Source of the DNA: a virus
Direction: 5' to 3' (one strand)
IMG/VR virus record: IMGVR_UViG_3300048997_000353
Location: 1 to 64,000 of that record
DNA length: 64,000 bases
Positions within the stretch are counted from its first letter, which is position 1. Every line of letters begins with the position of its first letter. Made by a program: the position numbers and the translations under genes. Below are positions 1 to 64,000 of the stretch, piece by piece. A model generated the notes under the pieces. That model was not told the DNA's origin. It saw nothing but the letters and a program-made list of their open reading frames with translations, and did not search any database.

Positions 1-81
1 CCAGCGGCTATCGTCACGTGCTTACTCCCCGGAAGCCGCTCAAGTATTGGCCGTGGGAATGGACGCGGCTTCGGAAACGGC

Positions 82-798
82 CTAATCATGCGCCACTCCC
101 GGAGCTTTTGTCAAAGCTATAATCGTGTTATCTCTTGCTGCTTTTCGCCACTGATTGAAGAGAGCTGTAGCTTCTTCGAGGGTGACGTTGGGATTCTGCC
201 GGCAAATGGTTTGCGGGATCCACTTGATTGCTTCCGACTCAAAAATTTGCTGGTCGTTCTGATGGGCAGAAGGCCGATTGGCGACCAGCATTTCCCGGTA
301 AATCCGGAGCCGGACCGCGTACTGGAATCCTCTTTTTTCCGGTTGCTGAGATGGCCGCTTTGCTTTTGCTACAAAAGCTTTCTTCGGATGGCTGGAATGA
401 AAGTGGGGCTTAAAGGTTTCGGCGTCAACTGGAAAGTTGCGCTGATTTGGCGTTCTGTACCAATTGATTCTCCGCTTACAGGCCTTGCATTCGGACGTGC
501 CACCGTAGTTATAGCCAGACGCGATGAATTCAGCGTGCGAGGTCGGGAAAGTTTTTTCAACGTCGAGGCCGCCGTGCGCTGGACAAAAATCCTTGTCCTG
601 GCCGACGTTCTTAGCGTGCGCGTTGCACATCGGCGCATCGCAGGTTTTCTTGTGCGTCACCTGTTCGGGCGGACTGATAACGAAGTCGCACAGCTTCGTG
701 GACGGATCGCCACACCAGCGGCACGCTATCTTTTTGGTCCTATGACCGCCGCAGACGATTGCTACCGAGCCGTCCACCAGTCTTAATTTTTGGCACAT
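82..798 (-). CDS. Hypothetical Cys-rich phage protein
   Basis: 238-aa ORF with several CxxC-type motifs; overlaps the end of the upstream gene in the minus-strand operon. Confidence 0.6.
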   Translation of the reverse strand: MCQKLRLVDGSVAIVCGGHRTKKIACRWCGDPSTKLCDFVISPPEQVTHKKTCDAPMCNAHAKNVGQDKDFCPAHGGLDVEKTFPTSHAEFIASGYNYGGTSECKACKRRINWYRTPNQRNFPVDAETFKPHFHSSHPKKAFVAKAKRPSQQPEKRGFQYAVRLRIYREMLVANRPSAHQNDQQIFESEAIKWIPQTICRQNPNVTLEEATALFNQWRKAARDNTIIALTKAPGVAHD

Positions 799-1223
799 AT
801 TTCCCCTCGAATCTCCAGTAAATCAAATCTCCAGTAAATGATGTGGCCCTTGAAGGGTAATCTGTTTTTGGGTTCCCTCCAGAAGAGGATCATTTCAGGA
901 AAATTTCTAAAGCCATCGCTGCGCGCCAGTGCCTCCAGTTCATCGCGAGACAAATCTTCTCCGTTGATTAGGACGTGCGGGAACAGCAGGCCTCTGGTAA
1001 GAACGCCCGGTCCCTTGGCTTTTTGCATTTCGATCACGATCTCGTCCACCTTCACGCACGGCACGCGCATGAGCAATTGAGTTTTCTTCGTTCGCAAACC
1101 GGTAAACAGATGCATTGTGTTCCCCGGTTTATCGGGATGCTTGCGGACCGCACGGATCGTGTGCTGTTTTTCTCCGGAGAGAATCATCGGCGCGAATCTT
1201 TTCTGGAAATTGTAGAGGCCCAC
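783..1223 (-). CDS. ASCH/PUA-like domain protein
   Basis: GTG start at 1223 after GGAGG; N-terminus GLYNFQKRFAPMILSGEKQHTIR and later ARSDGF match the ASCH motif pattern. Confidence 0.75.
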   Translation of the reverse strand: MGLYNFQKRFAPMILSGEKQHTIRAVRKHPDKPGNTMHLFTGLRTKKTQLLMRVPCVKVDEIVIEMQKAKGPGVLTRGLLFPHVLINGEDLSRDELEALARSDGFRNFPEMILFWREPKNRLPFKGHIIYWRFDLLEIRGEICAKN

Positions 1224-1281
1224 CGCTTGTCCTCCGTGGAATCCCGCACCTGTCATACAGACCAGGTGCGGGCATCGCTGG

Positions 1282-1425
1282 TTAGTGGCCCGGTCCGCAA
1301 GTGGGACAGGGTGGCGGAGGCGGCAGGCAACATTTGCTCGTGCTCGAACTCCAAGCGCGCGCAGGCGTGCCAGTCGCAATCGCCGACATTACGACCAGTG
1401 CAGCCAGAACAATGAACTTCTTCAT
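1282..1425 (-). CDS. Small secreted Cys/Pro-rich peptide (47 aa)
   Basis: AAGGAG RBS before ATG 1425; MKKFIVLAALVVMSAIATGTPARA signal peptide (A-x-A) followed by WSSSTSKCCLPPPPPCPTCGPGH. Confidence 0.7.
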   Translation of the reverse strand: MKKFIVLAALVVMSAIATGTPARAWSSSTSKCCLPPPPPCPTCGPGH

Positions 1426-1451
1426 GTGGTGGATTCTCCTTTCTGTGATTT

Positions 1452-1769
1452 TCATACCGTCATATCCACGTCGATACCCGTGTGTTTGCGGTAGGAATTC
1501 TTTAGGTGCGCGGGATGCTTGAAACACCGCTGTTGAGCGATGGCCCAATCCCACATCGCACGGTAGCCCGGATGCGGCCGCGGCCTCCAGCCGACCTGTT
1601 GCGGGATCTTGCCGAAATGGCCGTAGTCGCCACTTTCAAATCGGTTGATCGGCTCCCACCAGTCGGCGGGATTGTCGAGCACAACAATTGCACCGTGGCA
1701 GAACGGACAGTCCCGTTGCGCCACGCCGAACCAGGTGCAAGATATACCGCGTGCGTACCGTTCACTCAT
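1452..1769 (-). CDS. Hypothetical protein
   Basis: 105-aa ORF, ATGA-coupled to the upstream gene. Confidence 0.6.
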   Translation of the reverse strand: MSERYARGISCTWFGVAQRDCPFCHGAIVVLDNPADWWEPINRFESGDYGHFGKIPQQVGWRPRPHPGYRAMWDWAIAQQRCFKHPAHLKNSYRKHTGIDVDMTV

Positions 1770-1948
1770 TGGTCTGATTCTCCTTTGAACTTAATGGACA
1801 GCTCCACCAAACAAAGCATTCCATGAACATTCGCCAGACACCGGAACTTATCGGTGCCTAATTGTGGCGATGGCTCTCCGATTAGTATGATTCCGGGTTC
1901 TATTTCTTGACCGTCCATTTTAGGAATATGGATTGTCCCCTCGATCAC
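1766..1948 (-). CDS. Hypothetical protein
   Basis: 60-aa ORF coupled by 4-bp overlaps on both sides. Confidence 0.6.
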   Translation of the reverse strand: MIEGTIHIPKMDGQEIEPGIILIGEPSPQLGTDKFRCLANVHGMLCLVELSIKFKGESDQ

Positions 1949-2457
1949 GGCTCGACCTCCGCCGCATCCGGTCCCAGATGGTAAAAAAGAAGCTGCGTGC
2001 GCGGCCGATCCGAGAACGGCGCCCGCACGAAATCCTCCCTCACTTGTGAATCATCCTTCCAAATAAAGCCATTGAGCGCATCCTTCACTAACTTAAGCAT
2101 GTTGTCAGTATCGTTGCCTTTGCGCTTCCTGGAATATTTCTTCCCGGATCTCAAAACCTTGCCGCGAAAATGCCAGCTCGATTGAATCGACTCGATCCGC
2201 GAGCAGTAAAATAAACACCGGATGCCCCACAGGTGCGTTGCGTCCGGGTCGCCACGCGCAAACTGCGGGAACGTGGCGATGATCTGATTCCGAATATCCT
2301 CTTCGTCCTGCTCATTCGGATTGTAGGATCGACGTCCCCTACCCCACCCCACTCGTTCCTTAGCGATTGGCTCGCCAGGAAATTCTAACCACCAATAGGT
2401 GCCGGGCTCCGGCTTAGCTAGTGGAAATTCCAGCAGGTTCAGCGCAGCGAACGTCAC
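1945..2457 (-). CDS. rusA: RusA-family Holliday junction resolvase
   Basis: GEPIAKER N-terminal motif and DTDNMLKLVKDALNGFIWKDDSQV catalytic motif. Confidence 0.85.
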   Translation of the reverse strand: MTFAALNLLEFPLAKPEPGTYWWLEFPGEPIAKERVGWGRGRRSYNPNEQDEEDIRNQIIATFPQFARGDPDATHLWGIRCLFYCSRIESIQSSWHFRGKVLRSGKKYSRKRKGNDTDNMLKLVKDALNGFIWKDDSQVREDFVRAPFSDRPRTQLLFYHLGPDAAEVEP

Positions 2458-2576
2458 GGTTTCGCTTTTCTAGTTGCGCCACACAAAGGGCATTTGTTGG
2501 TCCGGTTGCCGTCGCGGTCGAAAATGACTTCCTTCGTCCACTTGTGTTTGCCGGAAATCGATTTGCACTTTTTCAT
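2454..2576 (-). CDS. Small putative Zn-binding protein (40 aa, not in ORF track)
   Basis: MKKCKSISGKHKWTKEVIFDRDGNRTNKCPLCGATRKAKP; its TGA overlaps the rusA GTG start (GTGA) and it fills the gap between genes. Confidence 0.55.
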   Translation of the reverse strand: MKKCKSISGKHKWTKEVIFDRDGNRTNKCPLCGATRKAKP

Positions 2577-2582
2577 ACAGTT

Positions 2583-2966
2583 CTAAGGCCTCCAGTTGCG
2601 CATGTAATTTGCCTTCTGTGGATCGATCTTCATTCCATCGTCAACCGGCACACAGCCCGGGAACTTTTCTTCGTACTGTTTGGATAGAAACTCCGCTTCT
2701 TCAATCAGTTGAGCCTGAAATTCCTCTGTGGTGAAAACTTTTTTGTCCACGAGCAATATCAACATCGCATTAAACTCGGCCCGCAGCAGCATGGTTACTT
2801 CGCGGTGATCCCTGACCGCCTGGGCCTCGGGATCATCCTTGACGCGAGTGCCAAGCTGCCAGCCACAAAATATCGACCGCCACTTGCACAGACGGTTCAA
2901 AGCGCTGATGAGTTTGGTTTCCAAGGCGGTCATACGGGTCTGGGCTCCGTTCCCGGGAGATAGCAC
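2583..2966 (-). CDS. Hypothetical protein
   Basis: ORF in operon; true start is probably the internal MTALE. Confidence 0.6.
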   Translation of the reverse strand: MLSPGNGAQTRMTALETKLISALNRLCKWRSIFCGWQLGTRVKDDPEAQAVRDHREVTMLLRAEFNAMLILLVDKKVFTTEEFQAQLIEEAEFLSKQYEEKFPGCVPVDDGMKIDPQKANYMRNWRP

Positions 2967-3358
2967 CGGTCATTTTTCCAAACAACCTTTCCGCTGTTGA
3001 CTGCGTTGTACACTGCGGCCGTGATGGATCCGAAGCTGCCCTGCGGGTTTTTCTCGAAAACCGCATTCATCAATTCCTTCCGGGTGGGCGGCCCGTCCAA
3101 CCTTTTGAGCACCGCCTCGATCTCTCCCCACCAAGTTGCCCGACGCCCATTCTTGACGACTGGAAGAACTTTTTTTCTGGCCACATTGGCCGGCGACTCG
3201 ATCAAGCTGATCGTGTGCTTGAGCTGGTCGACCACCTGTTGCCATCGTTCAATTTCTGCCTCGGCCTGGGTTTTTGCTTGCAGATGCAGATTCAGGGACC
3301 CCTCTGCGTTTTCGAGCTCTTTTCGCAGCAGTGAAGCTGATGCCAGTTCGTATACCAA
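2930..3358 (-). CDS. Coiled-coil plus winged-helix-like protein
   Basis: N-terminal heptads; C-terminal IEAVLKRLDGPPTRKELMNAV...SITAAVYNAVNSGKVVWKNDRCYL resembles a wHTH. Confidence 0.55.
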   Translation of the reverse strand: MVYELASASLLRKELENAEGSLNLHLQAKTQAEAEIERWQQVVDQLKHTISLIESPANVARKKVLPVVKNGRRATWWGEIEAVLKRLDGPPTRKELMNAVFEKNPQGSFGSITAAVYNAVNSGKVVWKNDRCYLPGTEPRPV

Positions 3359-3367
3359 TCTTTCCTC

Positions 3368-4342
3368 CTAAAACAACTCCTTCGCCGCGCGCACTTCGCC
3401 GCGGCCGGCCGGTTCCACTATCTTCCTTGCCATCAATCTGTTCAGGTAGGTATCGCGGCTGGACCTTTTATAATTGGTTACTTCGTCGATCGTTCCACGT
3501 GGAACATTCTTCCCCTCTGCCGCCACAAGGATTTCGAACACTCGCCGTTCACCCTCTGGAAGCCTGCCAAGCCAGTAATCCCGTAGCTCCGGTCCCTCGG
3601 GCAGCGGTTCGAAACCGGATCCCAGCGCGTCGACGCCCTCCTGCGTGGCTATGATCTTGCTCCCTGAAAATGTGACGAACCCCCGCACAGAGAGCCGGTT
3701 AGCATAGGTATCGCGGCTGGACCTTTTATAGCCTGTCAGGATCGAAGCCTGCTTCCGCTCGACACCCTCGGGGTACTGTGCCGCCGCCTTCAACACGGCC
3801 AATTCGCCGGGTGGCAGCTCAGTTGCACCGTGATCCCCATTTCCAGACGGTTCCAGAGGCTTTCGCGCTACAGGGTATGCTGTACGTGCTGGACTCGGCG
3901 CGCGCGGCCCTGGTGCGGCAATGGCGGTCACGACGGGCATATTCGGAGCTTCCGGCAGCTTAATAAGAGCTAATTCCGCGCATTCGCCTGCCGTCTTTGT
4001 CAAATAACGACGCAGACGCTGTACGGTCGCCTCAAGTCCCGTAACCTGCTTACCGAATGCACGCGCGGTCTCGGCGATGGCGCGGTCGATCGCGCGCTTG
4101 TCGGGCACCGCGGGCGCGGCCGGCGCGGCAACGTCGCGAGTGGGTCGCGTCCGGAGCTCCCGCTCCAGGTCCTTAATCTTCTTCTTGAATTCCGAAAACG
4201 TGTGGGCTTCCTCTTCGGCCTGCTTTGGCAGATCGCCCAGCTTGGCAAGCCATTCCCGGACTTTCCCTGTCGGGGGCGGCGGCTTCAGTTCGTACTTGAG
4301 CGCGTCCGAACCATGAGGTGTCTCAATCGGACCGACATGCAC
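3368..4342 (-). CDS. Protein with coiled coil and two tandem wHTH-like repeats (resembles the C-terminal half of phage HerA-like ATPase proteins)
   Basis: GTG 4342 after AAGGAG; duplicated motif T(G/N)YKRSSRDTY(A/L)NRL; no P-loop present. Confidence 0.55.
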   Translation of the reverse strand: MHVGPIETPHGSDALKYELKPPPPTGKVREWLAKLGDLPKQAEEEAHTFSEFKKKIKDLERELRTRPTRDVAAPAAPAVPDKRAIDRAIAETARAFGKQVTGLEATVQRLRRYLTKTAGECAELALIKLPEAPNMPVVTAIAAPGPRAPSPARTAYPVARKPLEPSGNGDHGATELPPGELAVLKAAAQYPEGVERKQASILTGYKRSSRDTYANRLSVRGFVTFSGSKIIATQEGVDALGSGFEPLPEGPELRDYWLGRLPEGERRVFEILVAAEGKNVPRGTIDEVTNYKRSSRDTYLNRLMARKIVEPAGRGEVRAAKELF

Positions 4343-4692
4343 GAGCTCGTCTCCTTCCTGTCGTGAATTTTTTCGATCCAAATGGGGATGCTGCTGCCGA
4401 GGTAGCATTTCTGGCAGATGAAAACTTCCGTGTTGAGCCTGTCGTCCTCAGAAACCACGACGGCCCGATCCGCGTCCGGCGCCATGGCCTCGGCAATCGC
4501 GAGAGCCTTTGGGGTGAGTCCCCAACTCATCATTTTGATCATGCCCAGGACGGAATTGGTTCCTTTGCCAAACAGGGCGAACTTGGATTCGAGAATATAG
4601 AATTGTGGCGCGATTGGACCGCCGCACACATCGCATGGCCTGGTTTCGCTCAGCTTCAAACCGGAAGTTTTCACATCGTCCGTGTCGTTCAT
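4285..4692 (-). CDS. Hypothetical protein with two CxxC motifs
   Basis: CDVC and CQKC; GGAGG RBS before ATG. Confidence 0.6.
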   Translation of the reverse strand: MNDTDDVKTSGLKLSETRPCDVCGGPIAPQFYILESKFALFGKGTNSVLGMIKMMSWGLTPKALAIAEAMAPDADRAVVVSEDDRLNTEVFICQKCYLGSSIPIWIEKIHDRKETSSCMSVRLRHLMVRTRSSTN

Positions 4693-5148
4693 TTAATCCT
4701 CCAGCGTGATGGGCCGTTTCGGTTTGAGCACGTAACCTGGCTTCTCTTTGGGCTTCTCTTTGGGCTTAGGTTTGGCGAAATCAGGCTCCAAACCCTCAAA
4801 ACCATCATCCTCGAACGGATTCATGACCCAACCTGGTCGCGTTCTAGTTCTGGGCGCAGGCGCAGGTGCAGGACCCGGAACGACTGGACTACCACTGAAC
4901 AAGCTGCGATCCCCCACGGGTGGAAACCCTGCCTTATTCCGGACTTCTCTGGGCGGTAGAACTCCGGCCTTTACCAGATCAATCGCCATCCCTAATCGTT
5001 GATCGCTCGACGGTTGGCTCAGCATGGTGTCAATTAGCACGGTCGGATCGACTTTGTTGTAAGCCGCGAGCGTGTGCGGACAGATTACAGCGATCGACGG
5101 ATCGGCATTCAGGCCTGCGCATGAGCAGCGCCACGTTCCATCGCTCAT
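4693..5148 (-). CDS. SWIM zinc-finger protein
   Basis: WRCSC...ICPHTLAA (CxC-xn-CxH); the frame stays open upstream to a CTG at 5196. Confidence 0.65.
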   Translation of the reverse strand: MSDGTWRCSCAGLNADPSIAVICPHTLAAYNKVDPTVLIDTMLSQPSSDQRLGMAIDLVKAGVLPPREVRNKAGFPPVGDRSLFSGSPVVPGPAPAPAPRTRTRPGWVMNPFEDDGFEGLEPDFAKPKPKEKPKEKPGYVLKPKRPITLED

Positions 5149-5192
5149 CAGCTTGACGAGGAATCCGTCGACCTGGCCAGACCAATTCCATG

Positions 5193-5468
5193 TCAGTCGA
5201 GTTTGATCGCTCTTTTCGATGGCCCCACCACTCTCGCCTTATGTTCCGGCTGCAAGGTTGTCGCCTGCGCATACTCGGTAACTTTTTTCTGCGCGATTCT
5301 CAGCTTGGCTTCCTGGATAATTATTTTGCGAATGTGCTCGCATCGAAACCGAACCCTTTGCGGTCCCATGGCGTCCACTTCAATGCCGCGCTTGAAAAAG
5401 ATGCAGTCGCAGCTATAGAGATCGTCGTCGAACGTGACGATGCAGCCCGCAATGGTCCAGCGTTGCAT
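5193..5468 (-). CDS. SWIM zinc-finger protein
   Basis: YSCDCIFF...RCEHIRK. Confidence 0.65.
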   Translation of the reverse strand: MQRWTIAGCIVTFDDDLYSCDCIFFKRGIEVDAMGPQRVRFRCEHIRKIIIQEAKLRIAQKKVTEYAQATTLQPEHKARVVGPSKRAIKLD

Positions 5469-6223
5469 TACCTTCGGATCGATTCCTTTTCATCTTCCTC
5501 GACCAAAATCCCACCGGCCCGGATATTGACCACATTTTCAGCGTTCTTGCCAAGTGAGTTGACGAGCGGCCGGATGAGCGATTCGCTGGGCAACTGGTAA
5601 TCAGGCTTCACCAGTTTCGGATTGAGCACTCGGAACGTGTACTTCTTTTTGACTATTGCTCCTTTTGACTTGGTGGCGCTCGGGGCGACATAGACCGGCG
5701 CCGGCGGAGCCTCGGCCGCCTGTTCTAAGACAGCCTGGGCCGCTTCCGACTCGCCCTGGCGCTCAAGTTCGGCCGCTTCATCCAGAGCCGCCTTGTCCGC
5801 GGCTTCCTGCGCGACTCTCCGATCTTCGGCAGATTTCGCATCAGCGATTTGTTTCAACTTGTCCCGATAGAGCTTCCGCTTCTTTTCAACGATGGCATCA
5901 GCGTCCTGGAGTGGCGTAAGTGCCAAGCCGCGAAAGGTCGTTGAAGCCCTATGGAGCTTGAAAAGTAAATCGATGTTCGGCTTGAGCAGCTCCGAAATGA
6001 GATCCATATTATTTTGATAGGCGCGCCGCTGATGTTCGGACGCTTCATAGGTTTCGGCGGAATCGATTTGCAGTTCATCGGCAATCCGGAGGGCATTCTC
6101 ACACATCTTCCGCACTTTGGGCGGAAGCTCCGGACTGACCAGCTTGTAAAGTTCTGGATGCTTTTCTTGCAGTTCTAGAATTTGCGGGTCCTGTTGAACC
6201 AGCGCACTGTTGTTTTCAGCCAT
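5468..6223 (-). CDS. Conserved phage coiled-coil protein of recombination modules
   Basis: AAGGAG RBS before ATG 6223; helical A/E-rich middle; located next to exonuclease and RecT genes. Confidence 0.65.
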   Translation of the reverse strand: MAENNSALVQQDPQILELQEKHPELYKLVSPELPPKVRKMCENALRIADELQIDSAETYEASEHQRRAYQNNMDLISELLKPNIDLLFKLHRASTTFRGLALTPLQDADAIVEKKRKLYRDKLKQIADAKSAEDRRVAQEAADKAALDEAAELERQGESEAAQAVLEQAAEAPPAPVYVAPSATKSKGAIVKKKYTFRVLNPKLVKPDYQLPSESLIRPLVNSLGKNAENVVNIRAGGILVEEDEKESIRR

Positions 6224-6242
6224 CGGTCTGTTCTCCTTGCGG

Positions 6243-6899
6243 CTAGGCCGCTTCTGCAATTTCTGGGATTTGTTTTCCGTGCGCCATCTTGTAATGCGTC
6301 AGGAAAAGGCCGGACGCGAATGCATCGTAATCAGCGCGCTTCCGGTAAGGATCGGACAATTTGAACCGGCCATCCTTTTTCAGTTCCACAATCCGGCCGT
6401 CCCGCCGCATCCATCGTGCCAAGTTTGACATGGGCGCATCCTTGGATTCAGTGGCAAACGGCAGGCCGGCCATGTAGCCCGCGAGTTGCACGCCGTCATA
6501 CCACATTGTCGGCCGCGTCTTAATGTCCACGATCGTTTCCTGTTTGAATAATAAACCGTCAGCGTCGATCTGCATCCCGTAGAGCATGCCGTTGAGTGTC
6601 GCAATCATCTGGAGTTCGCGCCGGCGCGGCACAAATCCTGTCTTGAGTCTAAACTCGATCCAGGCGTTGACTCGTGGCTTAGCTTCCTCGGCAACCGTGG
6701 ACCAGTCGAGATCATTGTCGTCATAAAAATGCGTGCATGTGTGAACGACTTTACCGAGCATCGACTTGCGCGCAAGGACGTCATCACGAACCATGCTGTA
6801 ATCCACGAGCCCACTAAAATCCAGAATCCGCGTGCAGCCAGGGATGATCTGGCCGTCGCGACTGTAAACATGCGATGTTTCGTCGAACTGGAAATCCAT
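6243..6899 (-). CDS. PD-(D/E)XK family exonuclease (recombination partner)
   Basis: FDETSHVY...IPGCTRIL, GKVVH, YGMQIDA, IVDIKT and QLAGY motifs. Confidence 0.8.
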   Translation of the reverse strand: MDFQFDETSHVYSRDGQIIPGCTRILDFSGLVDYSMVRDDVLARKSMLGKVVHTCTHFYDDNDLDWSTVAEEAKPRVNAWIEFRLKTGFVPRRRELQMIATLNGMLYGMQIDADGLLFKQETIVDIKTRPTMWYDGVQLAGYMAGLPFATESKDAPMSNLARWMRRDGRIVELKKDGRFKLSDPYRKRADYDAFASGLFLTHYKMAHGKQIPEIAEAA

Positions 6900-7091
6900 G
6901 GCTGGGAAAAGTGAGGGAGCCGTCTACGGGCGGTGGCTCCCTCTTCTGTTTGGCTCGTACAACTGCCCTCTGCTTATGGTTTGTCCCTAGCGGCGACCTG
7001 AGCATTAACTCGCCAGCTTTTGCTCCGAGCGGGCTAGGCGTCTATTTTCCCCGCCCTTCTGCAGAATGTTTCGCACCAGCCGCCGCAAACT

Positions 7092-8060
7092 TTAACTACC
7101 GCCCTCGAACATTTCCTTGATCGCCAGAGCCGACGACCGCGGAACTTTGTTCGTGTCGACGATATTCATTTTTTCCTTCAAGGATTTTTTCATGTCCATG
7201 AGGGACCAGCTATTGTTGTAGCCCACCCGGAAGAGTTCATTGAGTTCCGCGGTATTCAGGAATTCAGATGCCTCTTCGCTGCCTGGTTCCGGAGCGGCGG
7301 CGGCGGACCTGGGCGCGGCCTGGGCTTGGCGCGGCGCGGCCGTCGCGACAGGTTCGCGCGCCGGTGCTGTGGAAGTTGGAATGTTTGAAGGTTGAGCTGG
7401 TTGAAGCTCCTTGGGTCCAGATTCCGACATCCGGCGCGGCTGGACGATTTCGTGTTCGCCGCCCGTTACGCTCTTGAGCCGATCCAGTTCATCTTCTTCC
7501 ATGAGGTCGCCCATGCCGAGCGCGTAGCGCGCCGTCTGGATGAAGGCCTTGTGATGCAGCATGCGGTACGGCCACTGCTTCCAGGGATCGGTATCCCGCT
7601 TACACTCCTGCATATACTCGGTCATGATGATCGGGCGCGTCCGGTCTTTCCGGAAGATGCTGCAGGTGACAGCGTACAGAGCCTTTGTATCCGGATCGAG
7701 ATGCTCTTTGAATTCATGGCCGTCATAAAACTCATGCCGCAGGGCCACTTTGATCCAGCCGTCGATCGAGATGATGCAGCGGAGATTGAAATTCTGGTCG
7801 ATGAACGGGTAAATCTCCCGCAGGAAAGGATTGAGGTCGTACTGGTCCGCAACGAGCAAAAACGCCATGACCATTTCCTTGGTCGGCGGCAATCCCCGGC
7901 CGGGCTTTGGTTCCTCTCCCTGCTTGGCCTTGCCAGCACTGAAAATTGTGGTGACGACGGTATTGTAAAATTGCCCCGAATCCACGCCGTACTTCGCGGC
8001 CATCTTGACGATGAGCGATTGCGAACTGGCCTTCATGAGTGCCGCTGCGTCACTTGCCAT
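7092..8060 (-). CDS. bet: RecT/Bet-family single-strand annealing protein
   Basis: FLLVADQYDLNPFLREIYPF, IISIDGW, EYMQEC...PWKQWPYRMLHHKAFIQTARYALG. Confidence 0.9.
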   Translation of the reverse strand: MASDAAALMKASSQSLIVKMAAKYGVDSGQFYNTVVTTIFSAGKAKQGEEPKPGRGLPPTKEMVMAFLLVADQYDLNPFLREIYPFIDQNFNLRCIISIDGWIKVALRHEFYDGHEFKEHLDPDTKALYAVTCSIFRKDRTRPIIMTEYMQECKRDTDPWKQWPYRMLHHKAFIQTARYALGMGDLMEEDELDRLKSVTGGEHEIVQPRRMSESGPKELQPAQPSNIPTSTAPAREPVATAAPRQAQAAPRSAAAAPEPGSEEASEFLNTAELNELFRVGYNNSWSLMDMKKSLKEKMNIVDTNKVPRSSALAIKEMFEGGS

Positions 8061-8262
8061 GTCTGTTCTCCTTTGTTTTTTCGTAGGTCACAATTCTTTC
8101 CAAATTCAAATTCTTGAGGATCTTATCTCCCGGGTCCTTGCGGCCGGCGCGAACTTCTGAAAGATATTGCTGGGAGATTCCCCACTGTTTGGCGAGCGCC
8201 TTCTGCGTGCCGGCGCGGACAATGTGCTTTTCGATCTGTTCGATGACTTCGCTTGCTTGCAT
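8050..8262 (-). CDS. Cro/XRE-like HTH regulator
   Basis: TQKALAKQWGISQQYLSEVRAGRKDPG helix-turn-helix; first gene behind a strong promoter. Confidence 0.85.
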   Translation of the reverse strand: MQASEVIEQIEKHIVRAGTQKALAKQWGISQQYLSEVRAGRKDPGDKILKNLNLERIVTYEKTKENRHGK

Positions 8263-8274
8263 GTGAGAAACGGA

Positions 8275-8303
8275 ACACTACCAATACGCAGATTGGCTGT
8301 CAA
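8275..8303 (-). promoter_or_regulatory. Sigma70-type promoter with a palindromic operator in its spacer
   Basis: TTGACA-17bp-TAGTGT on the minus strand; the spacer contains CCAAT-N6-ATTGG (8281-8296). Confidence 0.7.
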
Positions 8304-8311
8304 GGCGAAAA

Positions 8312-8737
8312 TTAGGCGGCGATTTCTTCTTGTGGATTCATCGTGGCGACGACTTCGAGGCGGTGATCTCCGGATTCCCAGACCTTTACACGAATAGCAT
8401 GCGACTGGATAATGCATCCTTCCGACGCAAACCCTGGATGAGGAATAGAATCCCCGTGCATCAGAAAGTGGTCTCGCCCAAAGGTTTCATTGCCCACATC
8501 GGGCGTGAGTCCCATAGCATATTCGCCGTGGGTGTGCGAGTTGACTGGTGCGCAGATCGTATACGTGCCGCATGGAATAGGCCCTACTTTGTGAACATCC
8601 TGCATGGCAGGATTGTTCTTGCCCTTAATGGTTTCGAGATTATGGGGATCGATCCCGCCGCCGGAATAGCCGGTGCCAACCAAGGCGCCGAAGGGATTGA
8701 ATAGTTTTCCGGTTGACTGTTCGTAAATCCACGCCAT
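8312..8737 (-). CDS. Tlde1/DUF2778 family L,D-transpeptidase-like peptidoglycan enzyme
   Basis: WIYEQSTG, GYSG, GPIPCGTY, FLMHGD...ASEGCII (His/Cys catalytic pair). Confidence 0.85.
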   Translation of the reverse strand: MAWIYEQSTGKLFNPFGALVGTGYSGGGIDPHNLETIKGKNNPAMQDVHKVGPIPCGTYTICAPVNSHTHGEYAMGLTPDVGNETFGRDHFLMHGDSIPHPGFASEGCIIQSHAIRVKVWESGDHRLEVVATMNPQEEIAA

Positions 8738-9258
8738 CAGAGGACCTTCTTCACAAGCTTAAGGAACGGTGACCACAGGATCGTGTCCGGAGTACAAAAA
8801 TAAGAAGGACGATCAGGATTGAGCCACGGCTGATTTCCGTTGAGTGCCCAATCCCGCAGATTGGCGTACCAGGCAAACCGGCTGCAGATGAAAGATTTCC
8901 TTTTGACCAGTTCAAGATCGAGCGCGATGCCGGCAATGTCCCACCAGTCATAGCCGAATCCCGTAAACGTCAATCCCTGTTTGTAGGCAGACTCAATGTT
9001 GGGAGCTGTGTACCATTCTTCTTTTGTTGGTTTGCAGTAATCGTACGGCCGGACCTGGACGCCGCCACTCAGGCGTGAGCCGAGCGTGTCGATCGGCTTG
9101 CCCACGTCATACATGCTCGTCACGTCGGCCGCGTCCGCCACGTCGGCCGCGTCCGCTGTGCGGATAAACTCAACGTGAGAAAATTCACTGCGAGTGCCGA
9201 ACCTAATTAGCGCGGACTCGGGCGACCATTTATCCGTCATGAAGCGAAGATAGATCAT
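8737..9258 (-). CDS. Permuted papain-like (YaeF/YiiX, NlpC/P60) enzyme
   Basis: FSHVE in the N-terminal part; GFGYDW and FICSRF in the C-terminal part (His before Cys). Confidence 0.75.
   Translation of the reverse strand: MIYLRFMTDKWSPESALIRFGTRSEFSHVEFIRTADAADVADAADVTSMYDVGKPIDTLGSRLSGGVQVRPYDYCKPTKEEWYTAPNIESAYKQGLTFTGFGYDWWDIAGIALDLELVKRKSFICSRFAWYANLRDWALNGNQPWLNPDRPSYFCTPDTILWSPFLKLVKKVL
9121..9156. repeat. Perfect 18-bp tandem duplication inside CDS
   Basis: cacgtcggccgcgtccgc x2, encoding ADAADV ADAADV. Confidence 0.9.
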
Positions 9259-9292
9259 GGGTTCCCCGTTGAGATGAATTCAACTCAGCCGA

Positions 9293-10084
9293 TTACCACT
9301 TGCCGAAATGAACGACGAAGGCATCGAACGCCAGTTTGGGATCGGAAATAAATTCGAACGGCATGTCGAAGAGGCCCCCGCGGGCCCAGCCTGTTCCCCA
9401 GGAATTCTGACATGTCACAGTTTTTTTCGAATCATCGTAGCCGAGGCCTGCCAGAATGCAGTGACCGCCCAGAAAGGCCTCGCCATGTTTCGGCATTGCC
9501 ATCAGACCGTCCGCGCCCACATCCTCAAAGCTTTCGTACACACTGAAACCCAGCAGGAACGGATAGCCCGAGGCGATGCAGCACTTCATGTCCGACAAAC
9601 CGTTCAGCCGGTGATAGCCGCCACCCTTCCACCTAGCTGCTTCTGCAACCTGCTGGGGAGTTGGAGCGACCTTGAAATTAATCGGTTGGTACGGATCTTC
9701 GGATTCGAGACAGACCCCATCCTCGACAAGAACATCGGCCGCCGTGCGGATCTGCGCGCCGGAATCTTCGTTGACGGAGTTTTCCCGATTTCGCTCATTC
9801 CAATAAATGAAGAGTGGACTGAATACAGGCGCGTCCGCACCGTCCGCAACTTTTCCATATTTTCGGACAAGAAATTCTTGGCAGGCGGAGGCACCGTGCC
9901 CCGTGCAAGAGCCCAACTTACCCTGATCCTTGATTGGTCCATGCCATTGCGTGAGATCGACAGTGGAAGGGGTTTGAATTGCGCGCGCCCGAAATGGCAA
10001 CGTCCAATCCCGGTAATCGTGCCGGGATTGGAACGCGCCGTACTTCCTGCCGTTGACTTCGAGAAGAGAGAGGCCGAGAGCCAC
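9293..10084 (-). CDS. Papain-family (C1A) cysteine protease
   Basis: IKDQGKLGSC (Gln/Cys), GGHC (His), QNSWGTGW (Asn). Confidence 0.92.
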   Translation of the reverse strand: MALGLSLLEVNGRKYGAFQSRHDYRDWTLPFRARAIQTPSTVDLTQWHGPIKDQGKLGSCTGHGASACQEFLVRKYGKVADGADAPVFSPLFIYWNERNRENSVNEDSGAQIRTAADVLVEDGVCLESEDPYQPINFKVAPTPQQVAEAARWKGGGYHRLNGLSDMKCCIASGYPFLLGFSVYESFEDVGADGLMAMPKHGEAFLGGHCILAGLGYDDSKKTVTCQNSWGTGWARGGLFDMPFEFISDPKLAFDAFVVHFGKW

Positions 10085-10086
10085 GG

Positions 10087-10743
10087 TTAGTGCACCATCG
10101 CTGCGGGAAACGACTGACCGATGGCCGTATTGAAAGCTGCTTTGAGCTCGTGTGGCTTGGGCGGCAGAACAGCCTTCGCAAGCGTGGCGGAAGCTTTCCG
10201 GTTGCCGGCCGCCGCAACTTTGGCGACAGGGACCAGGGAAATGAGCGCCACGACCGTTTGAAGCGCGAGTCCTATGCCCACCACGATGGAAGCGCCCACC
10301 GCCTGCGGCAACCCTTTCGCAAGGCTCAGCATTTCCGTGATGTGCGCGTTAGCGGTGGTCAATGCCGCGTCGATCTTTTGCAGCAGCGTGGCTTGTGTTG
10401 CTGAGTCGGGGGACGCCTGATACTGTCCTACCAAGCTCGTTGCATCGCATTTGGTTGAGCCAGGTACCGGACTGCCGCACAATAACTGCAAAGAGGCGAG
10501 CGTCAAGCCGCCGGCCGCTTGAATCGCGACGGACACTCCAGGAGCGACGATGCTCGTGATGTTCGAAACCATCTGAATGACCACCGGCAGATCCGCTTCG
10601 GCGGCGGCCACGAAATTGGCGAACGAGCAACCGCCAACAACGATCGTCACGACAAGCAGCGCAACCACAAAGATGTAACCGATCCATTTCGGTGTACCGA
10701 CTGCTGGGCCGCGCGCGGACCAGAGAGGCATTGGATGTGTCAT
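10087..10743 (-). CDS. Putative lipoprotein/membrane protein (lysis region, possibly spanin-like)
   Basis: Hydrophobic segment ending VGGC (lipobox-like), amphipathic helices and a second hydrophobic segment near the C-terminus. Confidence 0.55.
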   Translation of the reverse strand: MTHPMPLWSARGPAVGTPKWIGYIFVVALLVVTIVVGGCSFANFVAAAEADLPVVIQMVSNITSIVAPGVSVAIQAAGGLTLASLQLLCGSPVPGSTKCDATSLVGQYQASPDSATQATLLQKIDAALTTANAHITEMLSLAKGLPQAVGASIVVGIGLALQTVVALISLVPVAKVAAAGNRKASATLAKAVLPPKPHELKAAFNTAIGQSFPAAMVH

Positions 10744-10761
10744 AGATATCCTTTCAGAAAT

Positions 10762-11316
10762 TTATTCTTTCTCTTCTTGTGGAGCCATGATGGAAACCGA
10801 TGTCTTTGTTTCCGTCACGGGGATTGCCTGATTGACCGGAGTAATTTTTGTTGTTGTCTCAACCGTAGCCACTTGCTCTTGTGGGACCTGTGGGATCCGT
10901 TCCAGTAAAAATGTTTGGATCCAGTTGACCCAGGCCGGAGCCTTGTCGAGCTTTGCCTTGGCGAACGAATTCAGGAGCACGTCGGCCAGAAGCCCCAGGG
11001 CAATCGCCGCCACGGGGCTGTTCCCTGTATTGACAGGGAATTGCCAGGTCGCGTGAAAAAAAGATAGAAGATCGTTCACGCTGTAGTGGCGCCACAGATA
11101 GAAAATGGTGAGCCACTCCACGATGAACCGAATCAGCAAAATATCCCAATTCATCGCGACGTAAGCACTCCTGGACTTGATGGGATTCTGCTTGCTCCTG
11201 ATGGCGGCGGCCGCGCAAATGAGAACCCACACACACTGGCCCGCCACGAACAAGGTCCAGTAAATGACGTCCCCGATCTGGTGCGGCGAAATGAACGCTG
11301 CCATTTCTTGCTCCAC
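10762..11316 (-). CDS. Multi-pass membrane protein, candidate holin
   Basis: About 3 hydrophobic segments and a hydrophilic C-tail; position upstream of the hydrolase genes. Confidence 0.5.
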   Translation of the reverse strand: MEQEMAAFISPHQIGDVIYWTLFVAGQCVWVLICAAAAIRSKQNPIKSRSAYVAMNWDILLIRFIVEWLTIFYLWRHYSVNDLLSFFHATWQFPVNTGNSPVAAIALGLLADVLLNSFAKAKLDKAPAWVNWIQTFLLERIPQVPQEQVATVETTTKITPVNQAIPVTETKTSVSIMAPQEEKE

Positions 11317-11591
11317 TATTTATCTCCCTTGATACTCATGATCGAAAGATGCAACTGCCGGACGTCTTCCCGAACTTCCTGGCGAAAATCGCTAAATTCT
11401 TCGCGGGAAACGTTCGATTTCCCATCCTGGCTGTCGAGCCTCTTGATCACGTCCTCGACGTTCTGTGAAAGCCGGCCATACATGTACGCGAGCCCTACGA
11501 GTTGCACGAGCAACATGATAAAAACATGCCAATATCTGAGCACGACGAATCCACCGCCGCTTCTGGTTTGTCTGTCCGTAGTTTCATCCAT
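11316..11591 (-). CDS. Single-TM coiled-coil protein (lysis region)
   Basis: WHVFIMLLVQLVGLAYMYG transmembrane segment followed by heptads. Confidence 0.6.
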   Translation of the reverse strand: MDETTDRQTRSGGGFVVLRYWHVFIMLLVQLVGLAYMYGRLSQNVEDVIKRLDSQDGKSNVSREEFSDFRQEVREDVRQLHLSIMSIKGDK

Positions 11592-11620
11592 CCGCCCGCC
11601 TCGGGAGATTAGTTAGACCA

Positions 11621-11656
11621 AAGAGAGTGAGGCGGCTGGTTCCTCCACTCTCTCTC
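11621..11656 (-). terminator. Intergenic hairpin, possible terminator
   Basis: AGAGAGTG...CACTCTCT inverted repeat followed by a short U tract on the minus strand. Confidence 0.4.
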
Positions 11657-11669
11657 GGTCCTTCGTTCG

Positions 11670-12134
11670 TTAAGCTGCTACCGGAGCACTTTCGTCCAGT
11701 TCAACGGTCGCAGCCGGTCCAGGCGAGATCGTAAAGTTGGACACGCCGGCGATATTGGCGACGGGATCAGTCAACGTCACAGAACCTGCGCCTGGCTTGG
11801 AAGCAGTGAACTCCCCGCCCAAGCCGTCCGGATCCATGACAAAAACGCCAAGGGTATCGTCGGACACCGTGGCCGTGAACGGATTGGCGGGTGAAACGAC
11901 AAAGCCTTTGCTATCGAGCTCGTCCTTCACTCGAATTCTGTACTTCTGCACGTCGGTCAAATTGACCATCTGATTTCCTCTCTTTTTTTTGCCGTCAGGC
12001 AAAGTCATTTCCAGATCCACGAAAACGGGCGGGCCAGGCCGAGTATGGGCCGCAATTGCCTCCAACAGTTCTACGGCGCGCTCGAGCAGTTGCCGCTTAC
12101 TCAGACTGCATCCCATAAACCATCTCCTGAACAT
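11670..12134 (-). CDS. Ig-like beta-sandwich protein
   Basis: Beta-rich C-terminal domain (TATVSDDTLG...PGAGSVTLT...FTISPGPAATVEL); start uncertain. Confidence 0.55.
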   Translation of the reverse strand: MFRRWFMGCSLSKRQLLERAVELLEAIAAHTRPGPPVFVDLEMTLPDGKKKRGNQMVNLTDVQKYRIRVKDELDSKGFVVSPANPFTATVSDDTLGVFVMDPDGLGGEFTASKPGAGSVTLTDPVANIAGVSNFTISPGPAATVELDESAPVAA

Positions 12135-12154
12135 TTAAGGCTCCGTCAACTAAA

Positions 12155-12640
12155 TCACGATCCGCTGGCTTTGCAACCGGAAGGATTCGACGGATTGTTA
12201 GGAATGACACTAGTGGCTTCGTTGCTGAAACCGGATTGGTTGCCGTTCGAGGACTGCGCCGCGACCACGTAGAAATACGTCGTCCCAGGCACGACCGAGG
12301 TGTCCGTGTAGCTTGTCGTGGTCACGAGAGTCGATCCGTTGAGAGCGAACGAGCCCCCCTCGCCATTGGCAGTCGTGGAGCGATAGATGTTGTAACCTGA
12401 CACCGTCAAACCAGTCACGGGAGCACCAGGCGTCCAGATCAGGCCGGTCGAGTGCGCCGTGCCGTTCGGTAAACCGACCGGAACCGAGCCGACTTGCGGG
12501 GCCGGCGCCGCCTCGACAACACTAAGCTTCAAAGCCCGGGGAGCGAGTGCGCGTCCGGCGGACATCACGTCCGAGGCAGCCCCGAACGCCAAACTCAGAA
12601 CCAGCCAACCGAACAGCATTGTCGAACATTTCTTCCTCAT
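12155..12640 (-). CDS. Secreted fibronectin type III-like protein
   Basis: Signal peptide after AGGAG RBS; LIWTP...VSGYNIYRS...TSYTDTSVVPGTTYFYVVAA...SGFSNE. Confidence 0.85.
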   Translation of the reverse strand: MRKKCSTMLFGWLVLSLAFGAASDVMSAGRALAPRALKLSVVEAAPAPQVGSVPVGLPNGTAHSTGLIWTPGAPVTGLTVSGYNIYRSTTANGEGGSFALNGSTLVTTTSYTDTSVVPGTTYFYVVAAQSSNGNQSGFSNEATSVIPNNPSNPSGCKASGS

Positions 12641-12666
12641 TTCATCTCCTTGGTTTGATTTGCAAA

Positions 12667-13332
12667 TCAACCTCTCGCGTGAATCATCTTGGCCAACTCC
12701 AGTCGGTTGAGCACGCCGAACTTGGCGAGCAAGCTCGATACATGAAATTTCACTGTCCGCTCGCTGATATTCAAGTTTGCTGCGATTTCCTTATTCTGCA
12801 GAGCCGACAGAACACCATCGAGAACTTGCTGTTCCCTGTTCGAAATCTTTACGGGATTCCCTAAAGCGAAGCCACTCTGAATGAGGCTCTCGGCCCTAGC
12901 CGTAATCCGCAACCACTCTGATTCAGGTTCTACCCGCGCAATGCCGAAGGACGAAAGCGGTCGACCGGTCCTCAGACAATAAATCGCCAAAATGCTGGAA
13001 ACTTCATCAAGAGGAATCCCGCCAGTAGCTGTGCCGCACACTTGAAACCGGACATGGACATCCTCAAAAACGATAAATTTAGCGGCATCTGGATTCTCCA
13101 GTGGGAGCGCGATCCTATCCGGTGGGCGTTGCTTGGTCTGCACTTTGTTCAATGGGAAACTCCCGGTCGGAAACACCGGTACGGGAAGAGGAGGGGCGCG
13201 CAGGCCGGGAGAAAAATTCTGCTCATCATTTCCCCGCTGGCCGGCAAGGCGTTTTAACCGTGCATATAATGTCTTATGCCGAATCGTATAGCAAGACAAT
13301 CCACGCCGAGTTTCTTCATGAAGTTTCTTCAC
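12667..13332 (-). CDS. LuxR-family HTH transcriptional regulator
   Basis: ISNREQQVL...NKEIAANLNISERTVKFHVSSLLAKFGVLNR; true start is probably downstream of 13332. Confidence 0.88.
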   Translation of the reverse strand: MKKLHEETRRGLSCYTIRHKTLYARLKRLAGQRGNDEQNFSPGLRAPPLPVPVFPTGSFPLNKVQTKQRPPDRIALPLENPDAAKFIVFEDVHVRFQVCGTATGGIPLDEVSSILAIYCLRTGRPLSSFGIARVEPESEWLRITARAESLIQSGFALGNPVKISNREQQVLDGVLSALQNKEIAANLNISERTVKFHVSSLLAKFGVLNRLELAKMIHARG

Positions 13333-15710
13333 ATTGGCAGAATTCCTGTTGGAGCGCCAAGGGACGCGATTGTGATGCTGAGTGACTTGTTATCTACCAA
13401 TGCGCCAGCGTCAACCAGGTGGACTGTGAAACTTGTTGTGCCCGGTAATGCTGGTGTTCCTGAGATTGCTCCCGTACTGAAATTCAGCGACAGTCCCGCG
13501 GGAAGGCTTCCGACGGAGATGGACCAGCTGTATGGCGGCGTCCCGCCCGTTGCACTCAGCGTCGTGGAATAAGCTGCCCCCTGCGTTCCTTGGGGCAGAC
13601 TGGCCGTAGTGATTGTCGGAGGAGCGCCTACCGTGATGCTGAGAGGCTTTGAGTCGGTAAGGGAACCTGCATCTGAAACCTGTACAGTGAAATTATTCGT
13701 CCCGAGTACCGTAGGGGTCCCGGAAATAACGCCAGTGCTGGAATTGAGGGATAAGCCTGTTGGCAGACCTCCAAGGATGATCGACCAAACATACGGCAAT
13801 GTCCCTCCGGTAGCGGATAGCATCACGCTATAGGCAACACCTTGCGCACCTGCTGGCAAAGAAGCGGTCGTTATGGTTGGCGACGTCGGCGTATAGCAAG
13901 ACGCTGCATCGAAATTCAGGGGACCGCCAGTGCCATTTGCCGCACCGCCGAGAGAGTTGTAGCAAGCGTGGGCATCAATCGCGTAGGAGAATCCCCCGGG
14001 ACCACTTCCTCCCGTCACGTCTGGACCAATCGCCGGGAATCGAGTCATCCACGAGGGCTGCGCTGCCAGATAAAAAGAGTTCGGCAGTGTGTGACTAGCT
14101 GGAGTCGATTGCGCGTTCACGAATGTTACCGCGCTTGGCGATGATTCGGTGCCGTCCCATCGAACGGCCGCGTTCACGACGTCATAATTACCCCACCGCA
14201 TGAGCGTGCTTGCAACAAGAGCGTCAACGGACCCGCCGCAAGCGGTCGCCGCATAACCAATCATGTAAATTCGCACGTTGCAGGTCCCTGTTTGGTAGCC
14301 CAGGTGATAGCCGGCCGTCCCGAGTACGTTCCCGATGATGTTTGCGACGCGCGATCCGTACTGAAGCGCAACCGCGAATGTGTTGTCGCTAGTGAGGCCG
14401 AAGCCACCATTATTTCCACGCCCATTGGCGCGGTTGCGAAATTGCGTGGTCAGTCCACTGACACCATGGATGTTATCCGAGTAAATCGATCCATCTAGTT
14501 CGTTCCCTTCGTAGAGGGTAAACTCACACCCGGCATTGTGTTGTGCGGAAATGTTCTGCTGCCAGGTGGTGCTCGTGGCGTAGTAATTATTTATATCGAA
14601 ATTATAGCCGACCACGCTCCCCTGGCTGGACTGGCAAACAACGAATGAAGCGACCTGCTGAGAAATGTTGTTTTCGACGAGAACGTCGCCGCTGATGAAT
14701 AGCTCAACGCCATAAGATTGTGAAGCGTGAGATTGAGTATTCCAGAAATAGGAATCCCGGACGGTGACCTTTGAGGATTGATACACCCAAATGTGATTCC
14801 GCGCGCCAGTTTCGGAGCGAACATTTTGAACCCAACAGCTATCGCAGTCGTAAAAATAAATCCCCGATGCTCCTGTCAGATTCGCATGATTCACGGTCAT
14901 ATTTTCAATGCCAACCCCGGACACACGACCCGTCCACCAAAGGCCCGGAGTCCTGCCAATTCTCCAATTGTTTGCACGTAGACCGGGACTGATCGTGATT
15001 GTGAATGGCCCCGCGCCAGTGCAGGCACTTGCGCATCCGGCCGTCACCGTAACAACCTGCGTCTGACTGTAGTGCACTCCTCCAATCGTGCGTCCGTCTG
15101 AATTTCCATCCCCACAGGTTCCCGTATCGGCAATAAGTACGCCGCCGGTGTCAACGCCGCAATTGTCGTTGGCCTGATCGATGATGATTGTCTGTCCGTT
15201 GAGAAGGCCAGCGCTGCCGCAGTTTGTAACCGTTAGCGACGTTGCACCCTGAGCGAATCCGCCGGTCCATGTGCATGCATTGCTGCCGCCTGGCTGAACT
15301 TGCGCGGATCCGACGAAAAAAGCATTACTGGAAGGAGGAATGCAGATATCCGCCCCGAGACCATTGCAGGAATCGCCCGAACTCGTGAAATTAAGGATCG
15401 TTGAATTCGGTCCAGCGCCGCGCAGCGTGACATTGTTTTTATTTACGTGGAATCCGCCAATGCTGTAGGTTCCCGCATTCAGGAAAACCACTTGATTCGC
15501 AGGGCACGCAGCGATCGCTGCGTTCATGGCCGATGCCGTCACACCCGCGCTGAGGGTCGCGCAAATCGTGCTGCGACTCGCAATCGAGGCTCCAACCCCG
15601 GACCAGTCCGTCGCGCGCGTGGGGTCGATGATTCCTGACCAGGCTTGTGCTTTGGCATGAATCGGCGCACAGATAAGGATAATTAGAGATAGTAAGAGTT
15701 TTTTTATCAT
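13329..15710 (-). CDS. Secreted pectin-lyase-like beta-helix protein with two C-terminal putative Ig (He_PIG) domains
   Basis: MIKKLL signal peptide; VFLNAGTY...VTLRGAG beta-helix cap; two ITTASLP..GxAYS..LSATGG..PYxW...LPxGLSL..STGxISGTP repeats. Confidence 0.85.
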   Translation of the reverse strand: MIKKLLLSLIILICAPIHAKAQAWSGIIDPTRATDWSGVGASIASRSTICATLSAGVTASAMNAAIAACPANQVVFLNAGTYSIGGFHVNKNNVTLRGAGPNSTILNFTSSGDSCNGLGADICIPPSSNAFFVGSAQVQPGGSNACTWTGGFAQGATSLTVTNCGSAGLLNGQTIIIDQANDNCGVDTGGVLIADTGTCGDGNSDGRTIGGVHYSQTQVVTVTAGCASACTGAGPFTITISPGLRANNWRIGRTPGLWWTGRVSGVGIENMTVNHANLTGASGIYFYDCDSCWVQNVRSETGARNHIWVYQSSKVTVRDSYFWNTQSHASQSYGVELFISGDVLVENNISQQVASFVVCQSSQGSVVGYNFDINNYYATSTTWQQNISAQHNAGCEFTLYEGNELDGSIYSDNIHGVSGLTTQFRNRANGRGNNGGFGLTSDNTFAVALQYGSRVANIIGNVLGTAGYHLGYQTGTCNVRIYMIGYAATACGGSVDALVASTLMRWGNYDVVNAAVRWDGTESSPSAVTFVNAQSTPASHTLPNSFYLAAQPSWMTRFPAIGPDVTGGSGPGGFSYAIDAHACYNSLGGAANGTGGPLNFDAASCYTPTSPTITTASLPAGAQGVAYSVMLSATGGTLPYVWSIILGGLPTGLSLNSSTGVISGTPTVLGTNNFTVQVSDAGSLTDSKPLSITVGAPPTITTASLPQGTQGAAYSTTLSATGGTPPYSWSISVGSLPAGLSLNFSTGAISGTPALPGTTSFTVHLVDAGALVDNKSLSITIASLGAPTGILPM

Positions 15711-16369
15711 CTGCGCCTCTGGACTATCCCGCCAGCAGAATAAAAATTGGCCAATATCGTGTATGGAAATACGGCAGTGTTCCCGCAACTATAAGTGCCT
15801 GTCGAAGTAACCTGTTGGTCGCCAAGAACAATATTCGTACCACCATTTGTAACCCTTGTCACGATTGGCGAATTCAGTGTAAGACCTCCACCCGCACCAC
15901 CCGCACCAACGCACACAAGATCACTTATGGCGTGTGTCGTCGTAACCGTTGCGGTGCTTCCGGGGTCCTGTACATTGAATTGATCCAGTGTGTTGGTATT
16001 CCACTCCCCACAAAGATTAGCCGTGCTGCCAGTACCAGTCATCGTGATTGTCTCAGAACCAGATGATGTGGCCACTCCAGAGTAGACTGTGGAATGATTT
16101 GTAGTCCCTAAGAAAATCCAAGAAGTAACTCTCGTACTCGTGACGCCTATAATCACTGAATTGTTCTGATTAGAAGCTACTATTTCTCGATCACCAGAGG
16201 TTACATTGCTTGAAAATGTGCAAGTTCCAGGAAAAGCACTGTTAGATCCAACGGCTGCTTGCACAAAGCTGGCATGTCGAATCTGAAATTGTCCATTGAC
16301 GATCAGGGTGACGGCTAGCAGTACCAGAACAAAAATGTTTACACGAGGACCTGTCCTCACTTTTTTCAT
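15707..16369 (-). CDS. Signal/TM-bearing beta-rich protein
   Basis: N-terminal hydrophobic segment; FVQA...TFSSNVTSGD-type domain resembling the insert in the tail protein at 21513-23549. Confidence 0.65.
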   Translation of the reverse strand: MKKVRTGPRVNIFVLVLLAVTLIVNGQFQIRHASFVQAAVGSNSAFPGTCTFSSNVTSGDREIVASNQNNSVIIGVTSTRVTSWIFLGTTNHSTVYSGVATSSGSETITMTGTGSTANLCGEWNTNTLDQFNVQDPGSTATVTTTHAISDLVCVGAGGAGGGLTLNSPIVTRVTNGGTNIVLGDQQVTSTGTYSCGNTAVFPYTILANFYSAGGIVQRRR

Positions 16370-17568
16370 CAGAAGGTCCCCGAGGCGTTAAAGTTGATTT
16401 GATCGCTCACACCGTCGAATACAACCGTCCACGTAATCGCATCACCATTGGGAAGTGTCGTTGTGCCGCTCTGCGTTCCTGCCGCGCCGCCGCTGGCTTT
16501 CGTGCTATTGCAAGTGACTGGCCCGGTCAATAATGCCGTGCCAGCATTATTGGCAGCATTCACCGTCGTACTTCCCGTTGGGCAATAGGCACGGATGCCC
16601 GTCAACGTGACCGTACTGCCTGTGTCATTGACGCAAGAAAATTGACTGACTGTACCTGCGGGGATGGCGCCGCTCAGCGACTGAAATCCGCGGGAGTTGC
16701 ATGCTTGCCAGATGCTGGAACCTGAAGGTGGACTCACGATCGTGCACTGAATCGTGGAATTGTCCCAACTGTAGCAATAGAACGTCGAAGAGGCTGGCAC
16801 GCCAATGTTGGATCCCAGCGTTCCGTTGTTCGCAGCAATCTGGCTCGTCGTTGGCGTGATCGTCAACGTAGTTGTAGTGGCCGTTTTTCCACAGAAATCA
16901 AAGTTGTTTTGAAAATCACCCACGCCGACTTGCGGCGCCGCAACAGCAACCGCGCCACCATTCGTATAGAGCATGCACCTTCCGCGGTCTGTGGACAGGA
17001 TCGTGTCGGAAGTTCCTGTCACGGTGCGTCCCGCCATTCCAGGCTTGCAATACGTTAGCGTTGGGATACCTCCGGAAACGACATCACATGGGAAAAAAGT
17101 AATGTTAGGGGAAGTTGGCGGCGGCCCGAAAGCGCTCCCCCCACATCCCGATTGAAAGAGCGTTCTGACATCCGTGATCGACGTGATGACGCCGCCAGAG
17201 GCGGGGACAATTGCGATGGGGAATGTAGAGCACGTAAAGATGCTTGTGCTGACGGCGGGAACACAGCCACCCGAGCCGTCCAGATACACATAGTTCGTGA
17301 CACTGTTGGCCATGGTGAGCGTGCCGCTCGTGGGACCATAATTCACGATGGCGCCGGCACAAAAGCTTGTCCCCGGACCCAGGTTTAGCGTTAAGCCAGA
17401 TCCCGCGGTCGGAGCATAGCCAATGGCAACACCCTGGATGAATTTTGCATTTACATCAAATATCGGCGCGACCGGTGGCGTGTTCGCAGCTTGTGGCTGT
17501 TGAGCGAACACAGCGACAGGCGCGAAGAAAGCCAATGCCAAAAGCAAACGCGATAAATATTTACCCAT
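16369..17568 (-). CDS. Signal-peptide-bearing fibre-like protein
   Basis: GGAGG RBS before MGKYLSRLLLALAFFAPVAVFA; G/S/T-rich beta structure. Confidence 0.7.
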   Translation of the reverse strand: MGKYLSRLLLALAFFAPVAVFAQQPQAANTPPVAPIFDVNAKFIQGVAIGYAPTAGSGLTLNLGPGTSFCAGAIVNYGPTSGTLTMANSVTNYVYLDGSGGCVPAVSTSIFTCSTFPIAIVPASGGVITSITDVRTLFQSGCGGSAFGPPPTSPNITFFPCDVVSGGIPTLTYCKPGMAGRTVTGTSDTILSTDRGRCMLYTNGGAVAVAAPQVGVGDFQNNFDFCGKTATTTTLTITPTTSQIAANNGTLGSNIGVPASSTFYCYSWDNSTIQCTIVSPPSGSSIWQACNSRGFQSLSGAIPAGTVSQFSCVNDTGSTVTLTGIRAYCPTGSTTVNAANNAGTALLTGPVTCNSTKASGGAAGTQSGTTTLPNGDAITWTVVFDGVSDQINFNASGTF

Positions 17569-17584
17569 CTTATTCCTCCTGAAA

Positions 17585-18646
17585 TCACGCCACAAACGTG
17601 TACGATCCGCCAGTTGGTGTGGCCGCTGCAATCACGATAGTAAATGATTTGTCCGCCGTGCCGTTCGCGTTAACAGCACGAAGAGTGAAAGTATAACTAG
17701 CAGCGACACTTGGAGTACCGGAGAGGATTCCAACATTGCCAGATCCGGCTGACAGAACAAGACCAGTTGGCAATGATCCTGAAAGTAAGCTGTAGGTGAC
17801 AGCCGGTATCCCCGGCATGTCCCACTCTTCGTGGTAGGCGACGCCCACCTTTCCATCACCGAATATCCAACTGCCCCAATTTGGTGGGCCTGTTACGATG
17901 GCCCCTACTACGGGTATAGGTTCATCCACATTGCGTAAGAATTGTTGTAAGACAATAGACTTTACAACCGTAGCTGTTGGGCCATTAGTGTTTGATGGCT
18001 CATCTACCTGACCTAGACTCCCACCTGTTCTTAGCTCTAAACAGGCGCACGCCCAAGCCCGCGAATTATTTAGTACCCCGCCTTCAAATAAGTTAAGTGC
18101 GTTTGCAGGACTGCTGTCTTCAACTAAAACCACTCCGGCTACCGTAGCCGCTGGAATGATAGACTGCCGCGAAGTGCCTCCAAAATCTTCCGTGAGCGTG
18201 TCTCCGCTTGAAGAAGCTATAGCCAAAGACGTTATCACAAAGTTACTTATGTCCTGCGTAGCTGCACTGACGTTGGGGTGGGTGTTTGTGCCTGTATTCG
18301 TCCCTGTGTTTCCTGACCCCGTAGGTCCAGAGTACTGTTCATAGGCCGCTGCTGCCAAAGTTGACCCGGAAAAAGAAACCAAGATGACGTTCGATGCGTT
18401 GTGTACAGCCGCATGGGTGTACCAGATTTCCGACCTGATCGCTGAACCGTTGTTGACCGAGGCTTTTAGAGTATAGGTATTAAGTGCCGTATCCGTAATC
18501 GTTGACACAGATTTAGTCGTGTCTAGGATTGCCACACAGACTACGATGTCTTGCCCCGCTGTATTAGAGAATCCAGCGAACGTGAGAGACGCAGTGGCTC
18601 CCGCGTGGTTATCAACCGTTGATCCGGCAGTAGGGGTTATCGCCAT
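17585..18646 (-). CDS. Virion-associated protein with C-terminal putative Ig domain
   Basis: YSLLSGSLPTGLVL...ILSGTPSVAASYTFTLRAVNANG. Confidence 0.7.
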   Translation of the reverse strand: MAITPTAGSTVDNHAGATASLTFAGFSNTAGQDIVVCVAILDTTKSVSTITDTALNTYTLKASVNNGSAIRSEIWYTHAAVHNASNVILVSFSGSTLAAAAYEQYSGPTGSGNTGTNTGTNTHPNVSAATQDISNFVITSLAIASSSGDTLTEDFGGTSRQSIIPAATVAGVVLVEDSSPANALNLFEGGVLNNSRAWACACLELRTGGSLGQVDEPSNTNGPTATVVKSIVLQQFLRNVDEPIPVVGAIVTGPPNWGSWIFGDGKVGVAYHEEWDMPGIPAVTYSLLSGSLPTGLVLSAGSGNVGILSGTPSVAASYTFTLRAVNANGTADKSFTIVIAAATPTGGSYTFVA

Positions 18647-18649
18647 TTA

Positions 18650-19783
18650 TCATTCCCAACGCAAGAAGATGCCTTTAACACAATTGTTCACCGTATGAGC
18701 GAACACTTGATTTTTACTAAACACAAAATTGTGTGTAGCGCCCAACAGAGTGGTTGAGATAACTGACCCTTCTGTAAAATCAACTGTCTCGCCAATAGAA
18801 AGCATCAAGGTAGGCCAATCAAAATACCCCACATTCGGAAACACTGACGATATAGCAAATGTTCCATTGAATAAACCTGAAACAGTCCCTCCGTTTGTAT
18901 TATAATTAGGATAAATTGCAGTCAATTGGCTTACGCCACCGCTGTTCGTGTTCTGTAAAATCGTTGCCATCCCAACCCCAAACACTATCGCCTGAGTTAC
19001 GAATCCATTGGAGACACACTTACCCGCAAATAAATTCACATACGCAGAGGTGTCAGCACCCGCGCTAGTGTGCGATCTATCAATTGCCACAAATGCATTC
19101 CAAGAGCTAGGGGCATCTCTCCACATCATCATTCCAAAATAATTTGTGCTTCCGCTAAACAAACAATTGTATGTTAGGGATACACCACTGTTTGCTCCTG
19201 GTTGTAAGGTCTGTTCTGTACCAGACGTGCCAGAAAGAGTCCCCGCTCCGTTTGTGGTAGTCCCTATATTAACTTTGATAGAAGGCTGAGAGCTTCCATT
19301 GAGACCGTAAGAAATCTTCAGATAAAATTGCGTTCCGCCATCACCCGGTCCCCAAATCTCATACAGATAATTGCTGGCCGCTGGCAATACAGAAGCCGTA
19401 GTTGTCCCTGATCCAGCGTGCGTCTCGTTCGCCTGCGTCGAGAGCACCACCGTCACCGTTCCACTCGCTCCTCCAGAAACCGCCGTCAAAGTCGCTGTGA
19501 CGTTATTTCCTCCCGTTCCGAACCCAGTGAAAATCACCGACATGCCGACTCGTGGAGTAGGTCCGGTGAATGACGAATAGGAATAGACAGCGTTTGCTCC
19601 AACTGTGACTTGTGTCAGAGTCAACACCGTAGCTACCCAAACCGCCTGTCCTGTGTCGTTGGCTTGAATCCAGCCAAACGTGGCAAGCGCATTACTAATT
19701 CCATAACCCCAGCCCTTCGTCGTGTCATTCAGACTGGCGATTACACTTACATCGTGAAGTAATTGCGTATTTATTGTTGCCAC
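18650..19783 (-). CDS. Putative tail fibre/receptor-binding protein
   Basis: GTG start after GAGGAG; G/T/S-rich, visibly more AT-rich 3' half; position in the fibre region. Confidence 0.6.
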   Translation of the reverse strand: MATINTQLLHDVSVIASLNDTTKGWGYGISNALATFGWIQANDTGQAVWVATVLTLTQVTVGANAVYSYSSFTGPTPRVGMSVIFTGFGTGGNNVTATLTAVSGGASGTVTVVLSTQANETHAGSGTTTASVLPAASNYLYEIWGPGDGGTQFYLKISYGLNGSSQPSIKVNIGTTTNGAGTLSGTSGTEQTLQPGANSGVSLTYNCLFSGSTNYFGMMMWRDAPSSWNAFVAIDRSHTSAGADTSAYVNLFAGKCVSNGFVTQAIVFGVGMATILQNTNSGGVSQLTAIYPNYNTNGGTVSGLFNGTFAISSVFPNVGYFDWPTLMLSIGETVDFTEGSVISTTLLGATHNFVFSKNQVFAHTVNNCVKGIFLRWE

Positions 19784-19785
19784 AG

Positions 19786-21513
19786 TTAGCTCCTCGTCAT
19801 TTCTATTAAAATCGTGACGCGTGTCAGAGTGGCCGCTGAGGTCACATTGAATCCAATCACGTCCCACTGTGCGACCGCTGTTGTCCAGGTCGAGACTCCA
19901 GCCGCAGCGACTGCACCCGATTGCGCAGAGGATAAAGAGATGGGAGCGGATGCGCTAATCTTGTCTGTTGTCGTGTTTGGAATCGTCGGCGCGGATGGCG
20001 GCGCCGACGAAGAATGCTTGTCGATGTCTATGGAGATAGATCCGGACTGATCGGCCATAATCGACCAGCCCACGATGGTTGCGCCGTAGGGAATCTGCAC
20101 GTACCCCTTTACGCCCGTGCTGATGACAGAGGAACCTCCGTCGATCGTTATTCCGATGATCCCGGGGATTGCTGCTTTTGCTGAGGCCAGCACTGTTGCA
20201 GGTGATTGGCCAGCATCCTTGACCAATTTTCCTGTAGTGCCGTCAAACTGCACGAAGTCTGAATCTGTAGCTGAGCCCGGGCCCACCACTTTCGCGGCAA
20301 GATCGGTAACGAGCCCGGTTACCTGTGACTCCGCGATATTGGGGATGTCGGCCGCCGTAAGATTATCGATCGCATCTTCCACGAAAGCGGTTGTCGCTAT
20401 TTTGCCTGAGTCATCGCCCGTTGTTGGCGTTGGCGCCGTTGGCGTGCCGGTGAACACAGGGGATGCTAATGGCGCTTTGAGCGCAAGTGCGGCGGCCGTC
20501 GCCGTTGCCAGTGCATCAACGTATGTTTTCGCCGCTTTTTGTGAAGGGGTTTTGGCGTCACTGTTCGCTGCAAATGTTCCGTCAATGGAAAGGGAAAGGC
20601 CGCCATCTTTAATCAGCTTTCCCGTCGTGCCGTCAAATTGGGCGAAGTCGGAATCGACTGCTGATGCAGGGCCTACAACGAGTGTGGCCGAGGGATTATT
20701 TCCGTTCCAACATTCAGCTTCCCCCGTGATACTCGCGTCCGACGCCACGAGGTACAAATTTGTTGCATCGTAGCCGGTTGGCGACTGCAGCCAGATCACT
20801 CCATTCGAAGTCATCCGAATCAGCACAAGCGTGGGCGTCTGTCCGAGGCCATGCGCTACTGTGAAATTTCCCGGAGATCCCGGGGCCAAAGAAACCCTAT
20901 TGAAATTCAAAGGGCCAAGGGCCGGCACGGAAGCCCAAACAATCGCTTTTGCTGTAATTCCCGCATCAGAAGCGGTGAGATAAATATTGGTTCCATCCCA
21001 CTGTGCCGGCTGGAACCAAACCGCGCCGCTCGAAGTCATCTGCACCAGGGCCAAAGCCGGAGAAGAACCAAGTCCATGCGGGACAGAAAAATCTCCGGGC
21101 GCAGAAGGAGCGAGGGGAACGATGACAGATGGAGCGACAGCGAAACAAACGGCAGTGCCGGTGATTCCCGGGTCGCTCGCCACGAGATAAAGATTCGTTG
21201 CATCAAATGCCGTGGGATTTTGCAGCCAAATGCTTCCCCCAGAACTCATTTGAATGAGAACGAAGGCAGGCGCTGCGGCGAGCCCGTGTGCCACAGTAAA
21301 GTTGCCGGGGGCGCCAGGTGCGAGAGCAATCTCTGTTACTGAAAAAGCTGTACCGCTTCCTCCACCCGCACCACCCCAGCCTGAGTCATAATCTGTTCCT
21401 GAAATTTTGGTAAGTACCTGGCCCAAAGTGCCGCCGGCAGGAACGCCCGCATTGGCCCTCGGTAGCGCACCCTGTACCTGGTGTTCAAGATCAACGAGAT
21501 TTTTGTCAGACAC
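19786..21513 (-). CDS. Tail fibre protein with internal repeats
   Basis: GGTLGQVLTKISGTDYD; three copies of LAP..PG(N/D)F(T/S)VxHGL...NxYLxASD; KAPLASPVFTGTPTAPTP...IATTAFV fibre motif. Confidence 0.85.
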   Translation of the reverse strand: MSDKNLVDLEHQVQGALPRANAGVPAGGTLGQVLTKISGTDYDSGWGGAGGGSGTAFSVTEIALAPGAPGNFTVAHGLAAAPAFVLIQMSSGGSIWLQNPTAFDATNLYLVASDPGITGTAVCFAVAPSVIVPLAPSAPGDFSVPHGLGSSPALALVQMTSSGAVWFQPAQWDGTNIYLTASDAGITAKAIVWASVPALGPLNFNRVSLAPGSPGNFTVAHGLGQTPTLVLIRMTSNGVIWLQSPTGYDATNLYLVASDASITGEAECWNGNNPSATLVVGPASAVDSDFAQFDGTTGKLIKDGGLSLSIDGTFAANSDAKTPSQKAAKTYVDALATATAAALALKAPLASPVFTGTPTAPTPTTGDDSGKIATTAFVEDAIDNLTAADIPNIAESQVTGLVTDLAAKVVGPGSATDSDFVQFDGTTGKLVKDAGQSPATVLASAKAAIPGIIGITIDGGSSVISTGVKGYVQIPYGATIVGWSIMADQSGSISIDIDKHSSSAPPSAPTIPNTTTDKISASAPISLSSAQSGAVAAAGVSTWTTAVAQWDVIGFNVTSAATLTRVTILIEMTRS

Positions 21514-23549
21514 TAGGCCCCCACCGCGTTCAAGTTTTCACCCGGCGCTAGCGCACGCAACAAAACAAATCCTGATCCCGTAAAAGTGTAGTCAGATGGA
21601 TCGACGAAGTCGCCGTTGCGGAAGAGAAGCAGAACCGTGACCGGCCTGTCGATCGTGAAAGTCACATGGTCTCCGGAATCGGTAATCACGAGTGGCACGA
21701 GTATCGGTCCCGCGGACGAACCGCCATTCCCTCCTGTACCGCCGCCGTAATGAGTCACGACGATTGTTCCAATGCGGATGAAACCGGCCGTGTTCCACTT
21801 GGTTTGGTTCGAATCGCAGAACGCGTTGAGTGTCGTACCGATCCCTGTATCACCGATGTGGCCTGGATCCTGTATCGTCACCCAGTACTGCTGCACGTTC
21901 CCGACTCCCGGATCAGCGACGGCAAATGTTCTCGTATTGTAATTTGTGATTACGCCGCTCGGACTGAATGTGGCTGTGCACTGCGCCATACTCACGACAT
22001 ACAACCCGACTGGTTGCGTAAGTGGATTGGCTGGGGAAATCGAATATGTTTCCGCGGCGACGCCACTCACTTGCGAAACAACCCCGGTCACGGTGTACGG
22101 ATAAGCGGGCAGTGTGGCAATGTTCTGCTGTGCCTGCCTGAAAATGTTAAATGCTGCGAATTTGAAATAGAGCGTTTTCCCAATCCACTTGGGATCGAGC
22201 GGAGCCTTGAAGATCGGATCATGCAAGTAAATGAACGCGGTCCGCGTATCAAGAGTTATGTCTGCAGGGAAGGCAACGGAGAATCCTATGCCGCTGTTGC
22301 CGACGACGGTCCAATTTGGCGTATAGGTACCCGCCGTCGCTTGTACTTTGTATGCAGCCTGCGCTGATCCAAAGCTGCCCGCCGCCGAATACCCAGAGGG
22401 CGCGGTCAACGTAGTGTCATTATGAACGAACGTGAATATGAGTCCGTTCGGAGTGGATGTCGTAACCGGCCCGCCCGGCGCCCAGGTGCCGCTGCCTGCC
22501 AAATTATCTCCGGCCACAGCGCTATCGAATGTAGATGCCGGGTCCAGACCACTAATTTCGTTGAACGATGCGCGGATAAACGATGAGCTATTCGCACCGG
22601 GACAGTTGACAGTAATGGTCATCGTACCGCCGGCGGTAATGTCCGCGTACCAGCCCATGCAGAGATAGGATGGGCGCACGTGACTTATGATTGGCTTCCA
22701 CACGTTGCCCAGATTGTCGATGATGTTCGCCGCCGTAAATGGCGGTGGCAAAAATGCGTTCATCGCAACTATTACACGGTTGCCTACCGTAACCGGGCTG
22801 GGGAAAGTGTAGACGTTGGAGCCCGCGCCAGTTGATGTGTGCTCCTGCCCCTGCACAAGTGCTGGGGTCGCGTAGGTGGTGACGCCCGGGGCATGCGCCA
22901 CGCCCATGCCCACAGTTGGTGCTGAATAAACGGCACGCCGGATCTCGTTGCCTGCCCCGGTAGCTTTAAGCGTGTACTTGTTGGCGGCAGCCAGTTGTGC
23001 GGTTGTGTACGCGATTATTTCGTAGGGAATGGCACCGGCGCCCCCTTCCACAACGCACAGCGACACGAATGCGTCTGCCGTCGAGGCTGGGAACGACGCG
23101 AGGGAGCCGAGCGATGCAGTTAAATCCACACTTAGATCATTGGTTGTGTCCGGATCCGCCGCTGCCGGCCACGTACTGCCGGTCACGGTACCCAAGGTGC
23201 TTTTGCCAGGCAAAACACCGATGGATTGGTAGCTGGCTGCTGCGTCGATGGAAAGGAATATTTCACAGCCGCCATAATTTGGATTCTTTGCCGGAATCCC
23301 TATCCATAGCTCGGCTGCATTTCCATCCGTGATCAACCGTAGGATCGGCTCAAAGAAATAGGGCAGGCCAACCGAACCTGGACTGACTTGTGCGTTAATC
23401 GATCCGGGATTTGATCCCTGCGCTGCTGGTAAATGGGGGGAGTTACCTCCATAGAAAAACGGTTCCGCTTCGCAGTCGATCGAGCCATCGTCCGCGAAGC
23501 TTACTTTGGTCAGTCTCCACAACAACAATCCCGTAAGCGATGACGACAT
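21513..23549 (-). CDS. Tail tip/host-specificity protein, C-terminal part
   Basis: YEIIAY..AQL...YTL...RRAVY and IGKTLYFKFAAFNIF motifs typical of GTA/siphovirus tip proteins. Confidence 0.75.
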   Translation of the reverse strand: MSSSLTGLLLWRLTKVSFADDGSIDCEAEPFFYGGNSPHLPAAQGSNPGSINAQVSPGSVGLPYFFEPILRLITDGNAAELWIGIPAKNPNYGGCEIFLSIDAAASYQSIGVLPGKSTLGTVTGSTWPAAADPDTTNDLSVDLTASLGSLASFPASTADAFVSLCVVEGGAGAIPYEIIAYTTAQLAAANKYTLKATGAGNEIRRAVYSAPTVGMGVAHAPGVTTYATPALVQGQEHTSTGAGSNVYTFPSPVTVGNRVIVAMNAFLPPPFTAANIIDNLGNVWKPIISHVRPSYLCMGWYADITAGGTMTITVNCPGANSSSFIRASFNEISGLDPASTFDSAVAGDNLAGSGTWAPGGPVTTSTPNGLIFTFVHNDTTLTAPSGYSAAGSFGSAQAAYKVQATAGTYTPNWTVVGNSGIGFSVAFPADITLDTRTAFIYLHDPIFKAPLDPKWIGKTLYFKFAAFNIFRQAQQNIATLPAYPYTVTGVVSQVSGVAAETYSISPANPLTQPVGLYVVSMAQCTATFSPSGVITNYNTRTFAVADPGVGNVQQYWVTIQDPGHIGDTGIGTTLNAFCDSNQTKWNTAGFIRIGTIVVTHYGGGTGGNGGSSAGPILVPLVITDSGDHVTFTIDRPVTVLLLFRNGDFVDPSDYTFTGSGFVLLRALAPGENLNAVGA

Positions 23550-25111
23550 CAGATGAGAAATCCAGGTCCAGAAGGATCGATAGCTATCAAATCCATCGGC
23601 TCAAGATACATGTGCCGCGGCGTAAGTTTGAATTTCATGGTCATCTTTTGTGTGATCGCCGACCGCTTGACAAGCGGCGTACCTACGGTCGTCGCTGTAA
23701 GCGCGTCGTTGATCCAGTGATATGTTTTGGCGCTATCGAGACGCGCGCCCCACTCTGAAAGCGAGGATCCCTCGACCACGGGGACTTGGTTTATTGCGTA
23801 ATCATTGTTCCGGTCCAGGTATTCGATCGGAAGAATATTTTTGGAGTCCTCCTGCGTTGTTCTGGTGATTAGGATTGGGGCTTTGTCCTTCTCGCAAATG
23901 AAATCCGGAGCCGTGAGAGTGACAACGGGACCTGCAGCGGTTGGCGCGTTATAGGTTGTGCCATTGCCAACCTGCGAAACTTCCGACCAAGGTATCCCCT
24001 TGAGTACGCCCTCGCTCCACACGGGCGCAGTGTTCGCGATGTCGAAGAGATCCTGAAGAATCTGAGAACCGCTGGTTTGACTATCCAGATAGCAGGAAAT
24101 CCAGATTCCATTCGCATCGCAGTAGTCCCGCATATTGGTGTAATCGCCAAGAATAGTCAGCGGGCCGCTCGTTTGTTGAAGCACGGACGAGGCATTCAAT
24201 CCATGCGGAGACATGACAACCAGATTTACTATGTCAGCCGGGTTCACGTCCGCGTTCGGCGATGCAGTGCCCCACCCGAGCGTTTCCCATCTGACCTCTG
24301 GAAAAACCGGATTCGGGCCAAGATCCGCGTTGCCGACTGCGATGCCGCCCACGTCCTCGTACACGATTGGCTCAGCGACATGATGGCTCGCGCCCAAAAG
24401 AGGCTCAAAAACTTCGCCATTCGTGAGGGCTAGCGGCGTGTTCTGTGCTGCTGTCTGGTACGCGAAATAAACAGTAACCGTTTTCCCGTTCAGTGCGGAG
24501 TTGATCGGAATCGTGTGGCTCGCGCCAACAGAGGCGGCCTGCGTGAATGTGTAGGGCGACCGCGCAGACCCAGCCAAGGGCGTTTGGGAACTTGGATCGT
24601 AGAAAAAGAAGGCCGAGTTCCACAGAGCCTTCTGGTACGTGCCGGTGTAGTTGACCGGGCCGGTGCCCCCAAAATCATCAAGAGTTACGTTGTAGGGCAA
24701 AGCCACTGTGACTGCGAGATTCTGGATGAGCACGCCATTGCCCGGAACGGCAATCGTGACCGCGCCAGCAGACACGACGCCACGCCAAAACCCATAGAAG
24801 ACAGGGTATCTCGCTTGGTTGACCCAGAGGCTCAGAACCGACTGCAAGGGTTGCGATGTAAATTGATTTTCGCGGGTGCGACCAAATCCCATGGTTCCGA
24901 GCAAGTGCGAATAGTCGGCGAAATAGGTTCCCTTCACGCCTTTCTTGTTTGCTTTTTTTCCGCCAGGAACCAATGTTACGGGTCCGCGCCAAATGCAGCG
25001 CGGTGCGGCTTGGACTCGGCCCGCGATAAGAGGAATGCACTGCGCGTTCTGCGACTGAATCATCGGAACGCTCATGACTGCACTCGGCTGAGATCCTGTG
25101 GGCTTAAACAT
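23549..25111 (-). CDS. Tail tip protein, N-terminal part (Phage-tail_3-like)
   Basis: DVNPADIV, YCDANGIWIS, WSEGVLKGIPW, IEYLDRNNDY, YLEPMDLIAI. Confidence 0.8.
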   Translation of the reverse strand: MFKPTGSQPSAVMSVPMIQSQNAQCIPLIAGRVQAAPRCIWRGPVTLVPGGKKANKKGVKGTYFADYSHLLGTMGFGRTRENQFTSQPLQSVLSLWVNQARYPVFYGFWRGVVSAGAVTIAVPGNGVLIQNLAVTVALPYNVTLDDFGGTGPVNYTGTYQKALWNSAFFFYDPSSQTPLAGSARSPYTFTQAASVGASHTIPINSALNGKTVTVYFAYQTAAQNTPLALTNGEVFEPLLGASHHVAEPIVYEDVGGIAVGNADLGPNPVFPEVRWETLGWGTASPNADVNPADIVNLVVMSPHGLNASSVLQQTSGPLTILGDYTNMRDYCDANGIWISCYLDSQTSGSQILQDLFDIANTAPVWSEGVLKGIPWSEVSQVGNGTTYNAPTAAGPVVTLTAPDFICEKDKAPILITRTTQEDSKNILPIEYLDRNNDYAINQVPVVEGSSLSEWGARLDSAKTYHWINDALTATTVGTPLVKRSAITQKMTMKFKLTPRHMYLEPMDLIAIDPSGPGFLI

Positions 25112-25550
25112 TCTCTGTTTCCTTTACATAGGGATCAAAGAAACACTTGTCCCAATGGATCCACATGGGGTCAAATTCTCCATTCACCTCGCGGACGCCG
25201 CGCGGACCTGCGTGGATGAGCATTGGCCACTCGACGATTATGCCCGCATGGGAGAACACGCGGCCGACGCGAACCAAAGCGACATCCCCTGGTTGTGGCT
25301 GAGTAGTTAACGGCAATTCGAGCGCGTGCCTGACCATCCGCATCTTGTAGTGTTCGACGTCCGTGTGGAAGTGCCAGTCGCGGCCAAAAAAACCATAATC
25401 GTCGGCATTGAATATTTCACAGTGTTCGAATACGGCCGCGATGAATTGCGCGCAATCCACTCCCGTTCCCTTGATCCGGGCTCCAAAGTGGAAGGGCGTG
25501 CCAATCCAAGAGCGCGCTTCTGCAATTACGGCTAAACGCTTTTCGCTCAT
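25104..25550 (-). CDS. NlpC/P60 tail-associated peptidase
   Basis: EARSWIGTPFH...GVDCAQF...PQPGDV...FSHAGI...LIHA. Confidence 0.92.
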   Translation of the reverse strand: MSEKRLAVIAEARSWIGTPFHFGARIKGTGVDCAQFIAAVFEHCEIFNADDYGFFGRDWHFHTDVEHYKMRMVRHALELPLTTQPQPGDVALVRVGRVFSHAGIIVEWPMLIHAGPRGVREVNGEFDPMWIHWDKCFFDPYVKETENV

Positions 25551-26581
25551 ATGCCATCCACCGGGTTTGGCACGAATGGAAACCCGTTATAGAGCGGATC
25601 CGATCTTTGCGGATTTCGCGTTGAATAGGCGTCAAATGCGAAGCCGACGGTGTACCCCGCTGAGTACGCGTTCTGATCGTACGGAAACGGTTGACTCAAC
25701 AGGAACGTGAGCGTGCCCTGGAATCCTACATTAGGATCGCTGATGCTGTGCGCGATCCCCCTCCGCATGGCAAGCAGCGGGCCTTGGACCCACACCACAA
25801 AGCCGCCATCAAAATATCCACTCGGAGGCAGCGTGTATCCCGATGGCCAATTTTGACTGACGAGTACGCTGGGCGTAGTCCCAACCCGCTCTGCCATGAG
25901 CGTGATCGCGCCGATCGTTGATCCATACCGTTGCGTTGAGCCGGCATAGGCCAGCGGATCAAGGGTAGCGAATCTCGAGTTGGGACCAATGAGCTGCGAC
26001 GGGACCTGTTGGTTTTGCTGATTAATAATACTGCCCACCGAGAACGTGATCTCACCACCGGTGACGTCGATTGCGTCCACCATGCCGGTGTGCAGAAGGC
26101 AGACGCCGTAGGTGTTGGGATCATAGACGGGCGGGTTCCCGAGGGCTGGCATCACAACTTTGTAAACTGAAATATAGGCCCCATCAAAAACTCCTTGCAG
26201 CACTCCCTGAACAATCGAAAGGGGAGGCGTGGGAACATTTGCTGTGGCCACGGTTGCGGGCAGGACTAGATCATTCGGACCCGGATTCCAGACAACCTGG
26301 AAGCCCTGGTAGTCGATCCCGATTTCGAAGTTCATTGTTGCGGGCTTGATGGCCGCCGTGCTGAATGTGCCAATTGGAGGAAAAAGAAAAGCCGCCGGAC
26401 AATCTGTGAGAAGGATGGGATTTTTCAAATAGGACGCGGTGCCGTCACTTGGATTCGATGTCCAACGGCCGAGCTGTATCTTTACGGCCGTATAGATGAC
26501 CGGCACGCTTGCTCCGTTGAGGTACGCTATCGCAGCAACCGTAGAATTTCCGCCGCTGCCGTCCGTGAATTTTCTGCTCAT
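25547..26581 (-). CDS. Baseplate hub-like protein (DUF2163/BR0599-like)
   Basis: Start MSRKF at 26581; GVFDGAYI, GYFDGGFVVW, C-terminal YNGFPFVPNP. Confidence 0.75.
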   Translation of the reverse strand: MSRKFTDGSGGNSTVAAIAYLNGASVPVIYTAVKIQLGRWTSNPSDGTASYLKNPILLTDCPAAFLFPPIGTFSTAAIKPATMNFEIGIDYQGFQVVWNPGPNDLVLPATVATANVPTPPLSIVQGVLQGVFDGAYISVYKVVMPALGNPPVYDPNTYGVCLLHTGMVDAIDVTGGEITFSVGSIINQQNQQVPSQLIGPNSRFATLDPLAYAGSTQRYGSTIGAITLMAERVGTTPSVLVSQNWPSGYTLPPSGYFDGGFVVWVQGPLLAMRRGIAHSISDPNVGFQGTLTFLLSQPFPYDQNAYSAGYTVGFAFDAYSTRNPQRSDPLYNGFPFVPNPVDGI

Positions 26582-28089
26582 TATCCCGCCACAGTCACAA
26601 ACGTGAGTTCCTGTAATTCGTACAACTGATATGTGAAGGCACTGAAATCTGCCTGCCCCTGCTCGAAGCGCACGCGAATCGTTGGATCCGCTAAATTTTT
26701 CGTGAGCTTGGAGAGCGGAAGTAAAAATGAAAGGGCATCGCCGCGTTGCGCGCGCCAAAAAGCACGGATGATTGCCAATTCATTCGCTCCAATGATGACG
26801 GGATACACGAGAGGACCAATGACGGTTGGCACCACATTGGCGAATGCGTATCCCTGTGCGCGCGGCACTCCCGGAGGGATGAACCCAAAATGAAATGTGC
26901 CCACCGTCAGCACAAGCGAAGGCGTCGCGTCAAACACATAGCTTGGGGTACCGTCGTCAGTGGCGAAGTCGTCGGAAGTCCAAAAGAGACCATCGGGATC
27001 CGCGGCCAGTGCCCCGGTTGTTGACCCTGGTGAAGTTCCGGTAGCAATAGTTCCGCTCGGGATGGAGATACTTTGTACTGTTGAACCATTGACCAGATCC
27101 AGCGTACTGGCGACGGGATTGATGACCATCGAGCCAGCAACACTCCCCGTGAAAGTGATTCGTGTGAATGTCAAACCGACCAGGTCCAGCTTATAAACGT
27201 CCACTCCCACGCTGGTGCGATTCGCCATGACCCACGCGATGTGAGTTCCCACGTCATAGGTAACCTGGATAAATGAAATGAGCGGGGCGAAAGTAGTTAC
27301 CGACCACGTTTGAATAAGGGAACAGGTGACCGTATCAATGAGATAGATGTGATCCGCCGTGAAAGCAAGGACGTTGGCGCCCACCACGTTGGATAAATTT
27401 AGGCTACCTGCGTCCGGTGCTGTGAATACGGACGTCGCCGTACCGAGAACCGGGTCCAGTTTATAAACTTGTGAACCAGCGCAAAAAATAACTGTGCTAT
27501 CCCCAACCGACCATCGAGGCGAGCCGTTCTGATAATTAGAAATACTGAGATCCACGTTCATGGTGGCGCTGATACTCATGGGAGAGGTCAGCGTCAACAC
27601 GGCGGGCTGGGTGACGGTTTGGTTGACATTTTGCCTGAGCACGTTGTAGTGGATTTTGATATGTGTGACCGGGTCTGGACCTTGTGCGATCCGGGATTCA
27701 TAGCCTGGCGCTTCTGATTTATAAAGCAGTGTCCTGAACTCGTCATCGATGTGCACGTCCCAATCGAGACCTGGCAAATCCGGGAAAGTTTCAACCGGTG
27801 CTGGCGGAGCGGAGGTGGTTATAACCGGCGGAATAACCGCAATGCGCGTCAACCACAGCGTTGAAGTGCCTAACCCATTCTGCAAGAACGCCCAAAAGTT
27901 GGGGGTATTGCCCTCCTGGACGAGCCCGCCGCGCAAACCTGATACGAAATTGCCTTCACCGTTCACGTGAATCGCTGGCGTTGTGGAGCCAGAAAACAAT
28001 AGTGATCCGTCGTCGCGGCGATTCACAGACACACCGCTGTAGTTATTGCCTTGAATTATAACGATCGGTATTGGATCAAGTAGACTCAT
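26581..28089 (-). CDS. Second DUF2460-like distal tail protein with a large internal insertion
   Basis: FPDLPGLDW...GYESRIAQGPDP and IRAFWRAQRG...VRFEQ...YELQELTFVTV parallel the upstream gene, separated by a beta-rich insert. Confidence 0.7.
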   Translation of the reverse strand: MSLLDPIPIVIIQGNNYSGVSVNRRDDGSLLFSGSTTPAIHVNGEGNFVSGLRGGLVQEGNTPNFWAFLQNGLGTSTLWLTRIAVIPPVITTSAPPAPVETFPDLPGLDWDVHIDDEFRTLLYKSEAPGYESRIAQGPDPVTHIKIHYNVLRQNVNQTVTQPAVLTLTSPMSISATMNVDLSISNYQNGSPRWSVGDSTVIFCAGSQVYKLDPVLGTATSVFTAPDAGSLNLSNVVGANVLAFTADHIYLIDTVTCSLIQTWSVTTFAPLISFIQVTYDVGTHIAWVMANRTSVGVDVYKLDLVGLTFTRITFTGSVAGSMVINPVASTLDLVNGSTVQSISIPSGTIATGTSPGSTTGALAADPDGLFWTSDDFATDDGTPSYVFDATPSLVLTVGTFHFGFIPPGVPRAQGYAFANVVPTVIGPLVYPVIIGANELAIIRAFWRAQRGDALSFLLPLSKLTKNLADPTIRVRFEQGQADFSAFTYQLYELQELTFVTVAG

Positions 28090-28763
28090 AGATCCCGCGT
28101 TGTCACCAATGAGATTTCCTGCAGCTCGTACAACTCAAACATGAAAGCATCAAAATCGGCATTGGCTTTTTCGAACCGCACGCGGTAATACCAAGAAAAG
28201 TCCGCGGTGACTGGCAGTGTTGGCGAAGAACCGAACTGGATGACGACGCCCGGGTAAGACGCGCTTCCGTACGTTCGGCTACCACTCGCTGTCCAATAAT
28301 TCCACTGGCCCGCGATTGGAACTGTGTTCGGCACCCCGCCCGGCGTGATCGGACTGCCGTTGGCGTAAATGTTTGTAATCGTATTTACTTCATAAATCGT
28401 TTCTGGGTTGCCGCCCTCGGTTCTGATCAGGGACGCATAATTATTGCCGTCCACGGTGAGAACCTGTCCCGCGATTGACGAATCGATAGGATTTTTTGTG
28501 AGCGACGTGGGATCCAGCAGAAAAGAATCGAATTGCCCTTTCCTTGCGCTGAAAAATGCGCGGAGAGTGTTGAGCTCATCCAGCCCGGGATAATTCCTGA
28601 GAAATTCATATTCGAGCTTGATGGCGAATGTGGGGTCAGGGCCTTTGGAAATCCGCGTTTCACTCCCGGGTAGGGCTGTTTGATAAATTTGAGTATTGAA
28701 CACGTCGCTGAGCGTCATGCCCCACATGAGGCCGGGGAGCGTAGGGAAAAGTGCATTGCTCAT
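28086..28763 (-). CDS. Distal tail protein (DUF2460-like)
   Basis: LFPTLPGL, LRAFFSARKGQFDSFLLD, VTADFSWYYRVRF; follows the tape measure gene. Confidence 0.85.
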   Translation of the reverse strand: MSNALFPTLPGLMWGMTLSDVFNTQIYQTALPGSETRISKGPDPTFAIKLEYEFLRNYPGLDELNTLRAFFSARKGQFDSFLLDPTSLTKNPIDSSIAGQVLTVDGNNYASLIRTEGGNPETIYEVNTITNIYANGSPITPGGVPNTVPIAGQWNYWTASGSRTYGSASYPGVVIQFGSSPTLPVTADFSWYYRVRFEKANADFDAFMFELYELQEISLVTTRDL

Positions 28764-31700
28764 TGCCGGATTACTCCCCCGGTTTGTTTGGAGAGTTGCC
28801 GCTTAATCATTTTTGCGATTTTCCGTGGATCCTGCGCTGGGCTTGTTGGACTGTGAAACGTGGGCGCATAATTCAAGTCTCCAAAGTTAATGCTGTGATC
28901 GTCCGCGCTGGTGTTAGGAGATCCGTCCCCGCCTCCGCGCCCTGGTTCACTCTGATTTTTCACAATGGACTGAACTCCGGAACTGAGGGCGGGCGGGAGA
29001 ATTAATTCTCCGGCATGCGCCTGCACCAGCATGTCCTGGGAAAGCAGCGCGCCCTTCATGGCTTTTGGAATACCAAACGCTTCAATGGCTGCGAATTGAG
29101 TAGCGGCGACGCCCGGCGCTGCGGCGACGTTGGCTGGAAAAGGTAGAGCTTCCAACACGGAAGCGAAGGCCCAGGCAGCACCTTCTCCGGCGGCGACGGT
29201 TGCAGATGCGATTCCTGCGGCAACCTCGAGGCCGTGCTTAACCGAATTGCCGATGGCAATGCTGCTTTCTTGCGTAGTCTGAGCACCCGCAACGGCGCCG
29301 GTCTGCTGGGCTTGACCAGATGTGACGGCTCCCGTTTTGATTCCTTCATTCGAAACCACGGCACCAGTCGTTGCTGTTGACCCAGAAATTTCTTCGGTAT
29401 TGCCAAGTTTCTGTACACCTTTCTTGGTACCTTCCCCTGTGATCAGCGCGAGGATTTTTTTGGCGACGGTTGTATGTTCGAGTGCGACAACAAAGGCGGA
29501 GTGCTGGAGATGGAGAAGCAGGCTCTGCGCAAGAGACTGCGCCACGGCCACGACTATGTTCTGGCCCATTCTCCTAAAGGCCTGGCTAACTGTCAGCGTG
29601 CCCTGCAGGATCCCCTGGACCATGCCGTTCAGCGCTGTATGGATCGGCGCGAAAGCTCCATCCCAGAATTTTTGGTAATCGAGTGCGGCCTTCTGCGCGC
29701 CCAAGGCAATTTGCGTATCGATGTCCAGCATCTTTTTCTGCTGGGCTTGTTTGAGCGCCACAATCTCGGCAAATACCTTCGCGTATTGCTCTCGTTCCTG
29801 TTCGGTGGAAGCATTGCCGCCGGCGACGGGCGAAGTCACGGCAAAATCAAATGGCGTTCGATTCCCGGATGGACCGGCGACGATGGCGCCCAGTTCCTTC
29901 TGTTTTGCGGCAATCGCCGCCTGCGCTTTTTCCTCTTCTAATTTTTTGACTTGCTCCAGTTCGACGGCTTGCATTTGAGCGATTCTGAGTGTGCGCGAAG
30001 TGGCGCTGATGTTCAGGAAATTGAGTTTGCCCTCTTCAATTTTTTCAAGAGCCGTGAGCTGCGCTTGTTCCAGATCGATCACGCGCGCGGTCTCTTGTTC
30101 CTCATACTTGATCGATTCGATCTTTTGCTTGTTTTTGAGATCGAGAGTCTGTGCGGTCAGTTTGATCTGCTCGTCGAGTTGCTTCAGCTTTTGCCCGGTG
30201 AAGAACGCGGTTTCTTCCTCTCCCGCCTTCCTGATTTCCTCATATCCCTTAGTGCGGATCGCTTGGATCTTTGTATGGCTATTGATTTCTAGGGCTTCCA
30301 ATTCTCCATTAAGTTTTGTGACCTGGGCCAGATGATCCCCGATCCCACGCGCTACATATTCCTGTTCAATGGCGAGTCTGCCCTCCAATTCCACTCTGGT
30401 GGTGGCGGTGATTTGCCGTTCCGCATTCTCTTCCTGAATGGCCTTGTTGCTGGGCGGCGGCAAGGCGTATTCGCCCTTGGGCGTATAGAGGACGTTATCC
30501 TGGACCCTAATTTCCCTGACTTGCTCGGCCGATTTTATTTTCGCGACAGAAACTTCTTTGTCGGCGGCGAGCTGCGCTTCGGTTTCCTTGGACGTCCGAT
30601 CCAGATTTTCCTTGAACTGTTGATCGGACGCAAAATCCTCTTGATTCATTGCCAGGATTCTGGACGTATGCTGCTCTTGCAACAGATAATTCACGGTATT
30701 AATGTATGACTGGAACGTGGCGATAGCTTTTTCATCCGGCACCTGGAGTGTCGGGGTACCTTCCGGTCCTTCAACTACGGTAGCCTTCTCCGAGGCGAGT
30801 CTCTGTTCCAGTTTTTCTCGCGCTTCAATCAGCGTATTGTGCAGTTGCGCTTGGGCCGTTGCGCGGGCTTCTTCGGTCGTTGCTGTCTGCAGTGCCAACT
30901 GCGCCTTTTCGATATTTTCCTGGAGCGGCTTCAATTCGCCGGCGAACGACGCCACGTTTGATGTAGGGATGCCGACGGCTCCCTTTGCAAATGCGCTGAA
31001 AAATCCTGGCGCCGCGTCGATGTCTTTCTGCATTTTCTGGAAAACTGTTTCAAGCGAACCGGCGAGCTTATCGGCCTCGCCCTTGGCTTCCGCCATCGCA
31101 ACCGCGATGAGGTTTTCCGGTAAACCGTGAAACTTGGCAATCGTGTTGTCGAGTTTCAGGTTCGCAACTTCCAGGGCATCCGCTTCTTTCGCGGTGGAAA
31201 GTGTTAACTGGTCCGCGTTCTTAATTGCCTGGTTGCCCAGATCATTCCATTTCTCAAACTTATCGATGCCCATGGCGAGCATGTCGATCAGGGCAAGTCC
31301 CAAAAAGGCTGGGAATGCAGCCTGCATGATCGGGCCAAGAGTGGCTGATGCCGCGGCGACGCGCGCCAGGCCCATGGCAATCATGCCGGAGCTGCCCGTG
31401 ATCGCCCCCATCTCCACGCGAGCGGCACCCATACTGCTAACCATGTTTCTCGTCTTTGCAGCCGTCGCATCTTCTTGCAGTCCGAGTTCCTCGACAGCAA
31501 ATCCCGCAAACTCCAGCGTCGCCGCTGTTTCTTCTGCAGCGAGTCCGAGATTTTGCAAGGCGGAAGCAGCTTCGGCCGTGCTGAGTCCTTGCGCCTTGAA
31601 CTGCAGCGCCATCTTGACGGACCAGGCGGTAAGAGCCCCGGTTTCTGTGGCAGCGAGGGCGGTCGCTTTCGTGGACGCGTCCGTGATTGCCGCGCCTTCT

Positions 31701-33232
31701 TTTCGAACGATGCCCAGCTCCTGTTCGAGCTGAATCATTTCCCGGAACGTGGTGGTGGCTTTTTGTCTGGCCTCAGCCAGCAGAGATTCCTGCTCAGTCG
31801 TTCTCGCCGCCAAACCCGGAAGAGTGGACGTGAGGGCCGCGACTGCGGCCTGGGCTTGGGCGTAGTTTTGAATCGCCGTCATGCCTTGTTCTGTGGCGGC
31901 CAGACCGGCTCGTTGCGCTACGTTGTAATCGACGAGACTCTGAACATTGGTTGCGATCGCGACCGATGCTTCCGTTGAAGCTGCTGCCTGTTCAACAGTG
32001 GCGCCGGTCTGCGACGCAGTTGCGCTCGCGGACTCGAGCGAGGCAATTTTTGACTCAGTTTCTAAAGTGAGGACCTGTTTCTTGGCTGTTGCCCATCTCT
32101 CCGTGGCGGCTGTGACTGCATTCGAAGCAACGGCCTGCTCTTGGATCGAACCGGATACAGTCGCGTCCATTAAGGCTGTGTTTGCTTGCCGCACGGCGAC
32201 TTCGGATGCTGTCACTTCCTCATTGGCAGCAACCAGCCGTTGTTTTACGGTCGTAGCTTCGTTCGTCGATTGCTGGAGAGTAGCTGACGCGGTCGTCGCC
32301 GCTACCGCTGATTGTGCTGAAGTGTTTTGCGCGTCAGCCAGAGCCTGTTCTGCCGTTTGTAAATTGGCATCGGCATTGGCTTGATTGGCCCGTGCGACCG
32401 CGAGTGCCTCTGCTGCGGGAGTGGCCGTAGCTCCAGTGCTTGGTGATTCCTGGCTCGGTGGTTGATTTTGCGGGAATATTTTAGCGAAATTGGTTGCTTC
32501 CCAATCTTCCTTGGCCGCTTCGCCTGTCATCCACGCAGGCCTATTGGCGGACTCAGCTGCGGCTAGCTGTTCGGCTTCTGCCAATCTCGCATTCATTTCA
32601 ACGAGTCGTTCCCTCGCAACCGTTACGTTATTCGTTAGGGTTTCGAGATTTACGAGTGTCGCTGTTTCCGCTGTTTCGGTAGTAACAAGAGACGATTCTG
32701 CAAAGGCTTGGGCGTCAATATCCTCGGCCACACCGGGTCCGCCGCCAGCGAACACTGCTCTCGGACCTGCGGAGAATGGATCTCCACCGCCGCCACCGCC
32801 GGGCGGAATGGGCGGAATGGATGGGATTACTGGCTTGACAATTTGCGGCGCGGCCGCAACCTGGTCGAGCAGAGCCCTATATTCTGCTACGGCTTCATTC
32901 AGTTGTTTTTGGAGAACTGCGCCCCTCAGCCGTTCTTCGTTGTATTGCCTGAGCATCGAGGGGCTCGGCTCATCGGTTCCGATATTTTCTCTGCTTTGTC
33001 TTACGGCAAGCTTGGCGGCAGCAACCTGATTTTCCAGATCGAGTTGTTTGGCGGCGGCGAGTTCTAATTTTTCAACGAAAGCATCGGAGGCCAACCCGGC
33101 GGTGGCAAAGACATCGCCCATCCGTTCGGTGGCTTGTGTCGCGGCGTTAGCCAGCCGATCAAAGCCAGGAAGAATCTGGCTGAGATCAATGACGGCTCCG
33201 ACTTCAAGAATTTGTTGCGGATCTTCGGCCAT
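28760..33232 (-). CDS. Tape measure protein (1490 aa)
   Basis: Very long Ala/Glu/Gln-rich helical ORF after the tail chaperones; C-terminal DMLVQAHAGELILP. Confidence 0.9.
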   Translation of the reverse strand: MAEDPQQILEVGAVIDLSQILPGFDRLANAATQATERMGDVFATAGLASDAFVEKLELAAAKQLDLENQVAAAKLAVRQSRENIGTDEPSPSMLRQYNEERLRGAVLQKQLNEAVAEYRALLDQVAAAPQIVKPVIPSIPPIPPGGGGGGDPFSAGPRAVFAGGGPGVAEDIDAQAFAESSLVTTETAETATLVNLETLTNNVTVARERLVEMNARLAEAEQLAAAESANRPAWMTGEAAKEDWEATNFAKIFPQNQPPSQESPSTGATATPAAEALAVARANQANADANLQTAEQALADAQNTSAQSAVAATTASATLQQSTNEATTVKQRLVAANEEVTASEVAVRQANTALMDATVSGSIQEQAVASNAVTAATERWATAKKQVLTLETESKIASLESASATASQTGATVEQAAASTEASVAIATNVQSLVDYNVAQRAGLAATEQGMTAIQNYAQAQAAVAALTSTLPGLAARTTEQESLLAEARQKATTTFREMIQLEQELGIVRKEGAAITDASTKATALAATETGALTAWSVKMALQFKAQGLSTAEAASALQNLGLAAEETAATLEFAGFAVEELGLQEDATAAKTRNMVSSMGAARVEMGAITGSSGMIAMGLARVAAASATLGPIMQAAFPAFLGLALIDMLAMGIDKFEKWNDLGNQAIKNADQLTLSTAKEADALEVANLKLDNTIAKFHGLPENLIAVAMAEAKGEADKLAGSLETVFQKMQKDIDAAPGFFSAFAKGAVGIPTSNVASFAGELKPLQENIEKAQLALQTATTEEARATAQAQLHNTLIEAREKLEQRLASEKATVVEGPEGTPTLQVPDEKAIATFQSYINTVNYLLQEQHTSRILAMNQEDFASDQQFKENLDRTSKETEAQLAADKEVSVAKIKSAEQVREIRVQDNVLYTPKGEYALPPPSNKAIQEENAERQITATTRVELEGRLAIEQEYVARGIGDHLAQVTKLNGELEALEINSHTKIQAIRTKGYEEIRKAGEEETAFFTGQKLKQLDEQIKLTAQTLDLKNKQKIESIKYEEQETARVIDLEQAQLTALEKIEEGKLNFLNISATSRTLRIAQMQAVELEQVKKLEEEKAQAAIAAKQKELGAIVAGPSGNRTPFDFAVTSPVAGGNASTEQEREQYAKVFAEIVALKQAQQKKMLDIDTQIALGAQKAALDYQKFWDGAFAPIHTALNGMVQGILQGTLTVSQAFRRMGQNIVVAVAQSLAQSLLLHLQHSAFVVALEHTTVAKKILALITGEGTKKGVQKLGNTEEISGSTATTGAVVSNEGIKTGAVTSGQAQQTGAVAGAQTTQESSIAIGNSVKHGLEVAAGIASATVAAGEGAAWAFASVLEALPFPANVAAAPGVAATQFAAIEAFGIPKAMKGALLSQDMLVQAHAGELILPPALSSGVQSIVKNQSEPGRGGGDGSPNTSADDHSINFGDLNYAPTFHSPTSPAQDPRKIAKMIKRQLSKQTGGVIRQ

Positions 33233-33870
33233 TTATGATTTTCTGTTGAGCAATCCTTCCGCCCAGCGGATCTTTTCCCGGATCGACTCCGGCATATTGG
33301 AAGTTTCCATGCCAGGCATTTCCATCAATCCACTGAAGTTCTTTTCTGTATCTGCGGATTCTTCTTTTTCAGTTTCGGCTGTTTTCTTTGATCCCGTTGC
33401 CGCTTCCCGCCAATATTCCAAGAGATCAATGATTCGGCACAGGCTGGCATCATCGATTTGTTCGAAACTCCAGCCGACGCGCGTGATGATGAGCCCATAG
33501 ATTGTTCGCCAATCTATTGAGTTGGATTTTGCGTCGCGGTCGGCTGCCCCCCCGGGCGTGCGATAAATCCTGATTGCTCCGCAACCTTGACAACGAGATC
33601 TGCCAATTGCGAGACAGAAACCAGATCGGCCAATTCATCGACCGTCAGTTCTGGAACATTTCTTGAAATGGCTGCATGCAAAATTTGCAGCATCCGTTCA
33701 TTGCGCTCAGGCACGTTCTCGACGGTTACCCCTTGATTGATGGTGATCAGTTCCGGCCAAAGCTTTTTCGCCTGCGATGTCGAAAGTGATGGAATCACAA
33801 ATGTGCGATTTCCAATCTTAACTGGCTCGCCTTCATAGTTGGGTTGGCCGTTCCCATTTCCTTCTGACAC
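33233..33870 (-). CDS. Tail assembly chaperone, long form via programmed -1 frameshift (gpGT analogue)
   Basis: CCG GGG GGG at about 33547-33555; the -1 frame reads AADRDAKSNSIDWRTIYGLIITRVGWSFEQIDDASLCRIIDLLEYWREA and joins ORF 33233-33421. Confidence 0.8.
33514..33870 (-). CDS. Tail assembly chaperone, short form (gpG analogue)
   Basis: GTG start after GGAGG; lies between tail tube and tape measure; IGNRTFVIPSL...ILHAAISRNVPELT. Confidence 0.8.
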   Translation of the reverse strand: MSEGNGNGQPNYEGEPVKIGNRTFVIPSLSTSQAKKLWPELITINQGVTVENVPERNERMLQILHAAISRNVPELTVDELADLVSVSQLADLVVKVAEQSGFIARPGGQPTATQNPTQ

Positions 33871-33955
33871 TCGAAACCTCCTTTGAAATCTGCGTTCTTC
33901 CCGCATGCGCAGCCCGCGTCAATCAAGATCACTCACTTAGGGAGTGAGGAAGGTT

Positions 33956-34696
33956 TTAGAAAAGATCAGCCATGATTTTGCCGATGTTGCCGCTGGCATC
34001 GGCGTTCGCGGACCCGTCAAAATCAGAGATCCAAAAATCCTCGAGCTTCGTTGGAGCGCTGATTGTGCCCAGGGTGACATCGTTCAGCTCAATGGCTAGA
34101 TACTTGCTGCGGAACTTGTTGAAAAGCAACATTGACAGTTCCGGGGCATAACCCATGAGCTGGTTGATGATGGAGATGGTCGCGCCACTGTTGACGAAGT
34201 AGTTGTAGGAAATCGCAACCACGTTCGTGTTGTCACCAGCGTTGAAGGTGTAAACGCCAGTGCTGAGGTTGGGGCCGCTGTACTGACCCACACCAGGAGC
34301 GCCCGCTACATGGACCAGAGCCTGCCCGGTGGACTTGTATGTAACGCCCCAATCTTCAACGATGGGTACATTGCTTACCGTGGCGGCGGCGGTGGTGACG
34401 GTTTGCGATTCGCTGTCCACCTGCAGGTTGTATCCCTGCGTTTGGGTTTGCGCGAAGTAAAGCTGGTTGAGCATCGCAATGTCATAGACTGCGAGTTTTC
34501 CTTTGATGGTGCAGTCCAGCTTGCCGCGGGCCGTCGCGACAGCGAATTGGTTCTGCCCATAGAGCTTTTTCAAATCGCCCTTGAAGGTAACGTCGCATTC
34601 CTGCAGCACGTTGAACTTAAATGCGGACGGATTCGTAGGCTGATTTCCGGCGGATGGCTTTCCATAAAGCACACCAGACCCGAACTGAATATTCAC
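33956..34696 (-). CDS. Major tail tube protein
   Basis: FGSGVL, LQECDVTFKGDLKKLYGQNQFAVATARGK, TKLEDFWISDFD; position in the tail module. Confidence 0.85.
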   Translation of the reverse strand: MNIQFGSGVLYGKPSAGNQPTNPSAFKFNVLQECDVTFKGDLKKLYGQNQFAVATARGKLDCTIKGKLAVYDIAMLNQLYFAQTQTQGYNLQVDSESQTVTTAAATVSNVPIVEDWGVTYKSTGQALVHVAGAPGVGQYSGPNLSTGVYTFNAGDNTNVVAISYNYFVNSGATISIINQLMGYAPELSMLLFNKFRSKYLAIELNDVTLGTISAPTKLEDFWISDFDGSANADASGNIGKIMADLF

Positions 34697-34756
34697 AAAT
34701 TCCTCCTGGCCGGCTTACGCCGGATTATTGCGGCCGGAAAACTTTCTGGCTCACGA

Positions 34757-35254
34757 TCATACACCGTACGGACCTGGCAAAATGAGAACAGGAATTGCGA
34801 TTGTGATCTGTTCGTTCACCACTTCCGTATGGACGTTGCCCTCGATCCACACATGATAGACAAGGCCGCCGAGCGTTTGCTTCTCATAGGGCGGAAAAGT
34901 GGTATCGAGCACTCTCGCAATTCCCCACACAAAATAATTGGCCGCTGTGGTGGGCAGCGGATTGGGATTGGCGCTGGCATCCGCTCTCAGATAAATGACG
35001 ACCAACGCGGAAAATAACCATTTGGTTGGCCCCAACAATGCATTCTGGGCAGAACCATGTTCGGCCAGAAGGGGTCCGGGTATCACACGAAGCGCTGGCT
35101 GATCCGAAACCGGAACGTCGTCGGGAGGATCCGCGAGCCGCTTCATTGACTTGAACGTTAGCCCGCTTGGGAAAGTGGCTTGTCCCAACAGCGCAAACAA
35201 CGCTTGATAGACGGCTTCCAGATATGTTGGATCTTCAAATGGAGTAACTGGCAT
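34757..35254 (-). CDS. Tail completion/terminator protein
   Basis: EAVYQALFALL...QTLGGLVYHVWIEG; directly upstream of the tube gene. Confidence 0.7.
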   Translation of the reverse strand: MPVTPFEDPTYLEAVYQALFALLGQATFPSGLTFKSMKRLADPPDDVPVSDQPALRVIPGPLLAEHGSAQNALLGPTKWLFSALVVIYLRADASANPNPLPTTAANYFVWGIARVLDTTFPPYEKQTLGGLVYHVWIEGNVHTEVVNEQITIAIPVLILPGPYGV

Positions 35255-35257
35255 GGT

Positions 35258-35707
35258 TTAGCTACCGACGACTTCGTCTGTGCCCTCCCAAACAAATTCA
35301 GAAACCGGCAAGTGTTCACGGCAATGGCAGCAGAACGTAGCCCCGTAATAGGTATTGTCGCGCGCATAGGTTTCAGCGAGCGCGCGGCCCATGGTTGTGG
35401 TTGTGCCACACTTTGGTTTCAGTTGTTTCTCCGCCCAGAACCGACCTCGGATGGAATTGGGATTTTCCGGATAAGCTTCGAACGAAACGTACTGATATGC
35501 CGCGTACCGTACCTTTTCTTCTTCGGTGAGATCGCGAAGCGGATACTTTGGCCGATCGCCAACATGCCTATAGGATTGCCGGACTGGACGGATGAAGCCT
35601 TTGTCACGCTCGCTTTGCGGCAGCACAGCGTAGCTGCGGTATTGCCCGTCGGGACCAATGGGGCCATTGTCAAACGGTTCATGCTTCGGCTTTTCAACAG
35701 TGCTCAT
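35258..35707 (-). CDS. Hypothetical protein inserted in the neck module
   Basis: CGTTTTMG...TFCCHC; non-structural composition. Confidence 0.65.
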   Translation of the reverse strand: MSTVEKPKHEPFDNGPIGPDGQYRSYAVLPQSERDKGFIRPVRQSYRHVGDRPKYPLRDLTEEEKVRYAAYQYVSFEAYPENPNSIRGRFWAEKQLKPKCGTTTTMGRALAETYARDNTYYGATFCCHCREHLPVSEFVWEGTDEVVGS

Positions 35708-35709
35708 AG

Positions 35710-36306
35710 TTACCCCGACAGCGCATCCGCTGCAGACCTGAAAATCCTCGACGTCATCATTGCTCTCATTTCGTTGAGCGCGCTCCGCATGTACGATCGC
35801 TGCGGCAACGGAGGATGAACGACATGCTTCACGACGATTCCGCCCAAGCCTGCAAAGGCGGAGCTCGTGCCAGGCTTCAATGTGCCCGCGCGCTGGCCCT
35901 GTTTGTAATACAAACGTCTGCCGAAAATCCGGCCCGCGCCGGCCCCTTCCGAACCGCCTGGGAAAAATGCCAGGGCCAATTTATTTTTCGGGTAGATGTC
36001 ATAGGTGCGCTTGCCGCCTTCCTCTTGTACCTGGGCGTAGGCTCCCGCAGCGCCTCCACCAGCCTGCACGCTTCCCGTGATCGTTGTGCCCGTGGCAACC
36101 GTGGGCCGCTTGTTCACTGACCGGAGAAGCGCGCTCCCGCGCGCCTGCAAGACTTCTCCTGAAAGTTTTTCCTGGATCCGCTTCATGAGAGCGAACATGA
36201 GCTCGTCCATCGTTTTAGTTAAGGTGGAAACAAGCTGCGGCCCCTTGGAACGGATGGCGGCGGCGACACGTTTATCCGACTGGCGAGGAAATGTAATTTT
36301 GATCAT
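35710..36306 (-). CDS. Neck protein (HK97 gp10-like/virion morphogenesis)
   Basis: Basic protein with YAQVQEEGG and VVHPPLPQRSYMRSAL. Confidence 0.75.
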   Translation of the reverse strand: MIKITFPRQSDKRVAAAIRSKGPQLVSTLTKTMDELMFALMKRIQEKLSGEVLQARGSALLRSVNKRPTVATGTTITGSVQAGGGAAGAYAQVQEEGGKRTYDIYPKNKLALAFFPGGSEGAGAGRIFGRRLYYKQGQRAGTLKPGTSSAFAGLGGIVVKHVVHPPLPQRSYMRSALNEMRAMMTSRIFRSAADALSG

Positions 36307-37268
36307 TCGATGATCGCCTCACGCTTGTACATGAGAAAAATATTCCAATATTCTCGAGGAAAGTCCCAGGACTGATAGCTTGTGGTGGCCATGGACTCCT
36401 TGGCCGAGGTTGTCCTCGATCGCTGGTCCTGCCAGCCTTTCCGTTTGTAATTGAGGGCCACGATGCAACGTACTCCGTACTCCAGATCGGAAGGAACATC
36501 CGGATAGCCCGCCGTGTATTGAACTTCAATGTTCCCCTCACCGCGTTGAAACACAGGGCCCCGCGAAGAAGATCCGAACCGGTACGATAAAACTCCCCCT
36601 CCACCATTGCGGATCCCGATGTACCTTTTGGACTGGCCCACGTAGGCGCCAAGGCTGAGCGGTCCGGTAGACAAGGGAATCGCAAGTCCTGATTGCGTGA
36701 CAGCGATGAGGGAGCGGATGGGCCCACTTCTCAGCATGAGCCTGTTATTTCCGTTGCCGTTATAGATTTCATCCAGAGTGGCAATTGAATTCAGGCTGGC
36801 TTGACCAGACCAATTAAGAAGCCACTGGCTAAATCCCGTGACCGCACTTTGAATTTCAACATCGTCGCTATCGGATGCGATCTCGGCGCGGTTCTTGACG
36901 GCATCGACCGTTGTCAGGTCCACTGTCGATCCGGCCGTCTCAATGACGACTGCCTGTTCCTTGTGGTAAATAGGAGTCGAGCCAACTAGCCCATCAATGA
37001 CCAGCACATACCCTGTTCCATCTAATTGCGGATCGAGAGTGCCGGGCACGGTGGCTGAATACTGCCCAGCCGAAGCGGCGATGTACGGCAAAGGCAAATT
37101 GTTGATGGGAGAAACCGGTGTGCCCGGGATGTTGTCCGGGTCCCTCGTCGATCGGCCCGCATAGAGGGTTGCAGTGACGGTGGCGTTATTGATTGGAGAT
37201 CCTGATGTATCCGCCAACGTCCAGGCCAGCACAAATGAAGTGCGTACAGGAATGGTTAATGATGGCAT
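36303..37268 (-). CDS. Head-tail adaptor with an extra N-terminal beta domain
   Basis: DLTTVDAVK...NIEVQYTAGYPDVPSDLE...IFLMYKR adaptor motifs preceded by about 115 aa of Ig-like sequence. Confidence 0.75.
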   Translation of the reverse strand: MPSLTIPVRTSFVLAWTLADTSGSPINNATVTATLYAGRSTRDPDNIPGTPVSPINNLPLPYIAASAGQYSATVPGTLDPQLDGTGYVLVIDGLVGSTPIYHKEQAVVIETAGSTVDLTTVDAVKNRAEIASDSDDVEIQSAVTGFSQWLLNWSGQASLNSIATLDEIYNGNGNNRLMLRSGPIRSLIAVTQSGLAIPLSTGPLSLGAYVGQSKRYIGIRNGGGGVLSYRFGSSSRGPVFQRGEGNIEVQYTAGYPDVPSDLEYGVRCIVALNYKRKGWQDQRSRTTSAKESMATTSYQSWDFPREYWNIFLMYKREAIIE

Positions 37269-38794
37269 CAGTTGATCTTTCCTTCGCCCGTAATGGGAAT
37301 TGCAATCCCACTTCCACTGTTCACGTACGCTCTCCCAGCGCCCGACGTGAAGAGTGCCACAAAACTTCCTTTGGTCCCATCTAATTTGACTATAGTTCCG
37401 AGGCTGGATGTCAAAGAAACACCCGACACGACAACCACTGCGTCGCCAGAGATCATTGCCGGATGGACCGAAGCGACAAGTTGACTTCCCGTTGCCTGGA
37501 CATTCACGTCCCCGGAAAGAGTGACGGTTCCCTGGCTCGCGCTGAGCGCCAAACCAGTCACATGAACGGTGACGTCGACGCCTTGACTGACGGTGACGTT
37601 GCCCACTGTGGCCGTCACGCTGTTTCCGGTCGATGCGACGGCGGCCGATCCGCTCACTGAAACTGTGCCGATGGATGAGGAAAGAGTCTGCGCCGGGGCC
37701 TGAACGCTCGCGCCCGCCGACGTTGAAACGTTTCCTGCTGTCGCGCTGGCCGAAAGTCCTGTGGCCTGGACGGAGGCAGAAGCAGAGACTGACGGATTGC
37801 CCACGCTTGCAGCGATGGCGACGCCGGTTGCAGCAACAGTGACACTGCCTCCCGCTTGAACGCCGACGGTGCCTTCTTGTGCTGACAACGAAAGCCCTGT
37901 TGCGGCCACGACTGCGCTGCCTGTTTCCGAAACGGTACCAACGGCCGCAGTGATCGAAACTCCGCCGGGAGAGACATTCGCGCTTCCTGCTTGAGTGGTC
38001 GAATGAACACTGGACGTGATGGCGTTGCCCGCTGTTGCAACACTGGCGCTTCCAGTTGTGGAGATTGAGCCTTCCTGCGCGGCCAGCGCATTGCCCGTGA
38101 CAGCAACGCTAGCGCCTGCAGATGGCGTGACCGTGCCTTCCTGCGTGGTGAGCGTATTCCCGGCTGCTGCGACGTTCGCGTCCCCGGTTACGCTCACAGA
38201 TCGGACCGAAGCGGCCAGAGAATTTCCCGTAGCCGCGACTCCCGCACCGGCCGTTGTCGTTACCGAACCCTGTTGCGCAGAGAGAGAGTTACCAGTGACG
38301 GATACAACCGCAGCCGCCGAGACTGTCGGCGTGCCCTCTTGCGCGGCCAGCGAGTTTCCCGTTGCTGCGATATTTGCTGTTCCGGTTACACTCAGGGACC
38401 CGACTGAAGAGGTGAGCGAATTCCCGGCAGCCGCGACGCCAACGCCAAGGCCGAGAGTTACGGATCCCTCTTGCGCGGCTAGAGTATTACCAGTGACCGA
38501 AAGACTCGCGGATGCCGCTACTGTTGCCGTGCCTTCCTGTGCGGCGAGAGCGTTGCCCGTTGCGGCCACGTTCGCGTCCCCGGTCGCCGAGATACTGCCA
38601 GCAGATGAAGTAATCGTATTCCCGGCAGCCGCCACACCGGCGCCTGCGGCTGGCGTGACAGTTCCAACGGATGAGGTGAGCGATACACCCGTCACAGCGA
38701 CAGAAATATTTATGATTTGGGCTGGTGTCAGTCCCGGATTAAAGAACTCCTGCGGCGGAAATACGTGACCGAGCGATTGTCGTGGGAAGGGCAT
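37268..38794 (-). CDS. Ala/Gly/Ser/Thr/Val-rich repeat structural protein
   Basis: About 20 copies of a ~21-aa unit such as GAGVAATGNSLAAQEGTVT. Confidence 0.8.
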   Translation of the reverse strand: MPFPRQSLGHVFPPQEFFNPGLTPAQIINISVAVTGVSLTSSVGTVTPAAGAGVAAAGNTITSSAGSISATGDANVAATGNALAAQEGTATVAASASLSVTGNTLAAQEGSVTLGLGVGVAAAGNSLTSSVGSLSVTGTANIAATGNSLAAQEGTPTVSAAAVVSVTGNSLSAQQGSVTTTAGAGVAATGNSLAASVRSVSVTGDANVAAAGNTLTTQEGTVTPSAGASVAVTGNALAAQEGSISTTGSASVATAGNAITSSVHSTTQAGSANVSPGGVSITAAVGTVSETGSAVVAATGLSLSAQEGTVGVQAGGSVTVAATGVAIAASVGNPSVSASASVQATGLSASATAGNVSTSAGASVQAPAQTLSSSIGTVSVSGSAAVASTGNSVTATVGNVTVSQGVDVTVHVTGLALSASQGTVTLSGDVNVQATGSQLVASVHPAMISGDAVVVVSGVSLTSSLGTIVKLDGTKGSFVALFTSGAGRAYVNSGSGIAIPITGEGKIN

Positions 38795-38829
38795 GGTTGG
38801 TTACTCCAGTGCTCGTGGAGCAACCTCCC

Positions 38830-39573
38830 TTAATTCAATGACTGCATCGCTGTCCATGTCACGGACAGTGACCCAGCCACTGAAAACGTGACAAAAAAGT
38901 TCAACGCACCGTAGGTTCCAAGGGTTCCGGCTCCGGTTGTATCGACCGAGACCGCGGCAGTGCTCCCAAACACTTGCGTCCAACCAGTGCTGGCCGTGGC
39001 TGCCGTTCCCTGCACGCTGAAGATTCCAGTGAGCCATGCCGTTGAAGTTGTGGCGACTTGAGAGATAGTGCGATAAATCAATTCGCCTTCTAGGCGCCAT
39101 GGGGCGTTCGTCAAGCTCGGAGTATAAGTTTGCGCGACGGACGTGCCCATGTCCGTACCGCCCGCCGTGGCACTGCTTCCAGGGCCGTGGATGGGATCGA
39201 TAATACACGTGCCAGTCAGCCCGGTCGTTAGAATCCCGCCCAAAGCAAAACGGAAAACCTGTGCAGCGTTCGGGCCGCTATTCACACCGTAAGGAAGAGG
39301 TAAACATTGGTTCGCTTGAGCCTGCGTCAACATCAACGTCTTCGTTGTCGTCGAGGAAATGTTGGCAGCGGTTACGATCAGTGGATCGGCAATGAGCGAG
39401 TTGAAATACTGCCGAGCCATCGCCTCCGCGCGTGGCCCCTTGTAAAATGGGTCCGCAATCGTTTTCTTTAGGAGTCGACCCGTCCTGATATCCCGCACAA
39501 CCTCGCTATAAACCGGTTGCCCGAGTTCTGGGTGCAAATACGGGTTTCTATCCCTGCCCGCTAATATCAGCAC
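38830..39573 (-). CDS. Putative virion protein
   Basis: AAGGAG RBS before GTG; T/G/A-rich beta domain after an internal MARQYF. Confidence 0.6.
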   Translation of the reverse strand: MLILAGRDRNPYLHPELGQPVYSEVVRDIRTGRLLKKTIADPFYKGPRAEAMARQYFNSLIADPLIVTAANISSTTTKTLMLTQAQANQCLPLPYGVNSGPNAAQVFRFALGGILTTGLTGTCIIDPIHGPGSSATAGGTDMGTSVAQTYTPSLTNAPWRLEGELIYRTISQVATTSTAWLTGIFSVQGTAATASTGWTQVFGSTAAVSVDTTGAGTLGTYGALNFFVTFSVAGSLSVTWTAMQSLN

Positions 39574-39582
39574 GGTGTCTCC

Positions 39583-40311
39583 TTATGCCAAGCCCAAGAT
39601 TGCGTTGCCAGCCGTTTGCGCGGGAAACGTAATTGAGAACGTACCGTTCGTTGAGGTCTGGTCCGAACCGAAGTTCAGGACAAAACAAGCCGCGCCGCCC
39701 GCCGCGTTCAACACTTTCGAGGAGTTGTAGATCAGCGCGCCACGAGCGGCGATCGTTGCGCTCGTGAATGAGAGCGTGTTGAACAGGCAACAGGATGTAT
39801 CCGTCGATAGCACTGGCGTCGTAGACACCAGCGCGCCCCCACCCGCCGCGTAGGAGCCGGAGTTTCCCACTTCGTTCGTCGCCGAATAATTCGTGGTCGT
39901 CTTGTCGAGCGAGGCTGAGGAAGTGTACAGGGCCAGCTTGAAGGTGTCACCAAGCGTGCAGGTCCCCATAGCGCCGGAGTTGGCACTGTTGGTATTCGTG
40001 GTTGTGACGGTCGTGGCGTTCGAAGCGGTAATCGAGTAGGTGCCATTATTGGCAGCAGTACCGAATCCGGCAGCGACCATCACCTGTCCAGCCAGTCCGT
40101 TGTTTGCCCCTCCGGTCAAGGTAACGGTATATACACCCGTGCCCGCCGCTACCGATCCGGCAGTCGCGGAGATATTCGAGAAATTGTGGACACCCTGAAG
40201 AATCTGGGTCTTGAAGCTATTGCAAACGGCTTGCGTGATGACGCCAACCACGGGGAGCACGTACCAACAGTGGTGAAGCAGGAACAAAACAAGCATGTGC
40301 GCGAGCTGCAT
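39583..40311 (-). CDS. Putative virion (fibre/decoration) protein
   Basis: ITQAVCNSFK...DTFKLALYTSSASL...YSATNEV...YAAGG...ARGALIYN...DQTSTNGTFSITFP, a common phage structural motif set. Confidence 0.75.
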   Translation of the reverse strand: MQLAHMLVLFLLHHCWYVLPVVGVITQAVCNSFKTQILQGVHNFSNISATAGSVAAGTGVYTVTLTGGANNGLAGQVMVAAGFGTAANNGTYSITASNATTVTTTNTNSANSGAMGTCTLGDTFKLALYTSSASLDKTTTNYSATNEVGNSGSYAAGGGALVSTTPVLSTDTSCCLFNTLSFTSATIAARGALIYNSSKVLNAAGGAACFVLNFGSDQTSTNGTFSITFPAQTAGNAILGLA

Positions 40312-40322
40312 TTTTTATTCTC

Positions 40323-40622
40323 CTAGAGGCTCGTTTGGCCGGCGAGCATTTTTGCCATGTACTCTTCGCTGACCTGCACATTACAATCCCTGCGGACCAG
40401 AGTGCCGTCCTCAGAGAAATATTCAGTGGTAACGATTTTCCCGCACTCCGCGTCCTTAACAGTTTCGACTTTTCGGCATCCTGTGATATCGGCGACTTCA
40501 GACATTCTGGCTTGACTCCTGTCTCCGTGCATAAGGCAGCGAGAGATTCCCCGCTGCCCATACACACCCGAGAAGAGGTTCCCGTCCGGCCAACGAGTTG
40601 CCCCCTCAAGATCGTCGTTCAA
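40323..40622 (-). CDS. Hypothetical protein
   Basis: ORF in operon; start uncertain. Confidence 0.45.
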   Translation of the reverse strand: MNDDLEGATRWPDGNLFSGVYGQRGISRCLMHGDRSQARMSEVADITGCRKVETVKDAECGKIVTTEYFSEDGTLVRRDCNVQVSEEYMAKMLAGQTSL

Positions 40623-41500
40623 ATTTCGCCAGCTACAACGGTCGCAGGCAAATCACCCTGGTAGACGTGGGCGCCCATGTGCGTCGTCCGCACCCATGGG
40701 CACATCCAGATCTTGAATCCTATCGCTTTGCAGTCCATGCAAAACCAATAGTCCTCGGAATCGTATTCCCGCGTGTCCGGATTGATACCTACCCGAAAAA
40801 AGTCGTGGATGGGACCTGGCAAGAATGATGGGTCGCTACGCGGTTCAAACCACCGGTCCGGGTATTCCTCTTTGAACTTCAAGAAGACTTCCCGTTTAAT
40901 CATGAGCATGCCCGTGCCCATGTTCCGCATTTCCTGCATCTCGCCCATATCAATCTGCCGGATACCGTCGAATTTTTCGAAGTTGAAAACGAAATCGCCG
41001 CCGATCCTGGCGAGCTCGTCCGCGGTGAATTCCTTGTTATGCTTTCGGATGGCACGTTGCACCCGGTCCCACCGGATGCTTTTCTTGGAGCACGGAACGC
41101 CGACGATATCCCGGTCCATTTCGAGCATGCCGAGCACATCGATCGGATCAAACCCGATGTCCGCATCGATAAACAGGGCGTGTGTGCAAGTGCAGGATTT
41201 AAGGAACTGGTCGACGAGCCTGTTGCGCGCGCGGGAAATCAGAGACTCGTTGTAATTCAGAGAATATTCAAACTCGACATTCAGGGCGGTACCGCGCGGC
41301 GGTGCGGGCGGCGGCGGAAGCTGGGCGCCGGCGGCGAGCGCGGCCTCGTGGAACTTGAGCAGTTCATCGTGGTGCTTTTTATTGAGATTAATCGCCTGCA
41401 TCCACAACAGCAAACGATTGAAAGATTGGAAGAAATTCTGGGTGTTCACGCCGCCGTACATGGGCGTGAGAATGTGAAGGCTCTTACCTTCGAGACTCAA
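40619..41500 (-). CDS. GT-A fold glycosyltransferase-like protein
   Basis: ILTPMYGG, ESLISRARN, HALFIDADIGF (DxD), GTGMLMIKREVF, SEDYWFC. Confidence 0.85.
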   Translation of the reverse strand: MSLEGKSLHILTPMYGGVNTQNFFQSFNRLLLWMQAINLNKKHHDELLKFHEAALAAGAQLPPPPAPPRGTALNVEFEYSLNYNESLISRARNRLVDQFLKSCTCTHALFIDADIGFDPIDVLGMLEMDRDIVGVPCSKKSIRWDRVQRAIRKHNKEFTADELARIGGDFVFNFEKFDGIRQIDMGEMQEMRNMGTGMLMIKREVFLKFKEEYPDRWFEPRSDPSFLPGPIHDFFRVGINPDTREYDSEDYWFCMDCKAIGFKIWMCPWVRTTHMGAHVYQGDLPATVVAGEI

Positions 41501-41880
41501 CTATTCGATTCCGTGCCTTCCTGGTCCACTGCTAAGGATGTACTGACATTTTCTGCGGCCGGATCGCTGACTGAGTTTCCTTCCAGTAATTCGGGTGCTC
41601 TGTGCTTGAGCGCCCACCGAAGCGTGAGCGAACTCATGGCAAAGTCGTCCAAGGTTCCCTCCTGGGAAGATTCAGCGTGCTGCAACACATACTCGCCGCG
41701 CTCCATGCCATCGGCGAGTTTTCGGATGGCCTCGATTGCCAATTTCGTATTCAATCCAAACTTAAAGGATGTTTTGGCAGTTCCAATCGCGGTTGAAAAA
41801 TCATAGGACGTTACGTCTACGGGGAACTGGCTGTCCGGACCTCGAAGTTGCTTCATAGGTTCGCCTCTGAGTTGCTTCAC
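41497..41880 (-). CDS. Hypothetical protein
   Basis: Coupled ORF; N-terminal duplication MKQLRGEP MKQLRGP. Confidence 0.55.
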   Translation of the reverse strand: MKQLRGEPMKQLRGPDSQFPVDVTSYDFSTAIGTAKTSFKFGLNTKLAIEAIRKLADGMERGEYVLQHAESSQEGTLDDFAMSSLTLRWALKHRAPELLEGNSVSDPAAENVSTSLAVDQEGTESNS

Positions 41881-43112
41881 AGGGCCGCGGCCCCTGCTTC
41901 CGTCGAAATTTGTTGGACGACTTCCTGCACAATGCCCATCGGATCGATCAAGACTGTATCATGAGAGATACAAATTTTGCGATACTCCGGCCAATCACAC
42001 GCCACAATAATTGTTGGACAATCCAGAACCTGAGCCATGCTGTGCGTGTGGACGGCCATCACATCATGCGCGCGCACGCGGCGCCCGCGGCTCTGCAGGG
42101 CTTGTTTCCACCATTGCCCGGGCGAATCATCGGAGATGGGCGTACCTGATTTGTAAGCCAAGCCCAGAATGCCCACATCGCCGTGCGGCTGGACCTGTTC
42201 GAGCACCGACCGGAGCATTCTCTTGTTCATGATGTCGGTGGCTTCGGCCATGGGAGACCGCTCGCCCACCATCGTTGCTACATACTGAAACATGCGGTTG
42301 TCGCGCGGAAAGCACGGACCGCCAAAGGGCAACCCCGCCCTGAGCGCGAGATGGCCCACGCGCGGATCCGCTCCGATCGCATCGAGAATCTTCTCCTGGC
42401 TCGCGCCCATCCTCTTCGCGACCAGTCCCACCTGGTTGGCAAAACTGATTTTCATGGTGATCGCGCAGTTGAGAGAGATCTTCGCGAGTTCTGCTTCGAC
42501 AAGAGACATATGCTTGGCCGGCGGATTGTGACAGACCATTTGCCGGTAAAGTTCTTCGACTTTCCGGCTGGCCGATTCACTGTCAGCGCCAATGAGCAAC
42601 AGCGACGGATGATGCAGATCCCGAATCACCGTGCCCAGCGCGATGAATTCAGGTTTGTACGCGAGGCCATAATGCTTGCCGAGCAGCCGGTCCAGGAGCG
42701 GTGCCGCCCGGCCCGCACAAAATCCTGGCGTGACCGTCGAATTCACGATGAACAAATAATTGCGTCGGCCCTGCCTGGCAACTTCCCGCGCCACGGCCGC
42801 AATTGCCGTGAGCAGGTGTCCGTGATCGAAACTGCCATCGCTCAAGCTGGGCGTGGCTGTGACGAACAAACATGCATCGCTCAACTGCACTGCGTCCTGT
42901 ACATTGATCGTAGCGGATAGATTATTTCTGACAGTGGATAGGTCCAGGTAATCCTGCAGATCAGGTTCCGCCACGGGAGCCTGGCGGGCGTTGACGAGCT
43001 GCACTTTCTGAATGTCCAGATCGAAGCCAACCGTCGGAACATCGGACGCCGCGAATACGGCCGCAATGGGTGCGCCCAATTTTCCCAAACCACACACTGC
43101 TATTCCGCGCAT
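41877..43112 (-). CDS. UDP-glucose/GDP-mannose dehydrogenase family protein
   Basis: GLGKLG Rossmann motif, NSTVTPG, PEFIALG, AELAK, KISFAN, GLPFGGPCFPRD, GLAYK. Confidence 0.93.
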   Translation of the reverse strand: MRGIAVCGLGKLGAPIAAVFAASDVPTVGFDLDIQKVQLVNARQAPVAEPDLQDYLDLSTVRNNLSATINVQDAVQLSDACLFVTATPSLSDGSFDHGHLLTAIAAVAREVARQGRRNYLFIVNSTVTPGFCAGRAAPLLDRLLGKHYGLAYKPEFIALGTVIRDLHHPSLLLIGADSESASRKVEELYRQMVCHNPPAKHMSLVEAELAKISLNCAITMKISFANQVGLVAKRMGASQEKILDAIGADPRVGHLALRAGLPFGGPCFPRDNRMFQYVATMVGERSPMAEATDIMNKRMLRSVLEQVQPHGDVGILGLAYKSGTPISDDSPGQWWKQALQSRGRRVRAHDVMAVHTHSMAQVLDCPTIIVACDWPEYRKICISHDTVLIDPMGIVQEVVQQISTEAGAAAL

Positions 43113-43651
43113 TTTCGGCCGCCTGTCAAGAAGTTGAACGGCTTCCTTACACCGCCACTGTTATGTTCCGCAGCTTGGAGCGCGAGTTTTAAGCGATGGA
43201 TCGGTTTCATACGTCCGGTTGAGAACAGGGATCCGCGCGCCGCCATTTCAGCGCAGCCGCAGGCGTCGTAGCCATCCAGATTCTCGGCCACTTGATAATC
43301 AGAATCAATTCTAAACAGCCGGCCAGCGTATCCAACTAGGAACGTGCCGCCTGACTCTTGTTCCTTTTCCCTTGTTGCCCAACCTCCATCCTTAAAGACT
43401 TTGCGGATTTCTTCCACGACCACACAGACCATGTACGGAAAAACGCCCATGGCCGTCGGCCGCGGAGTGAAAGGCGGCGCGTAGCGAAGTAACTGGCCCA
43501 TCCTGAAACTCGACGTAAACCCCATAATGAATCGGCCCGCCACAAATATTTTTTCATCTGATCTCAGTGACAGATCGTAACCACCGAGAGCAGCGGAGTC
43601 GGCTCCCATATGAATACGGTCCTTGTCTATAATTCCTACAATGCAGGTCAT
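43100..43651 (-). CDS. Ntn-hydrolase (HslV/proteasome beta-like) protein
   Basis: GAGGAG RBS; MTCIVG...MGADS...KIF, GGTFLVGY, ACGCA; N-terminal Thr nucleophile position. Confidence 0.75.
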   Translation of the reverse strand: MTCIVGIIDKDRIHMGADSAALGGYDLSLRSDEKIFVAGRFIMGFTSSFRMGQLLRYAPPFTPRPTAMGVFPYMVCVVVEEIRKVFKDGGWATREKEQESGGTFLVGYAGRLFRIDSDYQVAENLDGYDACGCAEMAARGSLFSTGRMKPIHRLKLALQAAEHNSGGVRKPFNFLTGGRKCAE

Positions 43652-44454
43652 GCTCTCCTCGCAACGATGAGCAAATGCCAGCCCAACAGTTTCTCCAAAA
43701 GCTGGAATAGCGGCTTCGGCATCCAGCGGTAATACCAGCACTTTACATATCTGTGCTCGATGTAATCTGAAACCTTCCATGGGAAGATGTGTGTTTTTCT
43801 AATGCTCACAACTTCAAACCCGCAGGCCCGCAAAAGTTCTCGTGCTTGCCGTCCGGAATAAACGCGCGCGATCGGACAGCCGGCCTGCGCTTCGGGCTGG
43901 TGTTCCAAGAGATTTTTGATGGACCATTTCGCGTAGAGCATGATGCGCAGTTCGCCGTCATCGCGAAGGCAGGCTCTCATGTTCTTAAGGACGGCGCCTG
44001 GGTGGGGTGTGTGATGCAAAACTCCGAACGCGTAGGCCAGATCAAATCCTTCATTGCTGATTCGCGGTGGCAGCGGATCTTCTGCATTGGCACAGAGGAA
44101 TGCTGCGTTTTTATAACCTTTGTTGGCAACTCGATTGAACGCGAGCGTAATACTCTGCGAAGACAGATCAACGGCATCGATGTGAAACACGCCCGCCCGG
44201 CAGAACTCCAACGTGTCGGTTCCGATTCCGCAGCCGATTTCCAGCACGCGCTTATTTCTCCAGCGGGGATTGCGGCCGATACCGGACCAGGCTCCAAATT
44301 GAGCGAATATCGGAATATGCGGCTCGACTAAATATTTGCGGTTTGTTACCTCACGTGACCACAAATCGCTGCCGGTAGGGGCCTTGGAGTGGCGCACGTT
44401 GCACGGGCGCTTGTCCCAAAAGGCTTGGACCTGCTCGATCACGAACCGCCCCAA
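43648..44454 (-). CDS. Class I SAM-dependent methyltransferase
   Basis: VLEIGCGIGTD, VDLS, FDLAYAFGVLHHTP. Confidence 0.9.
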   Translation of the reverse strand: MGRFVIEQVQAFWDKRPCNVRHSKAPTGSDLWSREVTNRKYLVEPHIPIFAQFGAWSGIGRNPRWRNKRVLEIGCGIGTDTLEFCRAGVFHIDAVDLSSQSITLAFNRVANKGYKNAAFLCANAEDPLPPRISNEGFDLAYAFGVLHHTPHPGAVLKNMRACLRDDGELRIMLYAKWSIKNLLEHQPEAQAGCPIARVYSGRQARELLRACGFEVVSIRKTHIFPWKVSDYIEHRYVKCWYYRWMPKPLFQLLEKLLGWHLLIVARRA

Positions 44455-45833
44455 GTCTTACCGCACTGTTGGCATCTCCTGCCATTTGAAAAAATAATCG
44501 TGCACTCTGCGCTGCAATGGGGACAGATGGCGAGAGGCGCTGGCTGTGGAATGTCCGCCGCCGCCCGGATCCGGCGGTGCGTCACATCGTCCATCTTGTT
44601 GGACCTGTAATAATAGTGGTACATCACTTCGGGAACATAGTGTTCCAGTTTTACAACATTCAATTCCCGCAACGCATCGGACCAACGGTGATCCTCGCCG
44701 AAACCGCCGTCCATGGAAACCTTGAGTGCGAGCGACGTCAGGATCGGATTGACGTGCGAGATGTCCCGGTAGTGACCGTCCTGATCTGAATTCCAACCAT
44801 CGTATTTCAGGGAATGATAGGTAGGCTTCATCGCGTCGCCATCGATATAGCACTGCAATTGGAAGCCGACATAATCAATGCCATCAAGCAAGGGCAGAAT
44901 ACTTTCCACATAATCCGGAGCGACAATATCGTCGTCGTCGACGAAGCAGCTATATTCTCCGACCGCTTGCTCGCGCATGGCCTGGCGGTTTTCCCCGAGG
45001 CCCATATTTTCATCGAACAAGCGAATGTCGATTTCCACGCCGGGCGCGCGATCGACTTGCGGCTGCAGGACAGCCAGCAGCTTCTCCAGAAAATCGGCGC
45101 GCGACGGCTGCGTCAAAATCATGATTGTCCATTTTGTCGGCACTTTGACTTCTCCCCTGATTGCTTTTTTTAGTTTTTCCACGTCAGCCTTTCTTCGAAG
45201 AGTAAGCGCCTGATAGGTTCCTTCCACCCAATCGCCCTCGTGCCTTTCCAGCCGTTCCTGGGTGGTTTTGTCGATCTGCGCTTTACCGAAGACGTGATGC
45301 ATGTGCTCGATCACAACGGTGGGCAGATAGCGGCGGCGACCCAATTGATTTGCAAGAAAATTGATCCACGTATCGCCAAAGTCAGAGCTGAAATAGGGCG
45401 GCACGAAATACCCGACAGCTTCGACCCAGCGGCGGTGCACGAACGGATGGGCGCCGGCCTTGTCTGGAGCTGGCCCTCCATCGTTTCCATGGACCATCAG
45501 GATCCGGTCCAGGCAGGGAGAAAATGCTTCTTCGACGAGCCGATTCCAGCCTGGCGTGTGGAAGATCACGTCGTCATTGCATTGCATGACGATATCGCCC
45601 TTGGCTATTTTGAAAAGTTCATTCCAGGTCTGCGTGAGCAGAATTCGCGGACCCACGATATAGCGGATTCCGAGCTGCTCTGCCATCGTCGCAGATGGTT
45701 TGTCGTCATCGTCCACGTAGACAATAATTTCGACTGGATGAGTTGAATCCATCTCAACGGAGCGCCGGATTGACTCGACCGTGCGTGCTAGTCCGGCCGG
45801 CCGGCCGCGGGTGGGAAAGAGAACAGAGATCAT
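44439..45833 (-). CDS. Tandem two-domain family 2 glycosyltransferase
   Basis: ISVLFPTRGR...CNDDVIF and a second domain TIMILT...GENRQ...GEYSCFVDDDD...GEDHRW. Confidence 0.88.
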   Translation of the reverse strand: MISVLFPTRGRPAGLARTVESIRRSVEMDSTHPVEIIVYVDDDDKPSATMAEQLGIRYIVGPRILLTQTWNELFKIAKGDIVMQCNDDVIFHTPGWNRLVEEAFSPCLDRILMVHGNDGGPAPDKAGAHPFVHRRWVEAVGYFVPPYFSSDFGDTWINFLANQLGRRRYLPTVVIEHMHHVFGKAQIDKTTQERLERHEGDWVEGTYQALTLRRKADVEKLKKAIRGEVKVPTKWTIMILTQPSRADFLEKLLAVLQPQVDRAPGVEIDIRLFDENMGLGENRQAMREQAVGEYSCFVDDDDIVAPDYVESILPLLDGIDYVGFQLQCYIDGDAMKPTYHSLKYDGWNSDQDGHYRDISHVNPILTSLALKVSMDGGFGEDHRWSDALRELNVVKLEHYVPEVMYHYYYRSNKMDDVTHRRIRAAADIPQPAPLAICPHCSAECTIIFSNGRRCQQCGKTWGGS

Positions 45834-46036
45834 TCGCCTCTCCAGATTTGATTGACTCGATCCCTCGTGGTTTCCTTGAATAAAACAGCGCCACTCGGAA
45901 GATCGTCACAATGTTCAAACCAGAAGTTAGCTCCCTCCGGATCCGAGAGAATATTGAAAACATCGGGAACCAACTGGTTATCGCTAATTTCTAGAAACTG
46001 TTCCGCGCCGTTCGTGAATTTCAAAATCAGTTTCAT
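45830..46036 (-). CDS. Hypothetical protein
   Basis: MKLILKF start; ATGA-coupled on both sides. Confidence 0.55.
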   Translation of the reverse strand: MKLILKFTNGAEQFLEISDNQLVPDVFNILSDPEGANFWFEHCDDLPSGAVLFKETTRDRVNQIWRGE

Positions 46037-46572
46037 GCAGGCCTCTGGAAAATGGCCAGCCCCACGATGCTGGGAAAGACCAGGTGTGGCCAATGGAGCT
46101 GCTGAAAATAATCGTAGAGTTCTGCGCAATCAAAACCCACGTCGTGCATGGCCACAATGCCAAGCGGGGCGACGTTGTGATTGCCCAGAAGTTCTAATTC
46201 TTCTAGACGGACTGGTTGTATTCCTGAATCGATAAAAACGAAATCAATGTCCGTGAGCGATACCGACTGAATCAAAACCTTGCCCTGTGATTCCATGACG
46301 GTTACTGGAAGGCCCTGCAGCCGGATCGAGGCGGCTTTGACAGTTTCCGGATCCACGTCGCAAGTCAACAGCCGTCCAAACCCATTTTTAAGCAGAGCCT
46401 TGCCGATCTGTTCCGCGCTATCCCCGACATACGTGCCGGTTTCGAGGCAGAGTCGCGGCTTCACCAGCCGCACCAGCCCATGCAGAAACTCACCAACCTC
46501 GACTTCCACTCCCTTCTGTCTTATGTATAGGTCTTTTCGATTACAGGCTGGGATCTGCGGGTAAAGTCTCAT
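46033..46572 (-). CDS. SAM-dependent O-methyltransferase (Methyltransf_24-like)
   Basis: CLETGTYVGDS, IDFVFIDS, GIVAMHD. Confidence 0.85.
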   Translation of the reverse strand: MRLYPQIPACNRKDLYIRQKGVEVEVGEFLHGLVRLVKPRLCLETGTYVGDSAEQIGKALLKNGFGRLLTCDVDPETVKAASIRLQGLPVTVMESQGKVLIQSVSLTDIDFVFIDSGIQPVRLEELELLGNHNVAPLGIVAMHDVGFDCAELYDYFQQLHWPHLVFPSIVGLAIFQRPA

Positions 46573-47615
46573 ACGCCAACTTTCGCTGTGACCGGGGCGA
46601 GTAATTTCTCAAGCATTTGCTCCAAGGTGAATTCCCGATGGACGAGTTCGCAGCCGGCGCGCGCGATCCGTTCGCGGTCCGCATCATCTTCCATGAAATG
46701 CAGAATGTCCTTGGCATTTTGTTTCAGGTAGCCCGGATCGTAATAGACCAGGTGCTCGTTATTTTTGAAGAGCACATTATTTTTCGAGGATCCACCCGGC
46801 ATCCTGGGATACATGACGAACGTTCCACAGGCCATCACTTCGAACACCTTGCAGACGAGCAGCCTCGACATGGGCGGCAGACAGAAAAACACTTTGATCT
46901 GGCGATAGTTTTCCGCGAGCAGTTCCGTGCTTTCGAGTTCCAGCACGCCGCCGATGTCCTGCACGAGAACTTGGCCGTGATGAAACGTCACCGAATCCGG
47001 TAAAAACGGTGCGAGCTTGGAGAGATATTCCTGCCGCAAGGGGTACAGTGAACCGATGAAACCAAGCGCGTACTTCTTTTCATTATACGCGCACGTTTTC
47101 AGCCATTCCTCGCTCGTGTCCGGAAAAGCATGTATCCCTGTGAGTTTTTTAAGTCCCGGCTTGAACATTGTTGTGTCGGCACCGAACGGTAGCCAATCAC
47201 CGCCATACTTGTCGGCATCCTGCGCCGCCGGAAAAGAATAAAAATTGGCCCAGCGTTTGAGCTCATCGAGCCGTGCCGGCAAACCCAGGTCCGTACGGTC
47301 CATCGTTTCATCGAACCTGGCAATCACTGGCACTTTCAAATCCTTCCAGCGACCCTCGTACACATCCGCAAGCCAAGCCTGCGTGTATTCATGAAACGCG
47401 CTGATCACCACGTCACAGGAATTCAGATCCTCGATCGACGGCATTTTGTTTCGAAGAAACTGGATCCCCGGAAGCTGCACACCCGGATGATTCCCAGGGA
47501 ACGGACAATCCAAAACTTCGTGTCCCATTCGTTCAAGTGTGAGGCGGTAGCCGCCCAGGGTAAACCAAGATGCTAAAACATTGCGGGGGTAGAACAGAGC
47601 AATTTTCACAGGCAA
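46569..47615 (-). CDS. GT-B glycosyltransferase (CgeB-like)
   Basis: WLPFGADT, LGFIGSLY..R, KVFEVMACGTF, RERIARAGCELV. Confidence 0.88.
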   Translation of the reverse strand: MPVKIALFYPRNVLASWFTLGGYRLTLERMGHEVLDCPFPGNHPGVQLPGIQFLRNKMPSIEDLNSCDVVISAFHEYTQAWLADVYEGRWKDLKVPVIARFDETMDRTDLGLPARLDELKRWANFYSFPAAQDADKYGGDWLPFGADTTMFKPGLKKLTGIHAFPDTSEEWLKTCAYNEKKYALGFIGSLYPLRQEYLSKLAPFLPDSVTFHHGQVLVQDIGGVLELESTELLAENYRQIKVFFCLPPMSRLLVCKVFEVMACGTFVMYPRMPGGSSKNNVLFKNNEHLVYYDPGYLKQNAKDILHFMEDDADRERIARAGCELVHREFTLEQMLEKLLAPVTAKVGV

Positions 47616-47635
47616 GACTCTACCATCAAACGGGA

Positions 47636-47785
47636 TTATTTCTGTTTCGATTTTTGGGGTTGCTGTTTCTGCTGTTGTTCCTGCTGCTGCTTAGTAAGCT
47701 GTTTCTGTAATTCGATTTTCAGGATTTCGTTTTCAACATAGAGCTGCCCAATCTTCCCGTATAGAGTTGCAACCGTGATTTCCAT
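47636..47785 (-). CDS. Small coiled-coil protein
   Basis: AAGGA RBS; MEITVATLYGKIGQLYVENEILK, Gln-rich tail. Confidence 0.55.
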   Translation of the reverse strand: MEITVATLYGKIGQLYVENEILKIELQKQLTKQQQEQQQKQQPQKSKQK

Positions 47786-47795
47786 GATTTTCCTT

Positions 47796-48452
47796 TTAGG
47801 AAGTGCTGTCCGTGATGAGTCCGTATGCGGCGAGAGCGGTGAGCAAACTGGCGAGCGCGGCGTTCGCGCCCTTCGATCCGCTGACGGTTTGTTTCGCTGC
47901 GGGCGTTGTGGAGAAGAAGCCGACATCCCCATTTATCTGAAGAGCATTATCCGCTTGAAGATTACCTCCAAAACGCCACAGCGACGCTGATGCATTCCAT
48001 CCCAATGAACCGCCAGAAACAGCTTCGTCGGCGTAAATAGCGAAATCGCCTGACTGGAAAGCATTGATTGCTGCGAACCTGCTAGGGGCGGCCTTGTCAT
48101 AAAAAACTACGTTGAACACAGCGTTACTATTACTGTCCGTTCCCAAAGCTAGCAGCGCATGTTCGCCGTCAAAATTACCTACACCTTTCCCCGAGATGAC
48201 GATCTCGCACTCGTCAAATTCCAAAACATGCCCACCCATCGCAAACGTCTTATCCGCCGTGGGATCTAGGATCTGATCGAGCGTGGGAAAGCTTCCGCCC
48301 CCGCCACCACCGCCGATAGCTGCGCCAGCCGCATAAATCTGGCCTGTTACATCGTCGATTTCCAGCGATGGAATAATGGCTCCGTTAGATTGCTGTTCAA
48401 AAACTGGCGAGGAATTGCCAACAGGAATTGCGACCAATCTTCGCAGTGCCAT
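47796..48452 (-). CDS. Putative head fibre/decoration protein
   Basis: C-terminal VGFFSTTPAAKQTVSGS...ALASLLTALAAYGLI motif typical of phage fibre ends. Confidence 0.6.
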   Translation of the reverse strand: MALRRLVAIPVGNSSPVFEQQSNGAIIPSLEIDDVTGQIYAAGAAIGGGGGGGSFPTLDQILDPTADKTFAMGGHVLEFDECEIVISGKGVGNFDGEHALLALGTDSNSNAVFNVVFYDKAAPSRFAAINAFQSGDFAIYADEAVSGGSLGWNASASLWRFGGNLQADNALQINGDVGFFSTTPAAKQTVSGSKGANAALASLLTALAAYGLITDSTS

Positions 48453-48937
48453 TATTTTCCTACCCAGCCCGAAGAAGTAGATCCTCCGGATTCCTTGACA
48501 TAGAGCGTAGTGCCAGCTCCTCCACTCAAATTCAGATAGATCGATCCGACTGGTGCCGCCACCACGCCCGCGGGACTACCAATTCCGCTCATCGGGAGAA
48601 TCGTGCCACCTTGAAAACTTGCACCAGGCCCCGAGCTGCTCACGGTCACGCCAACGCTCACGCCCGCGCCGCCAGTCCACGTCGCAACCAAAATGAAATT
48701 GTCGTAGGTATCGCTGAGGGCAATGACCCGCTTGGCATTCGTCAGTCCCGCGTACGTGTCGAGGATCGCGACGTCGCCATTGTTCTTCACGCCCTGCACA
48801 ACCAGGTTCACCGTGGCGGGCGCGCCCTTAATTACGTAATCGAATTCGATGGAGGTGCTGTTCTGCAGAGCGTTTGAAATGGTGACGAGCTTGCCGGATT
48901 CATCGACCGTGAACTGCTGCTGCTGAACTTGGCTCAT
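48452..48937 (-). CDS. Putative virion decoration protein
   Basis: C-terminal GSPAGVVAAPVGSIY...GGAGTTLYVKESG...GW spike/fibre motif; follows the capsid gene. Confidence 0.6.
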   Translation of the reverse strand: MSQVQQQQFTVDESGKLVTISNALQNSTSIEFDYVIKGAPATVNLVVQGVKNNGDVAILDTYAGLTNAKRVIALSDTYDNFILVATWTGGAGVSVGVTVSSSGPGASFQGGTILPMSGIGSPAGVVAAPVGSIYLNLSGGAGTTLYVKESGGSTSSGWVGK

Positions 48938-49054
48938 GAAATCTCCTGTGGTACTCTGCTGCGCACATCACGTAGCGGCATGTTCCCACTGGTCATGACA
49001 CGACGCGACATGTCCGCACACGACGGGACGTTACGGAGCAGCAAAACTAAACCA

Positions 49055-49091
49055 AGACAATGGCGGGAGCGATTCGTAGTCGCTCCCGCCA
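49055..49091 (-). terminator. Rho-independent terminator-like hairpin after the capsid gene
   Basis: TGGCGGGAGCGA / TCGCTCCCGCCA perfect inverted repeat followed by TTGTCTT. Confidence 0.7.
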
Positions 49092-49102
49092 CCTTTGTTT
49101 CC

Positions 49103-51019
49103 TTAGCTTTGGACCGGACCGTACTTGGCTTCGGCCTTTTTCAAGATGCGGGAGAACAACGCTTTCACTCCGGCCTTGAGGAAGGAAGATTTCTCAACCA
49201 CACGCGCAGCGCGTTCGCCGTATGTGCGATAGAGATCCATAACCAACTTGGCAACTGGTCCCGACTTTTCGTAGTCGTTGACCAGCCAAGTGCGGCACTT
49301 GCTGACCCGAGGTCCGGTGAAGAAATTCTCATCGAACGCGACTGCTGCCAGCCAGCACGGAGCCACAAAAGGACCGATTCCGGTTCTCACAGCAGTAATC
49401 CACGGCATGTAGTGAGCCAATACTTGGTGGATGTACGTGCCGAAGGTCCACTGCCGGGAAACCGTGGGCCACTCGATCGCGTAGTAATCCCGTTGAGTCA
49501 GGAACTGCCGCACGGCCGGGATCCGGCTATGCGGGTAGGGATTGGTGTTGATGTCGTACACGATCGTGCCGGCGGGAAACATCGGATGGAGCCGGATGGG
49601 AATGACGGCGGAACCGGTGGGGCTGATGGAGTATTTGGATTTGTACCCCGTCACGGCGAAGCCGGCGGTCAAGCCGGAATCCTGGCCCGCTTTGTCGTAC
49701 CCGAACACGAAGCTGTTGGTGCCCGTCGACGAGTAGATCACTGCGGACTCGAGTGAGGCGCGGACGTCGGACGAAACCCAGATAGCATCGGGTTGGGCTT
49801 GGTAGTTATTCCACATGAAGGCGAGGTCGGCTTCGATTTCGGCGACTTGGCCATTGCCGGCGGGGGTCAAGCTTCCGCCGTTCATGTCGGTCCAGTTTCC
49901 GTTGAGGAAAGTGTAAGTACCGAGGCCATCGAAATCGGTGGTCTGGTAGCTGTTGTCAACGTTGAGGCCAGCGGCGGCACCGGTTTGTGTTCCTGCAGCG
50001 GCAGCGACGATGGTGTAGCTGGGCCATGCGGTGATGGCGCCGAGTTTCACGTTGGCGGCGGATGCGGATACGTTCACACCCCAGAACCAGGCATAGGCGA
50101 CAGCGCCCTTCATGGCGGGGATGGAGACGTTAACTTTTTGTGCCGCTGCGTTTGTGGTCACGAGGGCGGCCACGTTGGAAATGGCGCTGCAGCCGCAGGC
50201 CACGTTCGTGGTTGTGCCGTCCGCGTTGGTCCGAACGTAATTGGTGGTGAGACCGTTTACGACGGAAGGGGGAGCCGCATAGCCGGCCTGTCCGCCCGGG
50301 TTCATGCCCATGCCGGTGATGGCGACAACCGCCACAACGACGTTGGCCGAAGTTCCGAGCGCGCCCGTTCCTGTTGCCAGGGCAGACGTCACGTTCGTGG
50401 CTTGACCGAGAGCGAAACCCAAGTTGCCGGCGTTGAGCGAATTGGGACCGGAGTTGCCCCAGATCGTCATCATTTCCTCTTGGAGCCGGAGGCGCGCCAA
50501 GTTGCGGAAATGTTCGTCGGCCAGGTTATCGGTGTAGCCTTCCCCGGCAAACTGCGCCGTGAACGTTTCTCCACCGTCCATGCCCATTTCCTTGTAAGTC
50601 GCGAGGTAATCGACTTCGTTCGGCGTGGCGATGGCGTTGCGTTGCCCTTCGAGCAAACCGGAATAGACGAACGTGGAGTTCGGATTCCGCGTGGCCTTCC
50701 AGTGCGCCGAGGTGCCGACGCCGGCATTCACTTTTCCGGACTTGCCGATCATCTGGATGAACGGCGTGAGCAACGGGAAAATGAAATAGGCGGGCCCGCG
50801 CAGATCGTAAAAATTGAAGCCGAGGGCGGTGGTGACGCCGGCCTTGATCAGCGCGCGGCCGGCACGCTTAACCAGCGGATGTTCGGGCGACCAGTCCTTG
50901 AGGGGGATGGCTCGTGCCTGCTTGCAAAGGTCGGCAATTTGCGGATCCGACATCGCCTTTGCCATCTGCCCGCGGCTCATCATGGTAGCGGCCGCGTACA
51001 TTTCTTGCGGAACTTTCAT
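49103..51019 (-). CDS. Major capsid protein with a C-terminal CFI-box-CTERM-like extension
   Basis: FYDLRGPA..IFPLLTP, LRLQEEM..WGN, QPDAIWVS, IRLHPMFPAGTI, RDYYAIEWP; position after protease and scaffold genes. Confidence 0.85.
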   Translation of the reverse strand: MKVPQEMYAAATMMSRGQMAKAMSDPQIADLCKQARAIPLKDWSPEHPLVKRAGRALIKAGVTTALGFNFYDLRGPAYFIFPLLTPFIQMIGKSGKVNAGVGTSAHWKATRNPNSTFVYSGLLEGQRNAIATPNEVDYLATYKEMGMDGGETFTAQFAGEGYTDNLADEHFRNLARLRLQEEMMTIWGNSGPNSLNAGNLGFALGQATNVTSALATGTGALGTSANVVVAVVAITGMGMNPGGQAGYAAPPSVVNGLTTNYVRTNADGTTTNVACGCSAISNVAALVTTNAAAQKVNVSIPAMKGAVAYAWFWGVNVSASAANVKLGAITAWPSYTIVAAAAGTQTGAAAGLNVDNSYQTTDFDGLGTYTFLNGNWTDMNGGSLTPAGNGQVAEIEADLAFMWNNYQAQPDAIWVSSDVRASLESAVIYSSTGTNSFVFGYDKAGQDSGLTAGFAVTGYKSKYSISPTGSAVIPIRLHPMFPAGTIVYDINTNPYPHSRIPAVRQFLTQRDYYAIEWPTVSRQWTFGTYIHQVLAHYMPWITAVRTGIGPFVAPCWLAAVAFDENFFTGPRVSKCRTWLVNDYEKSGPVAKLVMDLYRTYGERAARVVEKSSFLKAGVKALFSRILKKAEAKYGPVQS

Positions 51020-51114
51020 CGATTATCTCCAGTCAAAAAAGAAGTGCTCGCGCAGTGCGAGTGAAACTCTTCTTCGTCTGACCGGGAACGAAGGATGATT
51101 TTTGTTACTGCCGT

Positions 51115-51789
51115 TTAGACGCCGAGGGCGTCTGCGAATTCCGGGGGAACTTTGCTCGAATCGATCGGAGCACCGCCGGGACGCGGAACCATCGTGGGAC
51201 CCTTGGGCCCATCGGGCAACGCGCCGTGAACGGACGTGGGAACCAGTTTGTCGCCAAGCTGCTCGGCAACCTGGGCCATGACCGCTTTTTTGAACATCTC
51301 CTTGAATTCGGGAGAGTCCTTGATTTCCTTGACGGCCGATGTGAGTGCTTCTCCCATGAGACCGCCCACCGTCGCCTTCACGTCGGCACTCTCCAGGAGT
51401 TTTGCCGCATTCGATTCAGCCGGAGCTGCTGCTGGATCGGCCGTTGCGCCTGCGCCGGCAGCCGCTGCCTTTGCAGCCTTGCCGTCACCGTCCATCGCGG
51501 TCTGGCAAGCGCCCATGTGTTCGCTGTGTGCCTTGTGAAGAGTGGCTGCCTCTTCGTGATGTGCTGCCAACGCTTTGTGCATCTCGTGGGCGGCGCCGAA
51601 GTAAGCCTTATCCACATGATCGTTTTCCAACGCCTCGTGCTTGGCCTTGGCCAGAGCCGCGTGATCGGTGTGGGCCTTCGCCATGGCTGTGTTGCACTTG
51701 TGCAACGCCATGTGATGTTCGGCGGATTTGCCGAAGTGCGTTCCCATCCCGCCCATCGCTTTCACGATGGCTTCAACTGTCTTGTCCAT
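51115..51789 (-). CDS. His-rich scaffold-like protein
   Basis: AGGAGG RBS before MDKTVE; helical, between the protease and capsid genes. Confidence 0.6.
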   Translation of the reverse strand: MDKTVEAIVKAMGGMGTHFGKSAEHHMALHKCNTAMAKAHTDHAALAKAKHEALENDHVDKAYFGAAHEMHKALAAHHEEAATLHKAHSEHMGACQTAMDGDGKAAKAAAAGAGATADPAAAPAESNAAKLLESADVKATVGGLMGEALTSAVKEIKDSPEFKEMFKKAVMAQVAEQLGDKLVPTSVHGALPDGPKGPTMVPRPGGAPIDSSKVPPEFADALGV

Positions 51790-51843
51790 GCCGTTCCTCC
51801 TGAGATACAGATGCCGCTTGACCGGAGCGGCTGATTCCAAAAA

Positions 51844-53334
51844 TTAGGCCGTGACGTGAATCCGTTCCTTGATATCTTCCTTGAGCTCCTGACTTTCCTC
51901 CTGGACCATTTCGACCAGGATGTCGACCAGGTCATTCACGTTTTCCTGTAGATGCGCTGGCAGCGGGGAATCGGTGTCCTCTTCCCATTCCTGTTCGGAC
52001 ACGACGCTGAACAGGATATAACTCAGGCCTTGCACATATTCCGCCAGGCGGGAGACTTCGTACATTCCCTTGGCCAGTTTTCCCAGATCGGAATCGAGAA
52101 ATGAAAGTGTGTGGCCGACGTCGCCTTTTTTTCGCGACAGCTTGTTGACGCTGATCCGCGCCTGCTTCCGCAGGTAGGAGTGGATGGAGGCTAGTTTTGC
52201 CTTATCCAAGGCCACATCGATTCCCTGTTGCTTCGCGGCGGCGACGACCCGCGCATACGTTTTATCTTTTTCGCCTGCCGGAATGGCCTTGGTTTGATTG
52301 AAGCGCGCCAGGGCTTTGCGGACATGCGATTTGGTTTTGCTGTCGCTCGAAAATTTAATGGGCAATTCCCAGGTCGCCGGATCGTTCTTGTTGCCGACGT
52401 AGGCGAACGCCGAGGAAGCGAGATCTTCGCTGGCCACCCGTTTCGTTTTCACCTTGGCGATATTGGGATCGGCGGCTTTCAGCAGGGCAACTTCCCTCTC
52501 GACTGCGGCGCGGACGAGTTTTTCAATCCGGCCCTCGTCTCTGAATGTTGGTTCCACTTTGGAGAACTTGCGCAATTCCAGAGCGCCATCGGATTTCACG
52601 TAGGCAAAGTGGGCTGAGGCCAAACAGGGATTATCGACGAGCGAACATTCGCTGGGATTGGCGACGTACCGCATGCAGTTCTTATAAACCGGATCTGGGA
52701 CCATCTCGCCCACCTTGCGGCCGCCCTGCGAAAATCCGGTGTACACATTCTTCTGCACTTTTTTCCAGGCATCGTCGTCGACCACTTCGAAACCCATAAA
52801 AATTTCGCGGTCATTATCGCGGAAATCGAATCCGATGCCCTTGCCCACAGCGTCGAGCTGGTGCATGGCACGAAGAGGAAAACAATTATCGCCGCCCGCC
52901 GGGTTGGCTTGGCTCGCTTTCTTCATTTCGGCAATGACAGCTTCGTAGTAGGGCTTGGAGCCAGCATAATCGCAGACTTCATCGTCTTTGTCCGGGACCT
53001 CGGCCGTGACGATGCCCCATACCTGTCGCTTGGCCTCGTCGATTTTGACGAAGGGAATGAATTTTCGAAATTCACTTGGCATCGCTTTCTCCTTTTTTGC
53101 TGGCTCGTACTCGTTGCAGCAATCGCCGGCCGCCACGGGAATCAGACCTGTATCATCAACGAAAACTTGCAAGTCTGGATCAGTAATCACATCAAGGTTT
53201 GAACAATGTGCCTTCTCCATAAACCTGCAATGACTACACCGGAACGGTCCATTCTTGGCTCGGGCAAACCCGGTTGCGGCAGTTCCAATCGCCTTCTGCA
53301 ACTGTTCCACCTCATCACACACACAAAAGCCCAC
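51844..53334 (-). CDS. Prohead protease (HK97/XkdF-like) with accessory domains
   Basis: KIDEAKRQVWG...DKDDE, LRAMHQ..AVGK, AWKKV...YTGFSQGG, ECSLVDNPC; internal RBS and ATG at 53082; later FAYVG...TWELPI...HVRKALARFNQ domain. Confidence 0.85.
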   Translation of the reverse strand: MGFCVCDEVEQLQKAIGTAATGFARAKNGPFRCSHCRFMEKAHCSNLDVITDPDLQVFVDDTGLIPVAAGDCCNEYEPAKKEKAMPSEFRKFIPFVKIDEAKRQVWGIVTAEVPDKDDEVCDYAGSKPYYEAVIAEMKKASQANPAGGDNCFPLRAMHQLDAVGKGIGFDFRDNDREIFMGFEVVDDDAWKKVQKNVYTGFSQGGRKVGEMVPDPVYKNCMRYVANPSECSLVDNPCLASAHFAYVKSDGALELRKFSKVEPTFRDEGRIEKLVRAAVEREVALLKAADPNIAKVKTKRVASEDLASSAFAYVGNKNDPATWELPIKFSSDSKTKSHVRKALARFNQTKAIPAGEKDKTYARVVAAAKQQGIDVALDKAKLASIHSYLRKQARISVNKLSRKKGDVGHTLSFLDSDLGKLAKGMYEVSRLAEYVQGLSYILFSVVSEQEWEEDTDSPLPAHLQENVNDLVDILVEMVQEESQELKEDIKERIHVTA

Positions 53335-53412
53335 CGGCGATTAACCACTGGCCGGTGGGCTATTTCAAGGCTCGTAATCGTGAGCAAAAGTACCTTGTTT
53401 CATTCTCATGCG

Positions 53413-55872
53413 TCAAGAAACTTCAGCCTCATCGCTAATGACTAGAGCACACAGGCAATTCACATGCGCTGGATAGGTGGGCACGGATGCGATCGAATAG
53501 GGCGAGCCCGCCTCGAGTTCGTCGCACTCATCATCCAGGTCGTGATTGGAACTCATTTGCCAATCCACGAATTTGACGATTCCTGATTTCCGCCAGGACT
53601 CTAAATTCCCGTTTACTTGCGCGCTCGAGATCTCCGTTCTGGCAATCATGGCGGCGCGCTGGTCGTTGAAGATTCCGGACTTGTCGATCCGCGCTTCGAT
53701 ATCCGCGAGCTTGGGCGTTTTTTCTTCCGCGAACAGTTCCGTCACGATGTCGTGGATTTTTGTTCTGGTGGTTTCACTGATGGCCCACTTCGCATCCGGA
53801 TTGGCAATGAGCTTGCCAGAATTGGTGACTTTCATTCCCACCATTTCGGCGGCGCGCGCCGAAGCCCATTCCTGCGCTGCTTCGTTCATTCCGGAAATCA
53901 TGTCCTCATCGGAAATGTCGAGCTGCAGGATCCCGTTGGACACGCCGGCAATGGCGGCGTCCTGAAAATATTCTTCCGTCTCTTCCGCAATTTTGCGCCA
54001 GTCATCCGCGATCGATCGCAAAATTGCTTTCACTGTATCGTCCGCGGCCGCTTTGTGCAGCGTGGGTTCCATCGTTGCGGCCATGTGTCTATCCGGAAGA
54101 CCGAGAGACTTGGCCAATTGCTTTTTGGTTTTCCGCTTCATGGTCGCAAAGTGATCCTTCACAACTTTTTCCACGGCGTTTTTGGCAATGATGGATTGTG
54201 GCGCCAATCGATCGGGCGTGATTTTGATGCGTGCGCTCTTGCCGAATTTGAGAGAACCGGCGGCTTTGCCTTTGCCTTCTTTGCCTTTACCCGGAGGCGT
54301 CTGCTGTGCGCCAGCGCCGCCCTTCCCAGGTTTCTCCCCTCCTTTGTCACCGCCGGTCTCTTCTTGACCAGGAAGTCCGATTTGTCTGCGCGCTGTACCG
54401 TTTACCGCAGTTGCTTGCTGGTGTCGCTGCAATTCCATCTTGGCCTGCGATTCCAGCGCGGCCTGGCCCAGCAAAACAAATCCAGTACCGGTAATGATGC
54501 CAAGTTGCGAGGCCTCCGGTTCGTTCCGATCGTCCTCACCCAGCCGTTCGCGGCCTTCGTTCGGCGTGATAATTCCGCCGCCCACCAAAATTTTAATCGT
54601 TTCCGCATTTTTTTGCGGATCAGGTTCGGTGAAGGGCTGGAACGCCATCTCATAATCCGGCAGATTGAATTTCTGCTGGATTATGTAATCGATCAAGCCT
54701 TTGATGAAATCGACCCAGGGCAGCGTGCCTTCTTCGACCGATGCTTCCTGCGATTGCTCGGCCGACGCGCGGTTCATCGCGCGGATCAGTCGTTGCGCCG
54801 ACGTGCCAAATCCGAAAGCAATCTTCCGGATATGCATGTCGTCGAATTCGTCCTTGAGCAAGGGCTCTTTGGTGAAAATAATTTGGTCGGGTTTTTCAGC
54901 ATCATTGAAGCCTTGTACCATCCGCCACTGCCGGCGCGCGGCTAGATTGCCCGCCAGTTCCGAATTCATCCAGGTCATCGCTTCCGCGATTTTGTCGGGC
55001 GGCGTGCCCTTGGGCACAACCTGCACAACGCCTGGCGTCGAGCCTTCCGTGTAATAGGCCAAGGTAAAAGCCAGCCGCTGCGCGCCAATTTCAATTTCCG
55101 TTGCGAGCTGCTCGACAGGGGACATTCCGTAGAGTTGGGAAGAAATCGTATTCCGCGGAACGATGTTGCGCGGCTTGTAAATGAGTTGGTCGGTAGTCAG
55201 ATTGACAAGCGGAATGCCCCACCAGTTTTGCGCGTAAGCAGGTTGCGGCGGCATCGGCGTCCAGCCATTCACGTCGATGTACCGCACAATGGAATCGCCG
55301 CGAAGAACGGGCAACTCCACAATTTCTCCCTTGAAGGTTTTGCGAATCAAAATGGCGACGGCATCGAGCACCAGCAGATCGTCCATCAGTGGCCGAAGCC
55401 ATTCCTGCCAGTTGTGTTCCCGGTCCGGGCGTTCGAAGAATTTACTGAGCTTGACGATTTGCGCATCGCCCTCAGCGCGCTTCTTCGCTTCTTTCTTGGT
55501 TTCTCCCGGTTTGCGGCGTAGTTGAACTTCCCAGGGAATTTTCGCGACGGAATCTTTGACATTCTCGATACAGATCCTCGCGAGGGGATACATCGCGAGC
55601 GCCTTGAGCGCCGCCGCCGAATATTCAGCATCCGCGCGCGGCGTATACAGCAAGTTCTGGCCAGCCCAATATTGAAACCCGCGTGGCTCGGTTCCTTCCG
55701 GCGCAATGGGTTTGACAGGTTGAAGGGGAGAATACCAAGTGCCGGCATCGATACCACGGATGGTTTCATCGGGCGGTTGATAGAGCTGACGGCCGTATTG
55801 CTGGAGCGCCTGGACAACAGGGCCAAGGTTGCGGACAGTGATCCCGGAACCGGACCCTGGAGAATTAGCCAT
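53413..55872 (-). CDS. Portal protein fused to a Mu gpF-like minor head domain
   Basis: DDLLVLDA, YGMSPVEQ, YYTEGSTP, IITPNEGRERLG; C-terminal RAAMIARTE...YPAHVNCLC. Confidence 0.92.
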   Translation of the reverse strand: MANSPGSGSGITVRNLGPVVQALQQYGRQLYQPPDETIRGIDAGTWYSPLQPVKPIAPEGTEPRGFQYWAGQNLLYTPRADAEYSAAALKALAMYPLARICIENVKDSVAKIPWEVQLRRKPGETKKEAKKRAEGDAQIVKLSKFFERPDREHNWQEWLRPLMDDLLVLDAVAILIRKTFKGEIVELPVLRGDSIVRYIDVNGWTPMPPQPAYAQNWWGIPLVNLTTDQLIYKPRNIVPRNTISSQLYGMSPVEQLATEIEIGAQRLAFTLAYYTEGSTPGVVQVVPKGTPPDKIAEAMTWMNSELAGNLAARRQWRMVQGFNDAEKPDQIIFTKEPLLKDEFDDMHIRKIAFGFGTSAQRLIRAMNRASAEQSQEASVEEGTLPWVDFIKGLIDYIIQQKFNLPDYEMAFQPFTEPDPQKNAETIKILVGGGIITPNEGRERLGEDDRNEPEASQLGIITGTGFVLLGQAALESQAKMELQRHQQATAVNGTARRQIGLPGQEETGGDKGGEKPGKGGAGAQQTPPGKGKEGKGKAAGSLKFGKSARIKITPDRLAPQSIIAKNAVEKVVKDHFATMKRKTKKQLAKSLGLPDRHMAATMEPTLHKAAADDTVKAILRSIADDWRKIAEETEEYFQDAAIAGVSNGILQLDISDEDMISGMNEAAQEWASARAAEMVGMKVTNSGKLIANPDAKWAISETTRTKIHDIVTELFAEEKTPKLADIEARIDKSGIFNDQRAAMIARTEISSAQVNGNLESWRKSGIVKFVDWQMSSNHDLDDECDELEAGSPYSIASVPTYPAHVNCLCALVISDEAEVS

Positions 55873-56215
55873 TTACTTTTGCCGCCCCCTGCATCGCGCC
55901 CAACTTCAAAAGCTGATCTTCGGTCTTTTCGAGTTCGGTGCGGGGCGTTGCCGCTTCGGCCATGCCCGGCTTCTTGTTCACGTCCACGACAGGTTCCTCA
56001 TAAAACTTCGCACCACAAACACGGCAGGTGTGCTGACACAAAATTTTTATAGTTGTGCCAGAAGAGGCTCTTGCCACACATCTTAAATTTCCTTTGGACG
56101 CGCCGCAGACCGGGCAGCGCGAGTCAGGCCGGATTCGCGCGATGTCACGTTGAGTAACAGGCTTAACTAACCACAAAAGTTGTAGCAGTGCAAGCCTGAT
56201 CCAGTAGAAAAGCAC
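55865..56215 (-). CDS. Zn-ribbon protein
   Basis: CPVC and CRVC; GTG start 6 nt after TAGAAT (possibly leaderless). Confidence 0.6.
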   Translation of the reverse strand: MLFYWIRLALLQLLWLVKPVTQRDIARIRPDSRCPVCGASKGNLRCVARASSGTTIKILCQHTCRVCGAKFYEEPVVDVNKKPGMAEAATPRTELEKTEDQLLKLGAMQGAAKVNG

Positions 56216-56279
56216 GGACGGATTCTACGCGAGAAAAAAAGCAAATACTAGCGTGGGTGTTTGAAGCTGTACCAGAAGG

Positions 56280-56366
56280 TCAGGTTGTGTGCTTTGCTTT
56301 TTCCAGCAGCAACCAGGAAACAACACTGGAAAGAGCCATGAAAATGAGCCCGTCGACGTAAGCCAT
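56280..56366 (-). CDS. 28-aa hydrophobic peptide (type I toxin-like; not in ORF track)
   Basis: GGAGG RBS; MAYVDGLIFMALSSVVSWLLLEKAKHTT, one TM helix plus a basic tail. Confidence 0.55.
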   Translation of the reverse strand: MAYVDGLIFMALSSVVSWLLLEKAKHTT

Positions 56367-56510
56367 GATTCCTCCAAACCTCTGGTGGACGACTGAAAGC
56401 AACGTTGCCGCCCACCAGATCAGATGCTCGTGGAGAGTGGCCGGACTCTCCGATACGAGAATTGTCCGCCGCTGTAGGAATTAGGGGAATCAGGCAAAAG
56501 CCGTATTTTA

Positions 56511-56669
56511 TTATCGCTTAAAAGTTGGAGCGCCCGCATCGACGATCACACCAGGTTGCGGAAGGGGCGCGTGGTTTTCGTGGTATGGGACAAGGCTTCC
56601 ATCGGCGAGTCTTACGAACTTCTGGTAGCCCTGGCAGGTCTTGAGAACGATTACGTGTGTTTGGTTCAT
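56511..56669 (-). CDS. Small hypothetical protein (52 aa)
   Basis: AAGGAGG RBS before MNQTHV. Confidence 0.6.
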   Translation of the reverse strand: MNQTHVIVLKTCQGYQKFVRLADGSLVPYHENHAPLPQPGVIVDAGAPTFKR

Positions 56670-56800
56670 GCGAACCTCCTTGCTGTGATTGTGATTACGA
56701 ATGCGGAGTTTTCTACGATTCGGCGCGCCTGTCCATACCATTAACGCCTGAGTTAGAGAAAATATGGTAGTTTTTCACAGCTTGTCCACAGATTTTATTT

Positions 56801-56875
56801 TGGAGCGCCTGGCGCGATTCGAACGCGCGACCCGCCTCTTTAGAGAAGGCTACTCTACCGCTGAGTTACAGGCGC
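56801..56875 (-). tRNA. Amber suppressor tRNA (anticodon CUA), canonical cloverleaf
   Basis: GCGCCTG TA ACTC AGCGGTA GAGT A GCCTT CTCTAAA GAGGC GGGTC GCGCG TTCGAAT CGCGC CAGGCGC T CCA. Confidence 0.92.
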
Positions 56876-56908
56876 CCGGTGCAAAAACCATGTCAAATCG
56901 CGTGCATA

Positions 56909-57388
56909 TTATTCCAACGATTCGACCAAGCTGGTGCCCGGTCCGCACTCAAGCGCAGTGAGCTGCCGCCCACTACCGGGCAGAGAATTGGTGCGGACGG
57001 TAGGATTTTCACCCACACTTTCAGCTTTAGAGGCCGACGTGCCTGACACCGCGTCCGCAGTGTATTTCCAAAGTCGGTAGTTCTTCAGCGCCGCGCGCTG
57101 TTCCCCCGTGATCGGAGCCGTGGCAATCGCCGTAAATCCAAAGTTATTATCCGGTTCGGTCCAGAGGTAGTGCGGGATGTAGTTGGCTTGCAGCTTCGCC
57201 ACGACGCGGCGCAAAGCGGCCACACCGGGCAGGCCGACGACGATGATATTGGGAACGAGATCTTCGTTGGGGTGCTGGATGGCGGCGAGATGGAAAACTG
57301 CATGATTGGCTTGAACGATTTGGTGAGCGACAGGAATGTCCTGTCTAACGAAAACGTACACTGCATGGTCAGTGGGAATCTATGTCAT
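56909..57388 (-). CDS. Pth2-like peptidyl-tRNA hydrolase with an in-frame TAG at codon 3
   Basis: YVFVRQD...QIVQANHA...IIVVG...WTEPD...TAIATAP...LKNYRLW matches the PTH2 family pattern; the frame begins ATG ACA TAG ATT CCC ACT GAC CAT GCA GTG TAC. Confidence 0.82.
56932..56981 (-). ncRNA. 50-nt tRNA-like mini RNA with acceptor stem and ACCA end
   Basis: GCCCGGT AGTGGGC GGCA GCTCACT GCGC TTGA GTGC GG ACCGGGC ACCA: perfect 7-bp acceptor stem plus two hairpins. Confidence 0.6.
56989..57058 (-). tRNA. Atypical 70-nt tRNA with CUA anticodon (short D arm, non-canonical T loop)
   Basis: GCGGACG CG GTG TCAGG CAC G TCGGC CTCTAAA GCTGA AAGT GTGGG TGAAAAT CCTAC CGTCCGC A CCA. Confidence 0.8.
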
Positions 57389-57395
57389 GGCGAGC

Positions 57396-57424
57396 ATTCT
57401 CTGCGTGAACGATGGTGAAGTCAA
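57396..57424 (-). promoter_or_regulatory. Sigma70-type promoter predicted to give a leaderless pth2-like mRNA
   Basis: TTGACT-17bp-GAGAAT, then 7 nt to the ATG at 57388; no Shine-Dalgarno sequence. Confidence 0.65.
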
Positions 57425-57425
57425 C

Positions 57426-57454
57426 AAAAAAAAGGGCGAGCGTTTCTCGCGCCC
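57426..57454 (-). terminator. Rho-independent terminator
   Basis: GGGCGCGAG AAACG CTCGCCC followed by T8 on the minus strand. Confidence 0.8.
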
Positions 57455-57483
57455 GCCCTAAACCAACACCCCATTTTCGAAAG

Positions 57484-57768
57484 TTATGCCGAGGCTCCCC
57501 TAGCCTTGGCTCGCAGTTCTTGCTCCGCGTGGATCGCTGGCTCCGCGTCCTGCAGTGGCCGAATAATCCAGAGCGTGCGCTGTCCGGCGGGAACGAAGCT
57601 CGCGATCGAATGGCCTTCCTTGCAGCCAACCGTGAAAGCCTGGCTGCCGTAGACAACTTCGAAATTGCCTTGTTCACCGTCCAGGATGTCGGCCAAGTTT
57701 GGATTGTTGCTGACGTAAATTCCTGTCCGTTGCTGCTGTTGTTGCAATGGGGTTTGTCGATCTAACAT
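57484..57768 (-). CDS. Hypothetical protein
   Basis: GAGGTG RBS; 94 aa; followed by a terminator. Confidence 0.65.
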   Translation of the reverse strand: MLDRQTPLQQQQQRTGIYVSNNPNLADILDGEQGNFEVVYGSQAFTVGCKEGHSIASFVPAGQRTLWIIRPLQDAEPAIHAEQELRAKARGASA

Positions 57769-57877
57769 TGGTGTTCACCTCTCAGTTTAGGCTGCGCAAC
57801 CCTCAAGGCTGCCTACGGGAAAGATGGCACAGTTCCATATGCAAGGGAATCGGGTGCCTGTTGAAACGCTGTGGAAA

Positions 57878-58240
57878 TCAGTGGAAAAGTTTTGCGGAAA
57901 GTTTAAGTGGCGGGAATAATTTTGGCGAGCGCAGTAGTTCGATGATTGGCTTGTCTGCCTCTAGCACGTGCCATGTATCAGGCACGACTCCGTAATTCTT
58001 CCATGCCTTTTCCACCATGATGTTCAAATCCCTGATCGTGATCGTGGCTACTTCAATCGGACTCTTTCCCCACTTCCCACCGGCAAAAGTATAAACACCT
58101 CCGGAATCCACCGAATAATTCCCAGGTTTTATTTCGCTCGGAAAACTGAAGATCCGAAACGGCCAGGAGCGCGCAGCGGCCGTAGCTGCCACGCCGCCTA
58201 CGATCATGCCCAAGAATCCGCGTCTTGAAAGATTACTCAT
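57878..58240 (-). CDS. Protein with twin-arginine (Tat-like) N-terminus
   Basis: MSNLSRRGFLGMIVGGVAATAAA. Confidence 0.65.
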   Translation of the reverse strand: MSNLSRRGFLGMIVGGVAATAAARSWPFRIFSFPSEIKPGNYSVDSGGVYTFAGGKWGKSPIEVATITIRDLNIMVEKAWKNYGVVPDTWHVLEADKPIIELLRSPKLFPPLKLSAKLFH

Positions 58241-58433
58241 AGAGTTTCTCCACGCGCCGCAAGCAGGCGACGATTTCAGGTTCAACTTGTTGCAGCTTGA
58301 GTGTGCCCATCACCACGCGTTCGATATGACGGTTGGCGACGCCCAGCTCCGTCCAACATCGCGCGCCATCGCCTCGCGTTTCGGCGCGCAACTGGATTGT
58401 GTTCCGTCGTTGAATGTAATCTTCAAGAATCAT
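58233..58433 (-). CDS. Hypothetical protein
   Basis: 66-aa ORF overlapping the start of the next gene. Confidence 0.5.
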   Translation of the reverse strand: MILEDYIQRRNTIQLRAETRGDGARCWTELGVANRHIERVVMGTLKLQQVEPEIVACLRRVEKLYE

Positions 58434-58485
58434 GAATTTTAATGGGACGGTTGGTCACCAGTTATTCCCCGGCAGGGGTGACTCC

Positions 58486-58533
58486 ACGGTACGCCTTCAC
58501 AAGCAGCGTTTCGTCTCACGACTCTTCAGCCGC
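58486..58533 (-). ncRNA. Type I hammerhead ribozyme
   Basis: GCGG CUGAAGA GUC GUGA GAC GAAA CGC UG CUU GUG AAG GCG UA CCGU: intact CUGANGA / GAAA / GUH core with stems I-III. Confidence 0.85.
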
Positions 58534-58609
58534 TAATAACGCCGGGCCAGATGTCAGCAAGACCGTCCCGTCGCTGACCCACGGATCGTACTGCAACATG
58601 CCTTAAATT

Positions 58610-58685
58610 TGGTGGACCTGACCGGCTATGATCCGGCTGCCTCCTGATTGCAAAACAGGCGCTCTCCCAATTGAGCTACAGGCCC
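58610..58685 (-). tRNA. tRNA-Ala(UGC) with aberrant T loop
   Basis: GGGCCTG...TTTGCAA anticodon loop...GCCGG ATCATAG CCGGT CAGGTCC A CCA; G3:U70 Ala identity pair present. Confidence 0.88.
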
Positions 58686-58695
58686 ACAAGAAATT

Positions 58696-59001
58696 CTACG
58701 CTACTTCCGGCAAATAGATGATCCATTGGTGGCCCTGACTGCACCGCGCCGTTTTGTTTCCGAGATCGACGGTGGTCGCGAGATCAAGTGCGTGGCAAGT
58801 TGGGCAAACAATTTGCTCGGCTGGAATATCCTTGCCGGCCACGGTCACATATTGAATTTCCCGGTCCATCGCTTCCTCCACTTTCTCGACTTCTTCCGGA
58901 TCACACAGAAATGCTGAGTCTCCAATGTAAATAATTTCACGGTCGGCATCAGCGGCGTCGAACGTGAAAACTCCGTAGCGATCTGCCACGACGATTTTCA
59001 T
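58696..59001 (-). CDS. Hypothetical Zn-ribbon protein
   Basis: MKIVVADRY start; CPTC...CSQGH. Confidence 0.6.
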   Translation of the reverse strand: MKIVVADRYGVFTFDAADADREIIYIGDSAFLCDPEEVEKVEEAMDREIQYVTVAGKDIPAEQIVCPTCHALDLATTVDLGNKTARCSQGHQWIIYLPEVA

Positions 59002-59327
59002 GTTTCGGTGAACACGATTCCCTTGTCTTGCTCGTACCTGCAACGAATTGTTTTGTCGTTGTGCACAAAAACGACTGACAGAATTGCGTATCGCCCGATT
59101 TTGGTTTCAAGTGGCGTTCCCTCTCCCCACACCGGGAGCGAACTCTTCACGAGCATATTGGCAGCCAGCTTGCAGCGGTCGAGATCATCGCCCGGCTCGC
59201 ACTCAAGACGTAAAATCATGTGATTTCTCTTTTCCACTGGACCGACGTTCCGGATTTTTCCGGCAATGGGCGGATGCCATTCGTTCCCGTAATAGGTGCC
59301 GTTGCACACGACTAGCTTGGTTCTCAT
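58998..59327 (-). CDS. Hypothetical protein
   Basis: MRTKLVV start; ATGA-coupled on both sides. Confidence 0.55.
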   Translation of the reverse strand: MRTKLVVCNGTYYGNEWHPPIAGKIRNVGPVEKRNHMILRLECEPGDDLDRCKLAANMLVKSSLPVWGEGTPLETKIGRYAILSVVFVHNDKTIRCRYEQDKGIVFTET

Positions 59328-59560
59328 GGCGACACATCCAGGTTGATTGCTCTTTTGGGAAGCGGCGGCACTTCTTTTCTGAACACGCGGTCCCAATATT
59401 TTTCTTCTGGGAATAACGGCCACCAGCCCCCTGGCGTTCTTTCCCCAACCACTTTCCAAACGATGCCGCACTCGCAGGTTATCGCATCGCCTTTTTCAAG
59501 GCGGGCATCATCGACTGGCATGAGCCGTATACAATCCGGGCATTGGATGTAGGTATTCAT
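59324..59560 (-). CDS. Small Zn-ribbon protein
   Basis: MNTYIQCPDC...ITCECG after GAGGT. Confidence 0.6.
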   Translation of the reverse strand: MNTYIQCPDCIRLMPVDDARLEKGDAITCECGIVWKVVGERTPGGWWPLFPEEKYWDRVFRKEVPPLPKRAINLDVSP

Positions 59561-59561
59561 G

Positions 59562-60512
59562 TTAAACCTCGAAACCAAATTGCAGATCAGCCAGCCCGGT
59601 TGCTGGAGTTGCTGACCAGGGAAACGGCCACGGTATCCAGGTGATGCCATCCGCGCTGCACTCAGCCGCACCGTCTCTAAAAACGGAATCCGTGGGGAAT
59701 CCTTGCTGCAATCCTTTTCGCAATGGATAACACAAACCATCGCACTGGACGTGCACCACGTCACCTGGCGCCATCACCAGGGGGGTTGCAAACTCCATCC
59801 GTGGTAGCCAGCCGTCCTTGTCCGATATCCCCGAGAATGTGAAGAACTGCGCCACGCCATTGATTCCGACCGTGATCTTCGCGGGCGTGTTCCGGATGGC
59901 GCGGAACCAAAGCGCATACGCAGTGATCGGACTCGATGGCTTAATCACTTCGCGCCCGTGAAACAAGGGATTGCCGACCCACGCTTCCATGTAGCCGATG
60001 CCATCGGCGCATAGCGGCCCCGACAGTCCGAGAATGGGAACGTAGCCAAATCGTTCGGTGCGGTTACCCAATGGGCTGACATACACAACTTTTCCGTCCG
60101 AGGGAAGAATCAACGGTTGCGGCGCATCTTCGTTTGGCGCATTGATGTACAGAGAATCCAGAGAGCAAAAGTTTAGGTCGGGCGCAGGATCAATATTTGT
60201 GAACGACAGCACGTACTGCTTGCCAGCTTCAAACGTGAACAGGTAGGGCAGCCTGAGAACGGGCCAGTCACCAAGAGCCGTGCCCTGCAGGGTCCACGCG
60301 AGATTCGTTCCAATGAGGATGATTTTGATCTGGCCGTTGGTCCCAGCGGCGTACCCTGGCTTGCTGACGATCAGAAACGGCCGCATGGTATCGACCACTA
60401 AAGAATTCTTCAGCCGGAAATGCATTTCAACTGTTTTGTTGCCGTGACCAATCGTGGTGTTGGCGAGCCCATCGGCTGCGAGTGATCCGTAAAATCCGCT
60501 TCGTTGAATCAT
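59562..60512 (-). CDS. Hypothetical beta-rich protein
   Basis: AAGGAG RBS before MIQRSG; 316 aa. Confidence 0.65.
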   Translation of the reverse strand: MIQRSGFYGSLAADGLANTTIGHGNKTVEMHFRLKNSLVVDTMRPFLIVSKPGYAAGTNGQIKIILIGTNLAWTLQGTALGDWPVLRLPYLFTFEAGKQYVLSFTNIDPAPDLNFCSLDSLYINAPNEDAPQPLILPSDGKVVYVSPLGNRTERFGYVPILGLSGPLCADGIGYMEAWVGNPLFHGREVIKPSSPITAYALWFRAIRNTPAKITVGINGVAQFFTFSGISDKDGWLPRMEFATPLVMAPGDVVHVQCDGLCYPLRKGLQQGFPTDSVFRDGAAECSADGITWIPWPFPWSATPATGLADLQFGFEV

Positions 60513-60584
60513 GGTCGGTTCGTTCTCCTTTGACAAATGGCAGAGCATGGAACTTACCTGCATAGCAGGTTAAAGGTCAAGTTT

Positions 60585-60788
60585 TTATTTTTCGTCCTTC
60601 TCGTCCCGCGGGATGCAAACAATCCCCCGGGTCCTGCCAAAATCGTCTTTGATTCTATGGACGCGCAAGCCAGCCGCCTCGCACTTCTTGATTTCGGCGA
60701 TGGTTTCTTCGTTGGTAAAAACATGCGGACCTAATTCCTCGCAGCCCGCTAATAATACTAGCACCAGGAATAATAAAAGTAGCTTCAT
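60585..60788 (-). CDS. Small lipoprotein
   Basis: MKLLLLFLVLVLLAGC lipobox. Confidence 0.75.
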   Translation of the reverse strand: MKLLLLFLVLVLLAGCEELGPHVFTNEETIAEIKKCEAAGLRVHRIKDDFGRTRGIVCIPRDEKDEK

Positions 60789-61135
60789 GGTTTGTACTCC
60801 ACCAAAGCTGGCAGACGGCTCATGATCGACGGAAAAAATTGTGTGGCGAGCTCAAGGCCTTCGGCGAAAGTGTACGTTCCTTCGAGCAGGAATGTGCTGT
60901 TGGAACCGGGACGAGAATCTACACTTTGATCCCAGCACGAAATTGCCGTCCAACCGTCTTTGTGATGCAACGCGGCAACTCCTTGGCTTTGCCCTTTCGG
61001 AGCGAGTATCCCGTCCGGATACCGGCCCCATGGTGACACGAAATCGTGCGGCGCCGATCTCGGTCCCCACGCGCCGCCCGGCTCCCACATGTAATGGCCC
61101 GCTCGTTCGAAGCAGCCGAAATAATAGGCTTTCAT
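60785..61135 (-). CDS. Hypothetical protein
   Basis: GGAGG RBS; coupled ORF. Confidence 0.65.
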   Translation of the reverse strand: MKAYYFGCFERAGHYMWEPGGAWGPRSAPHDFVSPWGRYPDGILAPKGQSQGVAALHHKDGWTAISCWDQSVDSRPGSNSTFLLEGTYTFAEGLELATQFFPSIMSRLPALVEYKP

Positions 61136-61962
61136 TTTGCCTCCTGCGAAGCTTCCGGGGTTGGCGGCTCTGGATACCTGCGTTTAATTTCCTCTTTCTG
61201 TTGCCGGATGCGCTCGTCCATCTCAGGCGTCCGAATGACAACATGGGGAGTGGACGCAGTAACTTTACTTGCCGACGAAGTTGGCTGCATTGCTTGCTGC
61301 ATTTCCTCGGCCGTCATCGGCGGTCGTGTGCGAATCGAGTTGGCTTCGGGCAACTGCCGAACTGGCTCATAAAAACGCTCGAGTATTTTCTGGGCTTCCG
61401 GTCCGCTGATTAAATTCTGGTCACGCTCGATCTCTTCCTGATGCGCGTAGTTCTCCAGGAAATCTTTTTTGCGCCACACGAGGTCGGCCGTTGGACACTC
61501 CCACAAGAAAGCCATCCCGCCGGCAGCCTTGATGGCGCGCACAATTTTTTCATCCAAGGCGGGCGCCCGACGATCGACTCCAAGATCCGGATGAAAATAC
61601 TGCCCGATCCACGCGAGTCCCTCTTGCCAGGATTTTTCAGCGAGAAGGGCCTGCGCGGCACCGTTGGCGGTATCCACGAATTCAAACAGGTGAGCTGGCG
61701 TGGGAAACTGGCAAGCCGATGTTGGCTTGAAGGTGCTTTTCAGTTTCGCGAAGGCTGTTCGCAATCCCTCTTCGGAGAGATCCTTCGTCCTGCGATCCGT
61801 GAACAGGGTTTCAATCCAAAGATCAAAAACTGGCGCGCCCACAATTTTTTCAGTGAGCGTTCCGATCTTTAAGAGTTCCGTCCGAATTAAGGCCTGAGTT
61901 TTCGAGGTTCTGTCGAAGGACTTCGTCTGCATCTGGTCTGCCATTGGTTCTCCTTTTGCCAT
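61132..61962 (-). CDS. Replication partner (helicase loader/inhibitor-like, DUF6475-like)
   Basis: FPTPAHL...AIKAAGG...VWRKKDFLENY; directly after the initiator gene. Confidence 0.6.
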   Translation of the reverse strand: MAKGEPMADQMQTKSFDRTSKTQALIRTELLKIGTLTEKIVGAPVFDLWIETLFTDRRTKDLSEEGLRTAFAKLKSTFKPTSACQFPTPAHLFEFVDTANGAAQALLAEKSWQEGLAWIGQYFHPDLGVDRRAPALDEKIVRAIKAAGGMAFLWECPTADLVWRKKDFLENYAHQEEIERDQNLISGPEAQKILERFYEPVRQLPEANSIRTRPPMTAEEMQQAMQPTSSASKVTASTPHVVIRTPEMDERIRQQKEEIKRRYPEPPTPEASQEAK

Positions 61963-62746
61963 TCGTTTGGGCGGGTGGTTTATCTTCCCATTGATGGCCG
62001 TTCAAAAAAGTGGTGGGATGTGGAATGAATTGGAGTGTGCCGTCCGCGATGCTACTCGACCATTGCTCGGTCTGGCACCAGAGCTCGACCGCTTCGACCA
62101 CCTCGGGCCAGCGGTCGTCGGCCTTTACCTGGGACAGCCAGGCCTTGAGTGCCCGGCCCCGGTGGACCTTCCTCGGGTAGCTGTGCCAGAAGATCGAGAA
62201 CCCTGGCAAGTCAGGCTCGTTTCGGACACTTCTGTCGCCCGGGTTTTGGGCAATGGTTTTAGATTCTAATTCTTCATTCTTACTTCTTAATTCTAGAATA
62301 GGTGCGTCCTCAGTACAGTCCACAGTGCGTCCTCCATGCGTCCTCAGTGTCACGTCAGTACCGTCCTCAGTACACGGCTCATAAATTGGGTACTGCCATG
62401 ACGTTGAAGCATCAGCATTTAGGCGTTGTCCGATGAGTGCGCCGAATTCCGGTTCATACTTGTTGACCAAACACCTGTAGTTCCCCCTACATCCCGGTGT
62501 CCTAAACCTTTTTATGTACGCTTTTTGTTCGATACTCTCAAGGCTCCTCTGGATGTCCCGGAGGGTCGTTCCTCGGGGTGCCGAGGCCAAAAGCTTACCG
62601 GCCGAACCGGTCCAAATCCCGGTCTTGAAGTCGGCCTGCAGGTGGATCACGGTGTACACACCCAGGTCAAAAAAACCCATCTCCCCCTCTTCTAAATGCT
62701 GTTGGATACCGCGGCGGATTTTAATGAAACCCCTGGGGTGTGCCAA
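61850..62746 (-). CDS. Phage replication initiator (lambda O/replisome organiser-like)
   Basis: GFIKIRR N-terminus, wHTH region, FSIFWHSYPRKV...ALKAW...FIPHPTTFLNGHQWED; internal iterons. Confidence 0.85.
   Translation of the reverse strand: MAHPRGFIKIRRGIQQHLEEGEMGFFDLGVYTVIHLQADFKTGIWTGSAGKLLASAPRGTTLRDIQRSLESIEQKAYIKRFRTPGCRGNYRCLVNKYEPEFGALIGQRLNADASTSWQYPIYEPCTEDGTDVTLRTHGGRTVDCTEDAPILELRSKNEELESKTIAQNPGDRSVRNEPDLPGFSIFWHSYPRKVHRGRALKAWLSQVKADDRWPEVVEAVELWCQTEQWSSSIADGTLQFIPHPTTFLNGHQWEDKPPAQTNGKRRTNGRPDADEVLRQNLENSGLNSDGTLKDRNAH
62252..62373. repeat. Putative replication origin: 11-bp iterons plus AT-rich tract
   Basis: cgtcctcagta, agtccacagtg, cgtcctccatg, cgtcctcagtg, cgtcctcagta (62305-62372) next to AT-rich 62252-62300. 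Confidence 0.75.
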
Positions 62747-62963
62747 ACGAACGCCCTCCCTTAAAGAGCGAGGCGAGAAAGGCCGGTGTTAAGGGCACCG
62801 GCCTGGGGCTCGCTTTGAAACCTGACATGGAACCGGACTGAACGATAACTGCGGCAGGGGAACAGGTCAAGTATGCATTGTTGACCAGATGGACAAACTC
62901 ACAACATTCTGCGGATTTCCTGTGAGTTTGCCCTGTGGAAATACTGTGAATGTGTGAATTAAC

Positions 62964-63401
62964 TCAAACAGAACCAGTTGACAAGCCTTCTTTGGCATTC
63001 GCCGAACCCTTACTTAACAGAGACGCTAGATCGTTTCTGTCGCGGTCGGCGATTTCTTTTTCGATCAATCGCTGAAAAATCGCCTCTGCTTCCGGGTGCA
63101 GTTCGAGCCAGGCAATATTTTCTTGCAATTGCTGGCCCTTGAGCTGGACCGCGCGCAATTCGTCATTCATCCGCTTCTGGATCTCGACGATTTGATCCTT
63201 CACGACATCCAGTTCCTGTTTCTGCTTTCCCAGAAATGTAACGGGAACTTTTGCCGTGAACGCGCCAGGCCAATTGCCAGAAGGCTGCGGCAGTCCGCGT
63301 CCTTCCGAAATACCGCCATCGGGCAACGGTTGTTTCTGTGTTGGTTTAACCACTGGTTTGATCCTCCATGTGTGAATGTGAAATAAATCAAGAATGCTCA
63401 T
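62964..63401 (-). CDS. Hypothetical coiled-coil protein
   Basis: 145-aa ORF with heptads. Confidence 0.55.
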   Translation of the reverse strand: MSILDLFHIHTWRIKPVVKPTQKQPLPDGGISEGRGLPQPSGNWPGAFTAKVPVTFLGKQKQELDVVKDQIVEIQKRMNDELRAVQLKGQQLQENIAWLELHPEAEAIFQRLIEKEIADRDRNDLASLLSKGSANAKEGLSTGSV

Positions 63402-63625
63402 AGCACGATCCCGGTTTCCCTTTTGGGCGGCTCGGGAATGACAGGTTTGCGATCCACGGCGTCGGCCAGCTCGCGCAGAAGTTGCGAGAAGCCAGTCGTG
63501 CGATCGTGTTCATACACCTTGCCCGACCACACCACTTTATCGCTGATAAACACCGTGGCTTCGTAATCGGAAATGTTACTGGCGAGGGGCTGCTCGGAAA
63601 GATTCCGAACTCGGATGGTCATCAT
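63398..63625 (-). CDS. Hypothetical protein
   Basis: MMTIRVRN start, ATGA-coupled to the upstream ORF. Confidence 0.55.
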   Translation of the reverse strand: MMTIRVRNLSEQPLASNISDYEATVFISDKVVWSGKVYEHDRTTGFSQLLRELADAVDRKPVIPEPPKRETGIVL

Positions 63626-63864
63626 TGAATGATCTCGCGCGCGTGGTGCAACCGCCGAAACACATTGCCCGCCGCGACCCATCCGTAGGCCATGCCAGTG
63701 TCCCTTGTCAGGATCAGGACTGGCGTGAAGCAGTTCGAACATCCAAGAACCAATGCGTGACGGCCCTGCTGCTGTTGCCTGTAAACGTCAATCGCTTCCT
63801 CGATCGTCAGTCCGTACTTCCGGACGATGATCAGAGGTCCCGGCAGTTTTTGTTGGTTGTTCAA
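63622..63864 (-). CDS. Hypothetical protein
   Basis: 80-aa ORF with CSNC. Confidence 0.5.
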   Translation of the reverse strand: MNNQQKLPGPLIIVRKYGLTIEEAIDVYRQQQQGRHALVLGCSNCFTPVLILTRDTGMAYGWVAAGNVFRRLHHAREIIQ

Positions 63865-64000
63865 GTCGGGGCGCCCTATCGAAAATTTCCACGCTGATCA
63901 GGTCTGGCCTCAGTACATCGACGCCTTGACGCTCGCAACGCGGATTCGTGCAGCGGATCAAAGTTAAAATCCGCGGTGATCGTTCGAGTTTATTACCACA

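What the first reader, a model, noticed from the sequence alone, without database searches (positions are those of the whole stretch)
56801..57454. Self-contained amber-gated module: leaderless Pth2-like gene with in-frame UAG plus its own CUA tRNAs
Seen: a terminator insulates a TTGACT-17-GAGAAT promoter whose predicted +1 falls on the A of ATG ACA TAG ATT CCC ACT GAC CAT GCA GTG TAC GTT TTC GTT AGA. This is in frame with a PTH2-family domain, and the downstream GTG chosen by the ORF caller has no RBS. The same predicted transcript carries two tRNAs with the CUA anticodon. TAG is still a normal stop elsewhere in the window (e.g. 2583, 6243, 21513 in a TAGTG overlap, 33514, 43100), so this is not genome-wide recoding. 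Established: Pth enzymes recycle peptidyl-tRNA and N-acylated aminoacyl-tRNA, and very short minigenes promote peptidyl-tRNA drop-off. Inference: the hydrolase is made only when the co-encoded suppressor is charged and out-competes RF1. That would make it a feedback switch or sensor of tRNA/termination status, possibly countering tRNA-targeting defences. Without suppression the mRNA is an M-T-stop minigene.
Basis: partly seen in the sequence, partly recalled or inferred. Interest (0 to 1): 0.95.

Follow-up and report, generated by a model that had tools for sequence, protein, structure and literature searches.

The report
Suppressor-tRNA-gated phage PTH2-like gene
A soil phage that otherwise uses the normal genetic code puts a UAG stop at codon 3 of a small tRNA-hydrolase-like gene and carries two UAG-reading tRNAs just downstream on the same strand; most sampled relatives, including cultured jumbo phages, keep this layout, so the protein is probably made only while the phage's own tRNA overrides the stop.

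Summary
On the minus strand there is a terminator, then a TTGACT-17-GAGAAT promoter ending 7 nt before ATG(57388)-ACA-TAG-ATT. That start is in frame with a PTH2-fold domain, which is followed by two CUA-anticodon tRNAs (57058-56989 and 56875-56801).

The record is a 108-kb phage contig that uses the standard code: 22 of 148 ORFs end in TAG, and reading TAG as sense gives no gain in coding density.

- Of 70 non-redundant relatives, 64 keep an in-frame TAG (never TAA or TGA) a few codons before the domain. In 48 of them it is exactly ATG-NNN-TAG.
- 60 of the 64 have no canonical start codon after the TAG.
- The ATG is signalled by a leaderless-type promoter or a Shine-Dalgarno sequence.
- dN/dS downstream of the TAG is about 0.26.
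- CUA tRNAs lie downstream in 34 of 56 gated loci and in 0 of 6 ungated ones.
- A complete 43.8-kb relative has the suppressor as its only tRNA.
- Five cultured jumbo phages carry the gate: GAP32, CBB, Arash, RsoM2USA and ME3.

Gating by the suppressor tRNA is well supported by comparison but has no experimental evidence. The purpose of the enzyme is inferred only. This scan has flagged the same cassette before on other DNA. I found no published description.

The parts
57425..57459 (-). Intrinsic-terminator-like hairpin (stem 57459-57433) with a T run, immediately upstream of the promoter
   Evidence: 10-pair stem, 8 G-C pairs, followed by TTTTTTTGTT
57396..57424 (-). Sigma-70-type promoter: TTGACT, 17 nt, GAGAAT. 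The -10 hexamer ends 7 nt before the A of the ATG, which predicts a leaderless mRNA
   Evidence: The same layout (TTGACA, 16-18 nt, TAnnnT, 6-7 nt, ATG) occurs in 21 relative clusters
57377..57388 (-). Gate: ATG (57388-57386), ACA, TAG (57382-57380), ATT
   Evidence: ATG-NNN-TAG recurs in 48 of 64 gated clusters, and the base after the TAG is a purine in 62 of 64
57059..57376 (-). PTH2-fold domain with its short N-terminal peptide (IPTDHA-VYVFVRQD ... NYRLWKYT)
   Evidence: AlphaFold model with pLDDT 75. The top 11 listed PDB rows are all Pth2/Bit1 chains, TM 0.64-0.71. Pfam PTH2 scores 17.3 bits, below its cut-off. dN/dS is about 0.26
56989..57058 (-). tRNA-B(CUA): starts 3 nt after the last conserved residue of the domain and lies inside the open frame. 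It has a very small D arm, a UGAAAAU T loop, A73 and an encoded CCA
   Evidence: 41.3 bits; ARAGORN at relaxed threshold only; the lowest-energy fold is not a clean cloverleaf
56909..56988 (-). Remainder of the open frame after tRNA-B, up to the TAA at 56911-56909. It is probably spacer rather than conserved coding sequence
   Evidence: the tails of relatives align only where they overlap the tRNA (VGENP corresponds to the T arm)
56801..56875 (-). tRNA-A(CUA): a canonical cloverleaf with anticodon loop CUCUAAA, G1-C72/C2-G71/G3-C70, U73 and an encoded CCA
   Evidence: (60.5 bits). The same U73 type is the second tRNA in many relatives

Best explanation
This is a compact phage cassette in which translation of a PTH2-fold protein is gated by an amber codon that only the cassette's own tRNA(CUA) can decode.

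Proposed sequence of events:
1. Transcription starts at or next to the A of the ATG at 57388, giving a leaderless mRNA. Ribosomes therefore start there and meet UAG at codon 3.
2. The same transcript carries two CUA tRNAs with encoded CCA ends.
3. Until those tRNAs are cut out, charged by a host synthetase and abundant enough to compete with release factor 1, ribosomes stop after Met-Thr.
4. After that, UAG is read as an amino acid and the full protein is made.

The circuit is thus a delay, or AND gate (a coherent feed-forward loop): promoter on AND suppressor working.

Inferred, not shown: the protein hydrolyses an ester-linked tRNA species (peptidyl-tRNA or N-blocked aminoacyl-tRNA). Its activity would be wanted only while UAG suppression is on. 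It might clear the by-products of read-through, such as ribosomes running off mRNAs and peptidyl-tRNA drop-off, or it might tune the suppressor itself.
For: What the sequence shows:
- The anatomy is as described.
- The phage uses the standard code. Coding density is 0.904 under code 11 and 0.907 with TAG as sense, which is no better than the control reassignments. TAG ends 22 of 148 ORFs. Two complete relatives, G001 and G002, behave the same way.

What the comparison shows:
- 64 of 70 clusters of relatives (clustered at 90% identity or less) have an in-frame TAG 5-17 codons before the domain. It is never TAA or TGA.
- 48 of the 64 are ATG-NNN-TAG.
- 60 of the 64 have no canonical start between the TAG and the domain.
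- The ATG before the TAG is marked by a leaderless-type promoter in 21 clusters and by a Shine-Dalgarno sequence in 29.
- The domain after the TAG is under purifying selection: median dN/dS is 0.26 over 274 pairs, and 0.0-0.2 for the closest pairs.
- Same-strand CUA tRNAs lie within 1.5 kb downstream in 34 of 56 gated clusters that have enough flank, and in 0 of 6 ungated clusters. Ungated L002 and L006 carry UUG and UCU tRNAs in the same place.
- Acceptor stems of the 47 CUA tRNAs differ between loci, and most stay complementary.
- Complete genome G001 (43.8 kb) has a single tRNA, the suppressor, next to the gated gene.
- The base after the gate TAG is a purine in 62 of 64 clusters, against 31 of 57 for terminal TAGs.
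- The gate is present in the cultured phages GAP32, CBB, Arash, RsoM2USA and ME3. Arash and ME3 have a CUA tRNA within about 1 kb.

Fold: the top PDB matches are all Pth2.
Against: - Nothing here is experimental. Expression, processing, charging and the amino acid inserted are all unknown.
- tRNA-B is aberrant and does not fold as a clean cloverleaf on its own.
- 15-25% of the genes of these phages end in TAG, and those genes have no nearby back-up stops: the median read-through extension is 40 codons. Strong suppression should therefore be costly.
- 22 of 56 gated clusters show no CUA tRNA within the 1.5-kb flank I could fetch.
- In 3 clusters the codon after the TAG is ATG, and in 41 of 64 it is ATG or within one base of ATG. 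Re-initiation is therefore not excluded.
- The PTH2 assignment is below Pfam's cut-off, and the Lys-bearing GK loop of canonical Pth2 is deleted. Hydrolase activity is a guess.
- The relatives were fetched with motifs from an alignment dominated by gated members. The figure of 64 of 70 is therefore not the frequency in the whole family, which has about 2000 clusters.
Confidence: 0.65

Rival explanations
1. Leader minigene with re-initiation. ATG-ACA-TAG is a true two-codon ORF that terminates. The PTH2-like frame is then translated by re-initiation, or by independent initiation, at the next codon (ATT or ATC, sometimes ATG). The CUA tRNAs serve another purpose.
For: - The codon after the TAG is ATG or a one-base neighbour of ATG (ATT, ATC, ATA, CTG, AAG) in 41 of 64 clusters, and ATG itself in 3.
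- Very short ORFs are known regulators, for example the lambda bar minigenes (from established knowledge, not tested here).
Against: - The stop is TAG in all 64 clusters, although TGA and TAA make up 75-85% of stops in these genomes.
- 23 of 64 clusters have GTT, GTC, GTA, GCT or ACC after the TAG, none of which is an initiator.
- A leaderless mRNA needs its 5' AUG to initiate.
- The TAG co-varies with a CUA tRNA in cis, and ungated relatives carry sense-anticodon tRNAs.
Confidence: 0.12
2. Negative-feedback homeostat. The gating is as in the best explanation, but the PTH2-like enzyme acts on the suppressor itself by stripping its amino acid or peptide. UAG read-through would then settle at a low set point that the phage's own TAG-terminated genes can tolerate.
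For: - The enzyme and the tRNA are always adjacent, and in about 20 clusters the tRNA begins 0-7 nt after the domain.
- The phages do not avoid TAG stops and have no back-up stops, so unchecked suppression should hurt them.
- In G001 the only tRNA the enzyme could accompany is the suppressor.
Against: - No evidence on substrate.
- Canonical Pth2 spares unblocked aminoacyl-tRNA (from established knowledge, not tested here).
- Ungated homologues sit next to ordinary tRNAs.
Confidence: 0.2
3. Linkage lock. The TAG has no regulatory role and simply makes the gene useless without the tRNA, which keeps the two together as one mobile cassette in recombining phage genomes.
For: - The cassette appears in unrelated genome backgrounds, from 44-kb phages to contigs of more than 400 kb.
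- In G003 the CUA tRNA sits beside the gene, far from the phage's array of about 30 tRNAs.
Against: This does not explain why the TAG is always within the first few codons, with a purine after it, behind a strong start signal.
Confidence: 0.08
4. Whole-genome or block-wise TAG reassignment, as in code-15 phages. The gate would then be just one of many in-frame TAGs.
For: A phage-encoded tRNA(CUA) is the hallmark of such phages.
Against: - There is no gain in coding density with TAG as sense in G000, G001 or G002.
- TAG ends 15-25% of ORFs.
- ATG-N-TAG followed by a long open frame is no commoner than the TGA and TAA controls in G000 and G002; the excess in G001 (8 against 5 and 2) is too small to count.
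- The record contains no release-factor or GlnRS gene.
Confidence: 0.03
5. Pseudogene: a nonsense mutation at codon 3.
For: A single in-frame stop looks like one.
Against: The stop is conserved in 64 of 70 clusters, and dN/dS is about 0.26 downstream of it.
Confidence: 0.01

Closest known systems
Stop-codon-recoded phages with their own suppressor tRNAs (TAG read as Gln, 'code 15'; crAss-like, Lak and others)
   Same: A phage-encoded tRNA(CUA) decodes in-frame TAG in phage genes. The proposed use is timing of expression (bioRxiv 10.1101/2021.08.26.457843, from its abstract).
   Different: Here the genome keeps the standard code and one small gene carries the TAG, at codon 3, next to the tRNA. 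No release-factor or synthetase gene accompanies it.
prfB (RF2) autoregulation through an early in-frame UGA
   Same: An early in-frame stop makes synthesis of a translation-related protein depend on competition at that stop codon.
   Different: prfB needs a +1 frameshift and senses its own product. Here the frame is unchanged and the deciding factor is a separate tRNA encoded in cis.
Synthetic suppressor-tRNA feed-forward loop (Nucleic Acids Res 2021, PMC7969014)
   Same: The logic is the same: the target gene carries an amber codon, and the suppressor tRNA is co-induced to remove leak (abstract).
   Different: That circuit is engineered. This one would be a natural counterpart, with the tRNA on the same transcript.
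PTH2 of jumbo phages (Iyer et al. 2021, PMC7824862; RaK2 ORF188, PMC3622015)
   Same: The same fold is reported in phages rich in tRNA genes, where it is proposed to act in ribosome rescue or peptidyl-tRNA recycling.
   Different: Neither paper's searched text mentions suppressor tRNAs. The family here is below the Pfam PTH2 cut-off and lacks the GK loop.
Orphan suppressor tRNAs of standard-code jumbo phages (XacN1, PMC5852040; RsoM2USA, PMC8504454)
   Same: These are CUA tRNAs in phages with the normal code.
   Different: The XacN1 authors could not find a target. RsoM2USA has an unannotated homologue that starts ATG-TTG-TAG, which gives a candidate target.
Phage lambda bar minigenes (AUG-AUA-stop)
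   Same: A two-codon ORF with strong start signals, linked to Pth biology.
   Different: bar ORFs end there. Here the frame continues into a conserved protein, and the stop is always the one that the local tRNA reads.

Membership tests
PTH2 peptidyl-tRNA hydrolase (Pfam PF01981) | Sequence match above Pfam's gathering score | tested here: not met
   15.8-17.3 bits against a cut-off of 23. 5 of 8 members match weakly, with best E 0.0047. The profile against PDB gives E 0.05 to MJ0051. No NCBIfam model matches.
PTH2 peptidyl-tRNA hydrolase (Pfam PF01981) | PTH2 alpha/beta fold | tested here: met
   The model has pLDDT 75. Foldseek's top 11 listed rows are all Pth2/Bit1 chains (2zv3, 1wn2, 1rlk, 3erj, 1q7s, 1xty), with TM 0.64-0.71 and probability 1.00.
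PTH2 peptidyl-tRNA hydrolase (Pfam PF01981) | Active-site motifs (Lys of the GK loop; Asp of the DAG motif; HA motif) | tested here: inconclusive
   The alignment to MJ0051 keeps R-x-D-L, Q..HA and the Asp (invariant D71), but the two-residue GK segment is deleted. The catalytic roles of these residues are recalled from the literature, not tested.
PTH2 peptidyl-tRNA hydrolase (Pfam PF01981) | Hydrolysis of peptidyl-tRNA | not testable with these tools
   Needs an enzyme assay or complementation of a pth(ts) strain.
Amber suppressor tRNA | tRNA cloverleaf above the Rfam cut-off, with CUA in a 7-nt loop, U33 and a purine at position 37 | tested here: met
   tRNA-A scores 60.5 bits and tRNA-B 41.3 bits against a cut-off of 29. 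Both have the loop CUCUAAA and an encoded CCA. tRNA-B has a minimal D arm and an odd T loop.
Amber suppressor tRNA | Is aminoacylated and decodes UAG | not testable with these tools
   No RNA run holds the stretch. The identity elements are ambiguous: U73 with G1-C2-G3 in tRNA-A, A73 in tRNA-B.
Stop-codon-recoded phage (code 15) | Many genes interrupted by TAG, and coding density rises when TAG is read as sense | tested here: not met
   0.904 against 0.907 in G000, with similar results in G001 and G002. The control reassignments behave alike.
Stop-codon-recoded phage (code 15) | TAG no longer used as a terminator | tested here: not met
   TAG ends 22 of 148, 15 of 65 and 20 of 81 ORFs in the three genomes.
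Autoregulatory early in-frame stop (prfB type) | An early in-frame stop conserved across the gene family | tested here: met
   64 of 70 clusters; 48 have the TAG at codon 3.
Autoregulatory early in-frame stop (prfB type) | The gene's own product sets decoding at the stop | not testable with these tools
   Depends on the unknown substrate of the PTH2-like protein.
bar-type minigene | A two-codon ORF that ends the reading frame | tested here: not met
   The frame continues for 156 codons into a conserved domain under purifying selection.

The most novel reading that the evidence does not exclude
A natural, self-contained tRNA-operated switch. Phages with the standard code carry a portable cassette in which a suppressor tRNA and a tRNA-ester hydrolase regulate each other through a codon-3 UAG. 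This would set a controlled level or time window of UAG read-through in the infected cell. It would also name the long-sought targets of the 'orphan' suppressor tRNAs of jumbo phages.
Probability: 0.25. Interest if true: 0.9.

Novelty: new variant of a known kind. Interest (0 to 1): 0.8.

Why it matters
Suppressor tRNAs have been reported in standard-code jumbo phages without any identified target. The XacN1 authors state this explicitly (PMC5852040), and RsoM2USA is a similar case (PMC8504454).

A conserved amber codon at the very start of one gene family, next to those tRNAs, gives a concrete and testable target. It would be a natural example of gene control by a dedicated tRNA rather than by a protein or a small RNA.

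It also matters for annotation. The gene is missing or truncated in GenBank records of GAP32, CBB, Arash, RsoM2USA and ME3 because gene callers stop at the TAG. Arash's CUA tRNA is labelled tRNA-Phe.

Because cultured phages of Salmonella, Acinetobacter, Cronobacter and Ralstonia carry the gate, the idea can be tested at the bench now. The compact leaderless version here, about 590 bp from promoter to second tRNA, could also be useful as a small orthogonal expression gate.

Tried and rejected
DNA context for the protein hits P0002-P0007 and for the roughly 2000 family clusters could not be read.
- A loose DNA pattern scan of viral contigs returned only chance matches; tblastn found no new family member among them.
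- Alignments A2 and A3 were too diverse for the metagenome scan. A4 worked.
- Metagenome records could not be extended beyond 1.5-kb flanks. The 22 gated clusters without a nearby CUA tRNA therefore remain open.
- Other read-through targets in this phage were looked for and not found. The TAG at 3368, followed by a 145-codon open frame, is an ordinary gene junction (TAGGAGG-N6-TTG). A codon-usage score found no convincing split genes. ATG-N-TAG-open frames are not enriched.
- The idea that the phage's tRNA-Thr(UGU) serves the ACA at codon 2 was dropped, because relative G002 has tRNA-Lys(CUU) instead.
- No back-up stops follow TAG-terminated genes.
- No RNA holder was listed among public runs.
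- No HD, release-factor or GlnRS/GluRS gene is present in the record.
- Literature searches found no description of the gate.
- Complex prediction was not used, because it does not take RNA partners.
Full report
WHAT IS THERE

The window is the first 64 kb of a 108,441-bp IMG/VR virus record. It carries a portal gene and other tail and head genes on the minus strand.

On that strand the finding's region reads in this order:
- a terminator-like hairpin with a T run (57459-57433);
- TTGACT, 17 nt, GAGAAT (57424-57396);
- seven bases;
- ATG ACA TAG ATT CCC ACT GAC CAT GCA GTG TAC GTT TTC GTT AGA.

The frame stays open for 156 codons after the TAG.

Rfam confirms two tRNAs with anticodon CUA on the same strand. 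tRNA-A lies at 56804-56875 (60.5 bits) and tRNA-B at 56992-57058 (41.3 bits); the cut-off is 29. Both have the loop CUCUAAA and an encoded CCA.

tRNA-B starts 3 nt after the last conserved residue of the protein domain and lies inside the open frame. It has a minimal D arm and a UGAAAAU T loop, and on its own it does not fold into a clean cloverleaf. tRNA-A is canonical.

THE PHAGE USES THE STANDARD CODE

- A greedy ORF set covers 90.4% of the record under code 11. Its stops are TGA 75, TAA 51 and TAG 22.
- Reading TAG as sense raises coverage only to 90.7%, no more than the control reassignments of TGA or TAA.
- Two complete relatives give the same result: G001 (43.8 kb) and G002 (64.7 kb), both with terminal repeats.
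- Frames of the form ATG, 1-9 codons, TAG, then a long open stretch are no commoner than the same pattern with TGA or TAA in G000 and G002; G001 shows a small excess (8 against 5 and 2), too small to count.
- The one long open frame after a TAG stop, at 3368, is an ordinary junction: TAGGAGG, six bases, TTG.
- The record has no release-factor, GlnRS/GluRS or HD-hydrolase gene.

The amber codon is therefore a property of this one gene.

THE PROTEIN

- Pfam gives only a sub-threshold PTH2 match: 15.8-17.3 bits against a cut-off of 23.
- NCBIfam gives nothing.
- PHROGs gives an unnamed family and a 'hydrolase' family.
- An AlphaFold model built from eight relatives has mean pLDDT 75.
- Its best PDB matches are all Pth2 enzymes or human Bit1, with TM 0.64-0.71.
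- The profile alignment to M. jannaschii Pth2 keeps the R-x-D-L, Q..HA and Asp-containing motifs, but deletes the two-residue GK segment.

I therefore call it a PTH2-fold protein of a divergent family, not a proven peptidyl-tRNA hydrolase. The family is large: 1985 cluster representatives at E of 0.001 or better. Many predicted members start inside the domain, as expected if gene callers were stopped by an upstream TAG.

THE COMPARATIVE TEST

I collected relatives together with their DNA:
- 7 viral contigs;
- 80 metagenome contigs from soil and peat;
- 4 contigs from genomes or MAGs, two of them Candidatus Angelobacter, Acidobacteriota.

The search motifs came from inside the domain, not from the gate. 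After clustering at 90% identity there are 70 clusters.

Results:
- 64 clusters have an in-frame stop 5-17 codons before the conserved Y-V-F-V-R-x-D strand. In all 64 that stop is TAG.
- In 48 of the 64 the layout is exactly ATG-NNN-TAG. In the others the ATG lies up to 13 codons upstream, for example MRKAIGDL-TAG or MKPER-TAG.
- In 60 of the 64 there is no ATG, GTG or TTG between the TAG and the domain.
- The window's GTG 57361 aligns with an ordinary Val or Phe codon in relatives.

The ATG before the TAG carries proper start signals. In 21 clusters, including the window's closest relatives L003, L004, L005 and L007, a TTGACA-N16-18-TAnnnT promoter ends 6-7 nt before it. In 29 clusters a Shine-Dalgarno sequence precedes it.

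Codon 2 varies, also synonymously: ACA, ACC, ACG, ACT, TCA, CTG, CAA, GCG, CAC and others. The codon after the TAG begins with a purine in 62 of 64 clusters. For the TAGs that end genes in three phage genomes the figure is 31 of 57.

The domain is under purifying selection. Median dN/dS is 0.26 over 274 pairs, and 0.0-0.2 for the closest pairs. This excludes a pseudogene.

LINK TO THE tRNA

- A CUA tRNA lies on the same strand within 1.5 kb downstream in 34 of 56 gated clusters with at least 300 nt of flank. It often starts 0-7 nt after the domain.
- No CUA tRNA is found in any of the 6 ungated clusters.
- Two ungated relatives have a tRNA in the same embedded position, but with a sense anticodon: UUG in L002 and UCU in L006.
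- Gated clusters without a visible CUA tRNA belong mostly to a clade in which the tRNAs lie more than 1 kb away (L154, L163, L171, L187). I could not extend those records.
- Acceptor stems of the 47 CUA tRNAs differ widely between loci, and most stay complementary. Two recurrent types exist. One has discriminator G or A and is usually adjacent to the gene. The other has discriminator U and is usually second. The window has one of each.
- In complete genome G001 the suppressor is the only tRNA.
- In G003 (102 kb) an array of about 30 tRNAs sits at 39-47 kb, yet the CUA tRNA sits alone beside the gated gene at 79.3 kb.
- On a maximum-likelihood tree, gated members span the whole family. Ungated ones fall in at least 3-4 places, mostly on long branches.

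CULTURED PHAGES

tblastn finds the family in 33 GenBank phage records. I read six of them.

| Phage | Start of the gene | CUA tRNA nearby | GenBank annotation |
|---|---|---|---|
| Cronobacter GAP32 | ATG-GCA-CAA-TAG | none in the stretch read | gene truncated |
| Pectobacterium CBB | ATG-GCA-CAA-TAG | none in the stretch read | gene truncated |
| Salmonella Arash | ATG-CTG-TAG | about 1 kb downstream | tRNA labelled tRNA-Phe; gene truncated |
| Ralstonia RsoM2USA | AAGGAG-N7-ATG-TTG-TAG | none in the stretch read | gene not annotated |
| Acinetobacter ME3 | ATG-ACT-TAG | about 450 nt upstream | tRNA noted as anticodon CTA |
| Klebsiella RaK2 | plain start, no TAG | none nearby | full-length CDS annotated |

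The RsoM2USA paper reports a CUA tRNA without a specific target. The XacN1 paper states that no target could be found. A comparative review of jumbo phages notes PTH2 but not suppressors or a gate. Five literature searches found no description of this arrangement.

HOW IT MOST LIKELY WORKS

Shown by sequence and comparison:
- ribosomes are directed to an ATG that is followed almost at once by UAG;
- the protein behind the UAG is conserved and selected;
- the only obvious way to make it is to decode UAG;
- the means to do so is encoded next to it and co-varies with it.

Inferred:
- The transcript yields both the mRNA and the tRNAs.
- Early ribosomes stop after Met-Thr.
- Once the tRNAs are processed, charged by a host enzyme and competitive with release factor 1, the protein appears.

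This is an AND gate, or delay, of the kind built synthetically in PMC7969014.

Placing the UAG at codon 3 wastes almost nothing when the gate is closed. From what is known of very short ORFs, it is also a position where termination is inefficient, which would favour the tRNA. That is established background and was not tested here.

What the protein then does is open. It could clear the peptidyl-tRNA and stalled-ribosome by-products of read-through. It could instead limit the suppressor by removing its cargo. I favour gating at about 0.65-0.7 and hold either functional story at no more than 0.2-0.3.

CAVEATS

- There are no expression data; no RNA run holds the stretch.
- tRNA-B may be a poor tRNA.
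- These phages end 15-25% of their genes in TAG and have no back-up stops. A strong suppressor should be costly, which argues for weak, brief or self-limited suppression.
- Re-initiation at the ATT, ATC or ATG codon after the TAG is not excluded for part of the family.
- The sample of relatives is biased towards the gated clades.

RELATION TO EARLIER NOTES OF THIS SCAN

The same cassette has been reported repeatedly on other DNA, sometimes with a second gated gene (an HD hydrolase) or with gated leader peptides. A later check of one such report accepted the observation and priced the bold reading at 20 in 100.

My tests were done independently on this window and agree with those notes. This window adds four things:
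- a minimal, leaderless form with no HD partner;
- a complete 43.8-kb relative whose sole tRNA is the suppressor;
- the count of 64 of 70 clusters, with all stops being TAG;
- the tie to published orphan suppressor tRNAs.

Another note claimed a hammerhead ribozyme at 58444-58569. The Rfam E-value scan of 56000-59500 returned only the three tRNAs.

Noticed in passing
window 56909-57070 (minus strand): The PTH2-like frame has no stop before tRNA-B. The tRNA starts 3 nt after the domain and the frame runs through it to the TAA at 56909. About 20 of 70 relative clusters also read into the adjacent tRNA, in differing frames, while others have their own stop first. If RNase P cuts at the tRNA 5' end, the mRNA would lack a stop codon.
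   Followed up: partly
The Rfam scan of 56000-59500 at E up to 1 listed only three tRNAs and no ribozyme family.
   Followed up: partly
window 57359-57374 (minus strand): A 5-bp hairpin (CACUG-ACCAUG-CAGUG) starts 6 nt after the UAG. The scan flagged it as terminator-like. I did not test whether a structure downstream of the gate is conserved.
   Followed up: no
L247 3298-3372 (Salmonella phage Arash, OQ632216.1): A tRNA annotated in GenBank as tRNA-Phe has anticodon CUA by ARAGORN. The PTH2-like gene upstream is annotated only from an internal start.
   Followed up: partly
L249 about 1440-1812 (Ralstonia phage RsoM2USA, MG752970.1): The PTH2-like homologue, which starts AAGGAG-N7-ATG-TTG-TAG, has no annotated feature at all in the record.
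   Followed up: partly
G003 (IMGVR_UViG_3300005533_000001) 39-47 kb and 79.3 kb: This complete 102-kb relative has an array of about 30 tRNAs, but its CUA tRNA lies 32 kb away beside the gated gene. That tRNA has an 8-nt anticodon loop, CCUCUAGU.
   Followed up: partly
tree: Family members without the TAG (L009, RaK2, L002) sit on much longer branches (1.4-1.9) than gated ones (median 0.21). Loss of the gate may go with relaxed or changed selection.
   Followed up: no
G000 78002-78077 (beyond the window): The phage's only other tRNAs are Ala(UGC) and Thr(UGU). Thr(UGU) reads ACA, which is codon 2 of the gate. Relative G002 carries Lys(CUU) instead, so this is probably coincidence.
   Followed up: partly
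L009 2402-2489: A weak match to a hairpin-ribozyme family (24.8 bits against a gathering score of 210) just downstream of an ungated homologue. It is almost certainly chance.
   Followed up: no
L202 about 118-135 and L203 about 1480-1500: The ungated L202 starts ATG-ATG-CAG. The gated L203 starts ATG-ATG-TAG. This is a one-base CAG/TAG difference at the same position, a faint hint that Gln is the residue inserted.
   Followed up: no

Follow-up and report, generated by a model that had tools for sequence, protein, structure and literature searches.

The hydrolase gene and the RNA array at its 3' end

The window, by which we mean the whole 64,000-nt stretch of DNA analysed here, covers the initial 64 kb of an IMG/VR soil virus record that is 108,441 bp long and has an estimated completeness of 71%. 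Its GC content is 54.7%, and its table-11 ORFs are densely packed and located mainly on the minus strand. One of them (56909..57361, minus strand, 150 aa) reads ...KNYRLWKYT, then continues for 49 more codons and stops at a TAA (56911-56909). From 5' to 3', the following elements make up the locus:

57433..57459, minus strand: intrinsic-terminator-like hairpin (10-bp stem, 8 GC pairs) followed by a T run, closing the upstream unit
57396..57424, minus strand: sigma-70-like promoter recognized by its sequence, TTGACT-17 nt-GAGAAT, 7 nt before the ATG
57380..57388, minus strand: ATG ACA TAG, here called the amber gate, with an in-frame TAG (57380-57382) after the start and one sense codon
57068..57379, minus strand: PTH2-fold domain of 104 aa, from the I after the TAG to ...NYRLW, assigned from AF2, Foldseek and profile comparisons
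57059..57067, minus strand: three stop-free junction codons, K Y T; RNase P would be expected to cut between 57059 and 57058
56989..57058, minus strand: atypical tRNA(CUA) of 70 nt, within the ORF frame (Rfam RF00005, 41.3 bits)
56932..56981, minus strand: mini-tRNA-like RNA of 50 nt, within the ORF frame, defined by fold and covariation
56909..56911, minus strand: TAA that ends the ORF, 21 nt beyond the mini-tRNA
56801..56875, minus strand: canonical tRNA(CUA) with discriminator U and encoded CCA, last of the array (60.5 bits; ARAGORN and Rfam)

The spacing of −35, −10 and ATG is identical in most close relatives and, since the promoter ends 7 nt before the ATG, the transcript is probably leaderless or near-leaderless. 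No other promoter-like site was found between this promoter and the tRNAs, so the ORF would constitute the 5' leader of the tRNA precursor.

Several lines of evidence assign the protein to the Pth2 fold. The AlphaFold (AF2) model, built from an alignment of 70 relatives, reached a pLDDT of 88.7; its best Foldseek matches were all Pth2 enzymes (2zv3, 1wn2, 1q7s and 1xty, TM 0.72-0.76), and a profile comparison against the PDB retrieved the peptidyl-tRNA hydrolases 24bt/2zv3 (E 4e-4). The Pfam PTH2 model (PF01981) gave the window protein 16.1 bits, below its gathering score of 23, and matched weakly 46 of the 70 relatives (best E 2.9e-7). With Pth2/PTRH2 the phage protein shares, besides the fold, the Q..HA helix motif and an acidic residue at the position of the catalytic Asp; opposite the Asp of archaeal Pth2 the alignment has a Glu that is nearly invariant. 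Unlike those enzymes, it scores under the Pfam threshold and lacks the inserted GK segment in which archaeal Pth2 has its catalytic Lys; its hydrolase activity is putative. The presence of Pth2/PTH2 proteins in jumbo phages has been noted before (PMC7824862, PMC3622015), in one case as a likely rescue enzyme (PMC7824862), with no mention in these reports of an amber gate or a stop-less junction, nor did we find a description of either in the literature. The ORFs neighbouring the hydrolase gene showed no Pfam match; a search for a phage-encoded tmRNA or additional rescue factors found none. Neither blastn against phage records nor a scan of viral contigs with the single protein gave any match.

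Immediately behind the junction lies a tRNA gene of unusual architecture. The Rfam tRNA match (56992-57058, minus strand) scores 41.3 bits against a gathering value of 29 and is followed by an encoded CCA (56989-56991), yet the gene is missed by ARAGORN; it has a 3-nt D loop (CAG) and a T loop reading UGAAAAU, and lacks the canonical G18 G19 and T-psi-C. Among 12 ORF-proximal tRNAs the cloverleaf is maintained, with compensatory changes on both sides at 15 of 20 pairs. The canonical tRNA(CUA) at 56801-56875, the third CCA-ending RNA, is located beyond the ORF stop. Both tRNAs of the window carry the anticodon loop CUCUAAA (7 nt, U33, anticodon CUA), and on this basis both are predicted amber suppressors.

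Between them, 7 nt beyond the atypical tRNA, begins the mini-tRNA, composed of a 7-bp acceptor stem, a GGCA-loop hairpin, a T-arm-like hairpin with a UUGAGU loop and a terminal ACCA. It matched no Rfam family. A covariance model built on five copies (13 of 18 pairs compensatory) recovered eight further copies in other loci and just this one in the window. In 14 aligned mini-tRNAs 97.8% of the cells are paired and 16 of the 18 pairs have changed on both sides; the covariation score of 0.79, to be read with the alignment having been fitted to the model, exceeds those of shuffles (0.20) and of slid controls (0.15 or less). Likewise, elements of 42-60 nt with a perfect 7-bp stem and a CCA end had a density in the arrays 35 times that in the rest of these loci. 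Given the 7-bp acceptor stem, N73 and encoded CCA, and that they are real genes, both in-frame RNAs are plausible substrates of RNase P.

In relatives, an array may combine two minis with between one and three tRNAs, Arg(UCU) and Lys(UUU) among them. The elements at L016:773-822, L039:1927-1976 and L010:2862-2910 belong to a third mini-tRNA subtype, marked by a GCUAGAGUCUU motif that is conserved. The last tRNA of one array (L010:3004-3078, the same as in L023) has an 8-nt anticodon loop, CCUCUAGU, to which ARAGORN assigns no anticodon; this tRNA may act as an unusual suppressor or read quadruplets. Two tRNA-like genes (L033:547-625 and L045:1992-2069) are given the four-base anticodon gcaa by ARAGORN, the one of L033 being the first element after its stop-less ORF. 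At position 33, where U is near-universal, the ORF-proximal tRNA(CUA) genes of L014:423-498 and L021:1807-1882 carry G or C (loops CGCUAAA and CCCUAAA); unusual T loops are general in the ORF-proximal tRNA(CUA) class. In the window, the 56-nt spacer from the mini-tRNA to the second tRNA(CUA) (56876-56931, minus strand), which holds the TAA of the ORF, forms a hairpin in a 346-nt fold, and the corresponding spacer of the relatives measures merely 1-22 nt. Long-range pairing that would mask the tRNA was considered and not adopted, the 346-nt fold being uninformative. Elsewhere in the window, some 80 nt downstream of a tRNA-Ala(UGC) (58610-58685), there is a weak match to a type I hammerhead (58500-58529, minus strand; E 1.8, 17.4 bits against a threshold of 34).

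A preliminary description of this DNA had placed the end of the PTH2-like domain at ...KNYRLWKYT and the first nucleotide of the tRNA in the very next codon, and had traced the frame for about 49 codons across two CCA-ending RNAs to a TAA. The Rfam match, which begins at 57058, and the ORF list bear out both points. Since the PTH2-fold domain is already complete at its W (57068), a cut at 57058 would leave the full domain plus three residues, of which K-[YF] is semi-conserved at the junction of the relatives. Cutting by RNase P at the +1 position of tRNAs is established biology, and we may fairly infer that such a cut would be followed by a message without stop codon. The open run of the window is unremarkable when taken alone, given that at 54.7% GC the probability of 49 stop-free codons from base composition is about 0.14; the case therefore rests on the comparison with relatives.

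The amber gate

For this comparison, 76 metagenomic and 8 viral loci were collected. An in-frame TAG immediately 5' of the domain was present in 74 of 88 loci, the usual form being an ATG, one to five codons and the TAG, and the gated loci include those of the cultured phages Arash, CBB and RsoM2USA. The combination of an amber gate with a nearby tRNA(CUA) appears family-wide, with an association that is not clean in the fetched flanks, which are short and in which ARAGORN misses the atypical tRNAs. As a consequence of the early TAG the gene is mis-annotated in GenBank, where it is split, truncated or omitted in Arash (L001), CBB (L002) and RsoM2USA (L003); in the Arash annotation, the peptidyl-tRNA hydrolase comprises the last 50 aa only.

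The gate seems to be a singular feature of this gene. Genome-wide amber recoding was looked for and not found, the table-11 ORFs being dense, and no further amber-gated gene was found in the 108-kb record, the start-proximal TAG gate occurring in the hydrolase gene only. One other candidate of the form ATG-N-TAG (record position 75778) looks like a chance occurrence, with an ordinary Met start 28 codons on.

Some relatives depart from the usual form. Two loci (L053:1441-1500 and L062:1441-1500) show an SD, an ATG plus four codons and an in-frame TAA, followed by the PTH2-like domain, which implies an ochre-gated variant with TAA in place of TAG; the short sequences flanking these two loci revealed no tRNA(UUA). 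In four others (L025, L027, L028 and L039) the codon just after the gate TAG is an ATG, and initiation at this post-TAG ATG could bypass the gate. L008:2441-2975 amounts to a natural experiment: the gate has been lost (GTG start, no TAG) and the stop-less junction kept, the adjacent tRNA being a tRNA-Arg(UCU), which reads AGA, in replacement of the CUA tRNA.

The position of the gate brings to mind nonsense polarity, an established phenomenon. Read-through by the suppressor might keep ribosomes on the 330-nt leader and thereby avert Rho-dependent termination before the tRNAs, in which case suppressor activity would boost the transcription of its own genes in a positive feedback. A UAG at codon 3 and a single upstream promoter fit the classic form of polarity, as does the lack of any stop or spacer ahead of the first structured RNA. 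Even so, such a function requires translation up to the first RNA, not through it, and the gate is also kept in relatives that have their own stop and distant tRNAs; we regard both the anti-termination role and the positive feedback as very improbable.

Conservation of the stop-less junction and of the frame beyond it

Junction statistics were drawn from 23 usable loci with 12 distinct junction layouts, all belonging to a single phage clade, so that their common ancestry makes the counts of frames, like every other statistic on related loci given here, overstate independence. In all 23, the distance from the last codon of the domain to the start of the first CCA-ending RNA is +1 to +25 nt, and in none of them, across the 12 layouts, does a stop in the ORF frame precede that RNA. 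The preliminary description had envisaged that all homologues could have a stop before the tRNA, the window being then a case of recent stop loss. As the other members of the clade also lack one, the missing stop of the window is not a recent loss.

In the protein tree 22 of the trait-bearing rows make up a single clade, in which an inner node uniting 21 of them has 96/86 support, and one further row sits on a long branch; the trait-bearing loci show about 45-63% protein identity to the window. Sister clades and the homologues of jumbo phages have their own stop 2-20 codons past the domain and no adjacent tRNA, a tRNA(CUA) being often located a few hundred nt away. Within the clade, the identity of the first RNA also changes, from the atypical tRNA(CUA) in the subclade of the window to a mini-tRNA or an odd tRNA-like RNA in more basal members.

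The absence of stops from the junction does not by itself indicate selection. The gaps measure 0-8 codons, and with about two stops expected and none seen the data are compatible with neutrality; being so short, these gaps do not allow a claim of selection against stops within them. An ancestral deletion could simply have set the RNA array against the end of the domain, after which the next in-frame stop was used and the resulting tail was harmless. In agreement with such neutral compaction, the trait has essentially a single origin, the tails encoded by the RNAs are not conserved as protein and range in length from 10 to 52 aa, and the L008 junction persists with neither gate nor suppressor. 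The last 49 codons of the ORF represent two RNA genes in frame with the hydrolase gene, not independent coding sequence.

The frame beyond the junction, on the other hand, behaves in a manner that compaction leaves unexplained. The ORF frame is open across the entire first RNA in 21 of the 23 loci, compared with 13 and 6 for the other two frames; counted per junction layout, it is open in 12 of 12 versus 7 and 1. For layouts, the corresponding binomial P values range from 2e-6 to 1.6e-3 under independence, a condition that the layouts do not fully satisfy. Furthermore, 13 mini-tRNAs contain a UGA or UAA in the loop of hairpin 2, the T-arm-like one, and this triplet is in the phase of the ORF in 10 of the 13. 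In nine relatives, the window not among them, the loop UGA or UAA is the actual stop of the ORF, at offsets of +31, 43, 91, 103, 109, 112, 115, 115 and 118. Because these offsets differ by multiples of three, the phase has been preserved despite indels in the junction, the tRNA, the spacer and the hairpin. In the window and in L013 the loop stop does not share the phase of the ORF, which continues to +157 and +148, respectively. The maintenance of the ORF frame through the first RNA and the loop-stop phase in nine relatives are new in the present analysis, and suggest that, in a meaningful fraction of transcripts, ribosomes do cross the first RNA. Neutral compaction accounts neither for the ORF frame alone staying open in 12 of 12 layouts nor for indels that keep phase to the loop stop; moreover, the message would remain subject to truncation, since RNase P would still have to process this transcript. 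For these reasons we hold it to be a rather unlikely explanation, albeit one to be taken seriously.

The same observations bear on a second reading, put forward in the preliminary description by analogy with arfA. The message of arfA in E. coli is truncated by RNase III, and ArfA is made when tmRNA is limiting and not otherwise. Transferred to the phage gene, RNase P would cut nearly every transcript, the product would be SsrA-tagged and destroyed, and the enzyme would accumulate when tmRNA is saturated, for example by suppressor-driven read-through; both the scheme and this particular source of saturation seem to us improbable. Some facts do speak for it. Suppressor tRNAs increase the tmRNA load in E. 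coli, and the functions of Pth and tmRNA are connected. All 23 loci of the clade are without a stop ahead of the first RNA, the hydrolase domain is complete at the cut site, and the protein has a peptidyl-tRNA hydrolase fold, an activity tied to ribosome rescue (PMC7824862). Nevertheless, if RNase P always cut first, there would be no translation past the cut, and the downstream stop would be expected in random phase; what is observed is an ORF frame open through the first RNA with a loop-stop phase locked in nine relatives. In addition, distant homologues, including those of cultured jumbo phages, end at an ordinary stop, so non-stop control is dispensable for the enzyme. Of the arfA-like proposal, then, the conserved no-stop junction stands (23 of 23), and the irrelevance of the downstream frame does not, this frame being open in 21 of 23 loci with a phase-locked loop stop. 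Taken together, the frame data favour the alternative of the preliminary description, a competition between translation through the tRNA and its maturation, over control of the ArfA type.

A possible coupling of translation and RNA maturation

The reading that we tentatively prefer, though we would give it slightly less than an even chance, is that translation and RNase P maturation compete on one transcript, the hydrolase gene acting as the translated leader of the tRNA precursor. The transcript would comprise, after the promoter, a leaderless or near-leaderless AUG-ACA-UAG gate, the hydrolase domain and, 9 nt on, the RNA array. Passage of the UAG gate would require the CUA suppressor tRNA, and those ribosomes that get past it would proceed into the first RNA and keep it unfolded, whereas copies in which the first RNA has folded would be cut by RNase P at its +1. 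Since a ribosome inside the RNA would block its folding, translation and maturation would be mutually exclusive on each transcript. Copies cut first would yield the tRNAs and a stop-less message, whose product would be directed to ribosome rescue; those translated first would yield the hydrolase with a junk tail, with the tRNAs delayed. The net result would be a feedback tying together suppressor activity, maturation of the RNA array and the yield of hydrolase. What the sequences show is the anatomy of the locus, its conservation in a clade of soil phages and the open ORF frame through the first RNA; the cleavage by RNase P, its timing and its dependence on translation are what we infer.

Several observations count against this coupling. 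The L008 locus retains the stop-less junction without a TAG gate and with a tRNA-Arg(UCU) in place of the CUA tRNA; a mini-tRNA, not the suppressor, comes first in about half of the clade; and in L013 and the window the loop stop is not in the ORF phase. The second of these also limits the alternative offered in the preliminary description, in which translation through the tRNA would give negative feedback on suppression. As a mini-tRNA comes first in roughly half of the relatives, a direct suppressor feedback would not be universal.

The comparison with known systems helps to delimit the arrangement. As in arfA, the mature phage message would lack a stop, with an endonuclease site preceding any stop codon, and the product is linked to ribosome rescue or peptidyl-tRNA turnover. 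The differences are that RNase P would act here at the 5' end of a tRNA instead of RNase III at a hairpin, that past the cut the frame seems to be under selection, contrary to what would follow from a pure non-stop model, and that the phage gene has homologues with normal stops. A more specific version of the arfA analogy, in which the stop-less junction is a programmed ribosome-rescue sensor forming a two-key circuit with the UAG gate, appears improbable to us, and so, to the same degree, does its corollary that the enzyme escapes SsrA tagging and builds up only once tmRNA has been saturated by amber suppression of the phage itself.

In mitochondrial tRNA punctuation, ORFs abut tRNAs and their incomplete stops are completed by polyadenylation. 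The phage coding sequence likewise abuts the 5' end of a tRNA without a complete stop, and RNase P would set the 3' end of the mRNA. It differs in that the ORF continues in frame through the tRNA, and in belonging to a bacterial virus. An A tail would not create a UAA in the window because its junction ends ...UAC ACU in frame, and stop completion of the mitochondrial type by A-tailing was ruled out, the junctions having no in-frame U or UA except in L008, whose message would end in an in-frame U from which A-tailing could make UAA.

The mini-tRNAs recall mascRNA of MALAT1 and the t-elements of plant mitochondria, which are also tRNA-like RNAs of about 50 nt located directly 3' of another RNA, with a conserved acceptor stem, a T-arm-like hairpin and, to judge by its sequence in the phage case, a likely RNase P cut. 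In contrast to them, the CCA of the phage elements is encoded and not added later, and they occur in arrays with true tRNAs, within a reading frame to which they often supply the stop. Stop-codon-recoded phages with suppressor tRNAs that use code 15 have also been described (bioRxiv 10.1101/2021.08.26.457843, PMC10879173). They have in common with the present case a phage-encoded tRNA(CUA) and in-frame TAG that requires read-through; the genome analysed here differs in that its code is otherwise standard and the TAG is confined to a single gene, always at codons 3-7.

The suppressor tRNAs of phages with a standard code have lacked a clear target or control. Here, the gene of a hydrolase that, by its predicted fold, acts on tRNA ends would need the suppressor for its translation and would also lead the suppressor's own precursor, the two not being separated by any stop codon. 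The data also define a family of CCA-ending mini-tRNAs of about 50 nt with strong covariation. Should the sensor reading be true, arfA would have its first viral counterpart in this locus, which would also offer the first example of a tRNA gene that removes the stop of the preceding gene. If ribosome transit and RNase P do compete, it would constitute a compact natural circuit that joins translation fidelity, tRNA maturation and ribosome rescue.

What the first reader, a model, noticed from the sequence alone, without database searches (positions are those of the whole stretch)
56989..57058. Non-canonical 70-nt tRNA(CUA) with tRNA-Pyl-like miniaturisation
Seen: 3-bp D stem with a 5-nt loop, C instead of U8, T loop UGAAAAU lacking UUC, anticodon loop CUCUAAA, A73 and encoded CCA. 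Established: a small D loop, loss of TpsiC and a CUCUAAA loop are tRNA-Pyl traits, but tRNA-Pyl has a 6-bp anticodon stem and G73. No pylS/pylBCD was recognised in the window. Its charging enzyme is unknown. It may be a dedicated suppressor, a decoy or the substrate of the neighbouring hydrolase.
Basis: partly seen in the sequence, partly recalled or inferred. Interest (0 to 1): 0.75.

Follow-up and report, generated by a model that had tools for sequence, protein, structure and literature searches.

The report
Shrunken amber-suppressor tRNA in a phage
A soil phage that otherwise uses the normal genetic code carries a real but unusually shrunken tRNA that reads the UAG stop codon. It sits inside a conserved three-RNA cassette behind a small tRNA-hydrolase-like gene whose own third codon is UAG, so it is a phage suppressor tRNA, not a pyrrolysine tRNA.

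Summary
Rfam's tRNA model scores it at 41 bits (cut-off 29); ARAGORN finds it only at a lowered threshold.

It is not an orphan. The window is part of a 108-kb standard-code phage. The tRNA lies in the 3' tail of a PTH2-fold gene that starts ATG-ACA-TAG behind a sigma-70 promoter. Behind it come a 50-nt CCA-ending mini tRNA-like RNA and a canonical tRNA(CUA).

The same cassette recurs in about 20 distinct phage loci. Every locus with the early TAG and readable downstream sequence carries a CUA-bearing tRNA; loci without the TAG have none. The homologous "class A" tRNAs covary strongly. The window's copy keeps 21 of 21 stem pairs, some through compensatory changes of its own. It is the only copy with C8-G9 and a 3-5-nt D loop, and one of two with A73.

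tRNA-Pyl membership fails on anticodon stem, connector, variable loop and discriminator, and the record has no pylS or pylD.

Best reading (0.55): an active amber suppressor, redundant with the canonical neighbour. A decaying copy or a non-decoding role remain possible. This scan had already noted the amber-gated Pth2 cassette in other genomes; I found no paper describing it.

The parts
57433..57459 (-). Intrinsic-terminator-like hairpin with a T run that insulates the cassette from upstream genes
   Evidence: 10-bp stem (8 G-C pairs) followed by TTTTTTTGTT.
57396..57424 (-). Sigma-70-type promoter TTGACT-17-GAGAAT, ending 7 nt before the ATG, so the mRNA is predicted to be leaderless
   Evidence: The same TTGACA / 16-18 nt / -10-like hexamer lies 6-7 nt (9-10 nt in two) before the ATG in most related loci. 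The transcription start is inferred, not measured.
56909..57388 (-). PTH2-fold gene read from ATG 57388. TAG is codon 3 (57380-57382). The PTH2-like domain spans 57071-57361. There is no stop before the tRNA, and the frame runs through the tRNA and the mini-RNA to TAA at 56909-56911
   Evidence: frame and TAG. AlphaFold2 model, pLDDT 91. Foldseek top hits are all Pth2: 2zv3, 1wn2, 3erj, 1q7s, 1xty, TM 0.66-0.78. Pfam PF01981 is the top family in 13 of 24 members but below its cut-off.
56989..57058 (-). The finding: a 70-nt non-canonical 'class A' tRNA(CUA) with a reduced D arm, T loop UGAAAAU, A73 and an encoded CCA
   Evidence: (R1 model, 50 bits).
56932..56981 (-). 50-nt CCA-ending mini tRNA-like RNA. 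It has a 7-bp acceptor-like stem GCCCGGU/ACCGGGC, a 7-bp hairpin with a GGCA loop, a short T-arm-like hairpin (loop UUGAGU), then A and CCA
   Evidence: MFE -28.2, z -2.8. The same element follows the class A tRNA in 11 other loci, with covarying stems. No Rfam match.
56801..56875 (-). Canonical 'class B' tRNA(CUA) with U73, D loop AGCGGUA and T loop UUCGAAU
   Evidence: ARAGORN and Rfam at 60.5 bits. U73 class B homologues occupy the same position in 10 other loci.

Best explanation
The 70-nt RNA is the window's copy of a conserved family of phage amber-suppressor tRNAs, here called 'class A'. This family is embedded in the 3' end of a promoter-proximal, probably leaderless, PTH2-fold gene whose third codon is UAG.

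Proposed course of events, all inferred:
1. Host RNA polymerase transcribes the cassette from the TTGACT-17-GAGAAT promoter as one RNA: gene, class A tRNA, mini tRNA-like RNA, class B tRNA.
2. RNase P and 3' trimming release the CCA-ending RNAs.
3. A host aminoacyl-tRNA synthetase charges the class A tRNA. The amino acid is unknown.
4. The charged tRNA competes with RF1 at UAG. This opens, among other sites, codon 3 of its own upstream gene, so the hydrolase-like protein is made only while suppression is active.

In this phage the copy has lost 6 nt of its D loop and changed U8-A9 to C8-G9, giving a compact elbow like that of tRNA-Pyl or mitochondrial tRNAs. Its homologues mostly have G73; it has A73. 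It probably still works, alongside the canonical class B tRNA(CUA) 113 nt downstream. It is not a tRNA-Pyl.
For: **Shown**
- tRNA-model matches.
- Syntenic homologues sit directly behind the same gene in 15 other loci.
- Covariation is strong. Among the 16 class A tRNAs, 17 of the 21 stem pairs show compensatory double changes and non-pairs are rare. Over all 45 tRNAs, 98% of cells are paired against 69% in shuffles, with a covariation score of 0.745 against 0.176.
- The window's copy keeps 21 of 21 pairs. Its acceptor pair 5 (A-U) is unique and pair 4 (G-C) is rare, so pairing was maintained after it diverged.
- Its anticodon loop CUCUAAA is identical to those of L005, L008 and L016, and the anticodon stems are near-identical in L005 and L008.
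- Its odd T loop UGAAAAU recurs in L001, L014 and L029. It is also implied by 'VGENP' in the tails of three further proteins. So this T loop is a family variant, not decay.
- ATG-NNN-TAG (ATG-N12-TAG in two loci) opens the gene, always in frame, in 20 distinct loci. Every one of these with readable downstream sequence has a CUA-bearing tRNA. The 5 loci without the TAG have none.
- Two TAG losses nested among the TAG-bearing loci (L001, L009) each coincide with a changed class A anticodon loop: CAUUGAA and UUUCUAA.
- Seven TAG-bearing loci carry class A as their only detected CUA tRNA. One of them, L014, has the UGAAAAU T loop.
- Cultured phages GAP32 and Arash also have an early in-frame TAG in the homologue and a tRNA(CUA) 1-3 kb away.

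**From the literature**
Against: - The window's copy is the family outlier. It is the only one of 16 with C8-G9 and a 3-5-nt D loop, and one of two with A73.
- Of the class A homologues that the Rfam scans listed, it has the lowest tRNA score.
- ARAGORN rejects it at default settings.
- A canonical tRNA(CUA) next to it could do all the suppression, so selection on decoding by this copy may be relaxed.
- Its closest relative by the PTH2 tree, L015 (weak support), has no class A tRNA. L015 has two mini tRNA-like RNAs in its place.
- No expression or aminoacylation data exist.
- The charging enzyme and the amino acid are unknown. Similarity to the tRNAs of an Acidobacteriota MAG was ambiguous.
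- Apart from codon 3 of the adjacent gene, no other in-frame TAG in the phage had homology support.
Confidence: 0.55

Rival explanations
1. It is a decaying duplicate. The class A tRNA of this lineage has become redundant to the canonical class B tRNA(CUA). It is losing its elbow (D-loop deletion, C8, G9, A73) and no longer decodes. The remaining pairing is kept only because the sequence is also the 3' tail of the ORF or a processing signal.
For: Its features are unique among the 16 homologues. Among the class A homologues the Rfam scans listed it scores lowest, and ARAGORN fails at default. An intact class B tRNA lies 113 nt away. The nearest relative, L015, lacks a class A tRNA altogether.
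Against: All 21 stem pairs, U33, A37, the CUA anticodon and the CCA end are intact. The acceptor stem carries compensatory changes specific to this copy, which decay would not produce. The T loop variant is shared with loci where class A is the only CUA tRNA (L014).
Confidence: 0.25
2. It has a non-decoding role. Together with the 50-nt mini tRNA-like RNA, it is an acceptor-stem/CCA RNA. Its job would be to serve as substrate, decoy or cofactor for the PTH2-fold enzyme or for a host factor that acts on tRNA 3' ends, or to mark a processing site that converts the upstream message into a non-stop mRNA.
For: - In the loci that carry a class A tRNA, the ORF has no stop before it, even across spacers of 18-44 codons. 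My estimate of the chance probability over six loci is about 6e-4.
- The loci without tRNAs stop 2-15 codons after the domain.
- A conserved CCA-ending minihelix that cannot decode sits in the same array.
- L015 has two such minihelices in place of class A.
- The acceptor stem and CCA are kept throughout, while the elbow varies freely.
Against: Across loci the CUA anticodon tracks the TAG in the gene, and it changes when the TAG is lost. That is hard to explain if the anticodon were irrelevant. A full anticodon arm with U33 and A37 is retained in the window's copy.
Confidence: 0.15
3. It is a true tRNA-Pyl, or an orthogonal tRNA charged by a dedicated non-canonical synthetase.
For: CUA anticodon, small D loop without a clear G18G19, T loop without T-psi-C, and G1:C72.
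Against: The anticodon stem has 5 bp, there are two connector nucleotides, the variable region has 4 nt and the discriminator is A73. These fail the defining features in PMC7609411. No PylS C-terminal domain or PylD is present in the 108-kb record (the record is about 71% complete). The homologues are normal-sized tRNAs.
Confidence: 0.02
4. It is a chance tRNA-like fold inside a protein-coding tail.
For: The 150-aa ORF reads through it. The MFE z-score is only -1.7.
Against: Rfam E is 2.4e-5. The position is syntenic, the stems covary, and the changes preserve RNA pairs rather than amino acids.
Confidence: 0.03

Closest known systems
Phage-encoded TAG suppressor tRNAs of stop-codon-recoded phages, including 'code-change modules' (Borges et al., bioRxiv 10.1101/2021.08.26.457843)
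   Same: A phage-borne tRNA(CUA) is expected to be charged by a host synthetase and to override UAG. Those authors anticipated that some phage suppressors would be non-canonical enough to escape detection.
   Different: This phage is not recoded. TAG ends 26 of 155 ORFs, and long genes are intact under code 11. It has high GC (54%) and comes from soil. The only supported in-frame TAG is codon 3 of the adjacent PTH2-fold gene. The tRNA is nested in that gene's 3' end. No aaRS or RF accompanies it (for RF).
Orphan tRNA(CUA) genes of standard-code jumbo phages, for example Xanthomonas phage XacN1 (PMC5852040)
   Same: A standard-code phage with two CUA suppressors and a peptidyl-tRNA hydrolase gene. 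The XacN1 authors could not find a target for the suppressors.
   Different: Here a concrete target is visible: the amber codon at the start of the PTH2-fold gene. The same holds in cultured GAP32 and Arash. I did not examine XacN1 itself.
tRNA-Pyl (review PMC7609411)
   Same: CUA anticodon, a shrunken D loop, loss of T-psi-C, G1:C72, and a compact elbow compatible with the normal translation machinery.
   Different: 5-bp rather than 6-bp anticodon stem, two connector nucleotides, 4-nt variable region, A73, no pyl genes. It descends from a normal-sized phage tRNA family.
Type II mitochondrial tRNAs (PMC7609411)
   Same: The canonical D-loop/T-loop contacts (G18G19 with psi55-C56) are missing, while the four arms are kept.
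   Different: Bacteriophage origin. The stems are GC-rich and fully paired, and the CCA is encoded.
Archaeal/eukaryotic-type peptidyl-tRNA hydrolase Pth2 in jumbo phages (PMC7824862)
   Same: The neighbouring gene has the Pth2 fold. Pth2 genes are known in phages and have been linked to tRNA repair and ribosome rescue.
   Different: This branch is below Pfam's threshold, starts with an amber codon, has no stop before the tRNA, and has never been assayed.

Membership tests
tRNA (Rfam RF00005) | Score at or above the curated gathering threshold (29 bits) over the full model | tested here: met
   41.3 bits, model positions 1-71 of 71.
tRNA (Rfam RF00005) | Cloverleaf with a 7-bp acceptor stem, 5-bp anticodon stem, 7-nt anticodon loop with U33 and a purine at 37, and a 5-bp T stem | tested here: met
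   ARAGORN drawing at -ps95. 21 of 21 pairs are standard.
tRNA (Rfam RF00005) | Canonical elbow: U8, G18G19 in the D loop, T54-psi55-C56 in the T loop | tested here: not met
   C8, D loop UCAGG or CAG, T loop UGAAAAU. This makes it non-canonical but does not exclude tRNA function; compare tRNA-Pyl.
tRNA (Rfam RF00005) | Expressed, processed and aminoacylated | not testable with these tools
   Needs tRNA-seq or acid-urea Northern blots.
tRNA-Pyl | CUA anticodon | tested here: met
   Anticodon at 57030-57028.
tRNA-Pyl | 6-bp anticodon stem (PMC7609411) | tested here: not met
   5 bp, UCGGC/GCUGA. G26 and A44 do not form a standard pair.
tRNA-Pyl | Three-nucleotide variable arm (PMC7609411) | tested here: not met
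   Four nucleotides (AAGU) lie between the anticodon stem and the T stem.
tRNA-Pyl | Zero or one nucleotide between the acceptor and D stems (PMC7609411) | tested here: not met
   Two nucleotides, C8 and G9.
tRNA-Pyl | G73 discriminator with G1:C72 (PMC7609411) | tested here: not met
   A73 at 56992. G1:C72 is present.
tRNA-Pyl | Co-occurrence with pylS and pylBCD | tested here: not met
   No PylS C-terminal domain (TIGR02367) or PylD (TIGR03911) in the 108-kb record. The record is about 71% complete and the host is unknown.
Class A tRNA of the amber-gated PTH2 cassette (defined here) | Lies directly behind, and inside the open frame of, a PTH2-fold gene that has an early in-frame TAG | tested here: met
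   The tRNA starts 3 codons after the NYRLW motif and the TAG is codon 3.
Class A tRNA of the amber-gated PTH2 cassette (defined here) | Sequence and structure homology to the other members | tested here: met
   Model R1 scores it 50 bits (it was part of the seed). The anticodon arm is near-identical to L005 and L008, the T arm to L029 and L014, and the D stem GUG/CAC matches L010.
Class A tRNA of the amber-gated PTH2 cassette (defined here) | Family norm of U8-A9, a D loop of 5-11 nt, and G73 in 13 of 16 members | tested here: not met
   C8-G9, a 3-5-nt D loop and A73. It is a derived variant of the family.
Stop-codon-recoded (code 15) phage | Many genes interrupted by in-frame TAG, and TAG rarely used as a stop | tested here: not met
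   Coding fraction is 0.91 under code 11, and TAG ends 26 of 155 ORFs. Read-through candidates had no homology across the TAG.

The most novel reading that the evidence does not exclude
The cassette may be a self-contained RNA-enzyme system rather than a decoding aid. In this reading the PTH2-fold protein works on, or together with, the CCA-ending RNAs encoded in its own message: the class A tRNA, the 50-nt minihelix and the class B tRNA. The amber codon and the missing stop codon would tie its synthesis to their processing and charging. The window's 70-nt tRNA would then be an evolutionary intermediate between a full tRNA and a minihelix. The system's purpose could be counter-defence against host factors that attack tRNA acceptor ends or aminoacyl-tRNAs.
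Probability: 0.15. Interest if true: 0.8.

Novelty: new variant of a known kind. Interest (0 to 1): 0.6.

Why it matters
Phage suppressor tRNAs in genomes that use the standard code have been a loose end. The XacN1 authors, for example, could find no target for theirs (PMC5852040). This locus helps in two ways.

- **A concrete target.** It shows a conserved amber codon at the start of a Pth2-like gene that is physically fused to the tRNAs. The 70-nt copy also shows how far such a tRNA can shrink while keeping every stem.
- **Detection.** Default tRNA finders miss it. That supports the suspicion in Borges et al. that non-canonical phage suppressors are under-counted.

If the tRNA is active, a compact natural amber suppressor that host enzymes still accept would also interest people who engineer the genetic code. 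The cassette has homologues in cultured phages of Cronobacter and Salmonella, so it can be tested at the bench.

Tried and rejected
The DNA behind proteins P0002-P0007 could not be fetched, so I used the search for related loci instead.
- **Exact and degenerate DNA patterns** for the window's anticodon-T-arm found nothing in viral contigs. No second copy of the miniaturised form was found.
- **blastn of the 6-kb region** against GenBank phages matched only the tRNA-Ala.
- **RNA evidence:** no RNA holder was listed. The only holder is a soil DNA run that may be the source sample.
- **Amino-acid identity** by similarity to the 43 tRNAs of an Acidobacteriota MAG was ambiguous: Val, Met and Arg at 0.64-0.66 for the window's class A, and Gly-like at 0.75-0.76 for class B. 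That MAG's list lacked Trp, Phe and Ile tRNAs.
- **Global TAG recoding** was rejected.
- **Read-through candidates elsewhere** had no family spanning the TAG: 2930-4408, 33325-33906, 21336-23549, 55865-56377, 57369-57830 and genome 74714-76924. ARPP-1 and phrog_7947 are complete before the TAG.
- **Re-initiation at the codon after TAG** was considered and judged unlikely. That codon is GTA in L010, and the CUA tRNAs co-vary with the TAG.
- **A lambda-bar-like two-codon minigene** (AUG-ACA-UAG) was considered. Two loci have five codons before the TAG, so it is not general.
- **No release-factor domain** was found in the record.
- **Complex prediction** was not used, because it takes no RNA.

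Full report
**1. The observation**

Read on the minus strand, window 57058 to 56989 gives a 70-nt cloverleaf:
- acceptor stem GCGGACG/CGUCCGC, then C8 and G9;
- D arm GUG-UCAGG-CAC, then G26;
- anticodon arm UCGGC-CUCUAAA-GCUGA;
- variable region AAGU;
- T arm GUGGG-UGAAAAU-CCUAC;
- A73 and an encoded CCA.

Rfam's tRNA model scores it 41.3 bits against a cut-off of 29, with E 2.4e-5 for the whole window. ARAGORN misses it at default and calls it tRNA(cta) at -ps95. The cloverleaf is 1.4 kcal/mol above the MFE fold.

**2. Surroundings**

The window is the first 64 kb of a 108,441-bp IMG/VR phage record that CheckV estimates as 71% complete. Genes in the window run almost entirely on the minus strand, and a portal gene lies at 53413-55872. 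The phage uses the standard code:
- long ORFs are intact under code 11;
- the coding fraction is 0.91;
- TAG ends 26 of 155 ORFs;
- read-through candidates have no family spanning the TAG.

A second, canonical tRNA(CUA) lies 113 nt downstream at 56801-56875.

The ORF upstream of the finding (56909-57361) reads through the finding without a stop. Its first ~97 residues have the Pth2 fold:
- the AlphaFold2 model has pLDDT 91;
- all top Foldseek hits are Pth2 structures: 2zv3, 1wn2, 3erj, Bit1 (1q7s) and 1xty, with TM 0.66-0.78;
- Pfam PF01981 is the top family in 13 of 24 members, though below its threshold.

Nine codons upstream, in frame, the sequence reads ATG-ACA-TAG-ATT (57388-57377). A TTGACT-17-GAGAAT promoter ends 7 nt before that ATG. 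A strong terminator precedes the promoter.

**3. Related loci**

A profile of the PTH2-like protein retrieved 31 loci from viral, metagenome and genome collections. About 25 are distinct.

- **Early TAG.** Twenty distinct loci (the window plus 19 retrieved loci) open ATG-NNN-TAG, or ATG-N12-TAG in two. The TAG is always in frame with the domain, even though the number of codons between them varies from 5 to 19.
- **Promoter.** Most have TTGACA, 16-18 nt and a -10-like hexamer 6-7 nt before the ATG. Three have a Shine-Dalgarno sequence instead.
- **CUA tRNAs.** Every TAG-bearing locus with readable downstream sequence has at least one CUA-bearing tRNA behind the gene.
- **Loci without the TAG.** Five loci lack it and have no CUA tRNA. 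In L001 the first tRNA's anticodon loop is CAUUGAA. In L009 it is UUUCUAA. L012, L013 and L030 have no tRNA behind the gene, and their ORFs stop 2-15 codons after the domain.
- **Tree.** On a tree of the protein, the TAG label needs about three changes. L001 and L009 are nested among TAG-bearing loci, with weak support.

The tRNAs fall into two classes:
- **Class A** comes first and is nested in the ORF tail. It has G73 in 13 of 16 members. Its D loops often lack GG and its T loops vary.
- **Class B** comes later and has U73.

Seven TAG-bearing loci have class A as their only detected CUA tRNA. Four have only class B.

**4. Is the window's copy a maintained tRNA?**

Among the 16 class A tRNAs, 17 of the 21 stem pairs show compensatory double changes and non-pairs are rare. 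Over all 45 tRNAs of these loci, 98% of cells pair against 69% in shuffles. Sliding the partner columns drops pairing to 37-46%.

Evidence that the window's copy is maintained:
- It keeps 21 of 21 pairs.
- Its acceptor pairs 4 and 5 (G-C and A-U) are rare or unique in the family, so pairing was restored after divergence.
- Its T loop UGAAAAU is shared with L001, L014 and L029. In L014 that tRNA is the only CUA tRNA.
- Its D stem GUG/CAC matches L010. The difference between them is a D loop of 5 nt against 11 nt.

Evidence that it is the outlier:
- It is the only member with C8-G9.
- It has the smallest D loop.
- It is one of two members with A73.
- Its nearest relative on the protein tree, L015, has no class A tRNA. 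L015 has two CCA-ending minihelices instead.

**5. A third RNA**

Between the two tRNAs, at 56932-56981, lies a 50-nt RNA. It has a 7-bp acceptor-like stem, a 7-bp hairpin with a GGCA loop, and a short T-arm-like hairpin, and it ends in ACCA. The same element follows the class A tRNA in 11 other loci, with different but paired stems. Rfam has no match for it.

**6. Mechanism**

*Shown:* the cassette architecture, the covariation, and the co-occurrence of the TAG with CUA tRNAs.

*Inferred:* the events run in this order.
1. The cassette is transcribed as one leaderless RNA.
2. The RNAs are released by processing.
3. A host synthetase charges them.
4. They read UAG, including codon 3 of the upstream gene.

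This would couple synthesis of the hydrolase-like protein to suppressor activity. The base after the TAG is A in all but one TAG-bearing locus. From my own knowledge of classical context studies in enteric bacteria, an A after UAG favours suppression.

In the loci that carry a class A tRNA, the ORF has no stop before it. Excising the tRNA would therefore leave a non-stop message. What that does is unknown.

**7. Comparison with known kinds**

The closest known kinds are the suppressor tRNAs of recoded phages and the target-less CUA tRNAs of standard-code jumbo phages such as XacN1.

tRNA-Pyl membership fails on four defining features and on the absence of pyl genes. The compact elbow works like that of tRNA-Pyl or of type II mitochondrial tRNAs.

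Cultured phages GAP32 (MAQ-TAG-NEKTW) and Arash (ML-TAG-NKHW) have the amber-interrupted homologue and a tRNA(CUA) 1-3 kb away.

My paper searches found no description of the amber-gated Pth2 cassette. This scan has noted it in at least 28 other genomes. I used those notes as leads only. I found the TAG/CUA co-occurrence myself before reading them, and checked the cultured-phage claim myself afterwards.

**8. Verdict**

It is a real and structurally maintained tRNA, and the most reduced known member of a conserved phage suppressor family. It is not a tRNA-Pyl. Whether it still decodes is open. I put an active suppressor at 0.55, decay at 0.25 and a non-decoding role at 0.15.

Noticed in passing
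window 56932-56981 (-); also L003:3366-3417, L008:3372-3423, L014:507-559, L023:1867-1923 and others: A conserved 50-57-nt CCA-ending mini tRNA-like RNA lies between the two tRNAs. It has an acceptor-like stem, a hairpin with a GGCA loop and a short T-like hairpin (loop UUGAGU). In L014, L023 and L029 the first hairpin has a 7-9-nt loop containing CUAG. It has no Rfam match, and its stems covary.
   Followed up: partly
window 56909-57388 (-) and 19 related loci: In the loci that carry a class A tRNA, the PTH2-like ORF has no stop codon before it, even across spacers of 18-44 codons. It ends inside or beyond the tRNA, often at the TGA in the mini-RNA's UUGAGU loop. The loci without a tRNA stop 2-15 codons after the domain.
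   Followed up: partly
L015:1801-1927: The window's nearest relative by the PTH2 tree has two tandem CCA-ending minihelices, with GCAA and GUAA tetraloops, where the class A tRNA would be. A tRNA(UUU) with U73 and a class B tRNA(CUA) follow them.
   Followed up: partly
L010:3438-3511 and L011:3504-3578: The class B tRNAs in these loci have 8-nt anticodon loops (CUUCUAGU and CCUCUAGU). This is the shape of a quadruplet-reading or frameshift-suppressor tRNA that could read UAGA or UAGG.
   Followed up: no
L006:3431-3536, L014:561-666, L016:1087-1194: The second-position tRNAs in these loci carry an insertion of about 30 nt in the D-loop region. Their anticodon loops are odd (UAUUUAA, UUAUUAA, CAUUGAG).
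   Followed up: no
L001:3442-3514, L017:1902-1976, L016:1087-1194: Several cassette tRNAs have A instead of the near-universal U at position 33 (loops CAUUGAA, UAUAUAA, CAUUGAG).
   Followed up: no
genome 78002-78077 (+), beyond the window; window 57383-57385: The phage encodes a tRNA-Thr(UGU), which reads ACA. ACA is codon 2 of the amber-gated gene here and in most related loci. This may be coincidence.
   Followed up: no
L076 (Cronobacter phage GAP32, 290153-290443) and L077 (Salmonella phage Arash, 50260-50544): Cultured phages carry the PTH2-like homologue with an early in-frame TAG, inside their tRNA arrays, and a tRNA(CUA) with A73 lies 1-3 kb away. GenBank annotates only truncated ORFs or nothing at these sites.
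   Followed up: partly
L031 (DATGHX010000002.1, 103 kb): A contig binned into a Candidatus Angelobacter MAG has the cassette region identical in sequence to two ~102-kb phage contigs (L009, L025). It is probably a phage genome, which gives a weak hint that the host is an acidobacterium.
   Followed up: no
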